Shown: positions 1 to 64,000 of the stretch, in pieces
How positions within the stretch are numbered: the stretch's first letter is position 1
How the letters are laid out: every line of letters begins with the position of its first letter
NCBI GenBank assembly: GCA_934754495.1
Contig: CAKVHW010000005.1
Location: 26,533-90,532 of the forward strand
Reading direction: 5' to 3'
Origin: an uncultured Clostridia bacterium
GTDB taxonomy: Bacteria; Bacillota; Clostridia; Christensenellales; UBA1242
Length of the DNA stretch: 64,000 nt
Notes under the pieces: generated by a model
What the model saw: the letters and a program-made list of their open reading frames with translations, nothing else
What the model was told of the DNA's origin: nothing
Database searches by the model: none
Made by a program: the position numbers and the translations under genes

Positions 1-24
1 TCGCTTAAAATAGCGATTTTTTTG
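1..24 (+). terminator. Rho-independent terminator of an off-window upstream gene (partial view)
   Basis: tcgct/agcga stem with 6-nt loop followed by a T7 run at 17-23. Confidence 0.35.
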
Positions 25-47
25 TTTTTAAAAACATACAATGTTGT

Positions 48-1028
48 ATGAAAGTTTTAAATCTGGTTTTTTTTATTATTGCAAGTATAGTAGGTGCAGG
101 TTTTGCTAGTGGTAAGGAAATTGCCACATATTTTTCCAGGTATGGTTTTTTAGCAATCCCAAGCGCTGTTGCCACTGGAATTGTGTTGTATGTGCTTATT
201 AAACAATGCCTGTTTATTGGTAAAAATAAGGCTAATTTTACACTCTCAAAGCCATTTAAAGTATTGCTTTATTTGGCACTTTGTTTTCTTTGCGGAAGTG
301 CATTTTCAGCAAATGCTGTGCTAGGAAAATACTTAGGTATTCCACATTTTGTGCTAATTAATCTTGCAATTGCTTTTGTGGTGCTTTTGGCTGGAATTAA
401 GGGTGTAAAAAAACTTAATTTTGTTATTTCGCCAGTCTTGATTATTTCAATAATATTGCTAGTATTGCTTGGTAAAAATCGGTTAGGTAGTAGTGTGTGT
501 TTTCAAGTTTTCAATACTCCAATAAAAAGTTTTGTAGGTATAATTGGTTATGTTTCTTTTAACTTTATTTTAGTTGCAATGTTTTTAATAGATGCTGGCA
601 AAGATTGTACTGAAAAAGAAATTAAACTTGCCAGTGCAATATCTTGCACGATAATAACTGCCTTAATTTTAATAATTGCTTTTGTTGTGATGTACTCAAA
701 AACCAATATTATGACATCAGATATGCCACTTCTTACTTTTGCGTTTAATGTGAGTAGAGTGGCAGGCGTTGCAATGGTTGTTGTGATTTGGCTAGGGCTA
801 TTTACAACACTAGCAAGTTGCCTTTATTCCATGTCAAGATTACTTGGTGAAGTTGTCAAAAATAGAGCAATTAATCTTATTATAAACCTTATAATTGTAT
901 ATTTTGTATCACGATTGGGATTTGATTTTATTGTGAAAGAAGTATATTTTTTTACAGGCATTGTAGGTATAAGTTTTGTAATAAATTTATTAAAATTTAG
1001 TAATGTGAAAGATGGAAAAAGTGGGTAA
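48..1028 (+). CDS. YkvI-family polytopic membrane protein (putative transporter)
   Basis: 326-aa ORF, about 10 hydrophobic segments. The N-terminal VGAGFASGKEIATYF motif resembles the YkvI signature VGAGFATGREIVEFF. Confidence 0.55.
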   Translation: MKVLNLVFFIIASIVGAGFASGKEIATYFSRYGFLAIPSAVATGIVLYVLIKQCLFIGKNKANFTLSKPFKVLLYLALCFLCGSAFSANAVLGKYLGIPHFVLINLAIAFVVLLAGIKGVKKLNFVISPVLIISIILLVLLGKNRLGSSVCFQVFNTPIKSFVGIIGYVSFNFILVAMFLIDAGKDCTEKEIKLASAISCTIITALILIIAFVVMYSKTNIMTSDMPLLTFAFNVSRVAGVAMVVVIWLGLFTTLASCLYSMSRLLGEVVKNRAINLIINLIIVYFVSRLGFDFIVKEVYFFTGIVGISFVINLLKFSNVKDGKSG

Positions 1029-1044
1029 AAATACCCACTTTTTT
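1021..1044 (+). terminator. Rho-independent terminator
   Basis: gtgggta/tacccac stem, aaaa loop, T6 run; overlaps the stop codon. Confidence 0.65.
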
Positions 1045-1059
1045 AAAATTTGCATAGTA

Positions 1060-1866
1060 TTATTTTTTTAGTTTTTTATTCACTCGTTTTTCAATAAAAG
1101 CAACAATAAAATACATAAGCCCAGCCATTAAGCATAGTAGTACAGTACTTGCCATAACAAGGTCTAAGTTGAATATCTGACCACCGTACACAATTAGGTA
1201 TCCGAGACCTGCTTTACTCACAAGATACTCGCCCATAATAGTGCCGACCCATGTTAACCCAACATTGATTTTAAGAACACTAATAAAGTCGCAAAGAGAG
1301 TTTGGCAAAATTAGTTTTGTAAGAATTTGAAACTTGCTTGCTCCCATGCTTCTAAGTAGCATAATTTTATTTTGGTCGCACGCTCTAAAAGCATTTAGCA
1401 TAGATAGTGTTGTTATGACAACCATAATTAGTACGTCCATAGCAACAATTGACTTAGTTCCCACACCAATCCAGATAATTAATACGGGGCCAAGAGCAAT
1501 TTTAGGCAGGCTATTTAGTACAACAATGTATGGGTCAAGAATTTTGTAAATGGTGTCGTTCCACCATAATAGTATAGCCACAAGTGTGCCAATTACAGTT
1601 GCTATTAAAAAGCCAAGAAGTGCTTCGTATAGGGTGGTCCACATATGATATAAAAGCGTTCCGTCTTTTGCTAAGTTTACCACAACTTTAACAATGTTTG
1701 AAGGGCACGAAAGAATGAATGTGTCAATTGCATTTAGTCTGGCAAGCAATTCCCATAATCCAATAAAAAACACTAAAATGCCTATTTGGATTATTAAAAT
1801 AACTATTGATTTTTGTTTTTTCTTTCGAAGGAAATTTTGATATTCCTTAGAATAAATGTTTTTCAT
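1060..1866 (-). CDS. ABC transporter permease, NitT/TauT (SsuC/YtlD-like) family
   Basis: Multi-TM protein of the binding-protein-dependent permease type. Start moved to the internal ATG (MKNIYSK) because it forms an ATGA overlap with the upstream ATPase stop. Confidence 0.85.
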   Translation of the reverse strand: MKNIYSKEYQNFLRKKKQKSIVILIIQIGILVFFIGLWELLARLNAIDTFILSCPSNIVKVVVNLAKDGTLLYHMWTTLYEALLGFLIATVIGTLVAILLWWNDTIYKILDPYIVVLNSLPKIALGPVLIIWIGVGTKSIVAMDVLIMVVITTLSMLNAFRACDQNKIMLLRSMGASKFQILTKLILPNSLCDFISVLKINVGLTWVGTIMGEYLVSKAGLGYLIVYGGQIFNLDLVMASTVLLCLMAGLMYFIVAFIEKRVNKKLKK

Positions 1867-2606
1867 TCCTGTAACTCCTTCCAAATAATGTCAAAATACT
1901 TACCAGCATCTGGCACTTTTCTACGAAGTAGTGGCGAACCATACTTTGAAAGGTCAATTACATGTTCGCTTTTTACACTTGCAGGTCGCTTAGAAAGTAC
2001 AACAATTTTGTCACTCATTGCAATTGCTTCGTTGATGTCGTGTGTTACAAGTATTGAAGTCACATTTTCTTGTTTTAAAATATTGCTAATATCGTCACAC
2101 ACATTAAGCCGTGTTTGATAGTCAAGTGCACTAAAAGCTTCATCTAAAAGCATTATTTTAGGCTTTAGTGCCATTGTTCTAATTAAAGCAACACGTTGTC
2201 GCATTCCGCCAGATAATTGGCTTGGGTGTTTATCTTTAAAAGCCCAAAGCCCATATTTTTTAAGTAAAGTATTAACATATTCCATGTTTTCAGGTGTTTT
2301 TTTTCCCTGAATTTCAAGACCTAAATACACGTTGCTAAGAATGGTTCGCCACTCAAATAGGTGGTCTTTTTGAAACATGTATCCACAACATTTTTCTTGA
2401 TTTTCACCCATAATTATTTCGCCACTTGTGGGCTTCATTAACCCAGATATTAACGATAATATGGTTGTTTTTCCGCATCCAGATGGCCCAACAATACTAA
2501 CAAATTCACCTTCTTCCACACTAAAATTAATGTTTTTTAATGCTTCGGTTTCACCATCTAAAGAAAAGTAGGTGAGCGAAACATTTTTTAGTGTTAATAT
2601 AGCCAT
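1863..2606 (-). CDS. ABC transporter ATP-binding protein (NitT/TauT, YtlC-like)
   Basis: Walker A GPSGCGKTT, signature LSGGMRQRV, Walker B MLLDEAFSALD, H-loop VTHD; AGGAG RBS. Confidence 0.92.
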   Translation of the reverse strand: MAILTLKNVSLTYFSLDGETEALKNINFSVEEGEFVSIVGPSGCGKTTILSLISGLMKPTSGEIIMGENQEKCCGYMFQKDHLFEWRTILSNVYLGLEIQGKKTPENMEYVNTLLKKYGLWAFKDKHPSQLSGGMRQRVALIRTMALKPKIMLLDEAFSALDYQTRLNVCDDISNILKQENVTSILVTHDINEAIAMSDKIVVLSKRPASVKSEHVIDLSKYGSPLLRRKVPDAGKYFDIIWKELQE

Positions 2607-2728
2607 TTTTTCTCCTAAAAACTATCGTATTTTTAAGGTGAAAAAGTGTATTTCACACCCTAAATTTAATAGGTATTTTAAAAGATTAAAAACCTATATT
2701 CCATTATATTTTTTTCGCCCTTTTTGTG

Positions 2729-2762
2729 TGAAAAAAACAGGCTAAAAGTAAAGCCTGTTTTA
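2729..2762 (-). terminator. Rho-independent terminator after the binding-protein gene
   Basis: aacaggct/agcctgtt 8-bp stem flanked by an A-run and a T-run (readable on both strands). Confidence 0.65.
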
Positions 2763-2767
2763 ATTTT

Positions 2768-3799
2768 TTATAAGTCCTTAATTTCTTTGTATGCTTTTTC
2801 CGCATAGGTGTTGTTTACAACATCTGTAAAAGCCACACGAGTATCAAGTACGCCATTGTCAATAATAATGTCTAAAAGCCTATTGTAAGAGTCGGTACTC
2901 ATAACAAGGTTGTTGCTCCAAGCGTCAATGTTAATATATGCCTGAAGTGCAACTTTCAAACTTTCCTTAGTTGTGCCAGTAAATGATGGTGCAATTGCAT
3001 CAACAACATCGTCAATAGGGGCGGTTACTAAGTAGTTGTAACCCTTAATAATTGCACGTAAAAACTTGTTTATTTTGTCAGGATTTTTTTCAATAAAACT
3101 CTTGTTGGCGGTGAATGCTGTGTAAGGAACTTCACCTGCAAGACTGCCAACACTTGCTAAGTTGTAACCTTTGCCTTGGTCTACAATTGCACTTGCTGCT
3201 GGTTCAAATGCTGTTACATAATCGCCAACATTTCCAATAAATGCAGCGGTCATGCTGTCAAAAGGAACATCGTATCTTAATGTTATGTTTTGTCCGTCAA
3301 TAAGTCCGTTTTGCTTTAACGTATATGCTAGTGTCATGGCAGGAACACCACCTTTTCTGCCAGCTAAAATTACAGGGCGGTTGGCTTCGTCTATTTGAGT
3401 TTTTCCGCCAGTAATGTCGCTGACTTTAAAGTTTTGAATGTCTTTTCTGCCAATTAGGAAAGAACCATCTCTTTTTGTAAGTTGACCAAACACAACAGGG
3501 CGGTCTTTTTTGCCTTGATTTACAACATAAATTGTCGCTTCTGGGCCCATTAATCCAATGTCGGCAGATTTACTTGTAAGGGCGCTCATAACTTTGTCTG
3601 CACCACCGCCGTTTGTAAGTTCTATTTTAAGGTCTTCTTCAGCAAAATAACCTTTGTTTATTGCAATGTAAAGTGGGGCATAGAATACAGAATGCGTCAC
3701 TTCATTTAGTCTAATTGTGTTGTCTTTTCCGCCACAACCAGTCAGGAAAAAAGAAAAGCCAAACACAATAGCAATTAAAAATAATGATAATTTTTTCAT
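2768..3799 (-). CDS. ABC transporter substrate-binding lipoprotein, NMT1/THI5-like (YtlA/SsuA-like)
   Basis: Signal peptide with lipobox FLTGC. The VFYAPLYIAINKGYF...GGGADKV pattern is typical of NMT1/THI5-like binding proteins. Confidence 0.82.
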   Translation of the reverse strand: MKKLSLFLIAIVFGFSFFLTGCGGKDNTIRLNEVTHSVFYAPLYIAINKGYFAEEDLKIELTNGGGADKVMSALTSKSADIGLMGPEATIYVVNQGKKDRPVVFGQLTKRDGSFLIGRKDIQNFKVSDITGGKTQIDEANRPVILAGRKGGVPAMTLAYTLKQNGLIDGQNITLRYDVPFDSMTAAFIGNVGDYVTAFEPAASAIVDQGKGYNLASVGSLAGEVPYTAFTANKSFIEKNPDKINKFLRAIIKGYNYLVTAPIDDVVDAIAPSFTGTTKESLKVALQAYINIDAWSNNLVMSTDSYNRLLDIIIDNGVLDTRVAFTDVVNNTYAEKAYKEIKDL

Positions 3800-3926
3800 A
3801 AAACCTCCATATAACTTTACTATATTCAGGTTTCTGTTTTTTGGTGTATTAAGGACATTGGTGGGTGGTAATAAAAAACCATGCCTAAAAAAGTAATATA
3901 ATATATCTATTTATTTAAAAAATGAC

Positions 3927-3955
3927 TTGAAAAATAGGCACTATAATGCTATAAT
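3927..3955 (+). promoter_or_regulatory. Sigma-A type promoter upstream of the small membrane ORF and valS
   Basis: TTGAAA - 17 nt - TGcTATAAT (extended -10). Confidence 0.55.
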
Positions 3956-3989
3956 ATGTTTAATTTTAAAAAGGTTAAGGATAAGTATT

Positions 3990-4235
3990 ATGTTAAATTT
4001 TTTATTAAACACCAATTCAGAAAGCTTTAAAATGTTTTTCACAATGCCACAAGTTTGGATTGCTTTAATTCTATGCATTATTGGTGCTTCATTAATTATT
4101 TTGGCACGTCGTATCACAAGAGTTGCTAAAAAGACCAATTACATTGCTGACAATGACAAAACAATGATTACAATTAAATGTATAGGTGTTGTTTGCTTAT
4201 TTGTTTGTATAATCATTTTGGTATTCATTAAATAA
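3990..4235 (+). CDS. Small two-TM membrane protein, unknown function
   Basis: 81 aa from the ATG at 3990. The tracked start at 3927 is the TTG of the -35 box. Two hydrophobic helices. Confidence 0.5.
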   Translation: MLNFLLNTNSESFKMFFTMPQVWIALILCIIGASLIILARRITRVAKKTNYIADNDKTMITIKCIGVVCLFVCIIILVFIK

Positions 4236-4258
4236 ATAAGTTAGGAGCATTTTTTAAA

Positions 4259-6871
4259 ATGGAAAAAAATTACGACCCATCACAATTTGAAGAAAAGTTA
4301 TATAAAAACTGGCTAGAAAAGGGTTATTTTAAGGCTACAATAGATAAAAACAAAACACCATTCACAATAATAATGCCACCCCCAAATATTACAAGTAAGT
4401 TGCATATGGGGCACGCATTCCAACAAACAATTCAAGATGTTATTATAAGACGTAAAAGAATGCAGGGCTATAGCGCACTATGGGTGCCAGGAACAGACCA
4501 TGCAGCACTTTCAACCGAATACATGCTATGCAAACAACTTGAAAAAGAAGGAACATCTAAAGAACAACTTGGTAGAGAAGGCTTTAAAAAACGTATTGAA
4601 CAATGGTATGTTGATTATAAAGGCACAATTATAGATCAATTTAAACGTATGGGCTTTTCTTGTGACTGGGATAGACTAGCATTTACTATGGACAAACACA
4701 ACTGCGATGCAGTAAGAGCAGTGTTTGTTCACTTATACAAAAAAGGCTACATTTACAAAGGAAAACGTATTGTAAACTGGTGTCCAAAATGTAAGAGTTC
4801 TATCTCTGATGCCGAAGTTGAATTTAAAATGCTTCCATCACATTTGTGGCATATTAGATATCAAATAGAAAACACAAACGACTATATTGAAGTTGCAACA
4901 ACTCGTCCAGAAACATTACTTGGTGATACAGCGGTTGCTGTAAATCCAACTGATGAAAGATACACAAAACTAGTTGGCAAAAACGTAGTGTTGCCACTAA
5001 TGAACAGACTAATTCCAATTGTTGCTGATGAGTACGTTGAAAAAGACTTTGGAACAGGTGTTGTTAAAATTACACCAGCACATGATCCTAACGACTGGGA
5101 AGTAGGCGAAAGGCATAACCTAGACGTTATTAAGGTTATTGGTGACGATGGTGTCATGAACGAAAACGCAGGCAAGTACGCAGGGCTTACAAGAGATGAA
5201 GCACGTGCTAAAATTGTTGAGGATCTTAAGGAATGTGGTGCTCTTGTAAAAATTGAAGATTATTCACATAATGTTGGTCACTGCGAAAGATGCAAAACAG
5301 TAATAGAACCACTTATCTCAAACCAATGGTTTGTTAAAATGGACGAACTTGCAAAACCAGCAATTAAGGTTGTTGAAGACGGCGAAGTTAAGTTTATGGA
5401 CGACCAATACAAAAAAACATATTTGCATTGGATGCACAACATTAAAGACTGGTGTATTTCAAGACAAATTTGGTCTGGTCACGATATTCCAATTTTCACT
5501 TGCCAAGATTGTGGCGAAGTAATTGTAGAACTTGAAGACCCAACCGAATGTCCAAAATGTCATAGCCACAATTTAGTTAAGGAAACTGATAAACTTGACA
5601 CATGGTTTAGTAGTGCTTTGTGGCCAATTAGTACACTTGGTTTCCCTGAAAAAACTCCAGAACTAGATTATTTCTACCCAACAAATGTTATGGTTACTGG
5701 TAGAGAAATCATTAACCTTTGGGTTGCTAGAATGATATTTAGTGGGCTAGAGTATGTAGGTAAAGTGCCATTTAGAGAGATTGTTATTAATGGTATTGTT
5801 AAAGACATTCATGGCAAAAAAATGAGTAAAACATTGGGCAATGGTGTTGACCCAATTGAAATGATAAATAAGTATGGTGTAGATGCTCTAAGATTTTCAG
5901 TTCTTAACGGAATTTCTATTGATATGGATAGCCGTTTTTCAGAGAAAAAAGTAGAACTTGCTAGAAACTTTATTAATAAAATATGGAATGCAAGCCTATT
6001 TGTAATGAAGCAAATTGAAGGCAATGACGTAAAACATATTAATGAAGTTAAACTTTCAAGTGCTGATAAGTGGATTTTACACGAACTAAATAAACTTATT
6101 ACAAGTATTAATAAGAAGTTTGAAAAATACGATATTGGCATGGTTGCTAGCGAGTTGTTTGATTTCTTCTGGACAAAATTCTGCGACTGGTACATTGAAA
6201 TGGCTAAGTGTGGAATGACCGAAGAAAAACAAGACGGAACCGTTGCAACACTAAATTATGTTTTGACAGCACTTTTAAAACTAATGCACCCATTTATGCC
6301 TTTTGTTACAGAAAAAATCTATCTAGAACTTCCTTTCCATGATGAAACAATTATGACATCTTCATTCCCAGAACATAGTAAAGAACTTAACTTTACTAAA
6401 GACCACAAACATATGGAAGAAGTGCTTGATATTATTAAGCAAATTCGTGCAGTTAGGGCAGATATGAAGGTGGCAGATAATGTGAAAACAAAACTTATTT
6501 TGCTTCCACTAGACCATAAAACATTTGTAGAAGAAAATGCAAAAATAATTGAAAAACTTTCTAATTCTAAAGATACCTTAATCATAAAAGATGAAAATGA
6601 GGTAACAGAAGAATGTACAGTATGCTTAAACAACTTAATTAAAGCATTCTTACCATCTTCAAGCCTCGTTGATAAAGATAAAGAACTTGCACGTCTTACT
6701 GCCGAACTTAAAAAAGCAGAAAGCGAAATTGCAAGAGCAGAAGGTAAATTAAGTAATCAAGGTTTTGTAAGTAAAGCACCAGCAAAACTTATAGAAGAAG
6801 AAAAACAAAAACTTGAAAACTACAAAAACATGAAACAAAATGTACTTATTGCATTAGAAAAACTAAAATAA
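4259..6871 (+). CDS. valS: Valine--tRNA ligase
   Basis: 870 aa; class I HIGH motif (LHMGHAF), KMSKT motif, CP1 editing-domain region, C-terminal coiled coil typical of ValRS. Confidence 0.97.
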   Translation: MEKNYDPSQFEEKLYKNWLEKGYFKATIDKNKTPFTIIMPPPNITSKLHMGHAFQQTIQDVIIRRKRMQGYSALWVPGTDHAALSTEYMLCKQLEKEGTSKEQLGREGFKKRIEQWYVDYKGTIIDQFKRMGFSCDWDRLAFTMDKHNCDAVRAVFVHLYKKGYIYKGKRIVNWCPKCKSSISDAEVEFKMLPSHLWHIRYQIENTNDYIEVATTRPETLLGDTAVAVNPTDERYTKLVGKNVVLPLMNRLIPIVADEYVEKDFGTGVVKITPAHDPNDWEVGERHNLDVIKVIGDDGVMNENAGKYAGLTRDEARAKIVEDLKECGALVKIEDYSHNVGHCERCKTVIEPLISNQWFVKMDELAKPAIKVVEDGEVKFMDDQYKKTYLHWMHNIKDWCISRQIWSGHDIPIFTCQDCGEVIVELEDPTECPKCHSHNLVKETDKLDTWFSSALWPISTLGFPEKTPELDYFYPTNVMVTGREIINLWVARMIFSGLEYVGKVPFREIVINGIVKDIHGKKMSKTLGNGVDPIEMINKYGVDALRFSVLNGISIDMDSRFSEKKVELARNFINKIWNASLFVMKQIEGNDVKHINEVKLSSADKWILHELNKLITSINKKFEKYDIGMVASELFDFFWTKFCDWYIEMAKCGMTEEKQDGTVATLNYVLTALLKLMHPFMPFVTEKIYLELPFHDETIMTSSFPEHSKELNFTKDHKHMEEVLDIIKQIRAVRADMKVADNVKTKLILLPLDHKTFVEENAKIIEKLSNSKDTLIIKDENEVTEECTVCLNNLIKAFLPSSSLVDKDKELARLTAELKKAESEIARAEGKLSNQGFVSKAPAKLIEEEKQKLENYKNMKQNVLIALEKLK

Positions 6872-6872
6872 T

Positions 6873-6908
6873 AAAAAAAGACGACCTATTTAAGGTTGTC
6901 TTTTTTTA
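6873..6908. terminator. Bidirectional rho-independent terminator between convergent genes
   Basis: agacgacc/ggttgtct 8-bp stem with an A-run 5' and a T-run 3'. Confidence 0.8.
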
Positions 6909-7352
6909 TTATTTAACACGACTTGCTGTTTCTTGGTAAAGATTGTCATTAAGACATGCAAACCCAATATTTTCTGCATTAAAACCATACTTTGTAAGGT
7001 TTACATATGCTTCAATAATTGTTTTGTTTTCATCATCATATGGTGTAGAAATAATTTTGCTTTCACCATACTTTACAGGTATAATTTCTGTAACTTCACC
7101 ATAATAGTCTAGTACTTTTTTTCTGTCAATAAATGTTGCAATTCCGTCTTTAAATAAATTTTTGCTAGTAGGGTTTAGGGTGTGAAGTTTGCGACTATAC
7201 ACAATTGGATTAACGTCAGCAACAGTATAGTTTTCTGGTACAAACATAACTGTTTTGCCATTTTCTATAATGTTAGTTAATGTTTTATTGTAATTTCTCT
7301 TGCCTGTAATGTAGTTTTTAAATGCGTTTACTGGGTTGGATTCTTTTCTCAT
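6909..7352 (-). CDS. Hypothetical protein (147 aa)
   Basis: Clean ORF with an AAGGAA RBS, last gene of a four-gene minus-strand cluster; no motif recognised. Confidence 0.65.
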   Translation of the reverse strand: MRKESNPVNAFKNYITGKRNYNKTLTNIIENGKTVMFVPENYTVADVNPIVYSRKLHTLNPTSKNLFKDGIATFIDRKKVLDYYGEVTEIIPVKYGESKIISTPYDDENKTIIEAYVNLTKYGFNAENIGFACLNDNLYQETASRVK

Positions 7353-7370
7353 TAATTTTTAATTCCTTTC

Positions 7371-7517
7371 TTATCTTTGTCTTTCTTTATAAATCGCACT
7401 TTTTAAACTAATATTGTTTTTCTCATTTTCATCTTTTTTTAATTGTTGTTGTCGTTGCTTTAAATATTCTCTTTTGGCTTTAGAATATGTGATTGCATTG
7501 TTAGTATTGTTTGTCAT
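7371..7517 (-). CDS. Possible small basic protein (48 aa), not in the ORF track
   Basis: MTNNTNNAITYSKAKREYLKQRQQQLKKDENEKNNISLKSAIYKERQR. Its ATG overlaps the upstream stop as TAATG (translational coupling). Low complexity, so it could be noncoding. Confidence 0.35.
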   Translation of the reverse strand: MTNNTNNAITYSKAKREYLKQRQQQLKKDENEKNNISLKSAIYKERQR

Positions 7518-7768
7518 TATTTGTTAACCGTTTCCTTATATTGTTTTAATGCTTTGGCAAGTTGATCTGGGCAAGATGTAGTAGGGCGACATTTTATGCC
7601 TTCAAGTTTTGCAATAACTTCATCTACAGGCATACCTTCAACTAGTTTTGCCACACCGGTTGTATTTCCAGGACAACCGCCTATAAATTGCACGCCAGTA
7701 ACTTTGCCGTCTTTAACATCAAATAATATTTCGCCAGCACATACGCCACTTGTTTTGTATCTGTACAT
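7517..7768 (-). CDS. TSCPD-domain protein (TIGR03905-like four-Cys protein)
   Basis: 83 aa with GVCAG...GGCPGN...TSCPDQLAKAL motifs; AAGGAG RBS. Confidence 0.8.
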   Translation of the reverse strand: MYRYKTSGVCAGEILFDVKDGKVTGVQFIGGCPGNTTGVAKLVEGMPVDEVIAKLEGIKCRPTTSCPDQLAKALKQYKETVNK

Positions 7769-7779
7769 GTTTTTTCTCC

Positions 7780-8313
7780 TTAACTATCAATTACTGTGTC
7801 ATATAGATATTCAAATACATTAGGGGCATTGTCCTTCCACTTTTTGCAAGTAAGAATTGCCGAGTGTCTTGTAGGAACTTTTAGTTTGATTTCCAAAAGT
7901 GAATTAGGAATCATTGGTTCTTTAATTTTAAGATTGACAATATAGGAACCATCTTCGTTTTTAATGTATTCCGAAACATACTCTTGAGTACGCTTAAAAC
8001 TCATTCTATTGTCTTTTGCAAAAGTTGTAATTTCTTCACGCAAACTTTGAGGAATACGTTGGAAGAATAAACTCAAACAATTTCGTCCTTCATATGTAAT
8101 TCCATAACGTTCTTCATCATCGCCTTCAGTTTTAAAAATAAAGCCTGCATCTAAAAGTTGCCAAAGTACTTCTTTGCAGTCCATATAGTTTAGCCAGTTG
8201 TTACGGCTGGTGCAAATGTCGATGATACTGTTTTCAGTTAACGGAATTTCCATTTTATCTAGCAAAAACAACATTTTTAATTTGTTGGAAGTGCTATCAA
8301 CCATAAAATCCAT
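7780..8313 (-). CDS. DUF4364-like protein
   Basis: About 177 aa. Start moved to the ATG preceded by GGTGGGA. The N-terminal KLKMLFLLDKMEIPLTENSI pattern resembles DUF4364 proteins of Clostridia. Confidence 0.6.
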   Translation of the reverse strand: MDFMVDSTSNKLKMLFLLDKMEIPLTENSIIDICTSRNNWLNYMDCKEVLWQLLDAGFIFKTEGDDEERYGITYEGRNCLSLFFQRIPQSLREEITTFAKDNRMSFKRTQEYVSEYIKNEDGSYIVNLKIKEPMIPNSLLEIKLKVPTRHSAILTCKKWKDNAPNVFEYLYDTVIDS

Positions 8314-8401
8314 AATTCGTCCCACCAGTATTTGAAAATTTTCTTAACTTTTGTATTATATCACAACTAAATAAGCTTTTACAATAAGTTTTGCATTTTG
8401 T

Positions 8402-8430
8402 TTGCTAAAAAACAAAAAAAACACTATACT
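8402..8430 (+). promoter_or_regulatory. Candidate sigma-A promoter
   Basis: TTGCTA - 17 nt - TATACT. Confidence 0.4.
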
Positions 8431-8467
8431 AAATGCATACAATCAAAGATAAGAAGTGGAGAAACAT

Positions 8468-9274
8468 ATGACAAAATATAGTGATGCTGAAAAGAAAAAC
8501 TTAAAAAATTTTTTTGATGCCTGTAACGAGATGATTAACGGCAGGTTTATTTTGTCGGACATTAAAATTCAAAAAATCCTTAATGCAATTGCAGGTAGTT
8601 CGGTGCTATACGAACTTTTTGCAAAATGTATGGTTGATTTTAATTTCAAAACCGAATTTAGAAATGCAAAAGTATCAAATAAAGTAAATGGCGGTTATTT
8701 TGTTTTGCCTGATGACGAGAAAAAAATAATTGCACTTGTATTTTGTTTTTTAATTGATATTGATAACAATAGATTAAATCTTCAAAACTTTATTAACGAA
8801 AATTTTTATAGTCCAGATGGTTATAATGTAAGTTATAGCAACTTTGCAATTAATGTACTTATTCCATTCAAAACAAGTGTTGCAAACTTGCTTGGTGTAA
8901 ACGAAGATGGTGAGGACAATGCCGTGTTTGGCGAAGACGATAGCCAGCAAATTGTTATGGAAGGGCTAGGAAATAGCGAAGAACCTGAAGAACAACCAGT
9001 AAGCAAAGCCACTGAAACCAAACTAAAATATGCTGACTTACTAAAAGCACTTAACGGACTTTATAGTGCCGTAAAGAAAGATAAAAAACTTAAAGAAGAA
9101 GTTAGACAAGAATTGGTTATTATAATAAAAGCCATAAAAGAAGCAATTACTATTGAAAAACTTATTTTTATTAATGCACTTGTTATTCCACTAGAATATT
9201 TAATAGGCAAAAATAAAAACCTAAAACCTTATTATAATGAATTTAAAAATAGCCTTATGGCATTTTATATTTAA
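8468..9274 (+). CDS. Hypothetical protein with an acidic central linker
   Basis: 268 aa from the ATG at 8468 (GGAG RBS 6 nt upstream); no recognisable motif. Confidence 0.7.
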   Translation: MTKYSDAEKKNLKNFFDACNEMINGRFILSDIKIQKILNAIAGSSVLYELFAKCMVDFNFKTEFRNAKVSNKVNGGYFVLPDDEKKIIALVFCFLIDIDNNRLNLQNFINENFYSPDGYNVSYSNFAINVLIPFKTSVANLLGVNEDGEDNAVFGEDDSQQIVMEGLGNSEEPEEQPVSKATETKLKYADLLKALNGLYSAVKKDKKLKEEVRQELVIIIKAIKEAITIEKLIFINALVIPLEYLIGKNKNLKPYYNEFKNSLMAFYI

Positions 9275-10233
9275 ATAAATAAGGTGAAAAGTAATGCTAT
9301 TAACACTGATATAATTGTTTGAGTGACTTTTGCTTTAAAATAATAAGATAATGGCATATTAAATTTTTTTAAAAATGTGAGTGCTTGCATGTGAATTGAA
9401 AGCCCACCAAAACTTATTAGCCCAGTACAAAGTACTAGGGCTTTTTTTGTGCCAATGTTAAGTTTGCTAATGTCCAAACAGCCACGAGTCACTTCAATAA
9501 TTCCATTTGTGATTGCCGAAACACTGTTGGGGTTTGAGTGGGTGATAAGTGCAATAAAATTGTTTAGCGGTGCAAAAACATGGTAGTTGTTAAGCATTGT
9601 AATAAGCATGTAAAAAATACATATGTATCCGCCAACAATCAAAATACTTTTAATTGACCCAAACATAATATCTTCTAGCACATTGTTTGTGTCTGTTGAA
9701 TATGTTTTTATAGAATTAATATATTCATTTTTAAAGGTGTTTCTATATAATATTCCGTTTAAAAAAGCACCTAAAATGTGGCAAATTAATATTAAGTAGC
9801 CAAGTCGCTTGTCACCAAACATGCTTACTCCTACAGTGCCTACAATAAATAAAGGTCCACTGGTTGAAGTAAATGTGGTGATTTTGCAGGCTTGTCCCAT
9901 TGATATGTAATGGTTTTCATATAAATCCGCCGTAGTTTTTGCACCTACTGGATAACCTGAAATTATGCTCATTGCGAAAACATAACCAGATATTCCGGCA
10001 GTCTTAAAAAGTTTTGTTGTGATTGGCGAAAAAAGGTTGCCAAGTTTTTGCACAAGCCCCAGATTGGCAAGAATTGCAGTGAGTATAAAAAAAGGTAGTA
10101 GGGCAGGTAAAATTGCCGTTGCCCAAAGATTAATTCCATAATAACATGCATCAATATTGGTCTTAGGGTCAACCACTAGTAAAATGATAACCGCAAGACA
10201 TAATAAAGATAAAAACAAATTTTTTTTGTTCAC
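9271..10233 (-). CDS. Nucleoside-recognition/Gate-domain membrane protein, YlbJ-like
   Basis: 320-aa polytopic protein, GTG start with AAGGAAA RBS. It neighbours ylbK-like and ylbM-like genes, as in B. subtilis. Confidence 0.65.
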   Translation of the reverse strand: MNKKNLFLSLLCLAVIILLVVDPKTNIDACYYGINLWATAILPALLPFFILTAILANLGLVQKLGNLFSPITTKLFKTAGISGYVFAMSIISGYPVGAKTTADLYENHYISMGQACKITTFTSTSGPLFIVGTVGVSMFGDKRLGYLILICHILGAFLNGILYRNTFKNEYINSIKTYSTDTNNVLEDIMFGSIKSILIVGGYICIFYMLITMLNNYHVFAPLNNFIALITHSNPNSVSAITNGIIEVTRGCLDISKLNIGTKKALVLCTGLISFGGLSIHMQALTFLKKFNMPLSYYFKAKVTQTIISVLIALLFTLFI

Positions 10234-10294
10234 TAAATTTTCCTTTGACTAAAAATTTTTTATGTAATATTATATTGATAATAAGGGGTGAAAT

Positions 10295-11086
10295 ATGAAA
10301 AAACGTCCTAAAGTTGCACTAGTTTTGGGTGGTGGCGGAGCACTTGGCTTTGCTCACATTGGGGTTATTGAAGAACTACAAAAAAACCATATTCCTATTG
10401 ATATGGTTGTTGGCACAAGTATGGGGTCTATTGTAGGCGGAGCACTTGCATGCGGAAAATCAATAGTTGAACTTAAAGATTTTGCTAAAAAATTAAAAAC
10501 CAGACACCTATTTGACTTAAACCTTAATTTTAAAGGACTTCTTAGTGGAAGAAGTGTGGTAAAAGTTCTTAAAAAAGTTTTGCCAGATATTGACATGAAA
10601 GAAACGAAAATTCCTTTCATTTGCAATGCGGTTGATTTAAAATCTTGCAAAGAAGTGGTTTTAAAAGAAGGCTCGTTAATTAAAAACATTCGTGCATCAA
10701 TAAGTTGCCCAGGTGTGTTTACACCTGTAAAATATGAAAATATGCTTTTGGTTGATGGTGGGGTAGTAAACAACCTTGCTCATGATATTGCACGAAAAAA
10801 TGGTGCCGATATTGTAATAGCCGTTGATGTTGTTACAAAAACCGAACTTAACACCCAAATTAAGGGAGTAGTGGGCTATGTAATTCAATCGTGGCTTATT
10901 GCTCAAAAGGAACTTCAAGCCAACAAACGTAAATACTATAATGTGCTAATTCAACCAGAACTTGGCAAATATACACAGTACAATTTCAATGGTGATGTGA
11001 CTGATGGCATTATAGAACTTGGCAAGATTGCAGCACAAGAAAAAGTTGCTAAAATTAAGGAGCTTATTGCAGACTTTAAAGGTTAG
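10295..11086 (+). CDS. Patatin-like phospholipase (YlbK-like)
   Basis: GGGGALG oxyanion motif, GTSMGS nucleophile elbow, DGG catalytic Asp motif. Confidence 0.9.
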   Translation: MKKRPKVALVLGGGGALGFAHIGVIEELQKNHIPIDMVVGTSMGSIVGGALACGKSIVELKDFAKKLKTRHLFDLNLNFKGLLSGRSVVKVLKKVLPDIDMKETKIPFICNAVDLKSCKEVVLKEGSLIKNIRASISCPGVFTPVKYENMLLVDGGVVNNLAHDIARKNGADIVIAVDVVTKTELNTQIKGVVGYVIQSWLIAQKELQANKRKYYNVLIQPELGKYTQYNFNGDVTDGIIELGKIAAQEKVAKIKELIADFKG

Positions 11087-11193
11087 TGCTTGTAATTAAT
11101 AAAGAAATATAACAAGATTATAATGATTAACTAAAATAAAAAAGTTTAAAATATAATTAATATATAAAGCTTTAAAAAACTTTACAATATAAG

Positions 11194-11230
11194 AAAAACA
11201 CTTGTCAAAATAGGCAAGTGTTTTTGTTTT
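11194..11230. terminator. Bidirectional terminator between convergent genes
   Basis: cacttgtc/ggcaagtg stem with flanking A-run and T-run. Confidence 0.75.
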
Positions 11231-12483
11231 TAATATTTAATTGTTTTGGTTAGAAGGTCCGGTGCATATTTTGGTACAATTCTGGACTTTTTAAGAAGAA
11301 GATTGTACACAGCATTTGCACGGTCTTCAATGTCAGCAAGTTCTTTGTAGAATGCGGTTGGATTTTTTACTACATTGCTGTTTCTAATAATAAGGTCTGT
11401 GTCGGCACTAATTTCTGCAAGTAGGTCTTGGTTTTCACCATTAAAGCCCAAAACTTTAATATAAGGGAATTTATCAATTTTGTAGATTTTTTCAATTGTT
11501 TCTTTGTCGATGCTAAGTAGTAGTCTTAACACAATACGTTTTAGTCTTGTGTATGTATAACGTTTTGACTTAACTTCAAGCAAAACTTCGTTTAAAATCT
11601 TTTTATCTTTTACACAATCAATAAATCTATTTTCTAGTCCTTCGTTTACATCGTAAATGTTTTTAATTTTCTCAGCATTTGCTGTTTTTAGCACAAACAT
11701 GCAAAGGTCATTAAATAGTTCGTGGTCGGGTAGACCAAAGTCGGACACGTATTCTTTAAGTAGTTTGTAGGAAGATTTTGGCATAAGTCTTTTTACGCTT
11801 CTTACTTTGTTGGTTTTAAGTAGTCTACTTCTAATAGCGGTAGCAGAAGTGTCTTTGCCGTTAATGTCTTCACTATGGTATTCACTGCATTCACGTTGAA
11901 CAAATACTGGTTCAATTTTGCTATCTGTTTTGATAAGTGCTTTTAGGTATTCAATAGCCAAAATATTGTTTGGTTTTTGAAGTGCATCAATAGCATCAGT
12001 TATGCTTGTAAAACTAACTTTTTCTTCTTTTACAAGTTGTTCAATGGTTTTTTGTCTTGATAGAACCATTGAGTAGCCTTGGTCAAGATATGATTTTAAG
12101 GTTGTTTTGTATTCTTCTGGTTCGTCAGCAAGATATCTTGCAAGTTCTTTTAAAAGTTCAAAGTTTTTACTTTCACAACCAAAAGCAAGGTGAGTTACAT
12201 TCTTAAATGAGTTTGCAATTTTCACACCAGCCAAAGCATAAATTTCTGCCGAAGAACAAGCATATGCTGTAGGCATTTGCACAACTATATCTGCGCCACC
12301 ACTAAGTGCCATACTGGCTCTAACATATTTGTCGGCAATTGTAGGTTCGGCACGTTGGGTAAAGTTTCCACTTAAAATACAAAGTACGGCATCGCAACCT
12401 GATAGTTCTTTTGCCTTTTGAATGTGGTACAAGTGTCCAAAGTGAAATGGATTATATTCGCAAATAATAGCACAAATTTTCAT
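11230..12483 (-). CDS. tmcAL: tRNA(Met) cytidine acetate ligase (YlbM/UPF0348 nucleotidyltransferase)
   Basis: The N-terminal IICEYNPFHFGHLYHI HIGH-like motif is typical of TmcAL. Start set at MKICAI (AAGGTG RBS 6 nt upstream). Confidence 0.85.
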   Translation of the reverse strand: MKICAIICEYNPFHFGHLYHIQKAKELSGCDAVLCILSGNFTQRAEPTIADKYVRASMALSGGADIVVQMPTAYACSSAEIYALAGVKIANSFKNVTHLAFGCESKNFELLKELARYLADEPEEYKTTLKSYLDQGYSMVLSRQKTIEQLVKEEKVSFTSITDAIDALQKPNNILAIEYLKALIKTDSKIEPVFVQRECSEYHSEDINGKDTSATAIRSRLLKTNKVRSVKRLMPKSSYKLLKEYVSDFGLPDHELFNDLCMFVLKTANAEKIKNIYDVNEGLENRFIDCVKDKKILNEVLLEVKSKRYTYTRLKRIVLRLLLSIDKETIEKIYKIDKFPYIKVLGFNGENQDLLAEISADTDLIIRNSNVVKNPTAFYKELADIEDRANAVYNLLLKKSRIVPKYAPDLLTKTIKY

Positions 12484-12612
12484 AAAATACACCTTATGTT
12501 TTCTTTACTTTTAAAACTAAATATTATATTATTACAATAATTAAAGCATAACTATTATATAATAAAAAAAGTTGTGATGCAATCAAAATTTTATAAAATG
12601 GAGTTTTATACT

Positions 12613-13578
12613 ATGGATTTTGAAAAAAATTGGATAAAATCAGCCAGCAAACTAAAAGCATCTATTGTTTTACCTGAGGCGGAATTTAGTTCTCGTGTGC
12701 TAGAAGCAGGTGATAAGAGCGCTGAAATGGGACTTTGTGAAATCGTTTTGCTTACTAAAAAATCGGATTTAAAAGAATATTCTAATATGAAAAATATTAG
12801 AGTTGTAAATATTCTAAACCACGAAATTACGCCAATTGTTGCTAATGCATATTTTGTTAAAAGACAGCATAAAGGTGTGACTCCAGACCAAGCAAAAATA
12901 GATGTGCAAGACCCATATTTATTTGGTGCAATGATGGTAGACTTAGGGCTAGTAGACGGAATGGTAGGTGGCGCAGAAGCACCAAGTGCTAAAATATTTT
13001 CTTCCGCATTCAAAACAATTAAAGCCAAAGACGGCAAAAAAGCAAGTAGTTTTTTTGTTTTCTTGCCTACTAGAAAAGACCAAAAATTGTATGTTGTTGC
13101 CGATGGTGGGGTGGTGTTAAATCCTACTAGTGAAGAACTTGCCGATATCACAATTGACACTGTTAATTCTTACAGAAAACTTATTGGGAAAGAACCAAAA
13201 GTTGCTTTATTAAGCTATTCAACTAAAGGTAGTGCAGGTGGCGAAAGTGCAGAAAAAGTTGTTGAAACTTGCAATATCTTAAAACAAAGAAAAGTTGATT
13301 TTACCTTTGATGGTGAACTTCAATTAGATGCTGCAATCGTGCCAGAAGTAGCAAAATTAAAATGTCCAAAATCGCCAGTTAAAGGAAGTGCTGATATTTT
13401 AATTTTCCCAGACTTGCAAAGTGGAAATATTGGTTATAAGCTTATCCAACGTTTTGGTGGTTATAAGGCTATAGGGCCTTTAATTCAAGGTCTTAATGCG
13501 CCAACAAATGACCTTAGTCGTGGGGCAACTGTTGAAGAAATTATTGTGTCAATTGCAATAACAATTTTGCAAAAATAA
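12613..13578 (+). CDS. pta: Phosphate acetyltransferase
   Basis: PTA_PTB family pattern (IVLPE...R, GGAEAPSA, SYSTKGSA, DGELQLDAA, GNIGYKL, NDLSRGA). Start moved to MDFEKN. Confidence 0.93.
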   Translation: MDFEKNWIKSASKLKASIVLPEAEFSSRVLEAGDKSAEMGLCEIVLLTKKSDLKEYSNMKNIRVVNILNHEITPIVANAYFVKRQHKGVTPDQAKIDVQDPYLFGAMMVDLGLVDGMVGGAEAPSAKIFSSAFKTIKAKDGKKASSFFVFLPTRKDQKLYVVADGGVVLNPTSEELADITIDTVNSYRKLIGKEPKVALLSYSTKGSAGGESAEKVVETCNILKQRKVDFTFDGELQLDAAIVPEVAKLKCPKSPVKGSADILIFPDLQSGNIGYKLIQRFGGYKAIGPLIQGLNAPTNDLSRGATVEEIIVSIAITILQK

Positions 13579-13638
13579 TTGCTTTTTTAAGCGGTTTTTT
13601 GTATAATAGACGTATAATTTATTTTTTAAGGAGATTTT

Positions 13639-14841
13639 ATGAAAATTTTAGTTATTAATGCCGGAAGTAGTTCATTAAAATTCCAACTTATAAATATGGC
13701 AAACAAAAAAGTCTTGGCTAAAGGTAATGTTGAAAGAATTGGTGAAGGTCAACCATTTTTAAGATACAAAGCACATGGTAAAGAGCAATCTTTCAATGCT
13801 GATATTCCAAACCACACTGTTGCTATGGCAATGGTACTAGAAAAGTTAACAGATAAAGAAATTGGTGTTGTTGGTGACTTGTCTGAGATTAATGGTTTTG
13901 GTCACAGAATAGTAAACGTTGGTGAAAAATATTTTGACCCAATTATAGTTACTAAAGAAATTTTGGAAGATTTCAAAACAAAAGTTGATTTTTCCCCACT
14001 TCATGTTCCTGGTGCAATTGCTGGTATTGAAGGTGCTATGGCGGTTAGCCCTAACACACCAAATGTAGCGGTATTTGATATTGGCTTCCACAAAACAATG
14101 CCAAAATATGCTTATCTTTATGCAATTCCAAAAAGATATTACGAAAACTATCGTATTCGTAGATATGGTGCTCATGGTACTAGTCATTACTACGTAGCTA
14201 ATGAATGTGCAAAAATGATGGGTAAAAAGATTAAAGATACAAAGATTATTACTTGCCATATTGGTGGTGGTGCAAGCGTTGCTGCTGTAAAAGGTGGAAA
14301 GTGTATTGATACATCTATGGGATTTACACCACTTGAAGGTGTAATCATGAATACACGTTGTGGTGATTTGGACAATGCTGTTGTAGAATTTATCTGCAAC
14401 AAAGAAAAACGTAGTGTTCAAGATGTTTTGAAAATGCTTAACAAAGAAAGTGGTCTTTTAGGTCTAACTGGTGGCAGAATGTCAGATATGCGTGACATTA
14501 CCGCAAATCTTGATGACGAAGAGGTTAGATTGGCTTTTGAAGCATATTGCTACCGTATTAAAAAATACATTGGTGCATATGCCGCAGCACTTAATGGGGT
14601 AGATGCAATTGTATTTACTGCAGGTTGTGGCGAACATACTCCAGAATTAAGAGAACTAGCTTGCAGCGGTCTTGACTATCTTGGTGTTAAGATTGATAAA
14701 AAACGTAACTGGAACCTTCCACGTGGCGAAGCAAGCGAAATTAGTGCTAAATCTAGCAAGGTTAAAGTTTTTGTAATTCCAACAGACGAAGAAATGGTAA
14801 TTGCAAAAGAAACTCAAAAATTGTTGAAAAATCAAAAATAG
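13639..14841 (+). CDS. ackA: Acetate kinase
   Basis: MKILVINAGSSSLKFQL N-terminus, GHRIVNVG, YGAHGTSH, GGGAS motifs. Confidence 0.97.
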   Translation: MKILVINAGSSSLKFQLINMANKKVLAKGNVERIGEGQPFLRYKAHGKEQSFNADIPNHTVAMAMVLEKLTDKEIGVVGDLSEINGFGHRIVNVGEKYFDPIIVTKEILEDFKTKVDFSPLHVPGAIAGIEGAMAVSPNTPNVAVFDIGFHKTMPKYAYLYAIPKRYYENYRIRRYGAHGTSHYYVANECAKMMGKKIKDTKIITCHIGGGASVAAVKGGKCIDTSMGFTPLEGVIMNTRCGDLDNAVVEFICNKEKRSVQDVLKMLNKESGLLGLTGGRMSDMRDITANLDDEEVRLAFEAYCYRIKKYIGAYAAALNGVDAIVFTAGCGEHTPELRELACSGLDYLGVKIDKKRNWNLPRGEASEISAKSSKVKVFVIPTDEEMVIAKETQKLLKNQK

Positions 14842-14844
14842 TAA

Positions 14845-14873
14845 TTGACAAACAATAATTATTACTATATAAT
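14845..14873 (+). promoter_or_regulatory. Sigma-A promoter for rpmF
   Basis: TTGACA - 17 nt - TATAAT. Confidence 0.6.
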
Positions 14874-14908
14874 TGTAGAGCAAAAATAAATTAGGAGGTG
14901 CGTAAACG

Positions 14909-15112
14909 ATGATAGCACCAAAGGGCAAAATTTCAAAAGCAAGAAGAAATTCAAGAAAAGCAAACTGGAAGATTTCTACACCTTCTATTTCTGAATGTCC
15001 TCATTGCCACGAGCTAAAAGCAAATCACAGAGTTTGCAAAAACTGTGGTTACTATGATGGCGAACAAAAAGTTGTTGTTGAAAAAGACAAAGCTAAAAAC
15101 GAAGCTAAATAA
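14909..15112 (+). CDS. rpmF: 50S ribosomal protein L32
   Basis: PKGKISKARRNSRKANWK N-terminus and CPHC...CKNCG zinc-ribbon; AGGAGG RBS. Confidence 0.9.
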   Translation: MIAPKGKISKARRNSRKANWKISTPSISECPHCHELKANHRVCKNCGYYDGEQKVVVEKDKAKNEAK

Positions 15113-15130
15113 TTTTAAATTATTAAATAA

Positions 15131-15168
15131 AAAAACCGCTTACATGATTGTAGGTGGTTTTTTTTGAT
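15131..15168 (+). terminator. Rho-independent terminator after rpmF
   Basis: 10-bp stem aaccgcttac/gtaggtggtt followed by a T8 run. Confidence 0.75.
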
Positions 15169-15257
15169 TATTGTTTGGCTTTTTAAGGTCACCTATGTTA
15201 TTATATATTTGATAATTGTGTAATGTGCAGTTATTTTACAAAGAAATTTAAGGAAAT

Positions 15258-16289
15258 ATGAAAATGTATAAAATAATTTTAGATACTATGGGTGGAGATA
15301 ATTCACCTTTTGCTCAAGTTGAAGGAGCAGTGATGGCTGTTAATGACGATGAAAACTTGCAAGTGGTTTTGGTTGGTAAGGAAGAAGAATTAAAGAAAGT
15401 GCTAGGCGGATATAAATATAATGAAAACCAAATTTCATTTTTGAATGCAGACGATGTAATTACTAATGATGATATTCCAACAACAGCAATTAAAAACAAG
15501 TCCGATAGTTCGCTTGTAAAAGCATTAAATGAAGTACGTCTTAATGATGATGCAGCGGCATTTGTAAGCACGGGTTCTACAGGCGCTGTTCTTACTGGTG
15601 GATTTTTAAAAATCGGCAGAATAAAGGGTGTTTCACGACCAGGGCTATGTCCAATTTTGCCTACAAAAACAGGTGGAATAGTTGCTCTTTGCGATAGTGG
15701 CGCCAACATGGATTGTAAACCTATAAATCTTGTACATTTTGCTGTAATGGCCAGCGCATATATGGAAAGTGTGTATGGTATAAAAAATCCACGTGTTGGG
15801 CTTCTTAGTGTTGGCACAGAAGACCATAAGGGTAACGATCTTACTAAGCAAGTTTTTGCACTTTTAAAGGAACAAGATGGTCTTAATTTTGTTGGGAATA
15901 TGGAAGCAAGAGATATGCTTAGTGGTAAATATGATGTAATTGTTGCCGATGCTTTTGCAGGAAATGTTGCATTAAAGAGTGCCGAAGGTGCAATTCTTAC
16001 GGTTCTTGACCTACTAAAAGAAGGAATTAAAAGTTCTTTTTCAAGTAAAATTGGTTATTTGTTTATGAAAAAAACTTTCAAAAAATTAAAGAAAACTCTT
16101 GATTACAACAATAAGGGCGGAGCAGTGCTACTTGGTTGCAAAAAGATTATTGTCAAGGGACATGGCTCGTCAAAAGCAAAGAGTGTAAGTGAGTGTATTA
16201 AACAAGCTGTTTTGATGTATAAAGCAGATGTTTGCAGTGTTATTGAAGAAAAAATTAAAGATGTTAAAGTGGAAGAAGTAAATGATTAA
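15258..16289 (+). CDS. plsX: Phosphate acyltransferase PlsX
   Basis: DTMGGDNSP N-terminus, STGSTGA, GNVALK motifs. An alternative start lies 6 nt downstream. Confidence 0.95.
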   Translation: MKMYKIILDTMGGDNSPFAQVEGAVMAVNDDENLQVVLVGKEEELKKVLGGYKYNENQISFLNADDVITNDDIPTTAIKNKSDSSLVKALNEVRLNDDAAAFVSTGSTGAVLTGGFLKIGRIKGVSRPGLCPILPTKTGGIVALCDSGANMDCKPINLVHFAVMASAYMESVYGIKNPRVGLLSVGTEDHKGNDLTKQVFALLKEQDGLNFVGNMEARDMLSGKYDVIVADAFAGNVALKSAEGAILTVLDLLKEGIKSSFSSKIGYLFMKKTFKKLKKTLDYNNKGGAVLLGCKKIIVKGHGSSKAKSVSECIKQAVLMYKADVCSVIEEKIKDVKVEEVND

Positions 16290-16944
16290 TATTGGTTACG
16301 AATTTAATAATAAATCATTGTTGACCGAAGCTCTTACTCACACAAGTTATGCAAATGAAAATGGAACACATAGTTACGAACGACTTGAATTTTTGGGCGA
16401 CAGTGTTTTGCAGATTATTGTTAGCGACTATTTGTATGCAAATTTTGTAGATAAAGAAAGTGGCGAACTTAGTAAGTATAGGTCTCACCTTGTTTCTACT
16501 AAAAATTTGTGTAGACTTTCTAAACATTTGCATCTTGACACCGCTTGCAGATTTGGTAGAGCGGTTAAAAGTGTTAGCGATGGAGTAGAAGCGGACTTGT
16601 TTGAAAGTGTGCTAGGTGCAATTTATTTAGATGGTGGAATAGAGCCTGCTAAAAAATTTGTGCAAGATAACGTAATTGTGTCACTTGAAAACGTAATTAA
16701 TGTGATTGAAAACGACTACGATTATAAGACTGCATTGCAAGAAAAATTGCAAGCACTTAAAAATCACCCAACACTAGAATATAGGCTAATAAATTCTGAA
16801 CAAAAAAACAACGAAACAAGTTTTACTATGAGTATTGTGATTAATGAAAAAGAACTTTGTACCATGACTGAAAAGTCAAAAAAAATGTGTGAGAAAAAAT
16901 TAAGCAAATTTGTTTTGGATAATTTTGAAAAATATAACTTTTAA
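16282..16944 (+). CDS. rnc: Ribonuclease III
   Basis: RNase III signature ERLEFLGDSVL, a second catalytic acidic site (ADLFESVLGAIYLDGG), C-terminal dsRBD. Confidence 0.93.
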   Translation: MINIGYEFNNKSLLTEALTHTSYANENGTHSYERLEFLGDSVLQIIVSDYLYANFVDKESGELSKYRSHLVSTKNLCRLSKHLHLDTACRFGRAVKSVSDGVEADLFESVLGAIYLDGGIEPAKKFVQDNVIVSLENVINVIENDYDYKTALQEKLQALKNHPTLEYRLINSEQKNNETSFTMSIVINEKELCTMTEKSKKMCEKKLSKFVLDNFEKYNF

Positions 16945-16954
16945 TTAATAAAAT

Positions 16955-16981
16955 TAACCCTATTTTAATAGGGTTTTTTAT
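16955..16981 (+). terminator. Rho-independent terminator after rnc
   Basis: aaccctat/atagggtt stem plus a T-run. Confidence 0.6.
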
Positions 16982-17051
16982 TTTTTTATTTGGTGAAAAT
17001 TTCTAAGTGTGATATACTTAATCTGTAAAAATATTTAAGGAAACAATTAAG

Positions 17052-20000
17052 ATGAATTTTAAACAATTAGAAATGGTTGGGTTTAAATCATTTGCCGACC
17101 CAATTAAACTTACTTTTAGTGATGGAATTACGGCAATCGTTGGGCCAAATGGTTGCGGAAAAAGTAATGTTGCCGATGCAATTAGATGGGTACTTGGCGA
17201 ACAAAGCAGTAAGATGCTTCGTGGTAGCGTTATGCAAGATGTTATTTTTAAAGGCACAGAAAAACGTAAAAGCCTAAGTTTTTGTGAAGTTTCACTTTGC
17301 TTTGACAACACCAACCGTATTTTCAAAGTTGATTATGATGAGATTGTTATTACTCGTAAATTGTATCGTAGTGGTGATAGCGAATATCTTATAAACCGTA
17401 CCCCTTGCAGATTAAAGGATATTATAGACCTGCTTCACGATAGTGGTATTGGTAAAAGTGGTTATTCTATTATTGGGCAAGGTAAAGTAGAAGAAATTAT
17501 TAACTCAAAACCAGAAGATAGGCGTGCAATTTTTGAAGAAGCAGCAGGAATCTCTAAGTTTAAGTTTAAAAAAGTTGAAGCTGAAAGAAAACTTGCTCGT
17601 ACACAAGACAACTTGACACGTATCAATGATATCATTCAAGAAATTGACAAACAACTTGCACCATTAAAACGTCAGTCAGAAACAGCAAAAATCTATCTTG
17701 ATTTGAAAGAAAAATTAAAAGTTTTGGAGATTAATGCTTATATTTATCAATACGATTATGCAAGTGAAAATAAGGCTGCAATCCAACAAAAAATTGACGC
17801 AATCGTTGAAGAAATGAATTTACGTCAAAGTGACTTAGATGCAACAATTAATGACTATAACGAAACTTTTAATGAAATAAACAGCCTTGACGAAAATATT
17901 GCAAAAACACGTGACAAAATTTTGGAACTAACCGTTGGAATTGAAAAACAAATGGGCGAAACCAATCTTATTATGGAACGTGTTAGAAATATTGAAGCAG
18001 AAGTTGATAGACTAAATGGCGAACTTACAAAAGCCGAAACAAAACGCAACGAACTTAACGAAGCACTATATAGCAATAAGGTTGCTAGCGAAAATAAAAA
18101 AGAAAAACTATATACCTTAAAGCATAGTGCAAGCGAACTTGAAGATAAGTATAATAGTGTTTTTAGTGAACTAGAAAGTGGCGAAATGGCTACTAAAGAA
18201 GCCCAAAAACGACTATTTGCATCTATTGAAAAGATTGGTGATACTAAGGCTAGAATTTCCGCTTTGCAAGTTGAAAAAACAACTTACTTAAAAGAAATTG
18301 ACCAAATTACCACCGATAGCAATGAATTAAAAGATGTTCAGACTGATAAGGTTAATGAATATAGAGCGCATGAAGGCGAAATGCAAAAGTTGTTTAGCGA
18401 AAAGGGCAAAATGAAATTTGACCTTGACGAACTAATCGACAAACAAACAGCCAAATACAACGAAATTAAATATACAGAAAATGAAATTAATGAGTTGTCT
18501 TCAAATATTTTAAGCCTTAACAACCGTAAAAAATTGCTTTTAGATATGCAAAAAGAATATGAAGGCTTTAATGGTAGTGTTAAAAGATTGCTTACAGATG
18601 CCGAACAAAATAAAGACCTTAAAAATAAGATTGTAGGTGTTTTGGCAAACCTTATTAAAGTGCCAGAAACATACCAAACAGCAATTGAAATGGCTCTTGG
18701 TAGTGCGGTTCAAAACATTGTAACTCGCACCGATGAAGAAGCAAAACAACTTATTGCATACCTAAAACAAATGGAGTATGGTAGGGTAACTTTCCTTCCA
18801 ATCAACTCAATTAAACCACGTTATTTTGACCGTAACAACGCAAAATTTTTAAGCAGTACAGGTTGTTTTGGTCTTGCAAGCGACCTTATTACATATGATA
18901 AAAACATTGCAAATATTATATCAAGTTTGCTAGGAACAACAGCAATTGTTAATAATATTAATAATGCAGTTAGTATTGCGAAACAAAGTGGTTATGCATT
19001 TAGAATAGTAACACTTGAAGGCGAAATTATAAGTCCACAAGGTAGTATTACTGGTGGTAGCCGTAAGTCACAATTTACAACCCTTTTGGCAAGGGATAAC
19101 AACATTAAACTAGCAGAAGAACAACTTTCGAAACTTGAAGGTCAAAAACAACAAAAAATGGCTTTGCTTGGTGATTTAAACGATCAACACAAATCACTTA
19201 CTGCAAGCATTAATGACTTGACTAATAAGCTAAGAGAAGCCGAAATTTCTTATGCACAAATTAGTGAGATTGTTAAAAACGAAGGTGCTTATGTGTCAGA
19301 ATTAGAAGCAAGACAAAACAAATTTGCTTCCGATATGGCAAAAGCAAAACAAATGGTTATTTCAATTGATGGCGAACTTGGAAAACTATCTAATGATCCT
19401 GATATAAAATTAAGTGAAGTTGCTATTGGTGAAGATAATCAATTTGATGACCTTAAAAACAAAAAAGAGCAGTATATTAGCGAACTTACAAACATGAAAG
19501 TTGAAATTGCATCTTTGGAAAGCGAACTAGTTGCACTTGCTCAAGAAAAAGAACGTTTGGAAACCGAACTTAATGCTTGTGAAGCCGAAATTAAAACAAT
19601 ATCGCCAAGTTATGAGAAAAACAAACAACAACTAGCAGTATTAAAACTTAATGCAACACATTCACAAGGCAGTATTCAGGCAAATGAAATTAACGAAGAA
19701 CTAAACAAAACAAAACAAACGCTTGATGCATTAAATTCTAGTAAGGTTGAACTTCAATCTAAACTAAGGCTTTTGGAAGAACAACGTATGAACTTCACAG
19801 CCGAAGTAAATAGATTGCAAGACAAAAAATATCAACAAGACCTTAACCTTACTAAGGTTGATACCGATATTGAAACAATGCAAGAACGTGTTTGGACAGA
19901 ATACGAAGTTACATATGCAACCGCTGTTGATTACAAACAAGAAATGTTTAATATTAAAGAAGCACTTCCAGAAATTAGCAGGCTAAAAAAGGAAATCAAC

Positions 20001-20624
20001 AAACTTGGTCATGTTAACGTTAATGCTATTGAAGACTATAAGTTGTTGTTGGAACGTCATGGTAGTATGTACGAACAAGCCCAAGATCTAATTAAAGCCG
20101 AAGACGACCTAAAACAAATTATTAAAGAACTTTCTGCTGAAATGAAAGAACGTTTCGAAACCGAATTTAATAAGATTAACGATAACTTTGGTAGGGTGTT
20201 CCAAACATTGTTTGGTGGTGGAAAGGCTCGCCTAGAACTAGTGGAAAGCAACGATGTACTAGAAGCTGGTGTTGATATTATTGCTGAGCCACCAGGAAAG
20301 AAACTTAGCAACATTACACTTCTAAGTGGTGGTGAAAAATCACTTACAGCTATTGCAATTTTGTTTGCAATTTTGCAATTAAAACCAATGCCTTTCTGTT
20401 TGCTAGATGAAATTGAAGCAGCCCTAGATGAAGCCAATGTTGAAAGGTTTGCAAAGTACCTTAAAAACTATTCACAAGACACTCAATTTATTGTTATTAC
20501 CCACAAAAAACCAACAATGGAACATGCTGATGTGCTATATGGTGTAACAATGGAAGAAAAAGGTGTAAGTAAGATAGTTTCAGTTAAACTAAGTGAAGCA
20601 ATTAAAAATGTGGAGAGTAGATAA
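17052..20624 (+). CDS. smc: Chromosome segregation protein SMC
   Basis: 1190 aa; N-terminal Walker A GPNGCGKSN, long coiled coils, hinge, C-terminal LSGGEKSLTAIA signature and LLDEIEAALD Walker B. Confidence 0.97.
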   Translation: MNFKQLEMVGFKSFADPIKLTFSDGITAIVGPNGCGKSNVADAIRWVLGEQSSKMLRGSVMQDVIFKGTEKRKSLSFCEVSLCFDNTNRIFKVDYDEIVITRKLYRSGDSEYLINRTPCRLKDIIDLLHDSGIGKSGYSIIGQGKVEEIINSKPEDRRAIFEEAAGISKFKFKKVEAERKLARTQDNLTRINDIIQEIDKQLAPLKRQSETAKIYLDLKEKLKVLEINAYIYQYDYASENKAAIQQKIDAIVEEMNLRQSDLDATINDYNETFNEINSLDENIAKTRDKILELTVGIEKQMGETNLIMERVRNIEAEVDRLNGELTKAETKRNELNEALYSNKVASENKKEKLYTLKHSASELEDKYNSVFSELESGEMATKEAQKRLFASIEKIGDTKARISALQVEKTTYLKEIDQITTDSNELKDVQTDKVNEYRAHEGEMQKLFSEKGKMKFDLDELIDKQTAKYNEIKYTENEINELSSNILSLNNRKKLLLDMQKEYEGFNGSVKRLLTDAEQNKDLKNKIVGVLANLIKVPETYQTAIEMALGSAVQNIVTRTDEEAKQLIAYLKQMEYGRVTFLPINSIKPRYFDRNNAKFLSSTGCFGLASDLITYDKNIANIISSLLGTTAIVNNINNAVSIAKQSGYAFRIVTLEGEIISPQGSITGGSRKSQFTTLLARDNNIKLAEEQLSKLEGQKQQKMALLGDLNDQHKSLTASINDLTNKLREAEISYAQISEIVKNEGAYVSELEARQNKFASDMAKAKQMVISIDGELGKLSNDPDIKLSEVAIGEDNQFDDLKNKKEQYISELTNMKVEIASLESELVALAQEKERLETELNACEAEIKTISPSYEKNKQQLAVLKLNATHSQGSIQANEINEELNKTKQTLDALNSSKVELQSKLRLLEEQRMNFTAEVNRLQDKKYQQDLNLTKVDTDIETMQERVWTEYEVTYATAVDYKQEMFNIKEALPEISRLKKEINKLGHVNVNAIEDYKLLLERHGSMYEQAQDLIKAEDDLKQIIKELSAEMKERFETEFNKINDNFGRVFQTLFGGGKARLELVESNDVLEAGVDIIAEPPGKKLSNITLLSGGEKSLTAIAILFAILQLKPMPFCLLDEIEAALDEANVERFAKYLKNYSQDTQFIVITHKKPTMEHADVLYGVTMEEKGVSKIVSVKLSEAIKNVESR

Positions 20625-21529
20625 TGGGGTTTTTCAAAAAAATATTTGGTGGACTAAAAAAGACTAAAGATGCAATTGCAAGTAAACTTAACTCAATTTT
20701 TTATGGCGAACTTGATGACGAATTTTACGAAGAACTAGAATACGTGCTAATTAGCAGTGACATTGGCACCGAAGCAACAACAGAGATTATTGAAAATGTT
20801 AAAAAGTTGGCTAAAAAGCAAAAAGTTAAAACCGAAAAAGAGTTTTATGCTTTGCTAAAAACAGCAATGGCAGAACTACTTGAAGTTGGGAAACAAAACG
20901 ACAATTACCCAAAACTAATTACTTTTGTGGGTGTTAATGGTGTGGGCAAAACCACAACAATTGGCAGACTTGCTAATTACTATAAAAGTGAAGGACATTC
21001 GGTATTATTAGTTGCTGGTGACACATTCCGTGCTGCCGCAACCGAACAACTTACCGAGTGGTCAAAACGTGCAAAGGTGCGTATTGTAAAGTACGGTGAA
21101 GGCGTTGACCCAGGCAGTGTTGTGTACGATGGTGTTAAAAGTGCAGTGGCTAAAAAAGAAGATGTTGTACTTGTTGATACAGCTGGTAGACTTCACACAA
21201 AATCAAACCTTATGGAAGAACTAAAAAAGATTAACAAGATTATTGAAAAAGAGTGGACTAGTCTTGGTTATGCTCATGAAAACTATCTTGTAATTGATGC
21301 CACAACTGGTCAAAATGCTTTGCAACAAGTTGAAGAATTTAACAAAACTGTTGGACTAGACGGCATTGTTCTTACAAAACTTGACGGAACAGCCAAGGGT
21401 GGTGTTGTGTTTGCAATCGCCAAAGAATATGGTCTTCCTATTAAATTTGTTGGAGTAGGCGAAGGACTTGATGATATTATTCCATTTAATGCAACCGATT
21501 TTGTAAACGGACTTTTTGACACAGAGTAA
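20624..21529 (+). CDS. ftsY: Signal recognition particle receptor FtsY
   Basis: SRP-GTPase NG domain: GVNGVGKTTT, DTAGR, TKLDGTAKGG. Confidence 0.96.
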   Translation: MGFFKKIFGGLKKTKDAIASKLNSIFYGELDDEFYEELEYVLISSDIGTEATTEIIENVKKLAKKQKVKTEKEFYALLKTAMAELLEVGKQNDNYPKLITFVGVNGVGKTTTIGRLANYYKSEGHSVLLVAGDTFRAAATEQLTEWSKRAKVRIVKYGEGVDPGSVVYDGVKSAVAKKEDVVLVDTAGRLHTKSNLMEELKKINKIIEKEWTSLGYAHENYLVIDATTGQNALQQVEEFNKTVGLDGIVLTKLDGTAKGGVVFAIAKEYGLPIKFVGVGEGLDDIIPFNATDFVNGLFDTE

Positions 21530-21550
21530 TAAAAAAGTTAAAAATAATTG

Positions 21551-21579
21551 TTGACAAGTAAATAAGTATATATTATAAT
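21551..21579 (+). promoter_or_regulatory. Candidate sigma-A promoter for ylxM-ffh
   Basis: TTGACA - 17 nt - TATAAT. Confidence 0.5.
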
Positions 21580-21580
21580 G

Positions 21581-21616
21581 GTGTAAAGTAAAAATACTTT
21601 ACACTGTTATTTTTTA
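21581..21616 (+). terminator. Perfect 10-bp hairpin plus T-run (terminator of smc-ftsY, or an operator overlapping the transcription start)
   Basis: gtgtaaagta-aaaa-tactttacac followed by tgttatttttt, starting 2 nt after the -10 box. Confidence 0.5.
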
Positions 21617-21631
21617 TTTGGAGTTTTTGAA

Positions 21632-21925
21632 ATGGAGTTAAATAATATTGTTGTTATTAACAATTTATTAGATGCTTATGGCAAGCTTCTTACTAAAAAA
21701 CAACAACAAATTATGGATTATTATTATAAATCTAATTATTCGTTGTCCGAAATAGCAGAATCGCTAGGAATCACAAGGCAGGCGGTTAATTTTAGCTTAA
21801 AACAATCTTTGGAATCGCTGAATAACTATGAAGAAAAGTTACATTTGGTTGAAATTAAAAATATTGTTTTAAAAAGTGAAAATAGCGAATTAAAAAATAA
21901 ATTACTATCTAAAATGGAGGAGTAA
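21632..21925 (+). CDS. ylxM: YlxM/UPF0122 putative HTH protein
   Basis: 97 aa immediately upstream of ffh; the LSEIAESLGITRQAV HTH is typical of YlxM. Confidence 0.85.
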   Translation: MELNNIVVINNLLDAYGKLLTKKQQQIMDYYYKSNYSLSEIAESLGITRQAVNFSLKQSLESLNNYEEKLHLVEIKNIVLKSENSELKNKLLSKMEE

Positions 21926-23250
21926 TGGCTTTATTTGGAAGTTTAAGTGAAAAGTTATCACACGTTTTTAGTAAAATTACCAAACGTGGAACACTTACCG
22001 AACTTGAGATAAAAAATGCAATGCGTGAAATCCGTGTTGCACTTTTAGAAGCAGACGTTAACTTTTTAGTTGTTAAAGACTTAGTTGCTAAAATAAGTGA
22101 AAAGTGTTCAGGCGAAAGGGTTATGAAAAGCCTTACCCCTGGTCAACAAGTTGTTAAGATTGTTAATGAAGAACTTACAGCCCTTATGGGTAGCACTAAT
22201 AGTAAGTTGGCTGTTGCAAGCAATCCGCCTACAATTATTTTAATGTGCGGTCTTCAAGGTGCGGGCAAAACCACAATGTGTGGCAAACTTGCTAAATACC
22301 TTAAAAAACAAGGCAAAAAACCTTTGCTTGTTGCATGTGATATTTATCGTCCTGCAGCCATTAACCAATTAAAGGTTGTAGGTAAGTCGGTAGACACCGA
22401 AGTGTATGACGAAGGCACTAGTAAACCTGCAAAAACATCGGCTAATGCTGTAAAGTATGCTTTAAAGAAAGGCTACGATACTGTTATTATTGATACCGCT
22501 GGTAGACTTCATATTAATGACGAACTTATGGACGAACTTAACGAAATTAAAAAGACAGTTAAGCCTACCGAAATTTTGCTTACAGTAGATAGTATGACAG
22601 GTCAAGATGCAGTTAATGTTGCTACAACATTCAACGAAAAACTTGATATTACTGGTGTTATTCTTACAAAGCTTGACGGTGATACTCGTGGTGGTGCAGC
22701 ACTTAGCATTAAGGCTGTAACCAATAAGCCAATTAAGTTTTGCGGAACTGGTGAAAAAATGGACGACATTGAGCCATTCTACCCAGACCGTATGGCAAGC
22801 CGTATTCTAAATATGGGCGATGTGCTTACACTTATTGAAAAAGCGCAAGAAAGTATCAATGAAGAAGAAGCTAAGAAAATGGAGAAAAAGTTAAGAGAGA
22901 ATTCGTTTACTCTTGACGATTATTTAGTTCAATTTTCTCAACTTAAGAAAATGGGAAATATTTCCGATATTATTAATATGATACCGGGTGCAGGAAAGTT
23001 GAAATTGAATGAAAACAGCATTGATGAAAAAACTCTTGAAAAGAATAAAAGCATTATTCTTAGCATGACTAAGGAAGAACGTGAAAATCCTGACATTATA
23101 AAGGGCAGTAGAAAAAAACGTATCGCTTCTGGTAGTGGAACAACTATTCAAGATGTTAACATTTTACTTAAACAATTCTATGGTGCTAAAGACATGATTA
23201 AAATGTTTAACGGAAACAAAAAATTTGGTGGTATGAAATTACCATTCTAA
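21925..23250 (+). CDS. ffh: Signal recognition particle protein Ffh
   Basis: GLQGAGKTT, DTAGR, TKLDGDTRGGAALS motifs and a Met-rich M domain. Confidence 0.97.
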   Translation: MALFGSLSEKLSHVFSKITKRGTLTELEIKNAMREIRVALLEADVNFLVVKDLVAKISEKCSGERVMKSLTPGQQVVKIVNEELTALMGSTNSKLAVASNPPTIILMCGLQGAGKTTMCGKLAKYLKKQGKKPLLVACDIYRPAAINQLKVVGKSVDTEVYDEGTSKPAKTSANAVKYALKKGYDTVIIDTAGRLHINDELMDELNEIKKTVKPTEILLTVDSMTGQDAVNVATTFNEKLDITGVILTKLDGDTRGGAALSIKAVTNKPIKFCGTGEKMDDIEPFYPDRMASRILNMGDVLTLIEKAQESINEEEAKKMEKKLRENSFTLDDYLVQFSQLKKMGNISDIINMIPGAGKLKLNENSIDEKTLEKNKSIILSMTKEERENPDIIKGSRKKRIASGSGTTIQDVNILLKQFYGAKDMIKMFNGNKKFGGMKLPF

Positions 23251-23352
23251 TGCTAAATAGTTTAGCAAACAACATAGTTTTTTAGTCTTTTTTTGATAGT
23301 AAAAATGCTATATAAAAAAAGTTTATATATTAAAACAAAAGGAGAAATAAAA

Positions 23353-23649
23353 ATGGCAGTAAAAATTAGACTTACTAGACTTGGTGACAAACATTCACCT
23401 TTCTACAGAATTGTAGTTACAGATTCTAGAAAAGCAAGAGATGGTGAATACCTAGAAAAACTTGGTACTTTCAATCCTCTTACAGACCCTGTTCAAGTAG
23501 TTTTAGACGAAGAACGTACTAAATACTGGCTTGGTACTGGCGCTCAACCAACCGAAACTGCACGTACAATTTTGGTTAACAAGGGATTATTAAAACCTAT
23601 GGCAAAAAGAGCTCCAAAAACAGACAAAAAGAAAAAAGAAAACAAATAA
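23353..23649 (+). CDS. rpsP: 30S ribosomal protein S16
   Basis: MAVKIRLTRLGDKHSPFYRIVV N-terminus with a GGAGA RBS. The tracked start at 23293 is too far upstream. Lys-rich C-terminal tail. Confidence 0.95.
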   Translation: MAVKIRLTRLGDKHSPFYRIVVTDSRKARDGEYLEKLGTFNPLTDPVQVVLDEERTKYWLGTGAQPTETARTILVNKGLLKPMAKRAPKTDKKKKENK

Positions 23650-23660
23650 TTAGGTGATGT

Positions 23661-23897
23661 ATGGAAGAATTAGTTAGATACATTGCATGCGCACTTGTTG
23701 GAAATGACAACATTAAAGTTGAATCCAAAAAGGAAAGTGACAAGGTTACTGTTCTAACTGTTTTGGCAACTAAAGACGATATGGGCAAAATTATTGGCCG
23801 TAACGGAAAAGTGGCTAATAGCATTAGAACTCTAGTTAAGTCAGCGTCATTAAAATCAGGAATTCGTTATATTGTTAAGATTAACGAATTAGTGTAA
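23661..23897 (+). CDS. KH-domain RNA-binding protein (YlqC/KhpA-like)
   Basis: 78 aa with the GKIIGRNGKVANSIR GXXG KH motif, in the conserved position after rpsP. Confidence 0.87.
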   Translation: MEELVRYIACALVGNDNIKVESKKESDKVTVLTVLATKDDMGKIIGRNGKVANSIRTLVKSASLKSGIRYIVKINELV

Positions 23898-23900
23898 TTA

Positions 23901-23929
23901 AAAAGAGCATTACAAATGCTCTTTTTTTA
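23901..23929 (+). terminator. Rho-independent terminator
   Basis: agagcat/atgctct stem plus a T7 run. Confidence 0.8.
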
Positions 23930-23978
23930 TTGAAAAATCGCCTTTAAATATGATATACTTAATTATTAGGAGATTATT

Positions 23979-24473
23979 ATGGAACAATTAGGAATTATTA
24001 CAAAACCACAAGGATTAAAAGGTGAGTTTAGAGTAAACACCGATTATTTTGATTTTACACCTATTAAGAAACTAAAAAATGTTACCATTGGTGGCATCTC
24101 ATACGATGTAGAAAAAGTGGTTTTGCGCGATAGTTTTGTTGTATTAAAAGTAAAAGGAATTGACACTTGCGAACAAGCTGAAGAATTACGCAATGTGCCA
24201 ATTTATTGTGAGTTAAAGCCATTTTTAGCAGATAATGAAGTTTTTGTAAAAGATATTTTGGGTTTTGACCTTATAGGCAAACAATCTAATTTTAAAATTG
24301 GCACATTAGTTAGCATTGACGACTATGGCAAAATGGAAGTATACAATGCGGAGTATAATGGCAAAACTTTTTCGTTTCCAAATGTTAGAGATGTGATTTT
24401 AAAGTTTGATTTAAACAAAAAACAAATTCTTGTAGATGAATATGTTTTACAAGAAATTAGGGTGGACGATTAA
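23979..24473 (+). CDS. rimM: 16S rRNA processing protein RimM
   Basis: GIITKPQGLKGEFRV N-terminus and a PRC-barrel C-terminus, immediately upstream of trmD. Confidence 0.9.
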   Translation: MEQLGIITKPQGLKGEFRVNTDYFDFTPIKKLKNVTIGGISYDVEKVVLRDSFVVLKVKGIDTCEQAEELRNVPIYCELKPFLADNEVFVKDILGFDLIGKQSNFKIGTLVSIDDYGKMEVYNAEYNGKTFSFPNVRDVILKFDLNKKQILVDEYVLQEIRVDD

Positions 24474-25141
24474 TGAAAATAGATATTCTTACAATTTTCC
24501 CAGAAATGTTTGCACCGCTTCAAACTAGCCTAATAGGGAAAGCGGTTGAAAATAATAAAGTTGAAATTAACATTATAGACATTCGCCCATTTTCAGCCGA
24601 AAAGCACAAGAAAACCGATGATTACCCATTTGGTGGTGGCGATGGAATGGTTATGACACCACAACCACTTTATGACGCAATTATGAGTGTTAAAAAAGAA
24701 AACTCACACGTTGTGTATTTGTCGCCAAAGGGTAGAGTGTTAAATCAAAACATTGTTAAAGAATTTGCTACCATTTACGAACATTTAGTGCTAGTATGTG
24801 GTCACTATGAAGGTATTGACGAACGTGTTATTACACTTTGTGTTGACGAACAAATTAGTATAGGTGACTATGTTCTTACTGGCGGAGAAATTCCAGCAAT
24901 GGCACTAACAGATGCCATTTTACGTTATGTTCCTGATGTTTTGCACAACGAACATAGCACCGAAGACGAAAGTTTTAGTGAAAAATTGCTTGAATATCCA
25001 CAATATACACGTCCACGTGAATTTATGGGGCTAAGTGTACCTGATGTGCTTGTTAATGGAAATCACAAGGAAATTGCCAAGTGGCGTGCCGAGCAAAAAA
25101 TTAGCGAAACTAAAAAGTATCGTCCAGATTTGCTTGATTAA
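24473..25141 (+). CDS. trmD: tRNA (guanine37-N1)-methyltransferase
   Basis: ILTIFPEMF, DDYPFGGGDGMVM, CGHYEGIDERV, LTGGEIPAM motifs. Confidence 0.96.
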   Translation: MKIDILTIFPEMFAPLQTSLIGKAVENNKVEINIIDIRPFSAEKHKKTDDYPFGGGDGMVMTPQPLYDAIMSVKKENSHVVYLSPKGRVLNQNIVKEFATIYEHLVLVCGHYEGIDERVITLCVDEQISIGDYVLTGGEIPAMALTDAILRYVPDVLHNEHSTEDESFSEKLLEYPQYTRPREFMGLSVPDVLVNGNHKEIAKWRAEQKISETKKYRPDLLD

Positions 25142-25159
25142 AATAATAAGGAAAAAAAT

Positions 25160-26044
25160 ATGATTATTCAATGGTTCCCAGGGCATATGAACAAAGCCCT
25201 AAAAATGATGCAAGAAGAAGTTAAAAAGGTAGATGCAGTAATATATGTGCTTGACTCTAGAGCACCTTTTTCTTGTGTTAATCCAAAGTTTACTAATATT
25301 ATTGGTGATAAGCCAATTATATATGTTTTTAATAAAGCCGACATTGCCGATATGGAAAAAATTAGGGAATGGGTGAAATATTTTAGCAAAGAAAACACTC
25401 GTTGTATTGTACTTAATAGCACAGCTAGTGGAAGCTCAACTAAAATAGTAACCGCTCTTAAAGATTTGCTTAAAGACCGCATAGAAAAGTATGCCAAGAA
25501 AGATGTTACACTTATTCTTAGAGCAATGATTGTCGGTGTGCCAAACTCAGGCAAAAGCACACTTGCCAACAACCTATGTGGCAAAACAAAAGCAAAAGCC
25601 GAAAATCGTGCTGGTGTTACTCGTAGTAAACAATGGGTTAGGGTGGCAAACGATGTTGAAGTGCTTGACACTCCTGGTACACTTTGGCCAGCCTTTAACA
25701 ATAATCAGGTTGCACATCACCTTGCGTATATTGGAAGTATTAAAGAAGATGTGCTGGACATTCCAGAACTTAGCCTTGATTTTATTGCAGATATAATAAA
25801 ATTAGATAAGGGAATTTTAGAAAATAGATATTCCATAACAATAGAAGCCGAAGATACTTCGCTTATGGTTTTGGATAAAATATGTATATCACGTAAGTAT
25901 GTTATGCGTGGTGGTGATATAGACTATGATAGGGGAAGTATGGCTTTAATTAGCGATTTTAAGCAAGGTCGCTTAGGTAATATTACATTAGAAAGTGTTA
26001 AAGACATAAGACGTCTATCAAAACGTGACCGAAAGGAAGACTAA
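25160..26044 (+). CDS. rbgA: Ribosome biogenesis GTPase A (YlqF)
   Basis: IQWFPGHM N-terminus and circularly permuted GTPase motif order (NKADI before GVPNSGKST and DTPG). Confidence 0.92.
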   Translation: MIIQWFPGHMNKALKMMQEEVKKVDAVIYVLDSRAPFSCVNPKFTNIIGDKPIIYVFNKADIADMEKIREWVKYFSKENTRCIVLNSTASGSSTKIVTALKDLLKDRIEKYAKKDVTLILRAMIVGVPNSGKSTLANNLCGKTKAKAENRAGVTRSKQWVRVANDVEVLDTPGTLWPAFNNNQVAHHLAYIGSIKEDVLDIPELSLDFIADIIKLDKGILENRYSITIEAEDTSLMVLDKICISRKYVMRGGDIDYDRGSMALISDFKQGRLGNITLESVKDIRRLSKRDRKED

Positions 26045-26045
26045 T

Positions 26046-26642
26046 ATGCTAGATTACGAGAAAAAATATTATGATGCTGGTTATACATTGGTTGCAGGAA
26101 TTGACGAAGCGGGTCGTGGACCGCTTGCAGGCCCTGTGTGTGTTGCAATTGTCATTATGCCACAGGATAATATTATTGAAGAAATAAATGATAGTAAAAA
26201 ACTATCTGAGAAAAAACGTGAGATGTTGTACAATAAAATCATTGAAACCGCTATAAGCTATGATATAGAACTTATTGACGAAAAGATGATTGATAAAGTT
26301 AATATCTTAAATGCAACAAAACTTGGCATGTTAAAATGTATTGAAAACATTCCAGTTAAGCCCGAACTTGTGCTAATAGATGCGGTTAAAATTGATGGAG
26401 AAGTGCCAACTGTTAGCATTGTTCATGGCGATGCATTAAGTTATAATATTGCAGCGGCAAGTATTTTAGCAAAAGTAACACGTGATAGATTAATGGTAGA
26501 ACTTGACGCAAAATATCCAAATTACAACTTTAAAAAGCATAAGGGTTATGGTACAAAAGAACATATTGAAGCCCTAAAAAAGTACGGGAAATGTGATATT
26601 CATCGTGATAGTTTTATAGGTCATTTTGTAGGTGAAAAGTGA
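26046..26642 (+). CDS. rnhB: Ribonuclease HII
   Basis: GIDEAGRGPLAGPV catalytic motif, DSKKLS, and an ASILAKV block typical of RNase HII. Start moved to MLDYEK. Confidence 0.93.
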   Translation: MLDYEKKYYDAGYTLVAGIDEAGRGPLAGPVCVAIVIMPQDNIIEEINDSKKLSEKKREMLYNKIIETAISYDIELIDEKMIDKVNILNATKLGMLKCIENIPVKPELVLIDAVKIDGEVPTVSIVHGDALSYNIAAASILAKVTRDRLMVELDAKYPNYNFKKHKGYGTKEHIEALKKYGKCDIHRDSFIGHFVGEK

Positions 26643-26977
26643 GTAAAATTGTAGGATTAAAGGGTGAAGTAGAAGCACAAGAATACCTAAAAAACAAGGG
26701 ATATGAAATAGTAGCCACCAATTACAAAAACAAAATTGGCGAGATAGATATTATTTGTAAAAAAGATGGTGTACTTGTGTTTGTTGAAGTAAAAACACGT
26801 GAAAGCCTAAAGTTTGGTCACCCACGTGAAGCGGTAAATTACTATAAGCAGATGAAAATCCGTAACGTTGCAATAGGGTACTTAAAGTACAAAAACTTAT
26901 ACGAGAAGTGTCCAATCCGTTTTGACGTGATAGACATTGTTGGGCAAAACCTAACCCATATAGAAAATGCGTTTTGA
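26639..26977 (+). CDS. YraN-family (UPF0102) endonuclease-like protein
   Basis: GEIDII...FVEVKTR...RFDVI pattern; GTG start overlaps the rnhB stop as GTGA. Confidence 0.85.
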   Translation: MSKIVGLKGEVEAQEYLKNKGYEIVATNYKNKIGEIDIICKKDGVLVFVEVKTRESLKFGHPREAVNYYKQMKIRNVAIGYLKYKNLYEKCPIRFDVIDIVGQNLTHIENAF

Positions 26978-27029
26978 TTAATAAATAGGCACTTTTCGTC
27001 ATAAAATATTATAAATTTGAAAAAAACAC

Positions 27030-27058
27030 TTGATATATGTTTTTATTTATGATAATAT
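27030..27058 (+). promoter_or_regulatory. Candidate sigma-A promoter for rplS
   Basis: TTGATA - 17 nt - TGaTAATAT. Confidence 0.5.
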
Positions 27059-27132
27059 AACGTAGTGACTTCGGATGGTCCGCTGTGATTTATATTGCAT
27101 GAACATCAAGTAAAATATAGGAGGTAAAGTCA
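27059..27132 (+). promoter_or_regulatory. Possible L19 autoregulatory leader
   Basis: About 70-nt GC-richer 5' UTR (gtgacttcggatggtccgctgtgat) before rplS. An L19 leader is known in low-GC Gram-positives. No covariance-model scoring was done. Confidence 0.3.
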
Positions 27133-27477
27133 GTGACACTTATTCAAGCTTTAGAAAGAGAAAATTTAAAACCAGAAATTCCTGAATTTAAAGTTGGTGA
27201 TACCGTTAAGGTTTATTGCAAAATCGTAGAAGGTACCAGAGAAAGAATTCAGTTATTTGAGGGTGTTGTTATTGCTAGAAAAAACTCTAGTGTAAGAGAA
27301 ACTTTTACTGTAAGAAGAATATCATTTGGTGTTGGCGTTGAAAAAACTTTCCCTATCCATTCCCCAAGAGTAGATAGAATTGAAGTTGTTAAACGTGGTA
27401 AAGTTAAACGTGCTAAATTATACTATCTTCGTAACCTTACAGGTAAGGCTGCTAATATTAAAGAAAAACAAAACTAA
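27133..27477 (+). CDS. rplS: 50S ribosomal protein L19
   Basis: FKVGDTVKV...[18 protein letters not shown]...RVDRIEVV, typical of L19; GTG start with GGAGG RBS. Confidence 0.95.
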
Positions 27478-27505
27478 TTGTTTTAAACATCTTAAAATTA
27501 GAATT

Positions 27506-27536
27506 AAAAAGAATGTGTCATTACATTCTTTTTTTA
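27506..27536 (+). terminator. Rho-independent terminator after rplS
   Basis: agaatgt/acattct stem plus a T7 run. Confidence 0.8.
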
Positions 27537-27642
27537 CCCCAAAATTTCGACATTTGTCACAATAATTAAACAATACTTTCTTGCACATTTTTAGTTGCAA
27601 AATAGTATAATGTTAAATACTGCTAATATAAGGAGGCATAAT

Positions 27643-27828
27643 ATGGAAAATAGAACAGTAAGAGCTATTAGAGAAAGAAGAATGATTTTTAATGAAATCA
27701 AAAAAGCAAATAGAAATAAATTGGAAGCAAAAATTAATAAATCTGTAGAAACTGAAACACCTGTTAGGAAAATAGATTTTGAAGAAATGTTTGCCGATGA
27801 TTCAGTTCCAACACATTCTAATAGATAA
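27643..27828 (+). CDS. Small hypothetical protein (61 aa)
   Basis: The ATG at 27643 follows an AAGGAGG RBS, and the ORF has its own terminator. Charged, no motif recognised. Confidence 0.5.
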   Translation: MENRTVRAIRERRMIFNEIKKANRNKLEAKINKSVETETPVRKIDFEEMFADDSVPTHSNR

Positions 27829-27830
27829 TA

Positions 27831-27867
27831 AAAAATATAAGGGATTATAAACCTTATATTTTTTTGT
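27831..27867 (+). terminator. Rho-independent terminator
   Basis: atataagg/ccttatat stem plus a T-run. Confidence 0.7.
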
Positions 27868-27927
27868 CTTAATAATTTATATTAAATTTTATGTGTATAG
27901 GTTAGTACTATGCAAGTGCTATGCAAA

Positions 27928-27966
27928 AATAAAAAAGTTCCCTTTATTTTGGGGAACTTTTTTTAT
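27928..27966 (-). terminator. Terminator of lysS (readable on both strands)
   Basis: aagttccc/gggaactt stem flanked by an A-run and a T-run. Confidence 0.75.
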
Positions 27967-29483
27967 TAACTTAATTGGTCAATATCAACTGGTTTTGTAA
28001 TAGGGAATAAGATTGTATCTCTAATATTATCGCAGTCAAGCAAGTGAAGAATAAATACATCAATACCAAATCCAATACCAGAGATTGGTGGGAAACCATG
28101 TTCCATAGCAAGAATGTATTCTTTATCGTAATCCATTGCTTCAGCGTCACCACGTTGTTTTGCTTTTGCTTGTTCTTCAAAGTTATGTTTTTGTTGAATA
28201 GGGTTTACAAGCTCGCTATAACCCTTAACCATTTCTTGTCCGTCAATTACAAGTTGGAACATTTCAATAATTCTATCGTCCTTATCACTATATCTAGCAA
28301 GTGGAACAACATTAGGGTAGTTGTAAAGAATTGTTGGTTCGGTAATATTTGGACGCATATGACGTTTGTATAGTAGGTCAATAATTCCACCAACTGTAAA
28401 TTGGTCTTTAAGTTCAAATTCTTCCAAAAGTTTTTTGTTTAAAACTAGTTTTTTAAATTCTTCTACATCAGTAATATCTAATACATTAAAGCCTAAAATG
28501 TTGTTTAGGGTAGCAATGTAGTCCATTCTTGGGAATTGTTCTGGAAGTTCGATTGTACGGCCATTAGAAACAAATTCATATTTACCAAATACAAACTTAC
28601 AAACTTCTCTAAACATTTCGGTATAAAACTTAATGCTGTCTTCAAAATCCCAGTATGCTGCATAACTTTCAAGCATTGTAAATTCTTGAAGTTTGTCAGC
28701 GCAAAGACCTTCGTTTCTAAAATCTTTAGCAAATTCGTAAATTTTATCAAAACCGCAAGCAATAACGCGTTTGTGGAATGTTTCTGGAGAAATTCTTAAG
28801 TTCATGTCAAGGTCTAGAGCATTGTGGTGCGTTCTAAATGGTTTTGCAAGTGCTCCGCCAACTGCATTTTGAAGTATTGGAGTTTCTATTTCTAGGAAGC
28901 CATGATTGTTGTAAAATTCTCTAATAAATTGCATAACCTTAAATCTAATAAGTACTGTGTTGCGAGCCTTTTCGTTAACAATAAGGTCAAGGTATCTTTG
29001 ACGATATCTACTATCTACATCTACAAGACCATGGAATTTTTCAGGTAAACCACGTAGTGCTTTGCTTAGTAGTTCAAAAGTTTCTACTTGAATAGTAAGT
29101 TCGCCTGTTTGGGTGCGAGTAAGTTCGCCGTTTACACCAACAAAGTCACCAACATCGCAGAATTCTTTAAACTTAGCAAGTGCTTGTTCGCCAACAACAT
29201 TTAGTGATAGGCTAATTTGTACACTGGTACGAACTTTGTCTTGAAAATTCATATCAAAGTTGTCGCCAATTGCGTATATTCTTGCAAATATAAGTTTACC
29301 AAAAGTACGTTTGAATGTAATTCTTCCTGCACAACTTACTTTTGTGCCTAGTTCTATTTTTTCTAAATCGTGAATTTCGTGTGTTTTATGGAATTTTGCT
29401 TTGTATGCTTTCTCACCACTTTCTTCCAATCTTTTTATTTTATCTACTTTCACGTCAAATTCATTCATTATCTCTTGTTCCAT
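27966..29483 (-). CDS. lysS: Lysine--tRNA ligase (class II)
   Basis: 505 aa; N-terminal OB anticodon-binding domain, class II motifs (FLEIETPIL; FRNEG; GFGIGIDVFILHL), C-terminal RDTILFP. Confidence 0.94.
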   Translation of the reverse strand: MEQEIMNEFDVKVDKIKRLEESGEKAYKAKFHKTHEIHDLEKIELGTKVSCAGRITFKRTFGKLIFARIYAIGDNFDMNFQDKVRTSVQISLSLNVVGEQALAKFKEFCDVGDFVGVNGELTRTQTGELTIQVETFELLSKALRGLPEKFHGLVDVDSRYRQRYLDLIVNEKARNTVLIRFKVMQFIREFYNNHGFLEIETPILQNAVGGALAKPFRTHHNALDLDMNLRISPETFHKRVIACGFDKIYEFAKDFRNEGLCADKLQEFTMLESYAAYWDFEDSIKFYTEMFREVCKFVFGKYEFVSNGRTIELPEQFPRMDYIATLNNILGFNVLDITDVEEFKKLVLNKKLLEEFELKDQFTVGGIIDLLYKRHMRPNITEPTILYNYPNVVPLARYSDKDDRIIEMFQLVIDGQEMVKGYSELVNPIQQKHNFEEQAKAKQRGDAEAMDYDKEYILAMEHGFPPISGIGFGIDVFILHLLDCDNIRDTILFPITKPVDIDQLS

Positions 29484-29744
29484 AAAAACCCCTTAAAAAT
29501 TAATAACTAGAGTATAACAGCCTATTGCCAATATGTCAATAATTTACTTGTTATTTGCTAATTTAATTATATTGTAACATTCTACAAAATTTTACCTTTA
29601 ATTTACATATATAATTATTAATATAATTAGTTTATTATATTATATAAGGCAGTTTATAAAAATTTGTTGACAATGTAGTATTTTTAGTTGTATTTTTTTA
29701 AAGCCGGTTGTATAATCGGACATAGTGAAAGCGAGGTGTAACTA

Positions 29745-31277
29745 ATGTTATCAATTGTTAAAAGTTATGGTCTTACTGGAATTAACGGATATATGGTTAA
29801 GGCAGAAATTGATATAAATCAAGGTCTTCCGGGTTATGACATTGTTGGATTAGTTGGCACCGCAATTAAAGAGAGTAAAGAGCGTGTTAAAAGCGCTATT
29901 AAAAATAGTGGATTGCAGTATCCTATTTTAAAAATTACTGTAAACCTAGCCCCAGCCGATACTAAAAAGGACGGTCCAATTTATGACCTGGCAATAGCAC
30001 TAGGTATTCTTTCTGCTAGCGAACAAGTAAGCATTAAGGCTGTTAAGGATTATATTTTCTTAGGCGAACTATCGCTTGACGGCGGAATAAGAAAAATAAA
30101 TGGTGTTTTGCCAATACTAATCGCTGCCAGACAAGCAGGATACACTAAAATAATTTTACCAAAAGAAAACGAGCGAGAAGCAAGTTATATTGATGGACTA
30201 GAAGTGTATGCTGTTTCTGATTTGACCGAATGTGTAAAATTTTTAAATGGTGAAATTATGCTTTCACCTGTAAAATTAAATAATTTTAACGATATACAAA
30301 AAACACACAAACAAGCCATGGACTTTAAGTTTGTTAAGGGGCAGGCTAAGGCAAAACGTGCATTAGAGATTGCTGCCGCAGGTGGACACAATATATTAAT
30401 GATAGGCCCACCAGGAAGCGGAAAAACAATGCTAGCAAAATGTTTTCCTAGCATTCTTCCCGAACTTACTTTCAAAGAAGCATTGGAAGTAACCAAAATC
30501 CATAGTATTGCAGGTGTTCTTGATGCAAACGAAGGAATAGTGACAACACGTCCTTTTAGGTCGCCACATCACACGGCAACAACTCTTGCTCTTACTGGCG
30601 GTGGTAGGCTTGCAAAACCAGGTGAAATAAGCCTTGCGCATAATGGTGTGTTGTTTCTAGATGAAATGCCAGAGTACAATCGTAACTCAATTGAAACATT
30701 GCGTCAACCACTTGAAGATGGAGTTATTACAATATCTAGGGTAGAAGCAAGTGTAGAGTATCCAGCAAATTTCACATTAATTGCAAGTATGAACCCATGT
30801 CCATGTGGTTATTATGGAAGTAAAGACAGAGAATGTAAGTGTACACCACAAAACATTCACAAATACCTTCACAAACTTTCTGGGCCACTTATGGATAGAA
30901 TAGATATTCATATTGAAGTGGATAACGTAACTTACAATGACCTAACAAGCACAACGCTAGAAGAACCTAGTGAAAGCATTAAGGCTCGTGTAGATAAAGC
31001 ACGAAAAATCCAACTTGATAGATATAAGGAAAGTGGTATTTATTCTAATGCTAAAATGAACGACCAACAAGTTAAGTCTTATTGCAAACTGTCACCACAA
31101 AGCGATATGTTTTTACGTCAAGCATTTGATAAACTAAAACTAAGTGCTAGGGCATACAATCGTATTTTAAAAGTGGCACGTACAATTGCCGACTTAGATG
31201 GCTGTAAAGATATTATGGACGACCATATTATTGAAGCAATTTCATATAGGTCATTAGACAAAAAATATTGGGATTAA
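29745..31277 (+). CDS. comM: YifB/ComM-family Mg-chelatase-like AAA+ ATPase
   Basis: Lon-like N-terminal domain, Walker A GPPGSGKTM, Walker B VLFLDEM, Cys cluster NPCPCGYYGS...C.C. Confidence 0.93.
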   Translation: MLSIVKSYGLTGINGYMVKAEIDINQGLPGYDIVGLVGTAIKESKERVKSAIKNSGLQYPILKITVNLAPADTKKDGPIYDLAIALGILSASEQVSIKAVKDYIFLGELSLDGGIRKINGVLPILIAARQAGYTKIILPKENEREASYIDGLEVYAVSDLTECVKFLNGEIMLSPVKLNNFNDIQKTHKQAMDFKFVKGQAKAKRALEIAAAGGHNILMIGPPGSGKTMLAKCFPSILPELTFKEALEVTKIHSIAGVLDANEGIVTTRPFRSPHHTATTLALTGGGRLAKPGEISLAHNGVLFLDEMPEYNRNSIETLRQPLEDGVITISRVEASVEYPANFTLIASMNPCPCGYYGSKDRECKCTPQNIHKYLHKLSGPLMDRIDIHIEVDNVTYNDLTSTTLEEPSESIKARVDKARKIQLDRYKESGIYSNAKMNDQQVKSYCKLSPQSDMFLRQAFDKLKLSARAYNRILKVARTIADLDGCKDIMDDHIIEAISYRSLDKKYWD

Positions 31278-31285
31278 GGTGAATA

Positions 31286-32374
31286 ATGTATAACAACGAA
31301 GAAAAAGTTATAATATGGTTAAATAGTTTTGATTTTATTAGCCTAAAAAAGTTGCACCAACTAATTGATTTGTATCCTACATGCGAAGACCTTTGGAACA
31401 ACTTTGAAGACGACAACGAAGATGTTATAAATATTGTGGGAGAAGAACATTATAAAAAAATGTTGTTTTCACACGATGAAAGTTTTTTAAATAATTATAT
31501 AAGGTCTTATGAAACCTTAAATATAAAAATAGTAACAATTAAAAGCGATACTTATCCACAACTTTTAAAAGAAACGCTTAGCCCACCTGTAATTTTATAT
31601 TGTAGGGGCAATGTTGACTTGTTAAAAACCACTTGTGTAGCCGTTGTGGGAAGTAGACGTTGCACAAAATACGGCAAAGAAGTAACTTACAAATTTGCCT
31701 ATGACTTGGCATATAGTGGGCTTACTGTTGTAAGCGGGCTTGCAGATGGTGTAGATAGTGTGGCACATGGTGCAAGTATAGATGCTAAGGGACACACCAT
31801 TGCGGTGCTTGGCTGTGGCATAAACAATTGTTACCCTGCTACAAATAAGCCACTTTATGACAGAATACTAGAAAATGACGGTTTGATAATTAGCGAGTAC
31901 AAACCAAATGAAAAGGCACTTGCATATTACTTTCCAGCAAGAAATCGAATTATTGCAGGTTTAAGTAAGGGTGTGTTAATTACTGAAGCAACCGAGAAAA
32001 GCGGAAGTATGCACACTAAAGAATACGCATTAGAAAACAACCGTGACTTGTATGTTGTGCCAGGCAGAATAACAGATATTTATAGTTCTGGTTGTAATGC
32101 AATTATTAAAAACTGCCAGAGTGTTATGGTGTTAAGCCCAGAAGAAATTATTAATGCGTATGGCAAAGAAATGCATATTTCAGACGACACTGTTGTGGTT
32201 CAGGCAAGTATGGACGAACAACTTATTTTAAACATTTTGCAAACTGACGAACTTAGTTATGACGAGATTATTGAAAGTTCTAAATTAGAACCAAAAACTC
32301 TAAACACACTTTTAATGCGTATGGAGTTAAAGGGGCTTATTAAAAAATTGCCCAGCAATTATTATGGGAGATAA
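31286..32374 (+). CDS. dprA: DNA-processing protein DprA (Smf)
   Basis: VAVVGSRRCTKYG, SGLADGVDSVAH, FPARNRIIAGLS motifs of the DprA Rossmann-like fold. Confidence 0.92.
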   Translation: MYNNEEKVIIWLNSFDFISLKKLHQLIDLYPTCEDLWNNFEDDNEDVINIVGEEHYKKMLFSHDESFLNNYIRSYETLNIKIVTIKSDTYPQLLKETLSPPVILYCRGNVDLLKTTCVAVVGSRRCTKYGKEVTYKFAYDLAYSGLTVVSGLADGVDSVAHGASIDAKGHTIAVLGCGINNCYPATNKPLYDRILENDGLIISEYKPNEKALAYYFPARNRIIAGLSKGVLITEATEKSGSMHTKEYALENNRDLYVVPGRITDIYSSGCNAIIKNCQSVMVLSPEEIINAYGKEMHISDDTVVVQASMDEQLILNILQTDELSYDEIIESSKLEPKTLNTLLMRMELKGLIKKLPSNYYGR

Positions 32375-32376
32375 AT

Positions 32377-34497
32377 ATGAATTTAGTTATTATTGAAAGT
32401 GTTGGTAAAAAAGATACAATCAAAAAATACCTTGGAGCAGACTACGAAGTTGTTGCAACAAAGGGTCACGTAAGGGATTTGCCAGAAAAATCACTTGGTG
32501 TAAATGTATTAGATAATTTTAAACCACAATACGAAATTATTAACGACAAAAAAGAAATTGTAAAAGCATTAAAACTAAAAAGCGAAAAAGCCGATAAAGT
32601 GTTGCTTGCAACCGACCCTGATAGAGAAGGGGAAGCAATAAGTTGGCACTTGGCAACTATTCTTGGAATGGATCAAACAAAACCCATTAGAATAGTTTTT
32701 AACGAAATTAGTAAAAATGCGGTTACAAATGCACTAAAACAACCTAGGGCAATTGATATTAACCTTGTAAATGCCCAACAGGCACGTAGAGTGCTAGATA
32801 GGTTGGTGGGTTATAAAGTATCCCCAATTTTGTGTAAAAAAATTCAGCCTAAACTTTCTGCAGGTCGTGTACAAAGTGCAACCTTAAAACTTGTGGTTGA
32901 TAGAGAAAACGAGATTAGAAAGTTTAAGCCAGAAGAATATTGGACACTTCTTGCTAATCTTTATGTTAATAGTGAAGCAGACGCATTTAAGAGTACATTA
33001 AGTAAAATTAACGGCAAAAAGGCTGTTGTTAGTAATAAAGAACAAATGGACACTGCTTTAGACGAATTAAAGCAAGGACAGTTTACTGTTAAAGAAGTTA
33101 AGAAGACTGTTGCTAAATCACACCCAGCACCACCTTTTACAACATCTACAATGCAACAAGAAGCCCTAAACAAGTTGGGAATGAACCTTAAAAAGGTTAC
33201 TGCTTGTGCGCAAGAATTGTACGAAGGTGTTGAGATTGCTGGCGAAGGTAAAACAGCTCTTATTACTTATATCAGAACAGATAGTGTGCGTCTTTCTCCA
33301 GAAGCTGTTGCAATGGCACGTGACTACATTACTAAAAACTTTGGTGAAAAGTATTTGCCAAAACAACCAAATGTATACAAAACAAAAAAGTCAGCACAAG
33401 ATGCCCATGAAGCCATTAGACCTATTCACCTAGATATTACACCAGAAAGTTTAAAAGGAAAAATTAGTGCCGATAATTATAAACTATACAAACTTATTTA
33501 CACTAAATTCTTGGCTTGTCAAATGGAAGATGCAACATTTAACTCTGTTGTAGCAACAATTGAAAATGGTAAGTATGAATTTAAAGCATCAGGCAAAACA
33601 CCAATATTTGATGGTTTTATGAAACTATATGAATCAGCAAGTAAAAAGGCAAAACAAGCGGACGAAGAACAAGAAGAAAATGATGAAAACGTAAAACTTC
33701 CTGTTATGAATGATGGCGACAAATTAAATCTTCTTAACTTTGTACCTGCTCAAAAGTTTACAAAACCACCTGCACGTTATACTGAAGCCACTTTGGTAAA
33801 AGAAATGGAAGATAAGGGAATTGGTCGTCCCGCAACATATTCTCCAACAGTAAACTTGCTTACGGGACGTAAGTATGTAGATAAAGACGGAAAATTTTTA
33901 AAACCAACCGAACTTGGTGAAAAGATTGACGAATTTCTAGAAAATTACTTTGCTTCAATTATTGATACTAAGTTTACAGCATCTATGGAAGATAAGCTTG
34001 ATGATGTAGCAAGTAAAGGTATTGTGTGGCAAGACTTTGTAAGAGATTTTTACAATGACTTTGTAAAACTTCTAGGGGTGGCAGATAAGGATAGTTTAAA
34101 ATACAAAATTCCACCAAGAGAAACTAATGTTAAATGTGAAAAATGTGGGCACCCAATGGTTATTAGAACAGGTAAATATGGTGAGTTTATGGCTTGCAGT
34201 AATTTCCCTGCATGTAAAAATATTCAACCTATTGTAAAACAAAGTGGTGTGTGTCCAAAATGCGGAAAACCTGCCGTTGAAAAACGTAGCAAGAAAGGAA
34301 ACATTTTCTATGGCTGTAGCGATTATCCAAATTGCGACTTTGTATCATGGGAAATGCCATTGGCTGAAAAATGCCCAAAATGTGGAGCATATTTAACAGG
34401 CAAAAAGATATATAGTAGCCTAAGGAAAAAATGTAGTAATCCACAATGCGACTACACCGATATGGTTAAAAAGGAAAAAAATGAACAACAAAAATAA
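32377..34497 (+). CDS. topA: DNA topoisomerase I
   Basis: Toprim (IIESVGK, TDPDREGEAISWH), active-site region YIRTDS, C-terminal C4 zinc ribbons. Confidence 0.97.
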   Translation: MNLVIIESVGKKDTIKKYLGADYEVVATKGHVRDLPEKSLGVNVLDNFKPQYEIINDKKEIVKALKLKSEKADKVLLATDPDREGEAISWHLATILGMDQTKPIRIVFNEISKNAVTNALKQPRAIDINLVNAQQARRVLDRLVGYKVSPILCKKIQPKLSAGRVQSATLKLVVDRENEIRKFKPEEYWTLLANLYVNSEADAFKSTLSKINGKKAVVSNKEQMDTALDELKQGQFTVKEVKKTVAKSHPAPPFTTSTMQQEALNKLGMNLKKVTACAQELYEGVEIAGEGKTALITYIRTDSVRLSPEAVAMARDYITKNFGEKYLPKQPNVYKTKKSAQDAHEAIRPIHLDITPESLKGKISADNYKLYKLIYTKFLACQMEDATFNSVVATIENGKYEFKASGKTPIFDGFMKLYESASKKAKQADEEQEENDENVKLPVMNDGDKLNLLNFVPAQKFTKPPARYTEATLVKEMEDKGIGRPATYSPTVNLLTGRKYVDKDGKFLKPTELGEKIDEFLENYFASIIDTKFTASMEDKLDDVASKGIVWQDFVRDFYNDFVKLLGVADKDSLKYKIPPRETNVKCEKCGHPMVIRTGKYGEFMACSNFPACKNIQPIVKQSGVCPKCGKPAVEKRSKKGNIFYGCSDYPNCDFVSWEMPLAEKCPKCGAYLTGKKIYSSLRKKCSNPQCDYTDMVKKEKNEQQK

Positions 34498-35800
34498 GGT
34501 TATTGTAATAGGCGCAGGGCTTGCAGGATCTGAGTGTGCATATCAACTTCTAAAAAGGGGAGTTGATGTGACACTTTATGAGATGAAACCTAAAAAGTTT
34601 TCACCTGCTCATAAGTCCGAAAATTTTGGTGAACTTGTGTGTAGCAACAGCCTTAAAAGTAATGATCCTTACACTGCCGGTGGTTTACTAAAACAAGAAC
34701 TTAGAGCATTAGACTCACTTGTTATTAAATGTGCCGATGAATGCCGTGTTCCAGCAGGTAGTGCACTTGCTGTTGACCGTGAAAAATTTAGCGAGTTAAT
34801 TACAAAAAAACTAAAAGAGTTTAAAAATCTTACTATTGTGCATGATGAAGTTACTTCACTACCACTAGATAAACCAGTGGTTGTTGCAACGGGTCCACTT
34901 ACAAGTGACGGATTGATGGCGGAACTATCTAAATTATTAGGTTCTGATTATTTGTACTTTTTTGATGCAATTGCACCAATTGTATCGTATGATAGCATCG
35001 ATTTTAATTCGGCTTTTATTGCCGATAGATATGATAAAGGCACTGGTGATTACATTAATTGTCCAATGGAAAAGGGCGAGTACGAAACATTTTATAATGC
35101 CTTAATTACGGCAGATATTGTAAAACTAAAAGACTTTGAAAATCGAAAGGTTTTTGAAGGTTGTATGCCAGTTGAAGTATTGGCAAAACGTAACATTGAT
35201 GCGCTTAGATTTGGGTCACTAAAACCTGTTGGATTAACTAATCCACACACAGGCAAACGACCATATGCTGTGGTTCAACTTAGAAAAGAAACACTAAATA
35301 ATGACATGTTTAACATGGTTGGATTTCAAACAAACCTTACATATCCCGAACAAAAGCGAGTATTTTCGCTTATTCCAGCACTAAAAAATGCGGAATTTTT
35401 AAGATATGGAACAATGCACAAAAATAGTTATGTTTGCGCACCTATTACACTTTCTAATTATCACCTTAAATCACACCCAAATGTGTTTATTGCTGGTCAA
35501 CTTAGTGGTGTGGAAGGCTATATTGAAAGCATTGCAAGTGGGCTAAATGTGGCACTTAATATGTACAATTACCTTGATGGACTACAAGATGTTGTGTTTG
35601 AGCCTTGCACAATGATAGGGGCATTAAATCATTATTTGACTACTGCTAGCGAGAAAAATTTTCAACCTATGAGTAGTAATATGGGGCTTATTAACATAAA
35701 CGAACTTAGAATTAAAGATAAGAAAGAAAAGAATAAACTTTTGTATGATACAGCAATGAAGTCATTGCAAGATACAATTAAAAAATACAACATAAAATAA
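34481..35800 (+). CDS. trmFO: Methylenetetrahydrofolate--tRNA-(uracil54-C5)-methyltransferase
   Basis: VIGAGLAGSECAYQL FAD fold, ELVCSNSLK, GQLSGVEGYIES motifs; conserved position after topA. Confidence 0.95.
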   Translation: MNNKNKVIVIGAGLAGSECAYQLLKRGVDVTLYEMKPKKFSPAHKSENFGELVCSNSLKSNDPYTAGGLLKQELRALDSLVIKCADECRVPAGSALAVDREKFSELITKKLKEFKNLTIVHDEVTSLPLDKPVVVATGPLTSDGLMAELSKLLGSDYLYFFDAIAPIVSYDSIDFNSAFIADRYDKGTGDYINCPMEKGEYETFYNALITADIVKLKDFENRKVFEGCMPVEVLAKRNIDALRFGSLKPVGLTNPHTGKRPYAVVQLRKETLNNDMFNMVGFQTNLTYPEQKRVFSLIPALKNAEFLRYGTMHKNSYVCAPITLSNYHLKSHPNVFIAGQLSGVEGYIESIASGLNVALNMYNYLDGLQDVVFEPCTMIGALNHYLTTASEKNFQPMSSNMGLININELRIKDKKEKNKLLYDTAMKSLQDTIKKYNIK

Positions 35801-35863
35801 AAATATTTTGTTTTTTACTAATTTATGTTATATTAATAAAAACAACAATGAAAAGGAGACAAT

Positions 35864-36400
35864 ATGGATACTTTTAAGGGGACAACAATTGTTGCAGTAA
35901 CAAGAAATGGAAAAACAGCAATCGCCGGTGACGGACAAGTTACTTTTGGCGAACACGTTGTTATGAAAGGAAATGCAGTAAAAGTTAGAAGAATTTTTAA
36001 TGACCGTGTTGTAATTGGTTTTGCTGGCACAGTGTCAGATGCTTTTGCTTTAACAGCTCGTTTTGAAGAACTTTTACAAAAATTTAGCGGTAATTTAATG
36101 CGTAGTGCAGTAGAACTTGCACTTGGCTTTAGAGATGATAAATACAATCGCAAACTTGAAGCCATGATGATTGTTGCAGACGAACACAAAGTGCTTATGA
36201 TTTCTGGCACAGGCGAAGTAATTGAGCCAGAATATGGTGTTATTGCAATAGGAAGCGGTGGAAATTATGCTTATTCTGCTGGTAGAGCACTACTTGACAA
36301 TACTGATTTATCGGCTAAAGAAATAGCAATTAAAGCCATTGAAATTGCTGGCGATATATGTGTGTACACTAATCACCATATTACTTGCGAGGAGGTATAA
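35864..36400 (+). CDS. hslV: ATP-dependent protease subunit HslV
   Basis: The FKGTTIVAV N-terminus gives the Thr nucleophile after Met removal; GDGQVTFG, GSGGNYA motifs. Confidence 0.95.
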   Translation: MDTFKGTTIVAVTRNGKTAIAGDGQVTFGEHVVMKGNAVKVRRIFNDRVVIGFAGTVSDAFALTARFEELLQKFSGNLMRSAVELALGFRDDKYNRKLEAMMIVADEHKVLMISGTGEVIEPEYGVIAIGSGGNYAYSAGRALLDNTDLSAKEIAIKAIEIAGDICVYTNHHITCEEV

Positions 36401-36402
36401 CT

Positions 36403-37713
36403 ATGGACTTATCACCAAAAGAAATTGTAAAAGAATTAGATAAATATATTATTGGTCAACAAGAAGCAAAAAAATCGGTTGCTATTGCACTTAGAAATCG
36501 CTATCGTCGTAGCAAACTTAGTAAAGAAATGCGTGACGAAGTTACACCTAAAAACATTATTATGCAAGGTCCAACCGGTGTAGGTAAAACCGAAATTGCC
36601 CGCCGTCTTGCAAAACTTGTAAAAGCACCATTTATTAAAGTTGAAGCAACTAAATATACCGAAGTAGGGTATGTTGGTCGTGATTGCGAAAGCATGATTC
36701 GTGACCTTGTGGAAGTGGCTGTAAGACTTGTAAAAGAAGAAAAATTACAAGAGGTAAGTATCAAGGCAAAAGCAAATGTTATGCAAAAAATTGTTGATGC
36801 ATTGTATCCTTCAAGAAAAGCAAAATTTCCAGATAAAGATGTTGAAACACTAAGAAAAGAAATTTTGGAAGATGTTGAAAATGGTAAGGCTGATAATGAA
36901 CTTATTGAAATTACTGTAGCCGAACAGCCAAAACCAATTGGTATAATGCCAGGAATGGGCAATGATATGGATTTTGGTGCAGTACTAGGCAGTATTTTTC
37001 CACAACAACATCGCAAGAAAAAAATTACTGTTGAAAAGGCAATAAATCTTTTAATGCAAGAAGAAAGCGACAAACTTATTGACTTAGACACTGTTAATTC
37101 TGAAGCAATTGCACGTGCCGAACAAGAAGGCATTGTATTTATTGATGAAATCGATAAAATTGCTGGCAAAAATGCAAGTAAGGGTCCAGATGTAAGCCGT
37201 GAAGGTGTTCAAAGGGACATTCTGCCACTAGTTGAAGGTTGCACCGTAACCACAAAATATGGCACAATTAAGACCGACTACATTTTGTTTATCTGTGCTG
37301 GTGCATTCCATATGAGTAAGATTGAAGACCTTATTCCAGAATTCCAAGGACGTTTTCCTATTAGGGTAGAATTAAACAACTTACATGCAGATGATTTCTA
37401 TAAAATTTTAACTCAGCCTAAAAATGCACTTACTTTGCAATACGAACAACTTTTGGCTGTTGATAACATCAACTTAAAATTCACCGATGACGCATTAAAG
37501 CAACTTGCCGATATTGCTGAAAAAGAAAACGAAACAAGCGAAAACTTGGGTGCAAGAAGATTGCATAGTTTGTTAGAAATTTTGCTAGAAGAAATTTCAT
37601 ATAATGCAAATGGCAGACACCCAATGATGGATGTAACCATTGACAAAGAATATGTTGATAAGATATTTAAAGACACCACTAGAAAATATGACCTTAAAAA
37701 GTATATTTTGTAG
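36403..37713 (+). CDS. hslU: ATP-dependent protease ATPase subunit HslU
   Basis: PKEIV.ELDKYIIGQ, GPTGVGKTEIARRLA, IVFIDEIDKI, GARRL motifs. Start set at the ATG after GGAGG; the tracked start overlaps hslV. Confidence 0.96.
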   Translation: MDLSPKEIVKELDKYIIGQQEAKKSVAIALRNRYRRSKLSKEMRDEVTPKNIIMQGPTGVGKTEIARRLAKLVKAPFIKVEATKYTEVGYVGRDCESMIRDLVEVAVRLVKEEKLQEVSIKAKANVMQKIVDALYPSRKAKFPDKDVETLRKEILEDVENGKADNELIEITVAEQPKPIGIMPGMGNDMDFGAVLGSIFPQQHRKKKITVEKAINLLMQEESDKLIDLDTVNSEAIARAEQEGIVFIDEIDKIAGKNASKGPDVSREGVQRDILPLVEGCTVTTKYGTIKTDYILFICAGAFHMSKIEDLIPEFQGRFPIRVELNNLHADDFYKILTQPKNALTLQYEQLLAVDNINLKFTDDALKQLADIAEKENETSENLGARRLHSLLEILLEEISYNANGRHPMMDVTIDKEYVDKIFKDTTRKYDLKKYIL

Positions 37714-37730
37714 CTGTTATGCAAAACTTT

Positions 37731-37760
37731 AAAAAGTGGCTAAACTATGCCACTTTTTGT
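37731..37760 (+). terminator. Rho-independent terminator after hslU
   Basis: aagtggc/gccactt stem plus a T-run. Confidence 0.7.
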
Positions 37761-37793
37761 GGTTGTTAATTAATAAAACAAAGGTAAAATTTT

Positions 37794-38462
37794 ATGACAG
37801 AGAGAACAGAAATTTTAATAGGTAAAGAAGCCGTAAATAAGCTTAAAAACTCACATGTTGCAGTGTTTGGGCTTGGCGGTGTAGGCGGATATGTTGTAGA
37901 AATGTTGGCACGTGCAGGGGTGGGCGAACTAACCCTTGTAGATTTTGACACAGTTGCGGTTAGTAACCTTAATAGGCAGATTATTGCTTTAAATAGCACA
38001 ATCGGTAAATACAAAACCGAAGCATTTGAAGCTAGATTAAAAGACATTAACCCAGATATAAAACTCAACATAATATGCAATAAATACTTGCCAGAAAATA
38101 GTGAAGATTTTTTTAAAAGTCGTTATGATTATGTTGTGGATGCAATTGATATAGTGACTAGTAAAATTCATCTAATTGCCACATGTCACCAAAAAGGTAT
38201 AAATATTGTAAGTGCCATGGGAGCAGGAAACCGCTCGGTTGTTCCTAAATTTGAAGTGGCAGATATATACCACACCTATAATGACGGTCTTGCTAAAATT
38301 TTGCGTAAAAAATTACGAGAACTTGGTGTCACAAAACACACCGTTGTTTTCACTCCAAACATTGCCGAGCCAAATGGCAAAACAATAGGCAGTATTTCAT
38401 ATTACCCAGCAATGTGTGGTTGCACTCTTGCAGGCTTTGTTATTAACGAACTTATTAAATGA
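37794..38462 (+). CDS. tcdA: ThiF/MoeB-fold protein, TcdA-like tRNA t6A dehydratase
   Basis: VAVFGLGGVGGY Rossmann motif, DFD.V..SNLNRQ, size and pattern as in TcdA/CsdL. Confidence 0.78.
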   Translation: MTERTEILIGKEAVNKLKNSHVAVFGLGGVGGYVVEMLARAGVGELTLVDFDTVAVSNLNRQIIALNSTIGKYKTEAFEARLKDINPDIKLNIICNKYLPENSEDFFKSRYDYVVDAIDIVTSKIHLIATCHQKGINIVSAMGAGNRSVVPKFEVADIYHTYNDGLAKILRKKLRELGVTKHTVVFTPNIAEPNGKTIGSISYYPAMCGCTLAGFVINELIK

Positions 38463-38551
38463 TTTTTGCATAATTTACACAAAAACACTTGAAACTAAAA
38501 TATCTTTGTACTAAAATAACGAAGAAATTTTTAAGAACAATAAGGATTATT

Positions 38552-38884
38552 ATGATAGTAACACAAATTACCGAACAACAATTTGATGAAAAAATCTTGA
38601 ATGTAGACGGCATAACAGTTGCACGTTTCTTTGGTGGCTGGTGTGGTCCTTGTAAAATGGAATCAACCATATTAAGTCACATAAACGACCCACGATATAA
38701 CACCATAACAATGTACGATTTAGACGTAGATAAATGTCCACTTCTTACACACCGCTATGGAGTTATGACTGTGCCAACCCTTATTATTTTTAAGGACGGA
38801 GCCGAACTAGAAAAAATAGCAGGCTTTAGAAATCAAAAGCAATTAGAAGAAATTTTCGATAGATATTGTAACTTAGAAAAATAG
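38552..38884 (+). CDS. trxA: Thioredoxin
   Basis: WCGPC active site, TVPTLIIFKDG. Start moved to MIVTQIT (110 aa). Confidence 0.88.
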   Translation: MIVTQITEQQFDEKILNVDGITVARFFGGWCGPCKMESTILSHINDPRYNTITMYDLDVDKCPLLTHRYGVMTVPTLIIFKDGAELEKIAGFRNQKQLEEIFDRYCNLEK

Positions 38885-38906
38885 GCAAATTACGCCTATT
38901 TTTTTG
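38881..38906 (+). terminator. Rho-independent terminator after trxA
   Basis: ataggc/gcctat stem plus a T7 run. Confidence 0.72.
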
Positions 38907-38955
38907 TGTCTTTTAAAAACTCTACTATTTTAGTCGGGTTTTTGGTAAAAATCTA

Positions 38956-38984
38956 TTGACATTGTGGTATAAAGTTGGTAAAAT
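38956..38984 (+). promoter_or_regulatory. Sigma-A promoter of the Rrf2-nifS-nifU operon
   Basis: TTGACA - 17 nt - TGgTAAAAT. Confidence 0.6.
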
Positions 38985-49139: not shown

Positions 49140-49883
49140 ATGTTAACAAAAAATTTTAATGAACTTGACAACGATTATATTACATTATGGTCACAATACT
49201 TGCTTAGTCGTGAAAAAATGGCTGTGACTTATGACTTGGCAAAGTTGGCAGAATTAGGACAGATTAATGCACAAGCTAAATGGTATTTAATTGCTGGGAA
49301 CAGGATTAATGATGAGATTAATCGTCAAACAAAAGATATGTATAGCACAACCGATTATCACCAACTAATGGTTAATGCAAATAAGTGCTATAACACCGAA
49401 AGATTTATATTAAAGACACTTGTTGAAAAACTTAAAACCGAAGACACACGTGATGCTATAAATATTGCAAAATGCGATATAACAGATTTGGGTTATTATC
49501 AAAACATAATGAAGGCTATTAAAACCTTAAATGAAATGATGATGTCAGGTAAGGCAAGCTTAATAGACAACGAAATGTACCTAGAAATTTTAAATCAAAA
49601 CCCATTATGTAAGCCTGAAGATGTTAAGGATTATAGAAAAGTAAGGTCGGCACTTGCTGTACAACATGTTAAAGATAAATCTAACCCAGTATATGCTTTT
49701 GCTCTTGCTCTAAATTATCGTACATTTGGTGTAAATCCTAAGAATATGAAGAAAAGCAATATTCTATTACAACGTCTTTCAACAAGAAAATTATCTAAAA
49801 CATTCCTAGAGTATCGTGGCCCAAATGTTAGAGAAGATTATTCAATAAGACATGAGAAGTTTTCGCCAATTTTATCTTATTAA
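49140..49883 (+). CDS. Hypothetical protein (247 aa)
   Basis: The ATG at 49140 lies 9 nt after AAGGGGA, and the ORF has its own terminator; no recognisable motif. Confidence 0.68.
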   Translation: MLTKNFNELDNDYITLWSQYLLSREKMAVTYDLAKLAELGQINAQAKWYLIAGNRINDEINRQTKDMYSTTDYHQLMVNANKCYNTERFILKTLVEKLKTEDTRDAINIAKCDITDLGYYQNIMKAIKTLNEMMMSGKASLIDNEMYLEILNQNPLCKPEDVKDYRKVRSALAVQHVKDKSNPVYAFALALNYRTFGVNPKNMKKSNILLQRLSTRKLSKTFLEYRGPNVREDYSIRHEKFSPILSY

Positions 49884-49887
49884 CCTA

Positions 49888-49912
49888 AACACCCATTAAA
49901 GGGTGTTTTTTG
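49888..49912 (+). terminator. Rho-independent terminator
   Basis: aacaccc/gggtgtt stem plus a T-run. Confidence 0.8.
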
Positions 49913-49975
49913 TTACATAATTCGCCAAATTTTGCACAAATTAATACTAACCAATAGTACTAAAGGAGGTGTAAT

Positions 49976-50113
49976 ATGAACGACTGTACACTTATGGGTT
50001 TTGCGGTTGGTTTGTTAGCCGGTGCATTAATTGTTGCTAATAATAAAAAAGCACAAGAGATTGTTGAAAAAGGTAAAAAGGCTGTAAAACAACAAATTGA
50101 AAAAATGAAATAG
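49976..50113 (+). CDS. Small membrane-anchored protein (45 aa), not in the ORF track
   Basis: MNDCTLMGFAVGLLAGALIVANNKKAQEIVEKGKKAVKQQIEKMK. Strong AAGGAGG RBS 7 nt upstream. One TM helix plus a basic amphipathic tail (YtxH-like appearance). Confidence 0.6.
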   Translation: MNDCTLMGFAVGLLAGALIVANNKKAQEIVEKGKKAVKQQIEKMK

Positions 50114-50162
50114 TTTTTGTTTTTCCTTTGTAAAAAACTGGAAATTGTGCTAATATATAATT

Positions 50163-50606
50163 ATGGATAATTTAGCACACAGAATTATGGGGCTGGACTA
50201 TGGCGATGTGCGAATTGGTGTTGCACTTAGTGACACGACACACCTTATTGCCACAGGGTTTGAAACTTACACCCGAAAAACCAACAAACTTGACATTGCC
50301 CATTTAAAACAAATAATAGCAGAAAATGCGGTGAATAAGGTTGTTTTTGGGCTTCCGCTTAATATGGATGGAAGTGCTGGGATTAGGGTAGTAAAAACCA
50401 AAAGTTTTGCCGAGAAATTAAAGGCAGAATGTGATGTTGAAATTGACTTTTATGACGAACGACTAAGTTCTGTTGATGCCGAAGAAATTTTGGTTAATGC
50501 AGGGGTTAGACGTGACAAACGTAAAGAAGTTATCGACAAGCTTGCTGCCACATTAATTTTGCAAGGTTATCTAGATAAAGAAAGGGAGAATAATAAAAAT
50601 GGCTAA
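50163..50606 (+). CDS. ruvX: Holliday-junction resolvase-like / pre-16S rRNA nuclease RuvX (YqgF)
   Basis: GLDYGDVRIGVALSD N-terminal motif, FGLPLNMDGS, DERLSS. An alternative start lies at the second Met (50187). Confidence 0.9.
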   Translation: MDNLAHRIMGLDYGDVRIGVALSDTTHLIATGFETYTRKTNKLDIAHLKQIIAENAVNKVVFGLPLNMDGSAGIRVVKTKSFAEKLKAECDVEIDFYDERLSSVDAEEILVNAGVRRDKRKEVIDKLAATLILQGYLDKERENNKNG

Positions 50607-50916
50607 AAAACAATTATCACCAATTGATATGTTATTAGATGAAAACAATAAAGACAATATTGTGCTTTATGATGACAAAAATAAAGAAGTTGAATTCGAA
50701 CAAATCGCAATTATTCCACTAGATGGAAAAATGTATGCTATTCTTCGTCCACTTGGTGGCGATGACCCAATGCCAGAAGACGAAGCTTTGGTTTTTGTAA
50801 TTGACGAAGTTGATGATGAAGACGTTCTTCTACTAGAAGAAAACGAAGAAATTGAAGACAAAGTATTTGATAAATACTACGAACTTCTTAAACAACAAGG
50901 CTACGATGTAGACTAA
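50599..50916 (+). CDS. DUF1292 protein (YrzB-like)
   Basis: Acidic 105-aa protein with the pattern L.D..g.EveFE.i..i...gk.Y..L.P, in the conserved position after ruvX. Confidence 0.8.
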   Translation: MAKKQLSPIDMLLDENNKDNIVLYDDKNKEVEFEQIAIIPLDGKMYAILRPLGGDDPMPEDEALVFVIDEVDDEDVLLLEENEEIEDKVFDKYYELLKQQGYDVD

Positions 50917-51006
50917 CATTTTGTTGAATTTAATTAACACCTTAAAATAAAGCAAATTTTAAAAAAATTTACTTTAAAATAGGGTGTTGTTTTTTGTAAA
51001 AAACAC

Positions 51007-51035
51007 TTGTAATTTGGCTAAGTTTATGGTAAAAT
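51007..51035 (+). promoter_or_regulatory. Sigma-A promoter of rpsB-tsf
   Basis: TTGTAA - 17 nt - TGgTAAAAT. Confidence 0.55.
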
Positions 51036-51148
51036 GCTTGTGTTTCAAAAATTACACACCTAGTTCATATTTTAAATGCGGTTGCCTATATGGTTGCATT
51101 AAGAGTTTTAAAGGGCTGGGGAGGATTAAAAACAAGGAGGAAAAATAA

Positions 51149-51934
51149 ATGTCAGTAATTTCAATGAAGCAGTTACTAGAAGCTGGTGTTCACTTTGGAC
51201 ATCAAGCAAGAAAATGGGATCCTAAAATGGCTCCATATATTTTCACTTCAAGAAACGATATTCACATTATCAATCTTGAGGACACCGTAGTTTTGCTAGA
51301 CAAAGCATACGATTATATTAAGGAAATGGCTAGTCAAGGCAAAACAATTCTTTTTGTAGGTACTAAAAAACAAGCTCAAAAGGCTATTGAAGACGAAGCA
51401 AAAAGATGCGGAATGTACTACATCAATTCTAGATGGCTTGGTGGTACTCTTACCAACTTTAAGACTATCAGAACTAGAGTAGAACGTCTTAACAAACTTA
51501 ACAATATGGAAAAGGTTGGCGAATTTAACCTTCTACCTAAAAAGGAAGTTATCAAACTTAAAGCAGAACGTGATAAGCTAGAAAAGAACCTTGGCGGTAT
51601 TAAAGACATGGTTAAACTTCCAGATGTAATGTTTATTGTTGATACTAAGAAAGAACACATTGCAGTAGACGAAGCTAAAAAACTTAACATTCCTATTGTT
51701 GCACTTCTAGACACAAACTGTGACCCAGAACCAATTGATTACATCATTCCTGGAAACGACGATGCTATTCGTGCCGTTCAACTAATTGCTGCTGCTATTG
51801 CAAATGCAGTTATTGAAGCAAAAGAAGGCGTTGCTCCATCTCTAAACACTGAAGAGAACCCAGAAGCAGAAAAAAACATTGCTGAAATTGTTAACAAAGA
51901 AACAGCAGAAGCTGAACAAAAAGTAGAAGAATAA
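51149..51934 (+). CDS. rpsB: 30S ribosomal protein S2
   Basis: [23 protein letters not shown]-terminus, [18 protein letters not shown] motifs. Confidence 0.97.
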
Positions 51935-51952
51935 TTTTAGGGGGAATATAAA

Positions 51953-52597
51953 ATGTATTCAACAGAAGATATTGTAAAATTAAGAAAAAGAACCAATGCT
52001 GGTGTTATGGATTGTAAAAATGCATTGGTAGAATGTGGTGGCGACCTTGACAAGGCTACTGAATGGCTAAGAGAAAAGGGTATCGCTAAAGCAGCAAAAA
52101 AAGCAGATAGAATTGCAGCTGAAGGTCTTGTATACTCTTACATTCATATGGGTGGCAAGATTGGTGTACTTGTAGAAGTTAACTGCGAAACAGACTTCGT
52201 TGCACGTAGTGAAAATTTTGTAAACCTTTGCAAAGACATAGCTATGCACATTGCTGCCGCTAATCCACTATACCTAGACCGTACTACTGTTCCTACAGAT
52301 GCTCTAGAACACGAAAAAGAAATTTTAAAGGCTCAAGCACTTAACGAAGGCAAACCTGCAAACATTATTGAAAAAATGATGGAAGGAAGAGTTAAAAAGT
52401 ACTATGGCGAAGTTTGTTTGCTAGAACAACCTTTTGTTAAAGATCCATCTAAAACTATCACCGATGTTATCAACGAAGCTATCTTGGTTATTGGTGAAAA
52501 AATCACTGTTAGAAGATTTACTCGTTATGAAATGGGTGAAGGTCTTGAAAAACGTAGCGACAACTTTGTTGAAGAAGTTATGGCTCAAACAAAATAA
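51953..52597 (+). CDS. tsf: Elongation factor Ts (short form)
   Basis: [21 protein letters not shown]-like N-terminus, [31 protein letters not shown]. Confidence 0.96.
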
Positions 52598-52613
52598 TTT
52601 TGTTTAATACAAT

Positions 52614-52647
52614 AAAAAACACTCTACAAAATGTAGAGTGTTTTTTG
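52614..52647 (+). terminator. Rho-independent terminator after tsf
   Basis: Perfect 9-bp stem cactctaca/tgtagagtg plus a T6 run. Confidence 0.9.
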
Positions 52648-52653
52648 TGTTTT

Positions 52654-52806
52654 CACACTTTTTATCATCAAACCGTATTTTTAGTTTTTGCTTTTGTGGG
52701 TTCTGGGGTGCTGTCGCACTTTTTATCAAAACTTACTTTATTTATAGTATTGGAAAATCTAAATCTTTGAGTCGTCGCACTTTTTATCAATAACCCGTAC
52801 TTTTAG
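52654..52806 (+). repeat. Three 31-33 bp direct repeats with 61-bp periodicity (28-30 bp unique spacers)
   Basis: CACACTTTTTATCATCAAACCGTATTTTTAG (52654), CGCACTTTTTATCAAAACTTACTTTATTTATAG (52715), CGCACTTTTTATCAATAACCCGTACTTTTAG (52776). Confidence 0.7.
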
Positions 52807-52832
52807 TAATTCCCATTACAAATTCAAAAAAA

Positions 52833-52998
52833 TGAATAATGTTAAGAGTGGAAATTAGAGAAAAAATATTGAATGTGAAAAGATTACAAGTTGCAATACT
52901 CCATAATGTCACTATTCACTTTTAAAAATTTATTATTGTATTGAGTCCATATATTTAAGTTTTATTATATATTTATATATAATATATTAATATTTAAG
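52833..52998 (-). repeat. Module B: two inverted copies of the module-A motif plus a (TA)-rich block
   Basis: The reverse complement of 52866-52882 is cttttcacattcaatat, against ctttccacattcaacat at 44048-44064 (15 of 17 identical). The reverse complement of 52838-52856 is aatttccactcttaacatt. TA-rich ttattatatatttatatataatatattaatat. Confidence 0.55.
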
Positions 52999-53027
52999 TT
53001 GCAAATTTGTTTTAATTTTAGTAAAAT
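52999..53027 (+). promoter_or_regulatory. Candidate sigma-A promoter of frr-uppS-cdsA-rseP
   Basis: TTGCAA - 17 nt - TAAAAT. Confidence 0.5.
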
Positions 53028-53057
53028 TACAATAATAATGTATTAAGGTGGTAAGTT

Positions 53058-53627
53058 ATGTATTCAGACGAAATTCAAATGTATTTAGATGAATTAAAAA
53101 CAAATTTAGATAAGGCTATTAATCACTTGCAAGACGAACTTTTGCAAATTAGAGCAGGTAGAGCAAATCCAAAGATTATAGAACGTATAATGGTTGATTA
53201 TTATGGTACTATGACACCTATTAACCAAATGGCAACAATTAGTGTTCCAGAGGCTCGTATGGTTGTTGTTAGTGCTTGGGATATTAGCATGATTAAGGCT
53301 ATGAGCAAGGCAATTGAAGCTGCTAATCTTGGTCTTAACCCTAGTGATGATGGCCGTACAATTAGGCTTGTTTTTCCACAACTAACTGAAGAAAGAAGAA
53401 AAGAACTTTGTAAGGAAGTAAGCAAACTTAGCGAACAATCAAAAGTTACTTGCCGTAACGAACGTCGTGACGCAATTGAAGCATTCCGTACAATGAAGAA
53501 AAACAGCGAAATTACCGAAGATGAACTTAGTAATTTGGAAAAAGAAGTTCAAAAAACTTTAGATAATTATATTGCTAAAATTGACACAATGACTAGTAAT
53601 AAAGAAAAAGAAATTATGGAGATTTAA
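53058..53627 (+). CDS. frr: Ribosome recycling factor
   Basis: LQIRAGRANP, ISVPEARMVVVSAWD, NLGLNPSDDG..IRL.FP.LTEERRKEL motifs. Confidence 0.96.
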   Translation: MYSDEIQMYLDELKTNLDKAINHLQDELLQIRAGRANPKIIERIMVDYYGTMTPINQMATISVPEARMVVVSAWDISMIKAMSKAIEAANLGLNPSDDGRTIRLVFPQLTEERRKELCKEVSKLSEQSKVTCRNERRDAIEAFRTMKKNSEITEDELSNLEKEVQKTLDNYIAKIDTMTSNKEKEIMEI

Positions 53628-53644
53628 TTCCAGCCGGAGATTAT

Positions 53645-54403
53645 ATGAAATTAGACAGTACAAAAATTCCTACTCATGTTGGAATTATTATAGACGGCAA
53701 TGGCAGATGGGCAAAGCATAGGGGACTTACTCGTTCTGATGGTCACATTGCTGGTTTTAACAACCTAAAAAAACGTGTATTTGATGCGTTTGACTTGGGG
53801 GTAAAGATACTTAGTATTTATGCTTTTTCTACTGAAAATTGGAATAGACCACAACCAGAACTTGACTGCTTGTTTGAATTGTTTGGCAAGATGTTTAAAG
53901 ACGACATTGACAAACTTAACGAAAAAGGCGTTAAAGTGCAATTTATGGGCGACTACACAAAATTTCCTGAAAAAGTAGTTGAAAATTGCGAAAACTTACT
54001 AGAAAAAACCAAAAACAACGACAAGTTTATTTTAAATCTTGGCGTAAACTATGGCGGAAAAGATGAACTTGTAAGGGGTATTAACCAAATGATTGCTGAT
54101 GGTAAAACACAAATTAGCAAGGAAGATGTTGATAATAGCCTGTACACAGCGAATTTGCCACCGTTAGACTTTTTAATTCGTACAAGTGGTGAACAACGTA
54201 TTAGCAATTTTATGCTTTGGCAAATTGCTTACACTGAGTTTTATTTCCCAAAAACACACTGGCCAGCATTTACTAAACATGACTTAGTTAAGGCTTTAAA
54301 AGTATATCAAAAACGTCATCGCCGTTTTGGTGCTATAAAAGAAGACGTTAAGAATTACGATTCAACAAATTATGAAAAGATAGATGAAAAGGACGAGAAA
54401 TAA
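53645..54403 (+). CDS. uppS: Isoprenyl transferase (undecaprenyl-diphosphate synthase)
   Basis: HVGIIIDGNGRWA, YAFSTENWNRP, IRTSGEQRISNFMLWQ motifs. Confidence 0.96.
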   Translation: MKLDSTKIPTHVGIIIDGNGRWAKHRGLTRSDGHIAGFNNLKKRVFDAFDLGVKILSIYAFSTENWNRPQPELDCLFELFGKMFKDDIDKLNEKGVKVQFMGDYTKFPEKVVENCENLLEKTKNNDKFILNLGVNYGGKDELVRGINQMIADGKTQISKEDVDNSLYTANLPPLDFLIRTSGEQRISNFMLWQIAYTEFYFPKTHWPAFTKHDLVKALKVYQKRHRRFGAIKEDVKNYDSTNYEKIDEKDEK

Positions 54404-55362
54404 TGAAAAAAAGATTGTTGACGAGTGCTGTTATTGTGGTATTACTTGCACTTGCCTTTGCTAGCAGATTGCTAACACTTTATGTGTTTGACCTAGTTAT
54501 GCTAGTAATGGCAGTTATGGGTGTTGTAGAAGTTGCACGAGTTTTGGAAAGAATGGGCAAGCACACGAATATACTAATTGTGGGCACATTCCCAGCAGTA
54601 CTTTACCTAATAACAATTTTTATTGTTGAAAAAGGGCTTAGTTGGCACTACCTTGTAATGGGGATTTTCATTGCAATGATTGTGTATTTTTTGCTTATTT
54701 TCATACTTACTTTGTGTATGAAAAAAACTACTCAAGCCGAACTTACTAAATATGAAATTACCGACACAAAACCTGCTAGATATGCGCTTGAAAAAGCTAC
54801 ATATTCACTTGGTGTTTTTGTGTACCCAGCATTACTTTTCTTGACATTAATTTTCTTAAACCACTTTGGACAACTTCATTTTGTACATTCCGTTTTGGGT
54901 GCTGAAAGCAAAGAGTTTGTGTTCTTTATCTTACTATTTGTATTCACAGTTACTATTTGTACTGATAGTATGGCAATGGTCACTGGTTCGCTATTAAAAG
55001 GACCAAAGCTATGTCCATTAATTAGCCCAAACAAAACTATTAGCGGTGCTATTGGTGGACTAGTTGGTGGTGTTGGAAGTGGAATGATTTTATACTCAAT
55101 TTACAACACTTCTAATGCTTTTAAATCACAATTTGCTGTAATTAATGGTAAGTTTTGGGTTATTATTATAATAGCCTTATTAGGGTCTATAATTAGTCAA
55201 ATTGGCGACCTTATTGCAAGTGCTCTAAAGCGTAGAGCAAGAGTTAAGGATTATGGAACAATTTTTCCAGGTCACGGCGGAGTTATGGATAGAGTAGATG
55301 GACTTATCTTCAACTCATTATTCTGCTTTATTGCCTTTACATTGCTAGTTGCTATAGCGTAA
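54403..55362 (+). CDS. cdsA: Phosphatidate cytidylyltransferase
   Basis: Polytopic protein with the CTP-transferase signature SALKRRARVKDYGTIFPGHGGVMDRVDG. Confidence 0.93.
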   Translation: MKKRLLTSAVIVVLLALAFASRLLTLYVFDLVMLVMAVMGVVEVARVLERMGKHTNILIVGTFPAVLYLITIFIVEKGLSWHYLVMGIFIAMIVYFLLIFILTLCMKKTTQAELTKYEITDTKPARYALEKATYSLGVFVYPALLFLTLIFLNHFGQLHFVHSVLGAESKEFVFFILLFVFTVTICTDSMAMVTGSLLKGPKLCPLISPNKTISGAIGGLVGGVGSGMILYSIYNTSNAFKSQFAVINGKFWVIIIIALLGSIISQIGDLIASALKRRARVKDYGTIFPGHGGVMDRVDGLIFNSLFCFIAFTLLVAIA

Positions 55363-55375
55363 AAGGAGAATTAAT

Positions 55376-56488
55376 TTGTTATCTTATCTATGTTCGGTTG
55401 GCTCGTTTTTTAAAAGCGTGCTATACATCATTTTAGCCTTGCTTGTGTTAATGATAATGATTGTTATTCATGAATTTGGTCATTACACTGCAGGCAAAAT
55501 TTTTAAATTTAAAATAAACGAATTTTCAATCGGTTTTGGTAAAGCATTGTTTAAAAAAACCAAGAAAAATGGCGAGATTTTTGCTATTAGACTTATTCCA
55601 CTTGGTGGGTATTGTGCTTTTGAAGGTGAAGACGAAGACGGCAATGTTAGCCCTGATGCCTTTAATAATAAGCCTTGGTGGCAACGTATTATTGTTCTTT
55701 TCTGTGGTGCATTTTTCAACTTTATTTCTGCAATAATTTTCTCGGTTGTTTTGCTTTGCGTGATTGGTGCTGGGTTATCAAAAATTGAAACAGTTACGGC
55801 GCTTCCATCACAGTATGTCGACTCTGCTTACACATTACAACAAGGCGATGTTGTGAAAAAAGTTAATGGTAAAACATGTACTTTCTTAAACGGCGGATTT
55901 AATGGAATGGTGGGTGCAATTCAAGATGATACAACAGTTATTACACTTACTGTTCAACGTGTTATTGATGGCAAAAAACAAGACGTTGAAGTAAAACTTA
56001 CAAAGCACGCATATGATGTTGAAGGAAACATTGTTGAGGGTGAAGGCACTGTAAACGATTACAAAATTGGCGTTACAACAAGTTGGTATAACTACAACTT
56101 TGGTCAGGCTTTATTAAAGGCAATTCCTTTCTGTTTTTCGATAGCAGGTGAGTGCTTGGCTATACTTGGCAAATTATTAATAGGCAAATATAGTTTACGC
56201 AATCTTGGTGGACCAATAACTACAATTACTACAATTGCATCGGCATCATCACAAAGTCTTCTAAATCTATTACTATTATTCCCTTTAATAGCTATAAATT
56301 TGGCGGTATTTAACTTGCTTCCAATTCCAGCACTTGATGGTGCAAGAATGGTATTTGTTTTAATAGAGGCAATAAGGAAAAAACCTATTAATCGTGACGT
56401 TGAAGCTAAAATTCATGGTATTGGACTTATCGTTTTATTTAGTTTTGTTATTGTTGTAGATTTATTACAATTATTTGTTTTTAGGTGA
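55376..56488 (+). CDS. rseP: RIP (site-2) zinc metalloprotease RseP/RasP
   Basis: HEFGHY zinc motif in TM1, central PDZ-like region, C-terminal NLLPIPALDG motif; TTG start after AAGGAG. Confidence 0.92.
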   Translation: MLSYLCSVGSFFKSVLYIILALLVLMIMIVIHEFGHYTAGKIFKFKINEFSIGFGKALFKKTKKNGEIFAIRLIPLGGYCAFEGEDEDGNVSPDAFNNKPWWQRIIVLFCGAFFNFISAIIFSVVLLCVIGAGLSKIETVTALPSQYVDSAYTLQQGDVVKKVNGKTCTFLNGGFNGMVGAIQDDTTVITLTVQRVIDGKKQDVEVKLTKHAYDVEGNIVEGEGTVNDYKIGVTTSWYNYNFGQALLKAIPFCFSIAGECLAILGKLLIGKYSLRNLGGPITTITTIASASSQSLLNLLLLFPLIAINLAVFNLLPIPALDGARMVFVLIEAIRKKPINRDVEAKIHGIGLIVLFSFVIVVDLLQLFVFR

Positions 56489-58053
56489 TTATGGATAAAT
56501 TATTAGAATACATTAATAAAAACTTTAACAACACTTACTTTAAATTGGTAAGTGTTGTTTACGATAAGGCTACAAAAGTGGCCACATTTAAACTTATTTA
56601 TGATGGCGAATTAAAAGAATCGGATAGGCAAAAAATTAAAAACCTTATTGCCGAACTATATGAGCACAAATTCAAGGTTGACGTAAAACTAAAACGCTCG
56701 TACCTAGATGAAGATGCAATTCAAGAATATTGCTACAGAAATGTGCTTGAAAATTGTAAAAGTATATTGGGTTTTTCTAAGGGTGATGTTAGTGTCAAAC
56801 TTGAAGAAAGAGTGGCTACTATAAATATTAAAATTGCAAGTCAATTTGTAGAATTTTTACAAAATAAAAACTACGAAAAACAACTTGTAAAAGACCTTGA
56901 CAACAACTTTTTTGGCGAGTTTTATGTGGCTATTGCCGAAAAAGAAGCCGTGCAAGTAGATGATGTAATTAAAGAAAAAGAAGAAGAACTTGATGCTCTT
57001 ATTTCGTCCACAGTTTTTAAGAAAGAAAAAACAATTGAAGTGGAACTTGGAGAAGAGTTGTTTGGTGGTGAAATAAGCAATATTGCCACCGAAATTGCCG
57101 ACTTAAAAAGTGCACGACAAGGGGTTGTTGCATGTGGTAAATTACAATATTTTTTGAAAAAATCTTTCACATCAAAACGTAAAGACGAACAAGGAAATGC
57201 CATAGAAAAAGAGTTTTTCACATTTACCCTTAGTGATGGCACGGGCAAACTTCATTGTGTGTGTTTTCCAAACAAACTTACGTATGAAAAATTGGCTTCG
57301 CTAGAAGAAAAAGACGGCACAGAACTGGTTGTTTTTGGTGACTTAGAAGAATACAACGAAAGGCTAAGTTTTAAAGTGAAATCAATCTCATTTTGTAAAA
57401 TTCCAGAGAAAAAGATGGAAGAAGAAACAGTGGAAGAAAAGGGTGTAAATGAAAACTACATATTTGTGAAACCAGAGCCATATGTGAATATGAGCCAAGA
57501 CAACTTTTTGGCAAAAGCATATGAGCCAAACGAGTTTTTAAAACAAAACGATGTTGTTGTATTTGACTTTGAAACAACAGGGCTTGAATTTAATAAAAAT
57601 GAAATTATTGAAATTGGTGCTGTAAAACTTGTTAACGGCGAATTGGCTGAAACATTTAGTTGTTTTGTGAAGCCGAAACAAGCCATTCCTGATGAAATTA
57701 CTCAAATTACTCATATCACAAATGATATGGTTAAGGACGCATATCCAATAGATAAAATTATTCCTGATTTTTATAAGTTTTGTTATGGCTGTGTAATTAT
57801 GGCTTATAATATTGATTTTGACTACAAGTTTTTGGATTTTGCAGCAAGAAAATTGGGGTATAATTTTAACAACCGCCAAATTGATGCATTATATTTAGCA
57901 CGACTAAATGTTGCTGGTGCTAAAAACTTCAAGTTGGGCAGTATCTGTGCAAAACTTGGTGTTTCGTTAGAAGGTGCTCATAGGGCAGTAAATGATGCTG
58001 TTGCGACAGCAGAAGTTGTGAAACTTATTAGCTATAATGTTTCACCAAAATAG
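56485..58053 (+). CDS. PolC-like N-terminal domain + OB fold + DEDDh 3'-5' exonuclease, lacking PHP and polymerase core
   Basis: 522 aa. Exo I FDFETTG (D361, E363), Exo II AYNIDFDYKFL, Exo III HRAVNDAVATAEV (H499, D504). OB-like segment VVACGKL..FTFTLSDGTGKLHCVCF..VVFGDLEEY..LSFKV. Sits between rseP and rimP, where polC normally lies. GTG overlaps the rseP stop; an alternative ATG is at 56491. Confidence 0.8.
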   Translation: MIMDKLLEYINKNFNNTYFKLVSVVYDKATKVATFKLIYDGELKESDRQKIKNLIAELYEHKFKVDVKLKRSYLDEDAIQEYCYRNVLENCKSILGFSKGDVSVKLEERVATINIKIASQFVEFLQNKNYEKQLVKDLDNNFFGEFYVAIAEKEAVQVDDVIKEKEEELDALISSTVFKKEKTIEVELGEELFGGEISNIATEIADLKSARQGVVACGKLQYFLKKSFTSKRKDEQGNAIEKEFFTFTLSDGTGKLHCVCFPNKLTYEKLASLEEKDGTELVVFGDLEEYNERLSFKVKSISFCKIPEKKMEEETVEEKGVNENYIFVKPEPYVNMSQDNFLAKAYEPNEFLKQNDVVVFDFETTGLEFNKNEIIEIGAVKLVNGELAETFSCFVKPKQAIPDEITQITHITNDMVKDAYPIDKIIPDFYKFCYGCVIMAYNIDFDYKFLDFAARKLGYNFNNRQIDALYLARLNVAGAKNFKLGSICAKLGVSLEGAHRAVNDAVATAEVVKLISYNVSPK

Positions 58054-58164
58054 TGGCGAAAACTATTGATTTTATAGTTTTTTTATGGTACACTATTAAT
58101 GCTTTAATAGAATTACTAAGTGGGTTTTAATAAATCCACTTTAATTTTTGTAAAGGGAGTTTTT

Positions 58165-58635
58165 ATGAACGGCAAAAAAGTTATTTCAAGTTGTAGACCA
58201 CAAATAGAAAAAATTGTGGCAGAACTTGGCTATGTTTTGGTGGATATTGAGTACACTAAAAAAGTAAATGGAATGGTGCTAGAACTATTTATAGATTCAC
58301 CTAATGGCATCACCCTAAACGATTGCGAAAAGGTGAGCAGGGCTCTTGATAAGCCACTTGACGAAATAAACCCTACAAATGATGAGCCATATTGCTTAAA
58401 TGTTTCGTCACTTGGTCTTGATAGACCACTTACCACAGAATATCAATTCAATAAATATCGTGGTAAAGAAGTTGATGTTAAGTTCTACAAACCAGTTATG
58501 CCTTATAATAAAAAGCTTCTTACGGGAATTTTAGAAAATTGGGACGACAACACTGTTACAATATTGGTTGAGGGCAAACCAGCAATACTACAAAAATCTG
58601 ACATTGCACAAATTGTGCCAGTTATTAATTTTTAA
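58165..58635 (+). CDS. rimP: Ribosome maturation factor RimP
   Basis: Start at MNGKK after an AGGGAG RBS; LVDIEY...L.LFID.P.GI.L.DCE..S motif; immediately upstream of nusA. Confidence 0.9.
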   Translation: MNGKKVISSCRPQIEKIVAELGYVLVDIEYTKKVNGMVLELFIDSPNGITLNDCEKVSRALDKPLDEINPTNDEPYCLNVSSLGLDRPLTTEYQFNKYRGKEVDVKFYKPVMPYNKKLLTGILENWDDNTVTILVEGKPAILQKSDIAQIVPVINF

Positions 58636-58652
58636 AGGAGAAAAATAAAAAA

Positions 58653-59780
58653 ATGACAAGTAAAGATTTTTTTCAAGCATTAGACGATTTACAAGAACAA
58701 AAAGGTATTAATAAGGATTATTTTGTTGAAGCACTAGAAAGTGCTCTTACAAGTGCCTACAAGAAAAACTTTGGCGAAGCAAAAAGTGCATTTGTAAAAC
58801 TAGACCCAGAAAAGAACAGCATTAAGGTTTATTCATACAAAACGGTTGTAGATGAAATTACTGACCCAGATAAAGAAATTTTGTTGGGTGATGCAAAACT
58901 TATTAAGAAGTCATATAAAGTTGGCGATAGAGTAATCCAAGAAGAAATGCCTAAGGATTTTGGTAGAATTGCAGCACAAACAGCAAAACAAGTTGTTATG
59001 CAAAGAATTAAAGATGCCGAACGTAATCGTGTTATGGAAGAAGTTAACACAAAACAAGACGAACTTCTTACAGTAATTGTACGCCGTATTGAAGGTGACA
59101 ATGTTTACTGCGATATGGGCATTACACAAGTTGAAGGTGTTCTTGGTGGAAAAGACAAAATTCCAGGTGAAAAGTACACGCCTAATATGCGTTTGAAAGT
59201 GCTAGTTAGAAATATTAAGGAAAGTTATAATATGCCTTATGTTCAACTTACTCGTACAAGTGCAAACTTTGTAAAAAAACTTTTCGAACTAGAAGTTCCT
59301 GAAGTTCAAAACGAAGAAGTTAAGATTCACAACATCGTAAGAGAAGCCGGCTATCGTACTAAGATTGCTGTGTATAGTGACAATAAGACACTAGATGTTG
59401 TTGGTGCATGCGTAGGTAATAAGGGTATGAGAGTTAATGCAATTGTTAACGAACTTAATGGCGAAAAAATTGACATTGTGCCATATAGTGAAAACCCAGC
59501 AGAATTTATTGCTTCTGCATTAAGCCCTGCAACAGTACTTCATGTAGAAGTAAATCAAAATGAAAAAAAATCTTTGGCTGTTGTTCCTGATGACAAACTT
59601 TCACTTGCAATTGGCAAAGCTGGTCAAAACGTTAGACTTGCAGCAAGACTTACTGGCTGGAAAATTGACGTTAAGGCAAAGAGTGTTGTACCTAGCCTAG
59701 ACCTTGGTGAAAACTATAGCGATGAAAACAATTATGACAACTTGTTTGAAGGCGAAGATGCTTTTGGAGAATTAGAATAG
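58653..59780 (+). CDS. nusA: Transcription termination/antitermination factor NusA
   Basis: N-terminal RNAP-binding domain, S1 domain, two KH domains (GACVGNKGMRVN, AIGKAGQNVRLAARLTGWKIDV). Confidence 0.97.
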   Translation: MTSKDFFQALDDLQEQKGINKDYFVEALESALTSAYKKNFGEAKSAFVKLDPEKNSIKVYSYKTVVDEITDPDKEILLGDAKLIKKSYKVGDRVIQEEMPKDFGRIAAQTAKQVVMQRIKDAERNRVMEEVNTKQDELLTVIVRRIEGDNVYCDMGITQVEGVLGGKDKIPGEKYTPNMRLKVLVRNIKESYNMPYVQLTRTSANFVKKLFELEVPEVQNEEVKIHNIVREAGYRTKIAVYSDNKTLDVVGACVGNKGMRVNAIVNELNGEKIDIVPYSENPAEFIASALSPATVLHVEVNQNEKKSLAVVPDDKLSLAIGKAGQNVRLAARLTGWKIDVKAKSVVPSLDLGENYSDENNYDNLFEGEDAFGELE

Positions 59781-59781
59781 A

Positions 59782-60033
59782 ATGAATAAAAAAGTTGTTC
59801 CTTTAAGGCTATGTTTGGCATGCCGAACTCAAAAGCCTAAAAAAGAAATGATAAGGGTTGTAAAAACCGAGAATGGATATGTGGTTGACCCTACAGGAAA
59901 ACTAAACGGCCGTGGAGCTTATGTGTGCAATAATAAAGAGTGCATTGAAAAGTGTGTAAAAACACATGGCTTTAATAAGTCGTTTAAGGGAAATGTTCCA
60001 GATAGTGTGTATAGCGAAATTAAAGGAGAATAA
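59782..60033 (+). CDS. ylxR: YlxR/RnpM (DUF448) RNA-binding protein
   Basis: PLRLCLACR...KKEMIRVV...D.TGK.NGRGAYVC motif; conserved position after nusA. Confidence 0.9.
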   Translation: MNKKVVPLRLCLACRTQKPKKEMIRVVKTENGYVVDPTGKLNGRGAYVCNNKECIEKCVKTHGFNKSFKGNVPDSVYSEIKGE

Positions 60034-60336
60034 ATGACTAGCAAATTAGAAACATATTTGGGTTTTAGCATTAAAAGTGGAAAAGTTGTGTTTGGCTTTG
60101 ACGCATTAAGTGAAACCACAAAAAATGTAAAACTTGTAGTTGTTTGTTCTACTATTAATGCTAAGGTGGAACAAAAACTTATAAAACTTTGTGAATATAA
60201 AAAATGGGAAATGGTTAAGACCAATGCAGTTTTGGGTGACTTAATTCACCGCAACAACTGTAAGGTTATGGGGTTGTTGGATAAAAACTTGGCTAACGAA
60301 ATACTTAAAAGTAGCGAAGTTAATATAATAAAATAA
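60034..60336 (+). CDS. ylxQ: L7Ae/L30e-family RNA-binding protein YlxQ
   Basis: 100 aa, LGFSIKSGKVVFG motif, conserved position before infB. Confidence 0.85.
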   Translation: MTSKLETYLGFSIKSGKVVFGFDALSETTKNVKLVVVCSTINAKVEQKLIKLCEYKKWEMVKTNAVLGDLIHRNNCKVMGLLDKNLANEILKSSEVNIIK

Positions 60337-60350
60337 GGGAGTGTCGTAAT

Positions 60351-62783
60351 TTGGATAATAGAAACGCACAACAAAACAAAAACACAGTATCATTTGAAAA
60401 ACTTAAAAAACTTAGCCAAATGCTTAATGGAAGCGAGCTAGGTTCTTTTGCCACAGGCATTAGCAAGGCGAAAAAGGCGCTTGATACATACTGCAAATCT
60501 TTAAAGGAAAAAGAAGTTACATCAAAGTCTGCACCTACACAACCTGCAACTACTGCACCAGCGCCTGTTGCTACCAACAAAGTGGAAGAAAAACCTAATA
60601 TTGTGTTCACTCCTAAAAACAATGTTAGACCACAATTTAACCGCAATCAACCTGATTCCCGTGGAAATAATAATAACCCAAGGTTTAATAGAGATGGAAG
60701 TAGGCCACCATTTAACAGAAACAACAGCGACCGTCCTATGGGACAACGTCCAGCTGGTGGTAGAGTAGCATCAAATGGTCAACAAGGTCAAAACCGCCCA
60801 TTTAAGCCATTTGTTAAGGAAGAAAAAGAAGTTTTGTTTGTAAAACCAGAACGTGAGTTTGGTAATAAAAACAAAACAAAACAAGTTAATGACGAGAAAA
60901 AAGAACTTTCTAAAAAAGCAAAAATTAGAATGGGTTATGTTGAAGTAGAAGACTACGAAAACGAAGACGGAAGTGCACGTATTCGTTCCAGCAAACCAAA
61001 AAAACAAAAAGAAGTTGTTGTTCCAGAAAAAACTGAAATTACAAATGCAGTTATTACAGGTGATACACTTACTGTTAAGGATTTATCAGAAAAAATTGGT
61101 AAGCCAGTTGTAGAACTTATTAAGAAGTTTATGATGCTTGGAATGATGCTTAACATCAACAGTAGCATTGACTTTGCAACAGCCGAACTTGTTGCTTCTG
61201 AGTTTGGTGTAACACTAGAACAAAAAATTGAGAAAAATTACGAAGAACAATTGGAAGAAATGTTTGAACAAAGAGCACAAGAAGCCAATGAAAAGCGTCC
61301 ACCAATTGTTACTGTTATGGGGCACGTTGACCATGGTAAAACTTCACTTCTTGATGCAATTAAAAAGACCAATGTAACTGCTGGCGAAGCAGGTGGAATT
61401 ACCCAACATATTGGTGCTTACTCAATTGAAGTAAATAAGAATAAAATCACCTTTATTGATACTCCTGGTCACGAAGCATTTACCGCTATGCGTGCTAGAG
61501 GTGCTAAGGTTACTGATATTGCAATCCTAGTTGTTGCTGCCGATGACGGCATTATGCCACAAACAGTTGAAGCTATTAATCATATTAAGGCTGCCAAAGT
61601 TCCTATGATTGTGGCTATAAACAAAATGGATAAACCTGGTGCTAACCCTGAAAGAGTAAAACAACAACTTACTGAATATGATGTTGTTCCTGAAGAATGG
61701 GGTGGTGACACAATTTGTGTGCCAATTTCTGCTATTAATGGCACAGGTATTGATAAATTACTTGATACAATACTACTTGTTGCTGAAGTTAGCGAACTTA
61801 AAGCAAACCCTAAAAACCCTGCAAGCGGTTATGTACTTGAAAGTCGTGTTGATAAGGGACGTGGTGTAGAAGTTACCGTTGTTGTTAGAGATGGCACACT
61901 TAAAGTTGGTGACTTTGTAATTAGTGGTACTTCTTATGGTAAGGTTAAGGCCATGAACGACTACAAGGGTAACTCGGTTAAGGCTGCTGGACCTAGTATG
62001 GCTGTTTCACTTCTTGGGTTTAATAATGTCCCAGAAGCAGGCGAAAAAGTATACGTTGTAGACGAAAAAATGGGTAAAAACATTGTTGACGAACGTGTTG
62101 CAAGACAACAAGTTGAAATGATTACTAAGACAAACAATGTAACATTGGAAGAATTCTTAAAACAATCTGCTGACAATGAAGTTAAAACGCTTAACCTTAT
62201 TGTTAAAGCCGATGTTAAAGGTTCGGCTGAAGCATTAAAAGCAAGCTTAGAGAAAATTCATAATGACGAAGTTAATGTTAAGGTTATTCATTCTACAGCC
62301 GGTGCTGTAAATGAAAGTGACGTGCTTCTTGCTCAAACAAGTGGTGCAATCATTATTGCTTTCAACGTTAGACCAGATAGCAAGGCAAAAGTTCTTGCAG
62401 AAAGAAATGGTGTTGACATTAAAGCATATCGTGTTATTTATGACGCAATTGATGATGTTACTAAGGCTATTAATGGTATGCTTACTCCTAAATTTGAAGA
62501 AAAAATACTTGGTCATGCCGAAGTTAGACATATCTTTAAAATTAGCAGTGTTGGTACAATTGCTGGTAGTTATGTTCAAGACGGAACAGTTAATAGGGGC
62601 AATAAGATTAGGCTTCTAAGAAGCAATGTTGTTATTGCCGAAACAGAAATTGAGAGTTTACAACAGGGCAAAGACGATGCAAAAACTGTTAAGGCTGGCT
62701 TTGAATGTGGTATCAAACTTAAAAACTATTCCGACATTAAAGATGGCGACATTATAGAAGCTTACGAAGTTCAACAAATTTAA
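60351..62783 (+). CDS. infB: Translation initiation factor IF-2
   Basis: TTG start; low-complexity N-terminal region; G domain [22 protein letters not shown]-terminal domains. Confidence 0.97.
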
Positions 62784-62794
62784 AAGGAAAATAT

Positions 62795-63148
62795 ATGAAT
62801 AATAGAATTTTAAAGATTAATTCGGAAATTCAAAAATATATTAGCGAAATCATTCACTCCGAGCTAAAAAATCCTAATATTAATGGCATTATTAGTGTTG
62901 TTAAGGTTGATACAACTAATGACCTTAGCATAAGCAAAGTTTATTTGCGTATATTTAATGCCACTGATACACAAGAAGTTTTCAATCAAATTTTGCACTC
63001 TGCTGGTTTTATAAGAAAATCACTTTGTTCAAAACTAGATATTAGAAAAGTGCCATTCCTAGAGTTTTATCTAGACGACAGTATTGAGTACTTTGAAAAG
63101 ATTGAAGGGCTTATTGATAAAATTAACGATGAAAGAAGGGAAAAATGA
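62795..63148 (+). CDS. rbfA: Ribosome-binding factor A
   Basis: R..KINSEIQKYISEII....KNP.....ISV..V....DLS..KVY motif. Confidence 0.92.
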   Translation: MNNRILKINSEIQKYISEIIHSELKNPNINGIISVVKVDTTNDLSISKVYLRIFNATDTQEVFNQILHSAGFIRKSLCSKLDIRKVPFLEFYLDDSIEYFEKIEGLIDKINDERREK

Positions 63149-64000
63149 TTTTTGAAAAAAATGTATTAAACTTAATACACAATTCTAGCGTGGTTGCAAT
63201 TGTGACACACGTTAGACCAGATGCCGACTGTTTGGGGTCGGCTTCTGCTTTAAAAGGGGCTTTGTTGCAACTTGGAAAGAAAGCTGATATTTTCTGTGAT
63301 GGTGAAATATCGGAAAACTACTTGGTTTTGCCATATATTGATAAAATTAACCAAGCAGAATTTAGCGATTATGACACAATAATTGCTGTTGATTGTGGTG
63401 ATATCAATCGCACTGGGAAATATGCTGACTTATTTAAAACTCATGAAAATACACTTTTAATAGACCATCACATGACCGATGATTGGGCAAAAGATATTTT
63501 TACAAAATACACTGTTAAAGAGAATGTTTCAAGCACCGCAGAAATTTTGTTTCATTTGTTTAAAGAATTGGGAGTGGAATTTAATGCTAATAATTGTATG
63601 GGGTTGTATGCAGGAATTTTGACTGACACTGGTGGTTTTTTGCACTCCAACACAACACCTGAAACACATGTTGTTGCTGGTGAAATACTAAAACATGTCC
63701 CTAATATGACCCAACTAAACTATGTTTTAATACAAAAACGTACAGTTGGACAACTAAATGTGTTTAAAGCAGCACTTAACAACTTAAGATATATTTGTGG
63801 CGGAAAAGTTGCAATTACATACCTTACTGAAAGAGATTTTAAACAAAATCATATTTTAAATAGTGAAAACTATGGCATTGTAGATATGTGTGTTAATATT
63901 GATACAGTTGACATTGGCATTTTGATTAGTGAAAAAAGTCCTAATTTATATGCATGTAGTTTACGTGGAAAAAATAAAGATGTTTCAATTATTGCTAAAT
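63145..64000 (+). CDS. nrnA: DHH-family phosphoesterase, NrnA-like oligoribonuclease/pAp phosphatase (3' end off window)
   Basis: Open frame runs to the window edge and is absent from the ORF track. VTHVRPDADCLGSA, AVDCGD, LIDHH, TDTGGF motifs. The ATG overlaps the rbfA stop (ATGA). Confidence 0.88.
   Translation, partial: MIFEKNVLNLIHNSSVVAIVTHVRPDADCLGSASALKGALLQLGKKADIFCDGEISENYLVLPYIDKINQAEFSDYDTIIAVDCGDINRTGKYADLFKTHENTLLIDHHMTDDWAKDIFTKYTVKENVSSTAEILFHLFKELGVEFNANNCMGLYAGILTDTGGFLHSNTTPETHVVAGEILKHVPNMTQLNYVLIQKRTVGQLNVFKAALNNLRYICGGKVAITYLTERDFKQNHILNSENYGIVDMCVNIDTVDIGILISEKSPNLYACSLRGKNKDVSIIAK

Follow-up and report, generated by a model that had tools for sequence, protein, structure and literature searches.

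What is encoded where Firmicutes normally keep polC, when the ORF lying exactly at that locus is only about one third as long as polC? PolC is regarded as essential and as the replicase that defines the Firmicutes. It is also an antibiotic target, that of ibezapolstat (PMC12592400). In the window, which is the whole 64-kb stretch of DNA analyzed here, a preliminary description placed a PolC-like ORF at positions 56485–58053, between rseP and rimP. Matches to RseP and RimP confirmed this placement, and all six peptides quoted in that description were present in the translation. The product of this polymerase-less PolC-like ORF is referred to as X, and its residues are numbered according to the 522-aa ORF. 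The features of the locus are:

55376..56488, + strand: rseP (site-2 protease), Peptidase_M50 match of 1.8e-57; conserved upstream neighbor of X and of polC
56483..56488, + strand: ribosome-binding site AGGTGA, read from the sequence, overlapping the rseP stop codon TGA (56486–56488)
56491..58053, + strand: gene of X, 520 aa from ATG 56491 (ORF-finder version 56485..58053, GTG start, 522 aa)
58118..58141, + strand: weak hairpin resembling a terminator, with a T-run after it, in the spacer between X and rimP, a pattern match only
58165..58635, + strand: rimP from ATG 58165, RimP match of 2.2e-19

The length of 522 residues given earlier agreed with the ORF finder. However, the true start is most likely ATG 56491, because the homologs begin with MDKLL and the 99%-identical homolog P0001 is 520 residues long. 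The overlap between AGGTGA and the rseP stop codon suggests that rseP and X may be translationally coupled, and the rseP-X junctions of other X loci were just as tight. The clean stop and the spacer of ~110 nt were also confirmed, as the ORF ends with TAG at 58051–58053 and is separated from rimP by 111 nt. Downstream of X are rimP, nusA, ylxR, ylxQ, infB, and rbfA, the same block that follows polC in Bacilli. The proposed canonical polC slot was supported by its rseP/ispG and rimP-nusA flanks, whereas pyrH, dxr, and proS/ispG of the canonical gene order were not found within the 64-kb window.

In Pfam and NCBIfam searches, X matched an OB fold and a DEDDh exonuclease and nothing else. The AF2 model of X, whose pLDDT was 87.8, contained two KH-like lobes, the OB fold and the exonuclease. 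The domains and motif of X are:

56491..56943, + strand: N-terminal domain of two alpha/beta lobes, residues 3–153, AF2 pLDDT 85–92
56956..57009, + strand: connecting helix, residues 158–175, AF2 with lower confidence
57031..57399, + strand: OB fold, residues 183–305, from AF2 strands, Pfam, hhalign, and Foldseek
57400..57531, + strand: linker of ~45 residues, residues 306–349, replacing the ~85-residue N-terminal PHP half of PolC
57496..57510, + strand: QDNFL, residues 338–342, beta-clamp-binding-type pentapeptide with the family pattern Q-x-[NDS]-[LFMI]-[FL]
57538..58029, + strand: DEDDh 3'-5' exonuclease domain, residues 352–515, Pfam RNase_T match of 3e-35

In the model, lobe 1 (residues 3–71) had the topology a-b-b-a-b and lobe 2 (residues 76–153) the type II KH-like topology a-b-b-a-a-b. 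The OB fold of X was matched by the Pfam family tRNA_anti-codon at residues 242–301 (30 bits, cutoff 27), and Pfam found an OB fold in 18 of 20 members of the X family. The linker contained a conserved segment, Y325-x-x-V-K-P-E-P-Y, which was modeled confidently only with the exonuclease present. Few residues followed the last exonuclease helix. Neither PHP (PF02811) nor the C-family polymerase core (PF07733/PF17657) was found in X by Pfam, and the reported absence of both PHP halves and of the polymerase core was also borne out by hhalign and HMM comparisons.

Single-sequence scans of residues 1–345 from 20 members gave mostly OB matches. Pfam returned OB families and one match to PF11490 (PolC NII, E 0.014), while NCBIfam returned OB matches to XseA, RecG, YhaM, and TiaS, with PolC in 2 of the 20 members. 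Profile-profile comparison was therefore used. The X family aligned by hhalign with residues 1–640 of 49 real PolCs with a probability of 100 and an E-value of 1.1e-70 over 511 colinear columns, in which the gap fell exactly at the N-terminal PHP half and coverage stopped at PolC residue ~585. X aligned end to end, with the order kept, with PolC residues ~1–320 and ~410–590. The similarity of the N-terminal/OB region to PolC, for which the preliminary description had proposed a profile search, was detected with an E-value of 1e-16, and the OB fold alone matched the PolC OB fold with a probability of 98.1 and an E-value of 8e-14. The N-terminal domain alone (X 4–175 vs. PolC 5–174) gave a probability of 89 and a P-value of 2.4e-6, whereas the reversed and shuffled controls gave probabilities of at most 0.5. 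Moreover, the PolC HMM scored 38.8 bits with the N-terminal part and 180.9 bits with the exonuclease.

The best Foldseek match of the X model was the PolC structure 9qpc (392 columns, 4.9e-18). Foldseek of the N-terminal model against the PDB returned only generic RPA/Stn1/aaRS OB folds, among which PolC 3f2b ranked 17. The PDB structures contain no solved N-terminal domain of PolC, which is flexible and unresolved in cryo-EM structures (PMC12592400), and the N-terminal homology of X is given by the profile-profile probability of 89% together with the fold topology. The two KH-like lobes agreed with the predicted N-terminal domain of PolC (PMC3919608). The best NCBIfam match of X was also PolC (2.7e-51), with scores below the whole-protein cutoffs of PolC (NF001688, 174.3 vs. 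873 bits; TIGR01405, 147.9 vs. 1043 bits). As judged from profiles and predicted folds, the N-terminal domain of X is homologous to that of PolC. Each of the three parts, N-terminal ~180 residues, OB fold and exonuclease, matched its PolC counterpart in the same order, the layout proposed earlier, and these comparisons show X at the polC locus to be a colinear, homologous PolC derivative from which the PHP halves and the polymerase are gone.

An ORF of this length at the polC locus could also have arisen by collapse or loss of ~2.7 kb of polC during assembly, or could be the decaying stump of a pseudogene. This explanation is refuted by the spread and conservation of X, and hardly any weight is left to it. 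X proteins of ~505–577 residues with a clean stop were found in 25 independent assemblies from varied projects and technologies, and the N-terminal profile of X retrieved 577 clusters at 50% identity, 443 of them with E-values of at most 1e-10. Given that a ~520-aa protein is kept in 25 independent loci and hundreds of clusters, assembly collapse is excluded. Membership of some clusters at 90% identity ranged from hundreds to over 2,000 sequences. More than 240 distinct X sequences were identified, with identities down to ~27% and all catalytic residues invariant. The identities across loci were 41–76% for X and 48–84% for rseP, so that the divergence of X is comparable to that of neighboring housekeeping genes. 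Consistent with the earlier statement that no frameshifted remainder of polC is present, the PolC HMM matched only X in all six frames of the window, and no second PolC-like fragment or remnant was found there. An HMM of the polymerase core had no match in the window either.

The ~520-aa architecture, for which a survey of related genomes had been proposed together with its synteny, recurred in 25 full-length loci. In 24 of them, X directly followed rseP or rseP-ispG and was followed by rimP-nusA, including on scaffolds of 0.9–1.17 Mb. Similarly, polC followed frr-uppS-cdsA-rseP in 29 of 43 PolC loci as well as in annotated records of B. velezensis, S. aureus, E. gallinarum, and Monoglobus. 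Our results show that X occupies the position of polC and is its positional ortholog. They also show that the X family is large, under purifying selection and found in uncultured Christensenellales-type Clostridia; the named source of one member was Candidatus Borkfalkia (Christensenellales). In the plasmid collection, whose mislabelled chromosome pieces supplied real PolC genes, no record covered at least 80% of X.

The exonuclease was the best-conserved part of full-length X proteins. Its catalytic residues, D361, E363, D446, H499, and D504, were invariant in all 239 members, which together with the RNase_T match confirmed that the domain is intact. The best PDB sequence match of X was 2p1j, the PolC exonuclease of T. 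maritima (1.8e-28). The mean identity of the X exonuclease to PolC exonucleases was 44%, and that of the window was closest to Clostridial PolCs, with identities of up to 46%. The identities to stand-alone exonucleases and to Bacilli PolCs were 38 and 36%, respectively. In a distance tree of exonucleases, the X clade was nested among the PolCs. The match to TIGR00573 (DnaQ/epsilon-family exonuclease) was also above its cutoff (101.8 vs. 71.5 bits).

The preliminary description had raised the idea of a clamp-associated exonuclease. This idea gained support from the linker pentapeptide, which that description had not noticed, and its functional part stays a proposal drawn from sequence. The Q of the motif was kept in 237 of 239 X members, with variants such as QDNLF, QVDLF, QMSLL, and QSSLF, whereas the linker outside the motif was only partly conserved. 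The C-terminal tails of PolCs carry QLSLF, QISLF, QINLF, and QIGFL, which are of the same type. Position 2 of the motif in X was mostly D, compared with the canonical L, and the segment had a pLDDT of ~73–75 in the AF2 model and was not clearly disordered. The pentapeptide is a putative beta-clamp-binding motif.

Our preferred reading, to which we assign a probability of roughly 60%, is that X is a PolC-derived, clamp-tethered 3'-5' DNA exonuclease acting in trans. The pentapeptide would dock X on the beta sliding clamp (DnaN), substituting for the clamp-binding tail that was lost with the polymerase, and the OB fold would hold single-stranded DNA. The N-terminal domain may retain whatever replisome contact it has in PolC. 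The exonuclease would then trim mismatched or unextendable 3' ends left by a C-family polymerase, probably DnaE1, joined by PolC should the genome still carry it at another site, and X would be a trans proofreading subunit, functionally like epsilon of E. coli. In B. subtilis, the PolC exonuclease corrects DnaE errors in trans, according to work cited in PMC12926913, and in Clostridial DnaE1 the surface that binds epsilon is retained and the PHP site is intact (PMC3919608).

The source labels of X, "3'-5' exoribonuclease" or "hypothetical," raise a different function, in which the OB fold binds RNA and X, along with the neighboring rimP-nusA-infB-rbfA, serves to mature or degrade RNA. The Pfam matches to RNase_T (PF00929) and Rv2179c-like (PF16473; 31 bits, cutoff 27), the resemblance of the OB fold to YhaM, TiaS, and XseA in single-sequence scans, and the adjacent ribosome-maturation and transcription genes are all in line with such a role. 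However, both Pfam families are generic DEDD models, and the exoribonuclease label stems from a generic DEDD domain model. The neighborhood was inherited from polC, which occupies the same place in other Firmicutes, and is therefore uninformative on an RNA role. Moreover, all three domains of X have their closest relatives in PolC, which acts on DNA, and the clamp-binding-type motif would point to DNA replication or repair. An exoribonuclease is thus very improbable.

Short relatives of ~305–325 residues bear on the function of the N-terminal half. They consist of N-terminal domain and OB fold, with a clean end directly behind the latter, and have neither the motif nor the exonuclease. Two of them, P0184 and P0206, are still directly after rseP, while P0253 is elsewhere. 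Exonuclease activity may thus not be the conserved core function, and X could be mainly a replisome or single-stranded DNA scaffold whose functional unit is the N-terminal domain and OB fold, the exonuclease being an accessory dropped by some lineages. Such a scaffold might, for example, contact the clamp loader, the helicase or DnaE while binding single-stranded DNA. A scaffold would also fit the hundreds of clusters found with the N-terminal profile by itself. However, the complete invariance of the catalytic residues in 239 full-length members, in which the exonuclease is best conserved, argues against an accessory, and the N-terminal domain of PolC, flexible and unresolved in cryo-EM (PMC12592400), has no known function. 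We consider a scaffold unlikely as the main role of X, and the trans-acting exonuclease remains our preferred reading.

Neither full polC nor dnaE was found within the 64-kb window, within ±10 kb of X in 25 full-length and 3 short-variant loci, or in 8 kb downstream on same-species contigs. The contigs of 120 Clostridial PolC clusters and the X-carrying contigs, compared by length, had none in common. One coincidental length of 6,445 bp was excluded, as L003 was fully occupied by other genes. A metagenome scan with exonuclease motifs returned mostly ordinary PolC loci. Purine asymmetry has been used as a proxy for PolC (PMC4070872), and the + strand of the window had positive GC and AT skew. 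This signal was rejected, as it traces to purines at first codon positions and to the placement of 86% of the coding bases on one strand. Because the skew reflects codon position and gene strand bias rather than replication, the test is uninformative on PolC.

It is conceivable, at somewhat under even odds in our estimate, that X-bearing gut Clostridia lost the PolC polymerase and replicate with DnaE1 alone, with X as an in situ polC remnant that serves as a clamp-tethered proofreader. X would then be a living intermediate from a PolC plus DnaE1 system to a DnaE-plus-epsilon-type system, and the relatives with only the N-terminal domain and OB fold would be a further step of the same reduction. 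Some Clostridia have DnaE1 only (PMC3919608), and the DnaE1-only Firmicutes in the available tables of the 2026 survey are the thermophiles Thermodesulfobium, Thermaerobacter, and Thermacetogenium (PMC12926913).

The polC locus in a widespread clade of gut Clostridia thus holds a polymerase-less PolC derivative. If no full PolC exists elsewhere, X-bearing bacteria would be mesophilic, host-associated Firmicutes relying on DnaE1 only, natural insensitivity to PolC inhibitors would be expected, and X would offer a handle on the division of labor between PolC and DnaE1 and on the origins of single-polymerase systems, a question raised in PMC3919608. Should a full PolC be encoded at another site, X would nevertheless count as an undescribed exonuclease with a putative clamp motif, and it would isolate the poorly understood N-terminal domain of PolC in a small, tractable protein. 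A polymerase-less protein of the domain composition of X is described neither in PMC3919608 nor in the 2026 survey, in which truncated sequences were discarded (PMC12926913). The literature searched, including those supplementary tables of the 2026 polymerase survey that were available, likewise yielded no description of an X-type protein. Labelled as "exoribonuclease" or "hypothetical," X is hidden from surveys that discard truncated polymerases.

PolC and X share the domain order N-terminal domain-OB fold-DEDDh exonuclease, and polC, like the gene of X, lies after rseP/ispG and before rimP-nusA. Different from PolC of ~1420–1450 residues, X has 520 residues and lacks the PHP domain, the palm/thumb/fingers core and the HhH motif, and its clamp-type motif lies inside the protein, in the linker from the OB fold to the exonuclease, whereas that of PolC is in the C-terminal tail. 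DnaQ/epsilon of E. coli Pol III is, like X, a stand-alone DEDDh exonuclease, and X matches its PDB structures 1j53/5fku. The clamp-binding motif of epsilon, QTSMAF, adjoins the exonuclease domain, as does the motif of X, which is clamp-type by sequence. Epsilon proofreads a DnaE-type polymerase in trans, the role proposed for X. However, X lacks an epsilon-like C-terminal polymerase-binding segment, while epsilon lacks the 305-residue PolC-type N-terminal domain and OB fold of X. The exonuclease of X is also closer to PolC exonucleases than to epsilon, with scores below the Pol III epsilon equivalog cutoffs (TIGR01406 and PRK05711, 88.6 and 87.1 vs. 222.7 and 196 bits, respectively).

The stand-alone exonucleases of Firmicutes (PRK06807-type), annotated as "3'-5' exonuclease" or "exonuclease domain-containing protein," contain a domain related to that of X (NF005289, 6e-42; identities of 35–44%). 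However, X scored below the cutoff of this family (144 vs. 335 bits), and these exonucleases lack an N-terminal domain and an OB fold of PolC type, differ from X in genomic context and branch outside the group of X plus PolC in the distance tree. Exonuclease-less PolCs account for 6% of PolCs, all from Clostridia or Negativicutes (Timinskas et al., 2014; PMC3919608). Together with the DnaE1-only Clostridia, they show, like X, that PolC modules are separable or lost in Clostridia (PMC3919608). Exonuclease-less PolCs keep the polymerase, and X is the complementary product, with the exonuclease and N-terminal modules but without the polymerase. Finally, the DnaE1 of Bacteroidetes with an N-terminally fused exonuclease (PMC3919608) is, similar to X, a rearranged association of proofreader and C-family polymerase. 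In Bacteroidetes, however, the fusion partner is an entire DnaE1, whereas in X the exonuclease is freed from the polymerase.

The polymerase-less PolC-like protein was encoded by an ORF of 522 amino acid residues at 56485..58053 on the + strand, for which the ORF finder gave a GTG start. The true start is most likely the ATG at 56491, as MDKLL is the first stretch of the homologs and P0001, a database protein with 99% identity, was 520 residues long. The gene was directly preceded by rseP, whose product matched Peptidase_M50 (1.8e-57), and was followed, after a 111-nt spacer, by rimP, nusA, ylxR, ylxQ, infB and rbfA. All six peptide strings quoted in the preliminary description were found in the translation. 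Its claim that no frameshifted polC remainder was present also held: none was found in the spacer, and an HMM of 49 real PolCs, run in six frames over the 64-kb window, matched this ORF and no second segment. Likewise, Pfam detected neither a PHP nor a polymerase domain in the protein, and no family covered residues 1–240. An AlphaFold2 model, with 48 family members in the alignment, had a mean pLDDT of 87.8.

Features of the polymerase-less PolC-like gene (+ strand) and protein (residues of the 522-residue ORF)
56483-56488: AGGTGA ahead of the ATG, overlapping the rseP stop codon, read from the sequence
58051-58053: stop codon TAG
aa 3-71: lobe 1, a-b-b-a-b, AlphaFold2 model
aa 76-153: lobe 2, a-b-b-a-a-b, type II KH topology, AlphaFold2 model
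aa 158-175: helix, AlphaFold2 model
aa 183-305: OB barrel, AlphaFold2 model
aa 242-301: OB fold, Pfam, 30 bits (cutoff 27)
aa 306-349: linker, AlphaFold2 model
aa 352-515: exonuclease, AlphaFold2 model
aa 358-511: RNase_T-type DEDD exonuclease, Pfam, 3e-35

For the comparison with PolC, nine real PolC genes were taken from chromosome pieces mislabelled as plasmids, and 120 further Clostridial PolCs were collected with the Monoglobus protein as bait. With hhalign, the full family aligned with PolC 1–640 at 100% probability (E 1.1e-70, 511 columns). The aligned PolC regions were approximately 1–320 and 410–590; the single large gap corresponded exactly to the N-terminal PHP half, and nothing was left past the exonuclease. 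The kinship of the N-terminal part, proposed from the sequence alone, was borne out, as residues 1–310 of the family were colinear with PolC 1–328 over 293 columns (98.8%, E 1e-16). The OB fold alone gave 98.1% (E 8e-14, 108 columns) and the N-terminal domain alone, residues 4–175 against PolC 5–174, gave 89% (P 2.4e-6). Controls for the latter did not exceed 0.5%, whether the PolC alignment was reversed or shuffled by column (30 versions), or the N-terminal domain and the OB fold were compared crosswise. The best Foldseek match of the whole model was the PolC structure 9qpc (392 columns, 4.9e-18); the PolC N-terminal domain has no solved structure (PMC12592400). The mean identity between the family's exonuclease domain and PolC exonucleases was 44%. 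Closest to the exonuclease of the window protein were Clostridial PolCs, at up to 46%. The identity was 38% with stand-alone PRK06807-type exonucleases and 36% with Bacilli PolCs. In a weakly supported neighbour-joining tree, the family formed a clade (68% bootstrap) among PolC exonucleases, with the stand-alone enzymes further out. Our results thus show that the protein is a PolC derivative consisting of an N-terminal domain, an OB fold, a clamp-type motif and an exonuclease.

Residues D361, E363, D446, H499 and D504 were invariant in 239 full-length members, a conservation from which an active nuclease is expected. Segment 321–330 was modelled confidently only together with the exonuclease and therefore packs against this domain. 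A second conserved linker element, overlooked in the preliminary description, was Q338-D-N-F-L. Its Q was kept in 237 of the 239 members, followed by N, D, S or T at position 3, by L, F, M or I at position 4 and by F or L at position 5, with variants that included QDNLF, QVDLF, QMDLF, QMSLL and QSSLF. The consensus of the bacterial sliding-clamp-binding pentapeptide is QL[SD]LF, a pattern that this putative clamp motif fits. In the 49 PolCs, C-terminal tails contained QLSLF, QISLF, QINLF, QIGFL and similar motifs. The polymerase-less protein appears to have gained a putative clamp handle of its own, or to have kept one by relocation.

More than 120 full-length relatives of 505–528 residues, with identities down to 41%, were found in the protein database, and a second search with distant members added about 115 proteins of 500–589 residues, with identities down to about 27%. 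This large family rules out an artefact, and purifying selection acts on the protein throughout a large clade. The relatives were labelled "3'-5' exoribonuclease", "exonuclease domain-containing protein", "hypothetical protein" or "DNA polymerase III epsilon subunit family exonuclease". Their hosts were uncultured Clostridia/Clostridiales bacteria, "uncultured Christensenella sp." and Candidatus Borkfalkia stercoripullorum, which belongs to the order Christensenellales. As some 90%-identity clusters held from hundreds to 2,262 sequences, the hosts are common organisms in sequenced samples. A profile of residues 1–345, searched against 1.84 billion representative proteins, matched 577 clusters at E<=1e-3, of which 443 were at <=1e-10 and 152 at <=1e-30. 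The best 150 of these 577 were proteins of about 500–577 residues, proteins of about 305–325 residues or shorter pieces, and included no PolC of about 1,400 residues.

The proteins of about 305–325 residues contained only the PolC-type N-terminal domain and OB fold and stopped cleanly past the latter, with neither the clamp-type motif nor the exonuclease. About 15 such proteins were found, among them P0184, P0206 and P0253, whose genes lay at 1151-2080 of locus L014, 1262-2239 of L039 and 3186-4154 of L040; in two of these three contexts the gene was directly downstream of rseP. These relatives suggest a reduction series from PolC through the polymerase-less protein to the N-terminal domain and OB fold only, and an independent function for the N-terminal module. 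They count against an exonuclease-centred view of the protein.

The survey of related genomes confirmed architecture and synteny. The order cdsA-rseP-(PolC-like gene)-(rimP)-nusA-ylxR-ylxQ-infB-rbfA was kept in 12 species-representative MAGs, in which the identities were 41–76% for the PolC-like protein, 48–84% for rseP and 71–91% for nusA. Distant members, on scaffolds of 0.3–1.17 Mb, lay in the full clostridial order rpsB-tsf-pyrH-frr-uppS-cdsA-dxr-rseP-ispG-(PolC-like gene)-rimP-nusA, and one lineage was arranged as frr-uppS-cdsA-rseP-(PolC-like gene)-comM-dprA-topA. The gene occupies the polC position, because the same gene order flanks polC elsewhere: cdsA-(dxr)-rseP-proS-polC-rimP-nusA in the annotated records of B. 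velezensis and S. aureus, rseP-proS-polC in E. gallinarum, ispG-polC in Monoglobus, and frr-uppS-cdsA-rseP upstream of polC in 29 of 43 metagenomic PolC loci. No locus contained both the PolC-like gene and a PolC core. The polC-slot position given in the preliminary description stood; of the canonical order that it cites, pyrH, dxr and proS/ispG were not in the window.

Compared with loci L015, L121, L122, L030 and L032, the conserved cluster at 50000-64000 has lost pyrH, dxr, ispG and proS, which occur in other lineages bearing the gene or in Bacilli. It contained no MEP-pathway genes, which suggests a reduced genome. In L015, L121 and L122, pyrH lay between tsf and frr; in the window the tsf-frr spacer of 460 bp (52598-53057) contained a perfect 15-bp terminator hairpin at 52614-52646. 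Behind it came three direct repeats of 21 nt, GTG(T/C)T(T/G)TC(A/G)CACTTTTTATCA, spaced exactly 61 nt apart from start to start (52647, 52708 and 52769). No Rfam family matched within 50-64 kb, and an 848-residue ORF at 41329-43875 (+) matched nothing in Pfam at a threshold as loose as E 0.01. In the window's species, a spoIIIAA-AF operon followed rbfA-nrnA-truB at 3814-7226 of contig L021, which makes endospore formation by this organism probable. Of the bases in ORFs of at least 200 residues across the window (1-64000), 86% belonged to the + strand; this strand had a GC skew of +0.09 to +0.17 and a mostly positive AT skew. The strong strand bias and the positive skews do not discriminate for or against a further PolC, since codon-position analysis showed that coding-strand composition accounts for them.

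Seven PLSDB "plasmids" carried the chromosomal rseP-proS/ispG-polC-rimP-nusA cluster (NZ_OY725740.1, OY725841.1, NZ_CP154629.1 of 2.63 Mb, NZ_CP084075.1 of 2.11 Mb, CP051994.1, NZ_CP083716.1 and NZ_CP116511.1) and are evidently parts of chromosomes, or complete ones, that were filed as plasmids. Full-length PolC genes were also found on large secondary replicons, the Clostridium butyricum megaplasmid (L027, 4795-9213) and Butyrivibrio proteoclasticus pCY186 (L026, 4642-9114), where the gene adjoined dnaB and genes for a DnaA/Hda-like protein and a replication initiator.

No complete polC was found in the window, within 10 kb on either side of 25 full-length and three short-variant loci, or in the 8 kb downstream, and the 120 PolC clusters shared no contig with the PolC-like gene. 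The genomes bearing the gene may lack PolC, at somewhat below even odds, the searches having covered loci and contigs, not whole genomes. The protein is most plausibly a clamp-tethered 3'-5' DNA exonuclease that would serve the cell's C-family polymerase in trans, by proofreading or by trimming primer termini. Three points make this role plausible. In B. subtilis, the exonuclease of PolC reportedly corrects errors of DnaE in trans (as cited in PMC12926913). Clostridial DnaE1 looks like a replicase that is sufficient by itself, with a conserved surface for epsilon binding among its features (PMC3919608). Finally, the modules of PolC can be separated in Clostridia, as is known from PolCs without the exonuclease, which occur only in Clostridia and Negativicutes, and from some Clostridia that have DnaE1 only (PMC3919608). 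The literature searched, comprehensive surveys of bacterial C-family polymerases included, contained no description of such a protein; a 2026 survey discarded truncated sequences (PMC12926913). Replication specialists should find the protein of considerable interest, the more so should the genomes bearing it turn out to lack PolC. Different from PolC, it lacks the polymerase core and the PHP domain and scored 174 bits where the cutoff is 873; different from epsilon, it failed the equivalog models and passed only the domain-level epsilon-family model.
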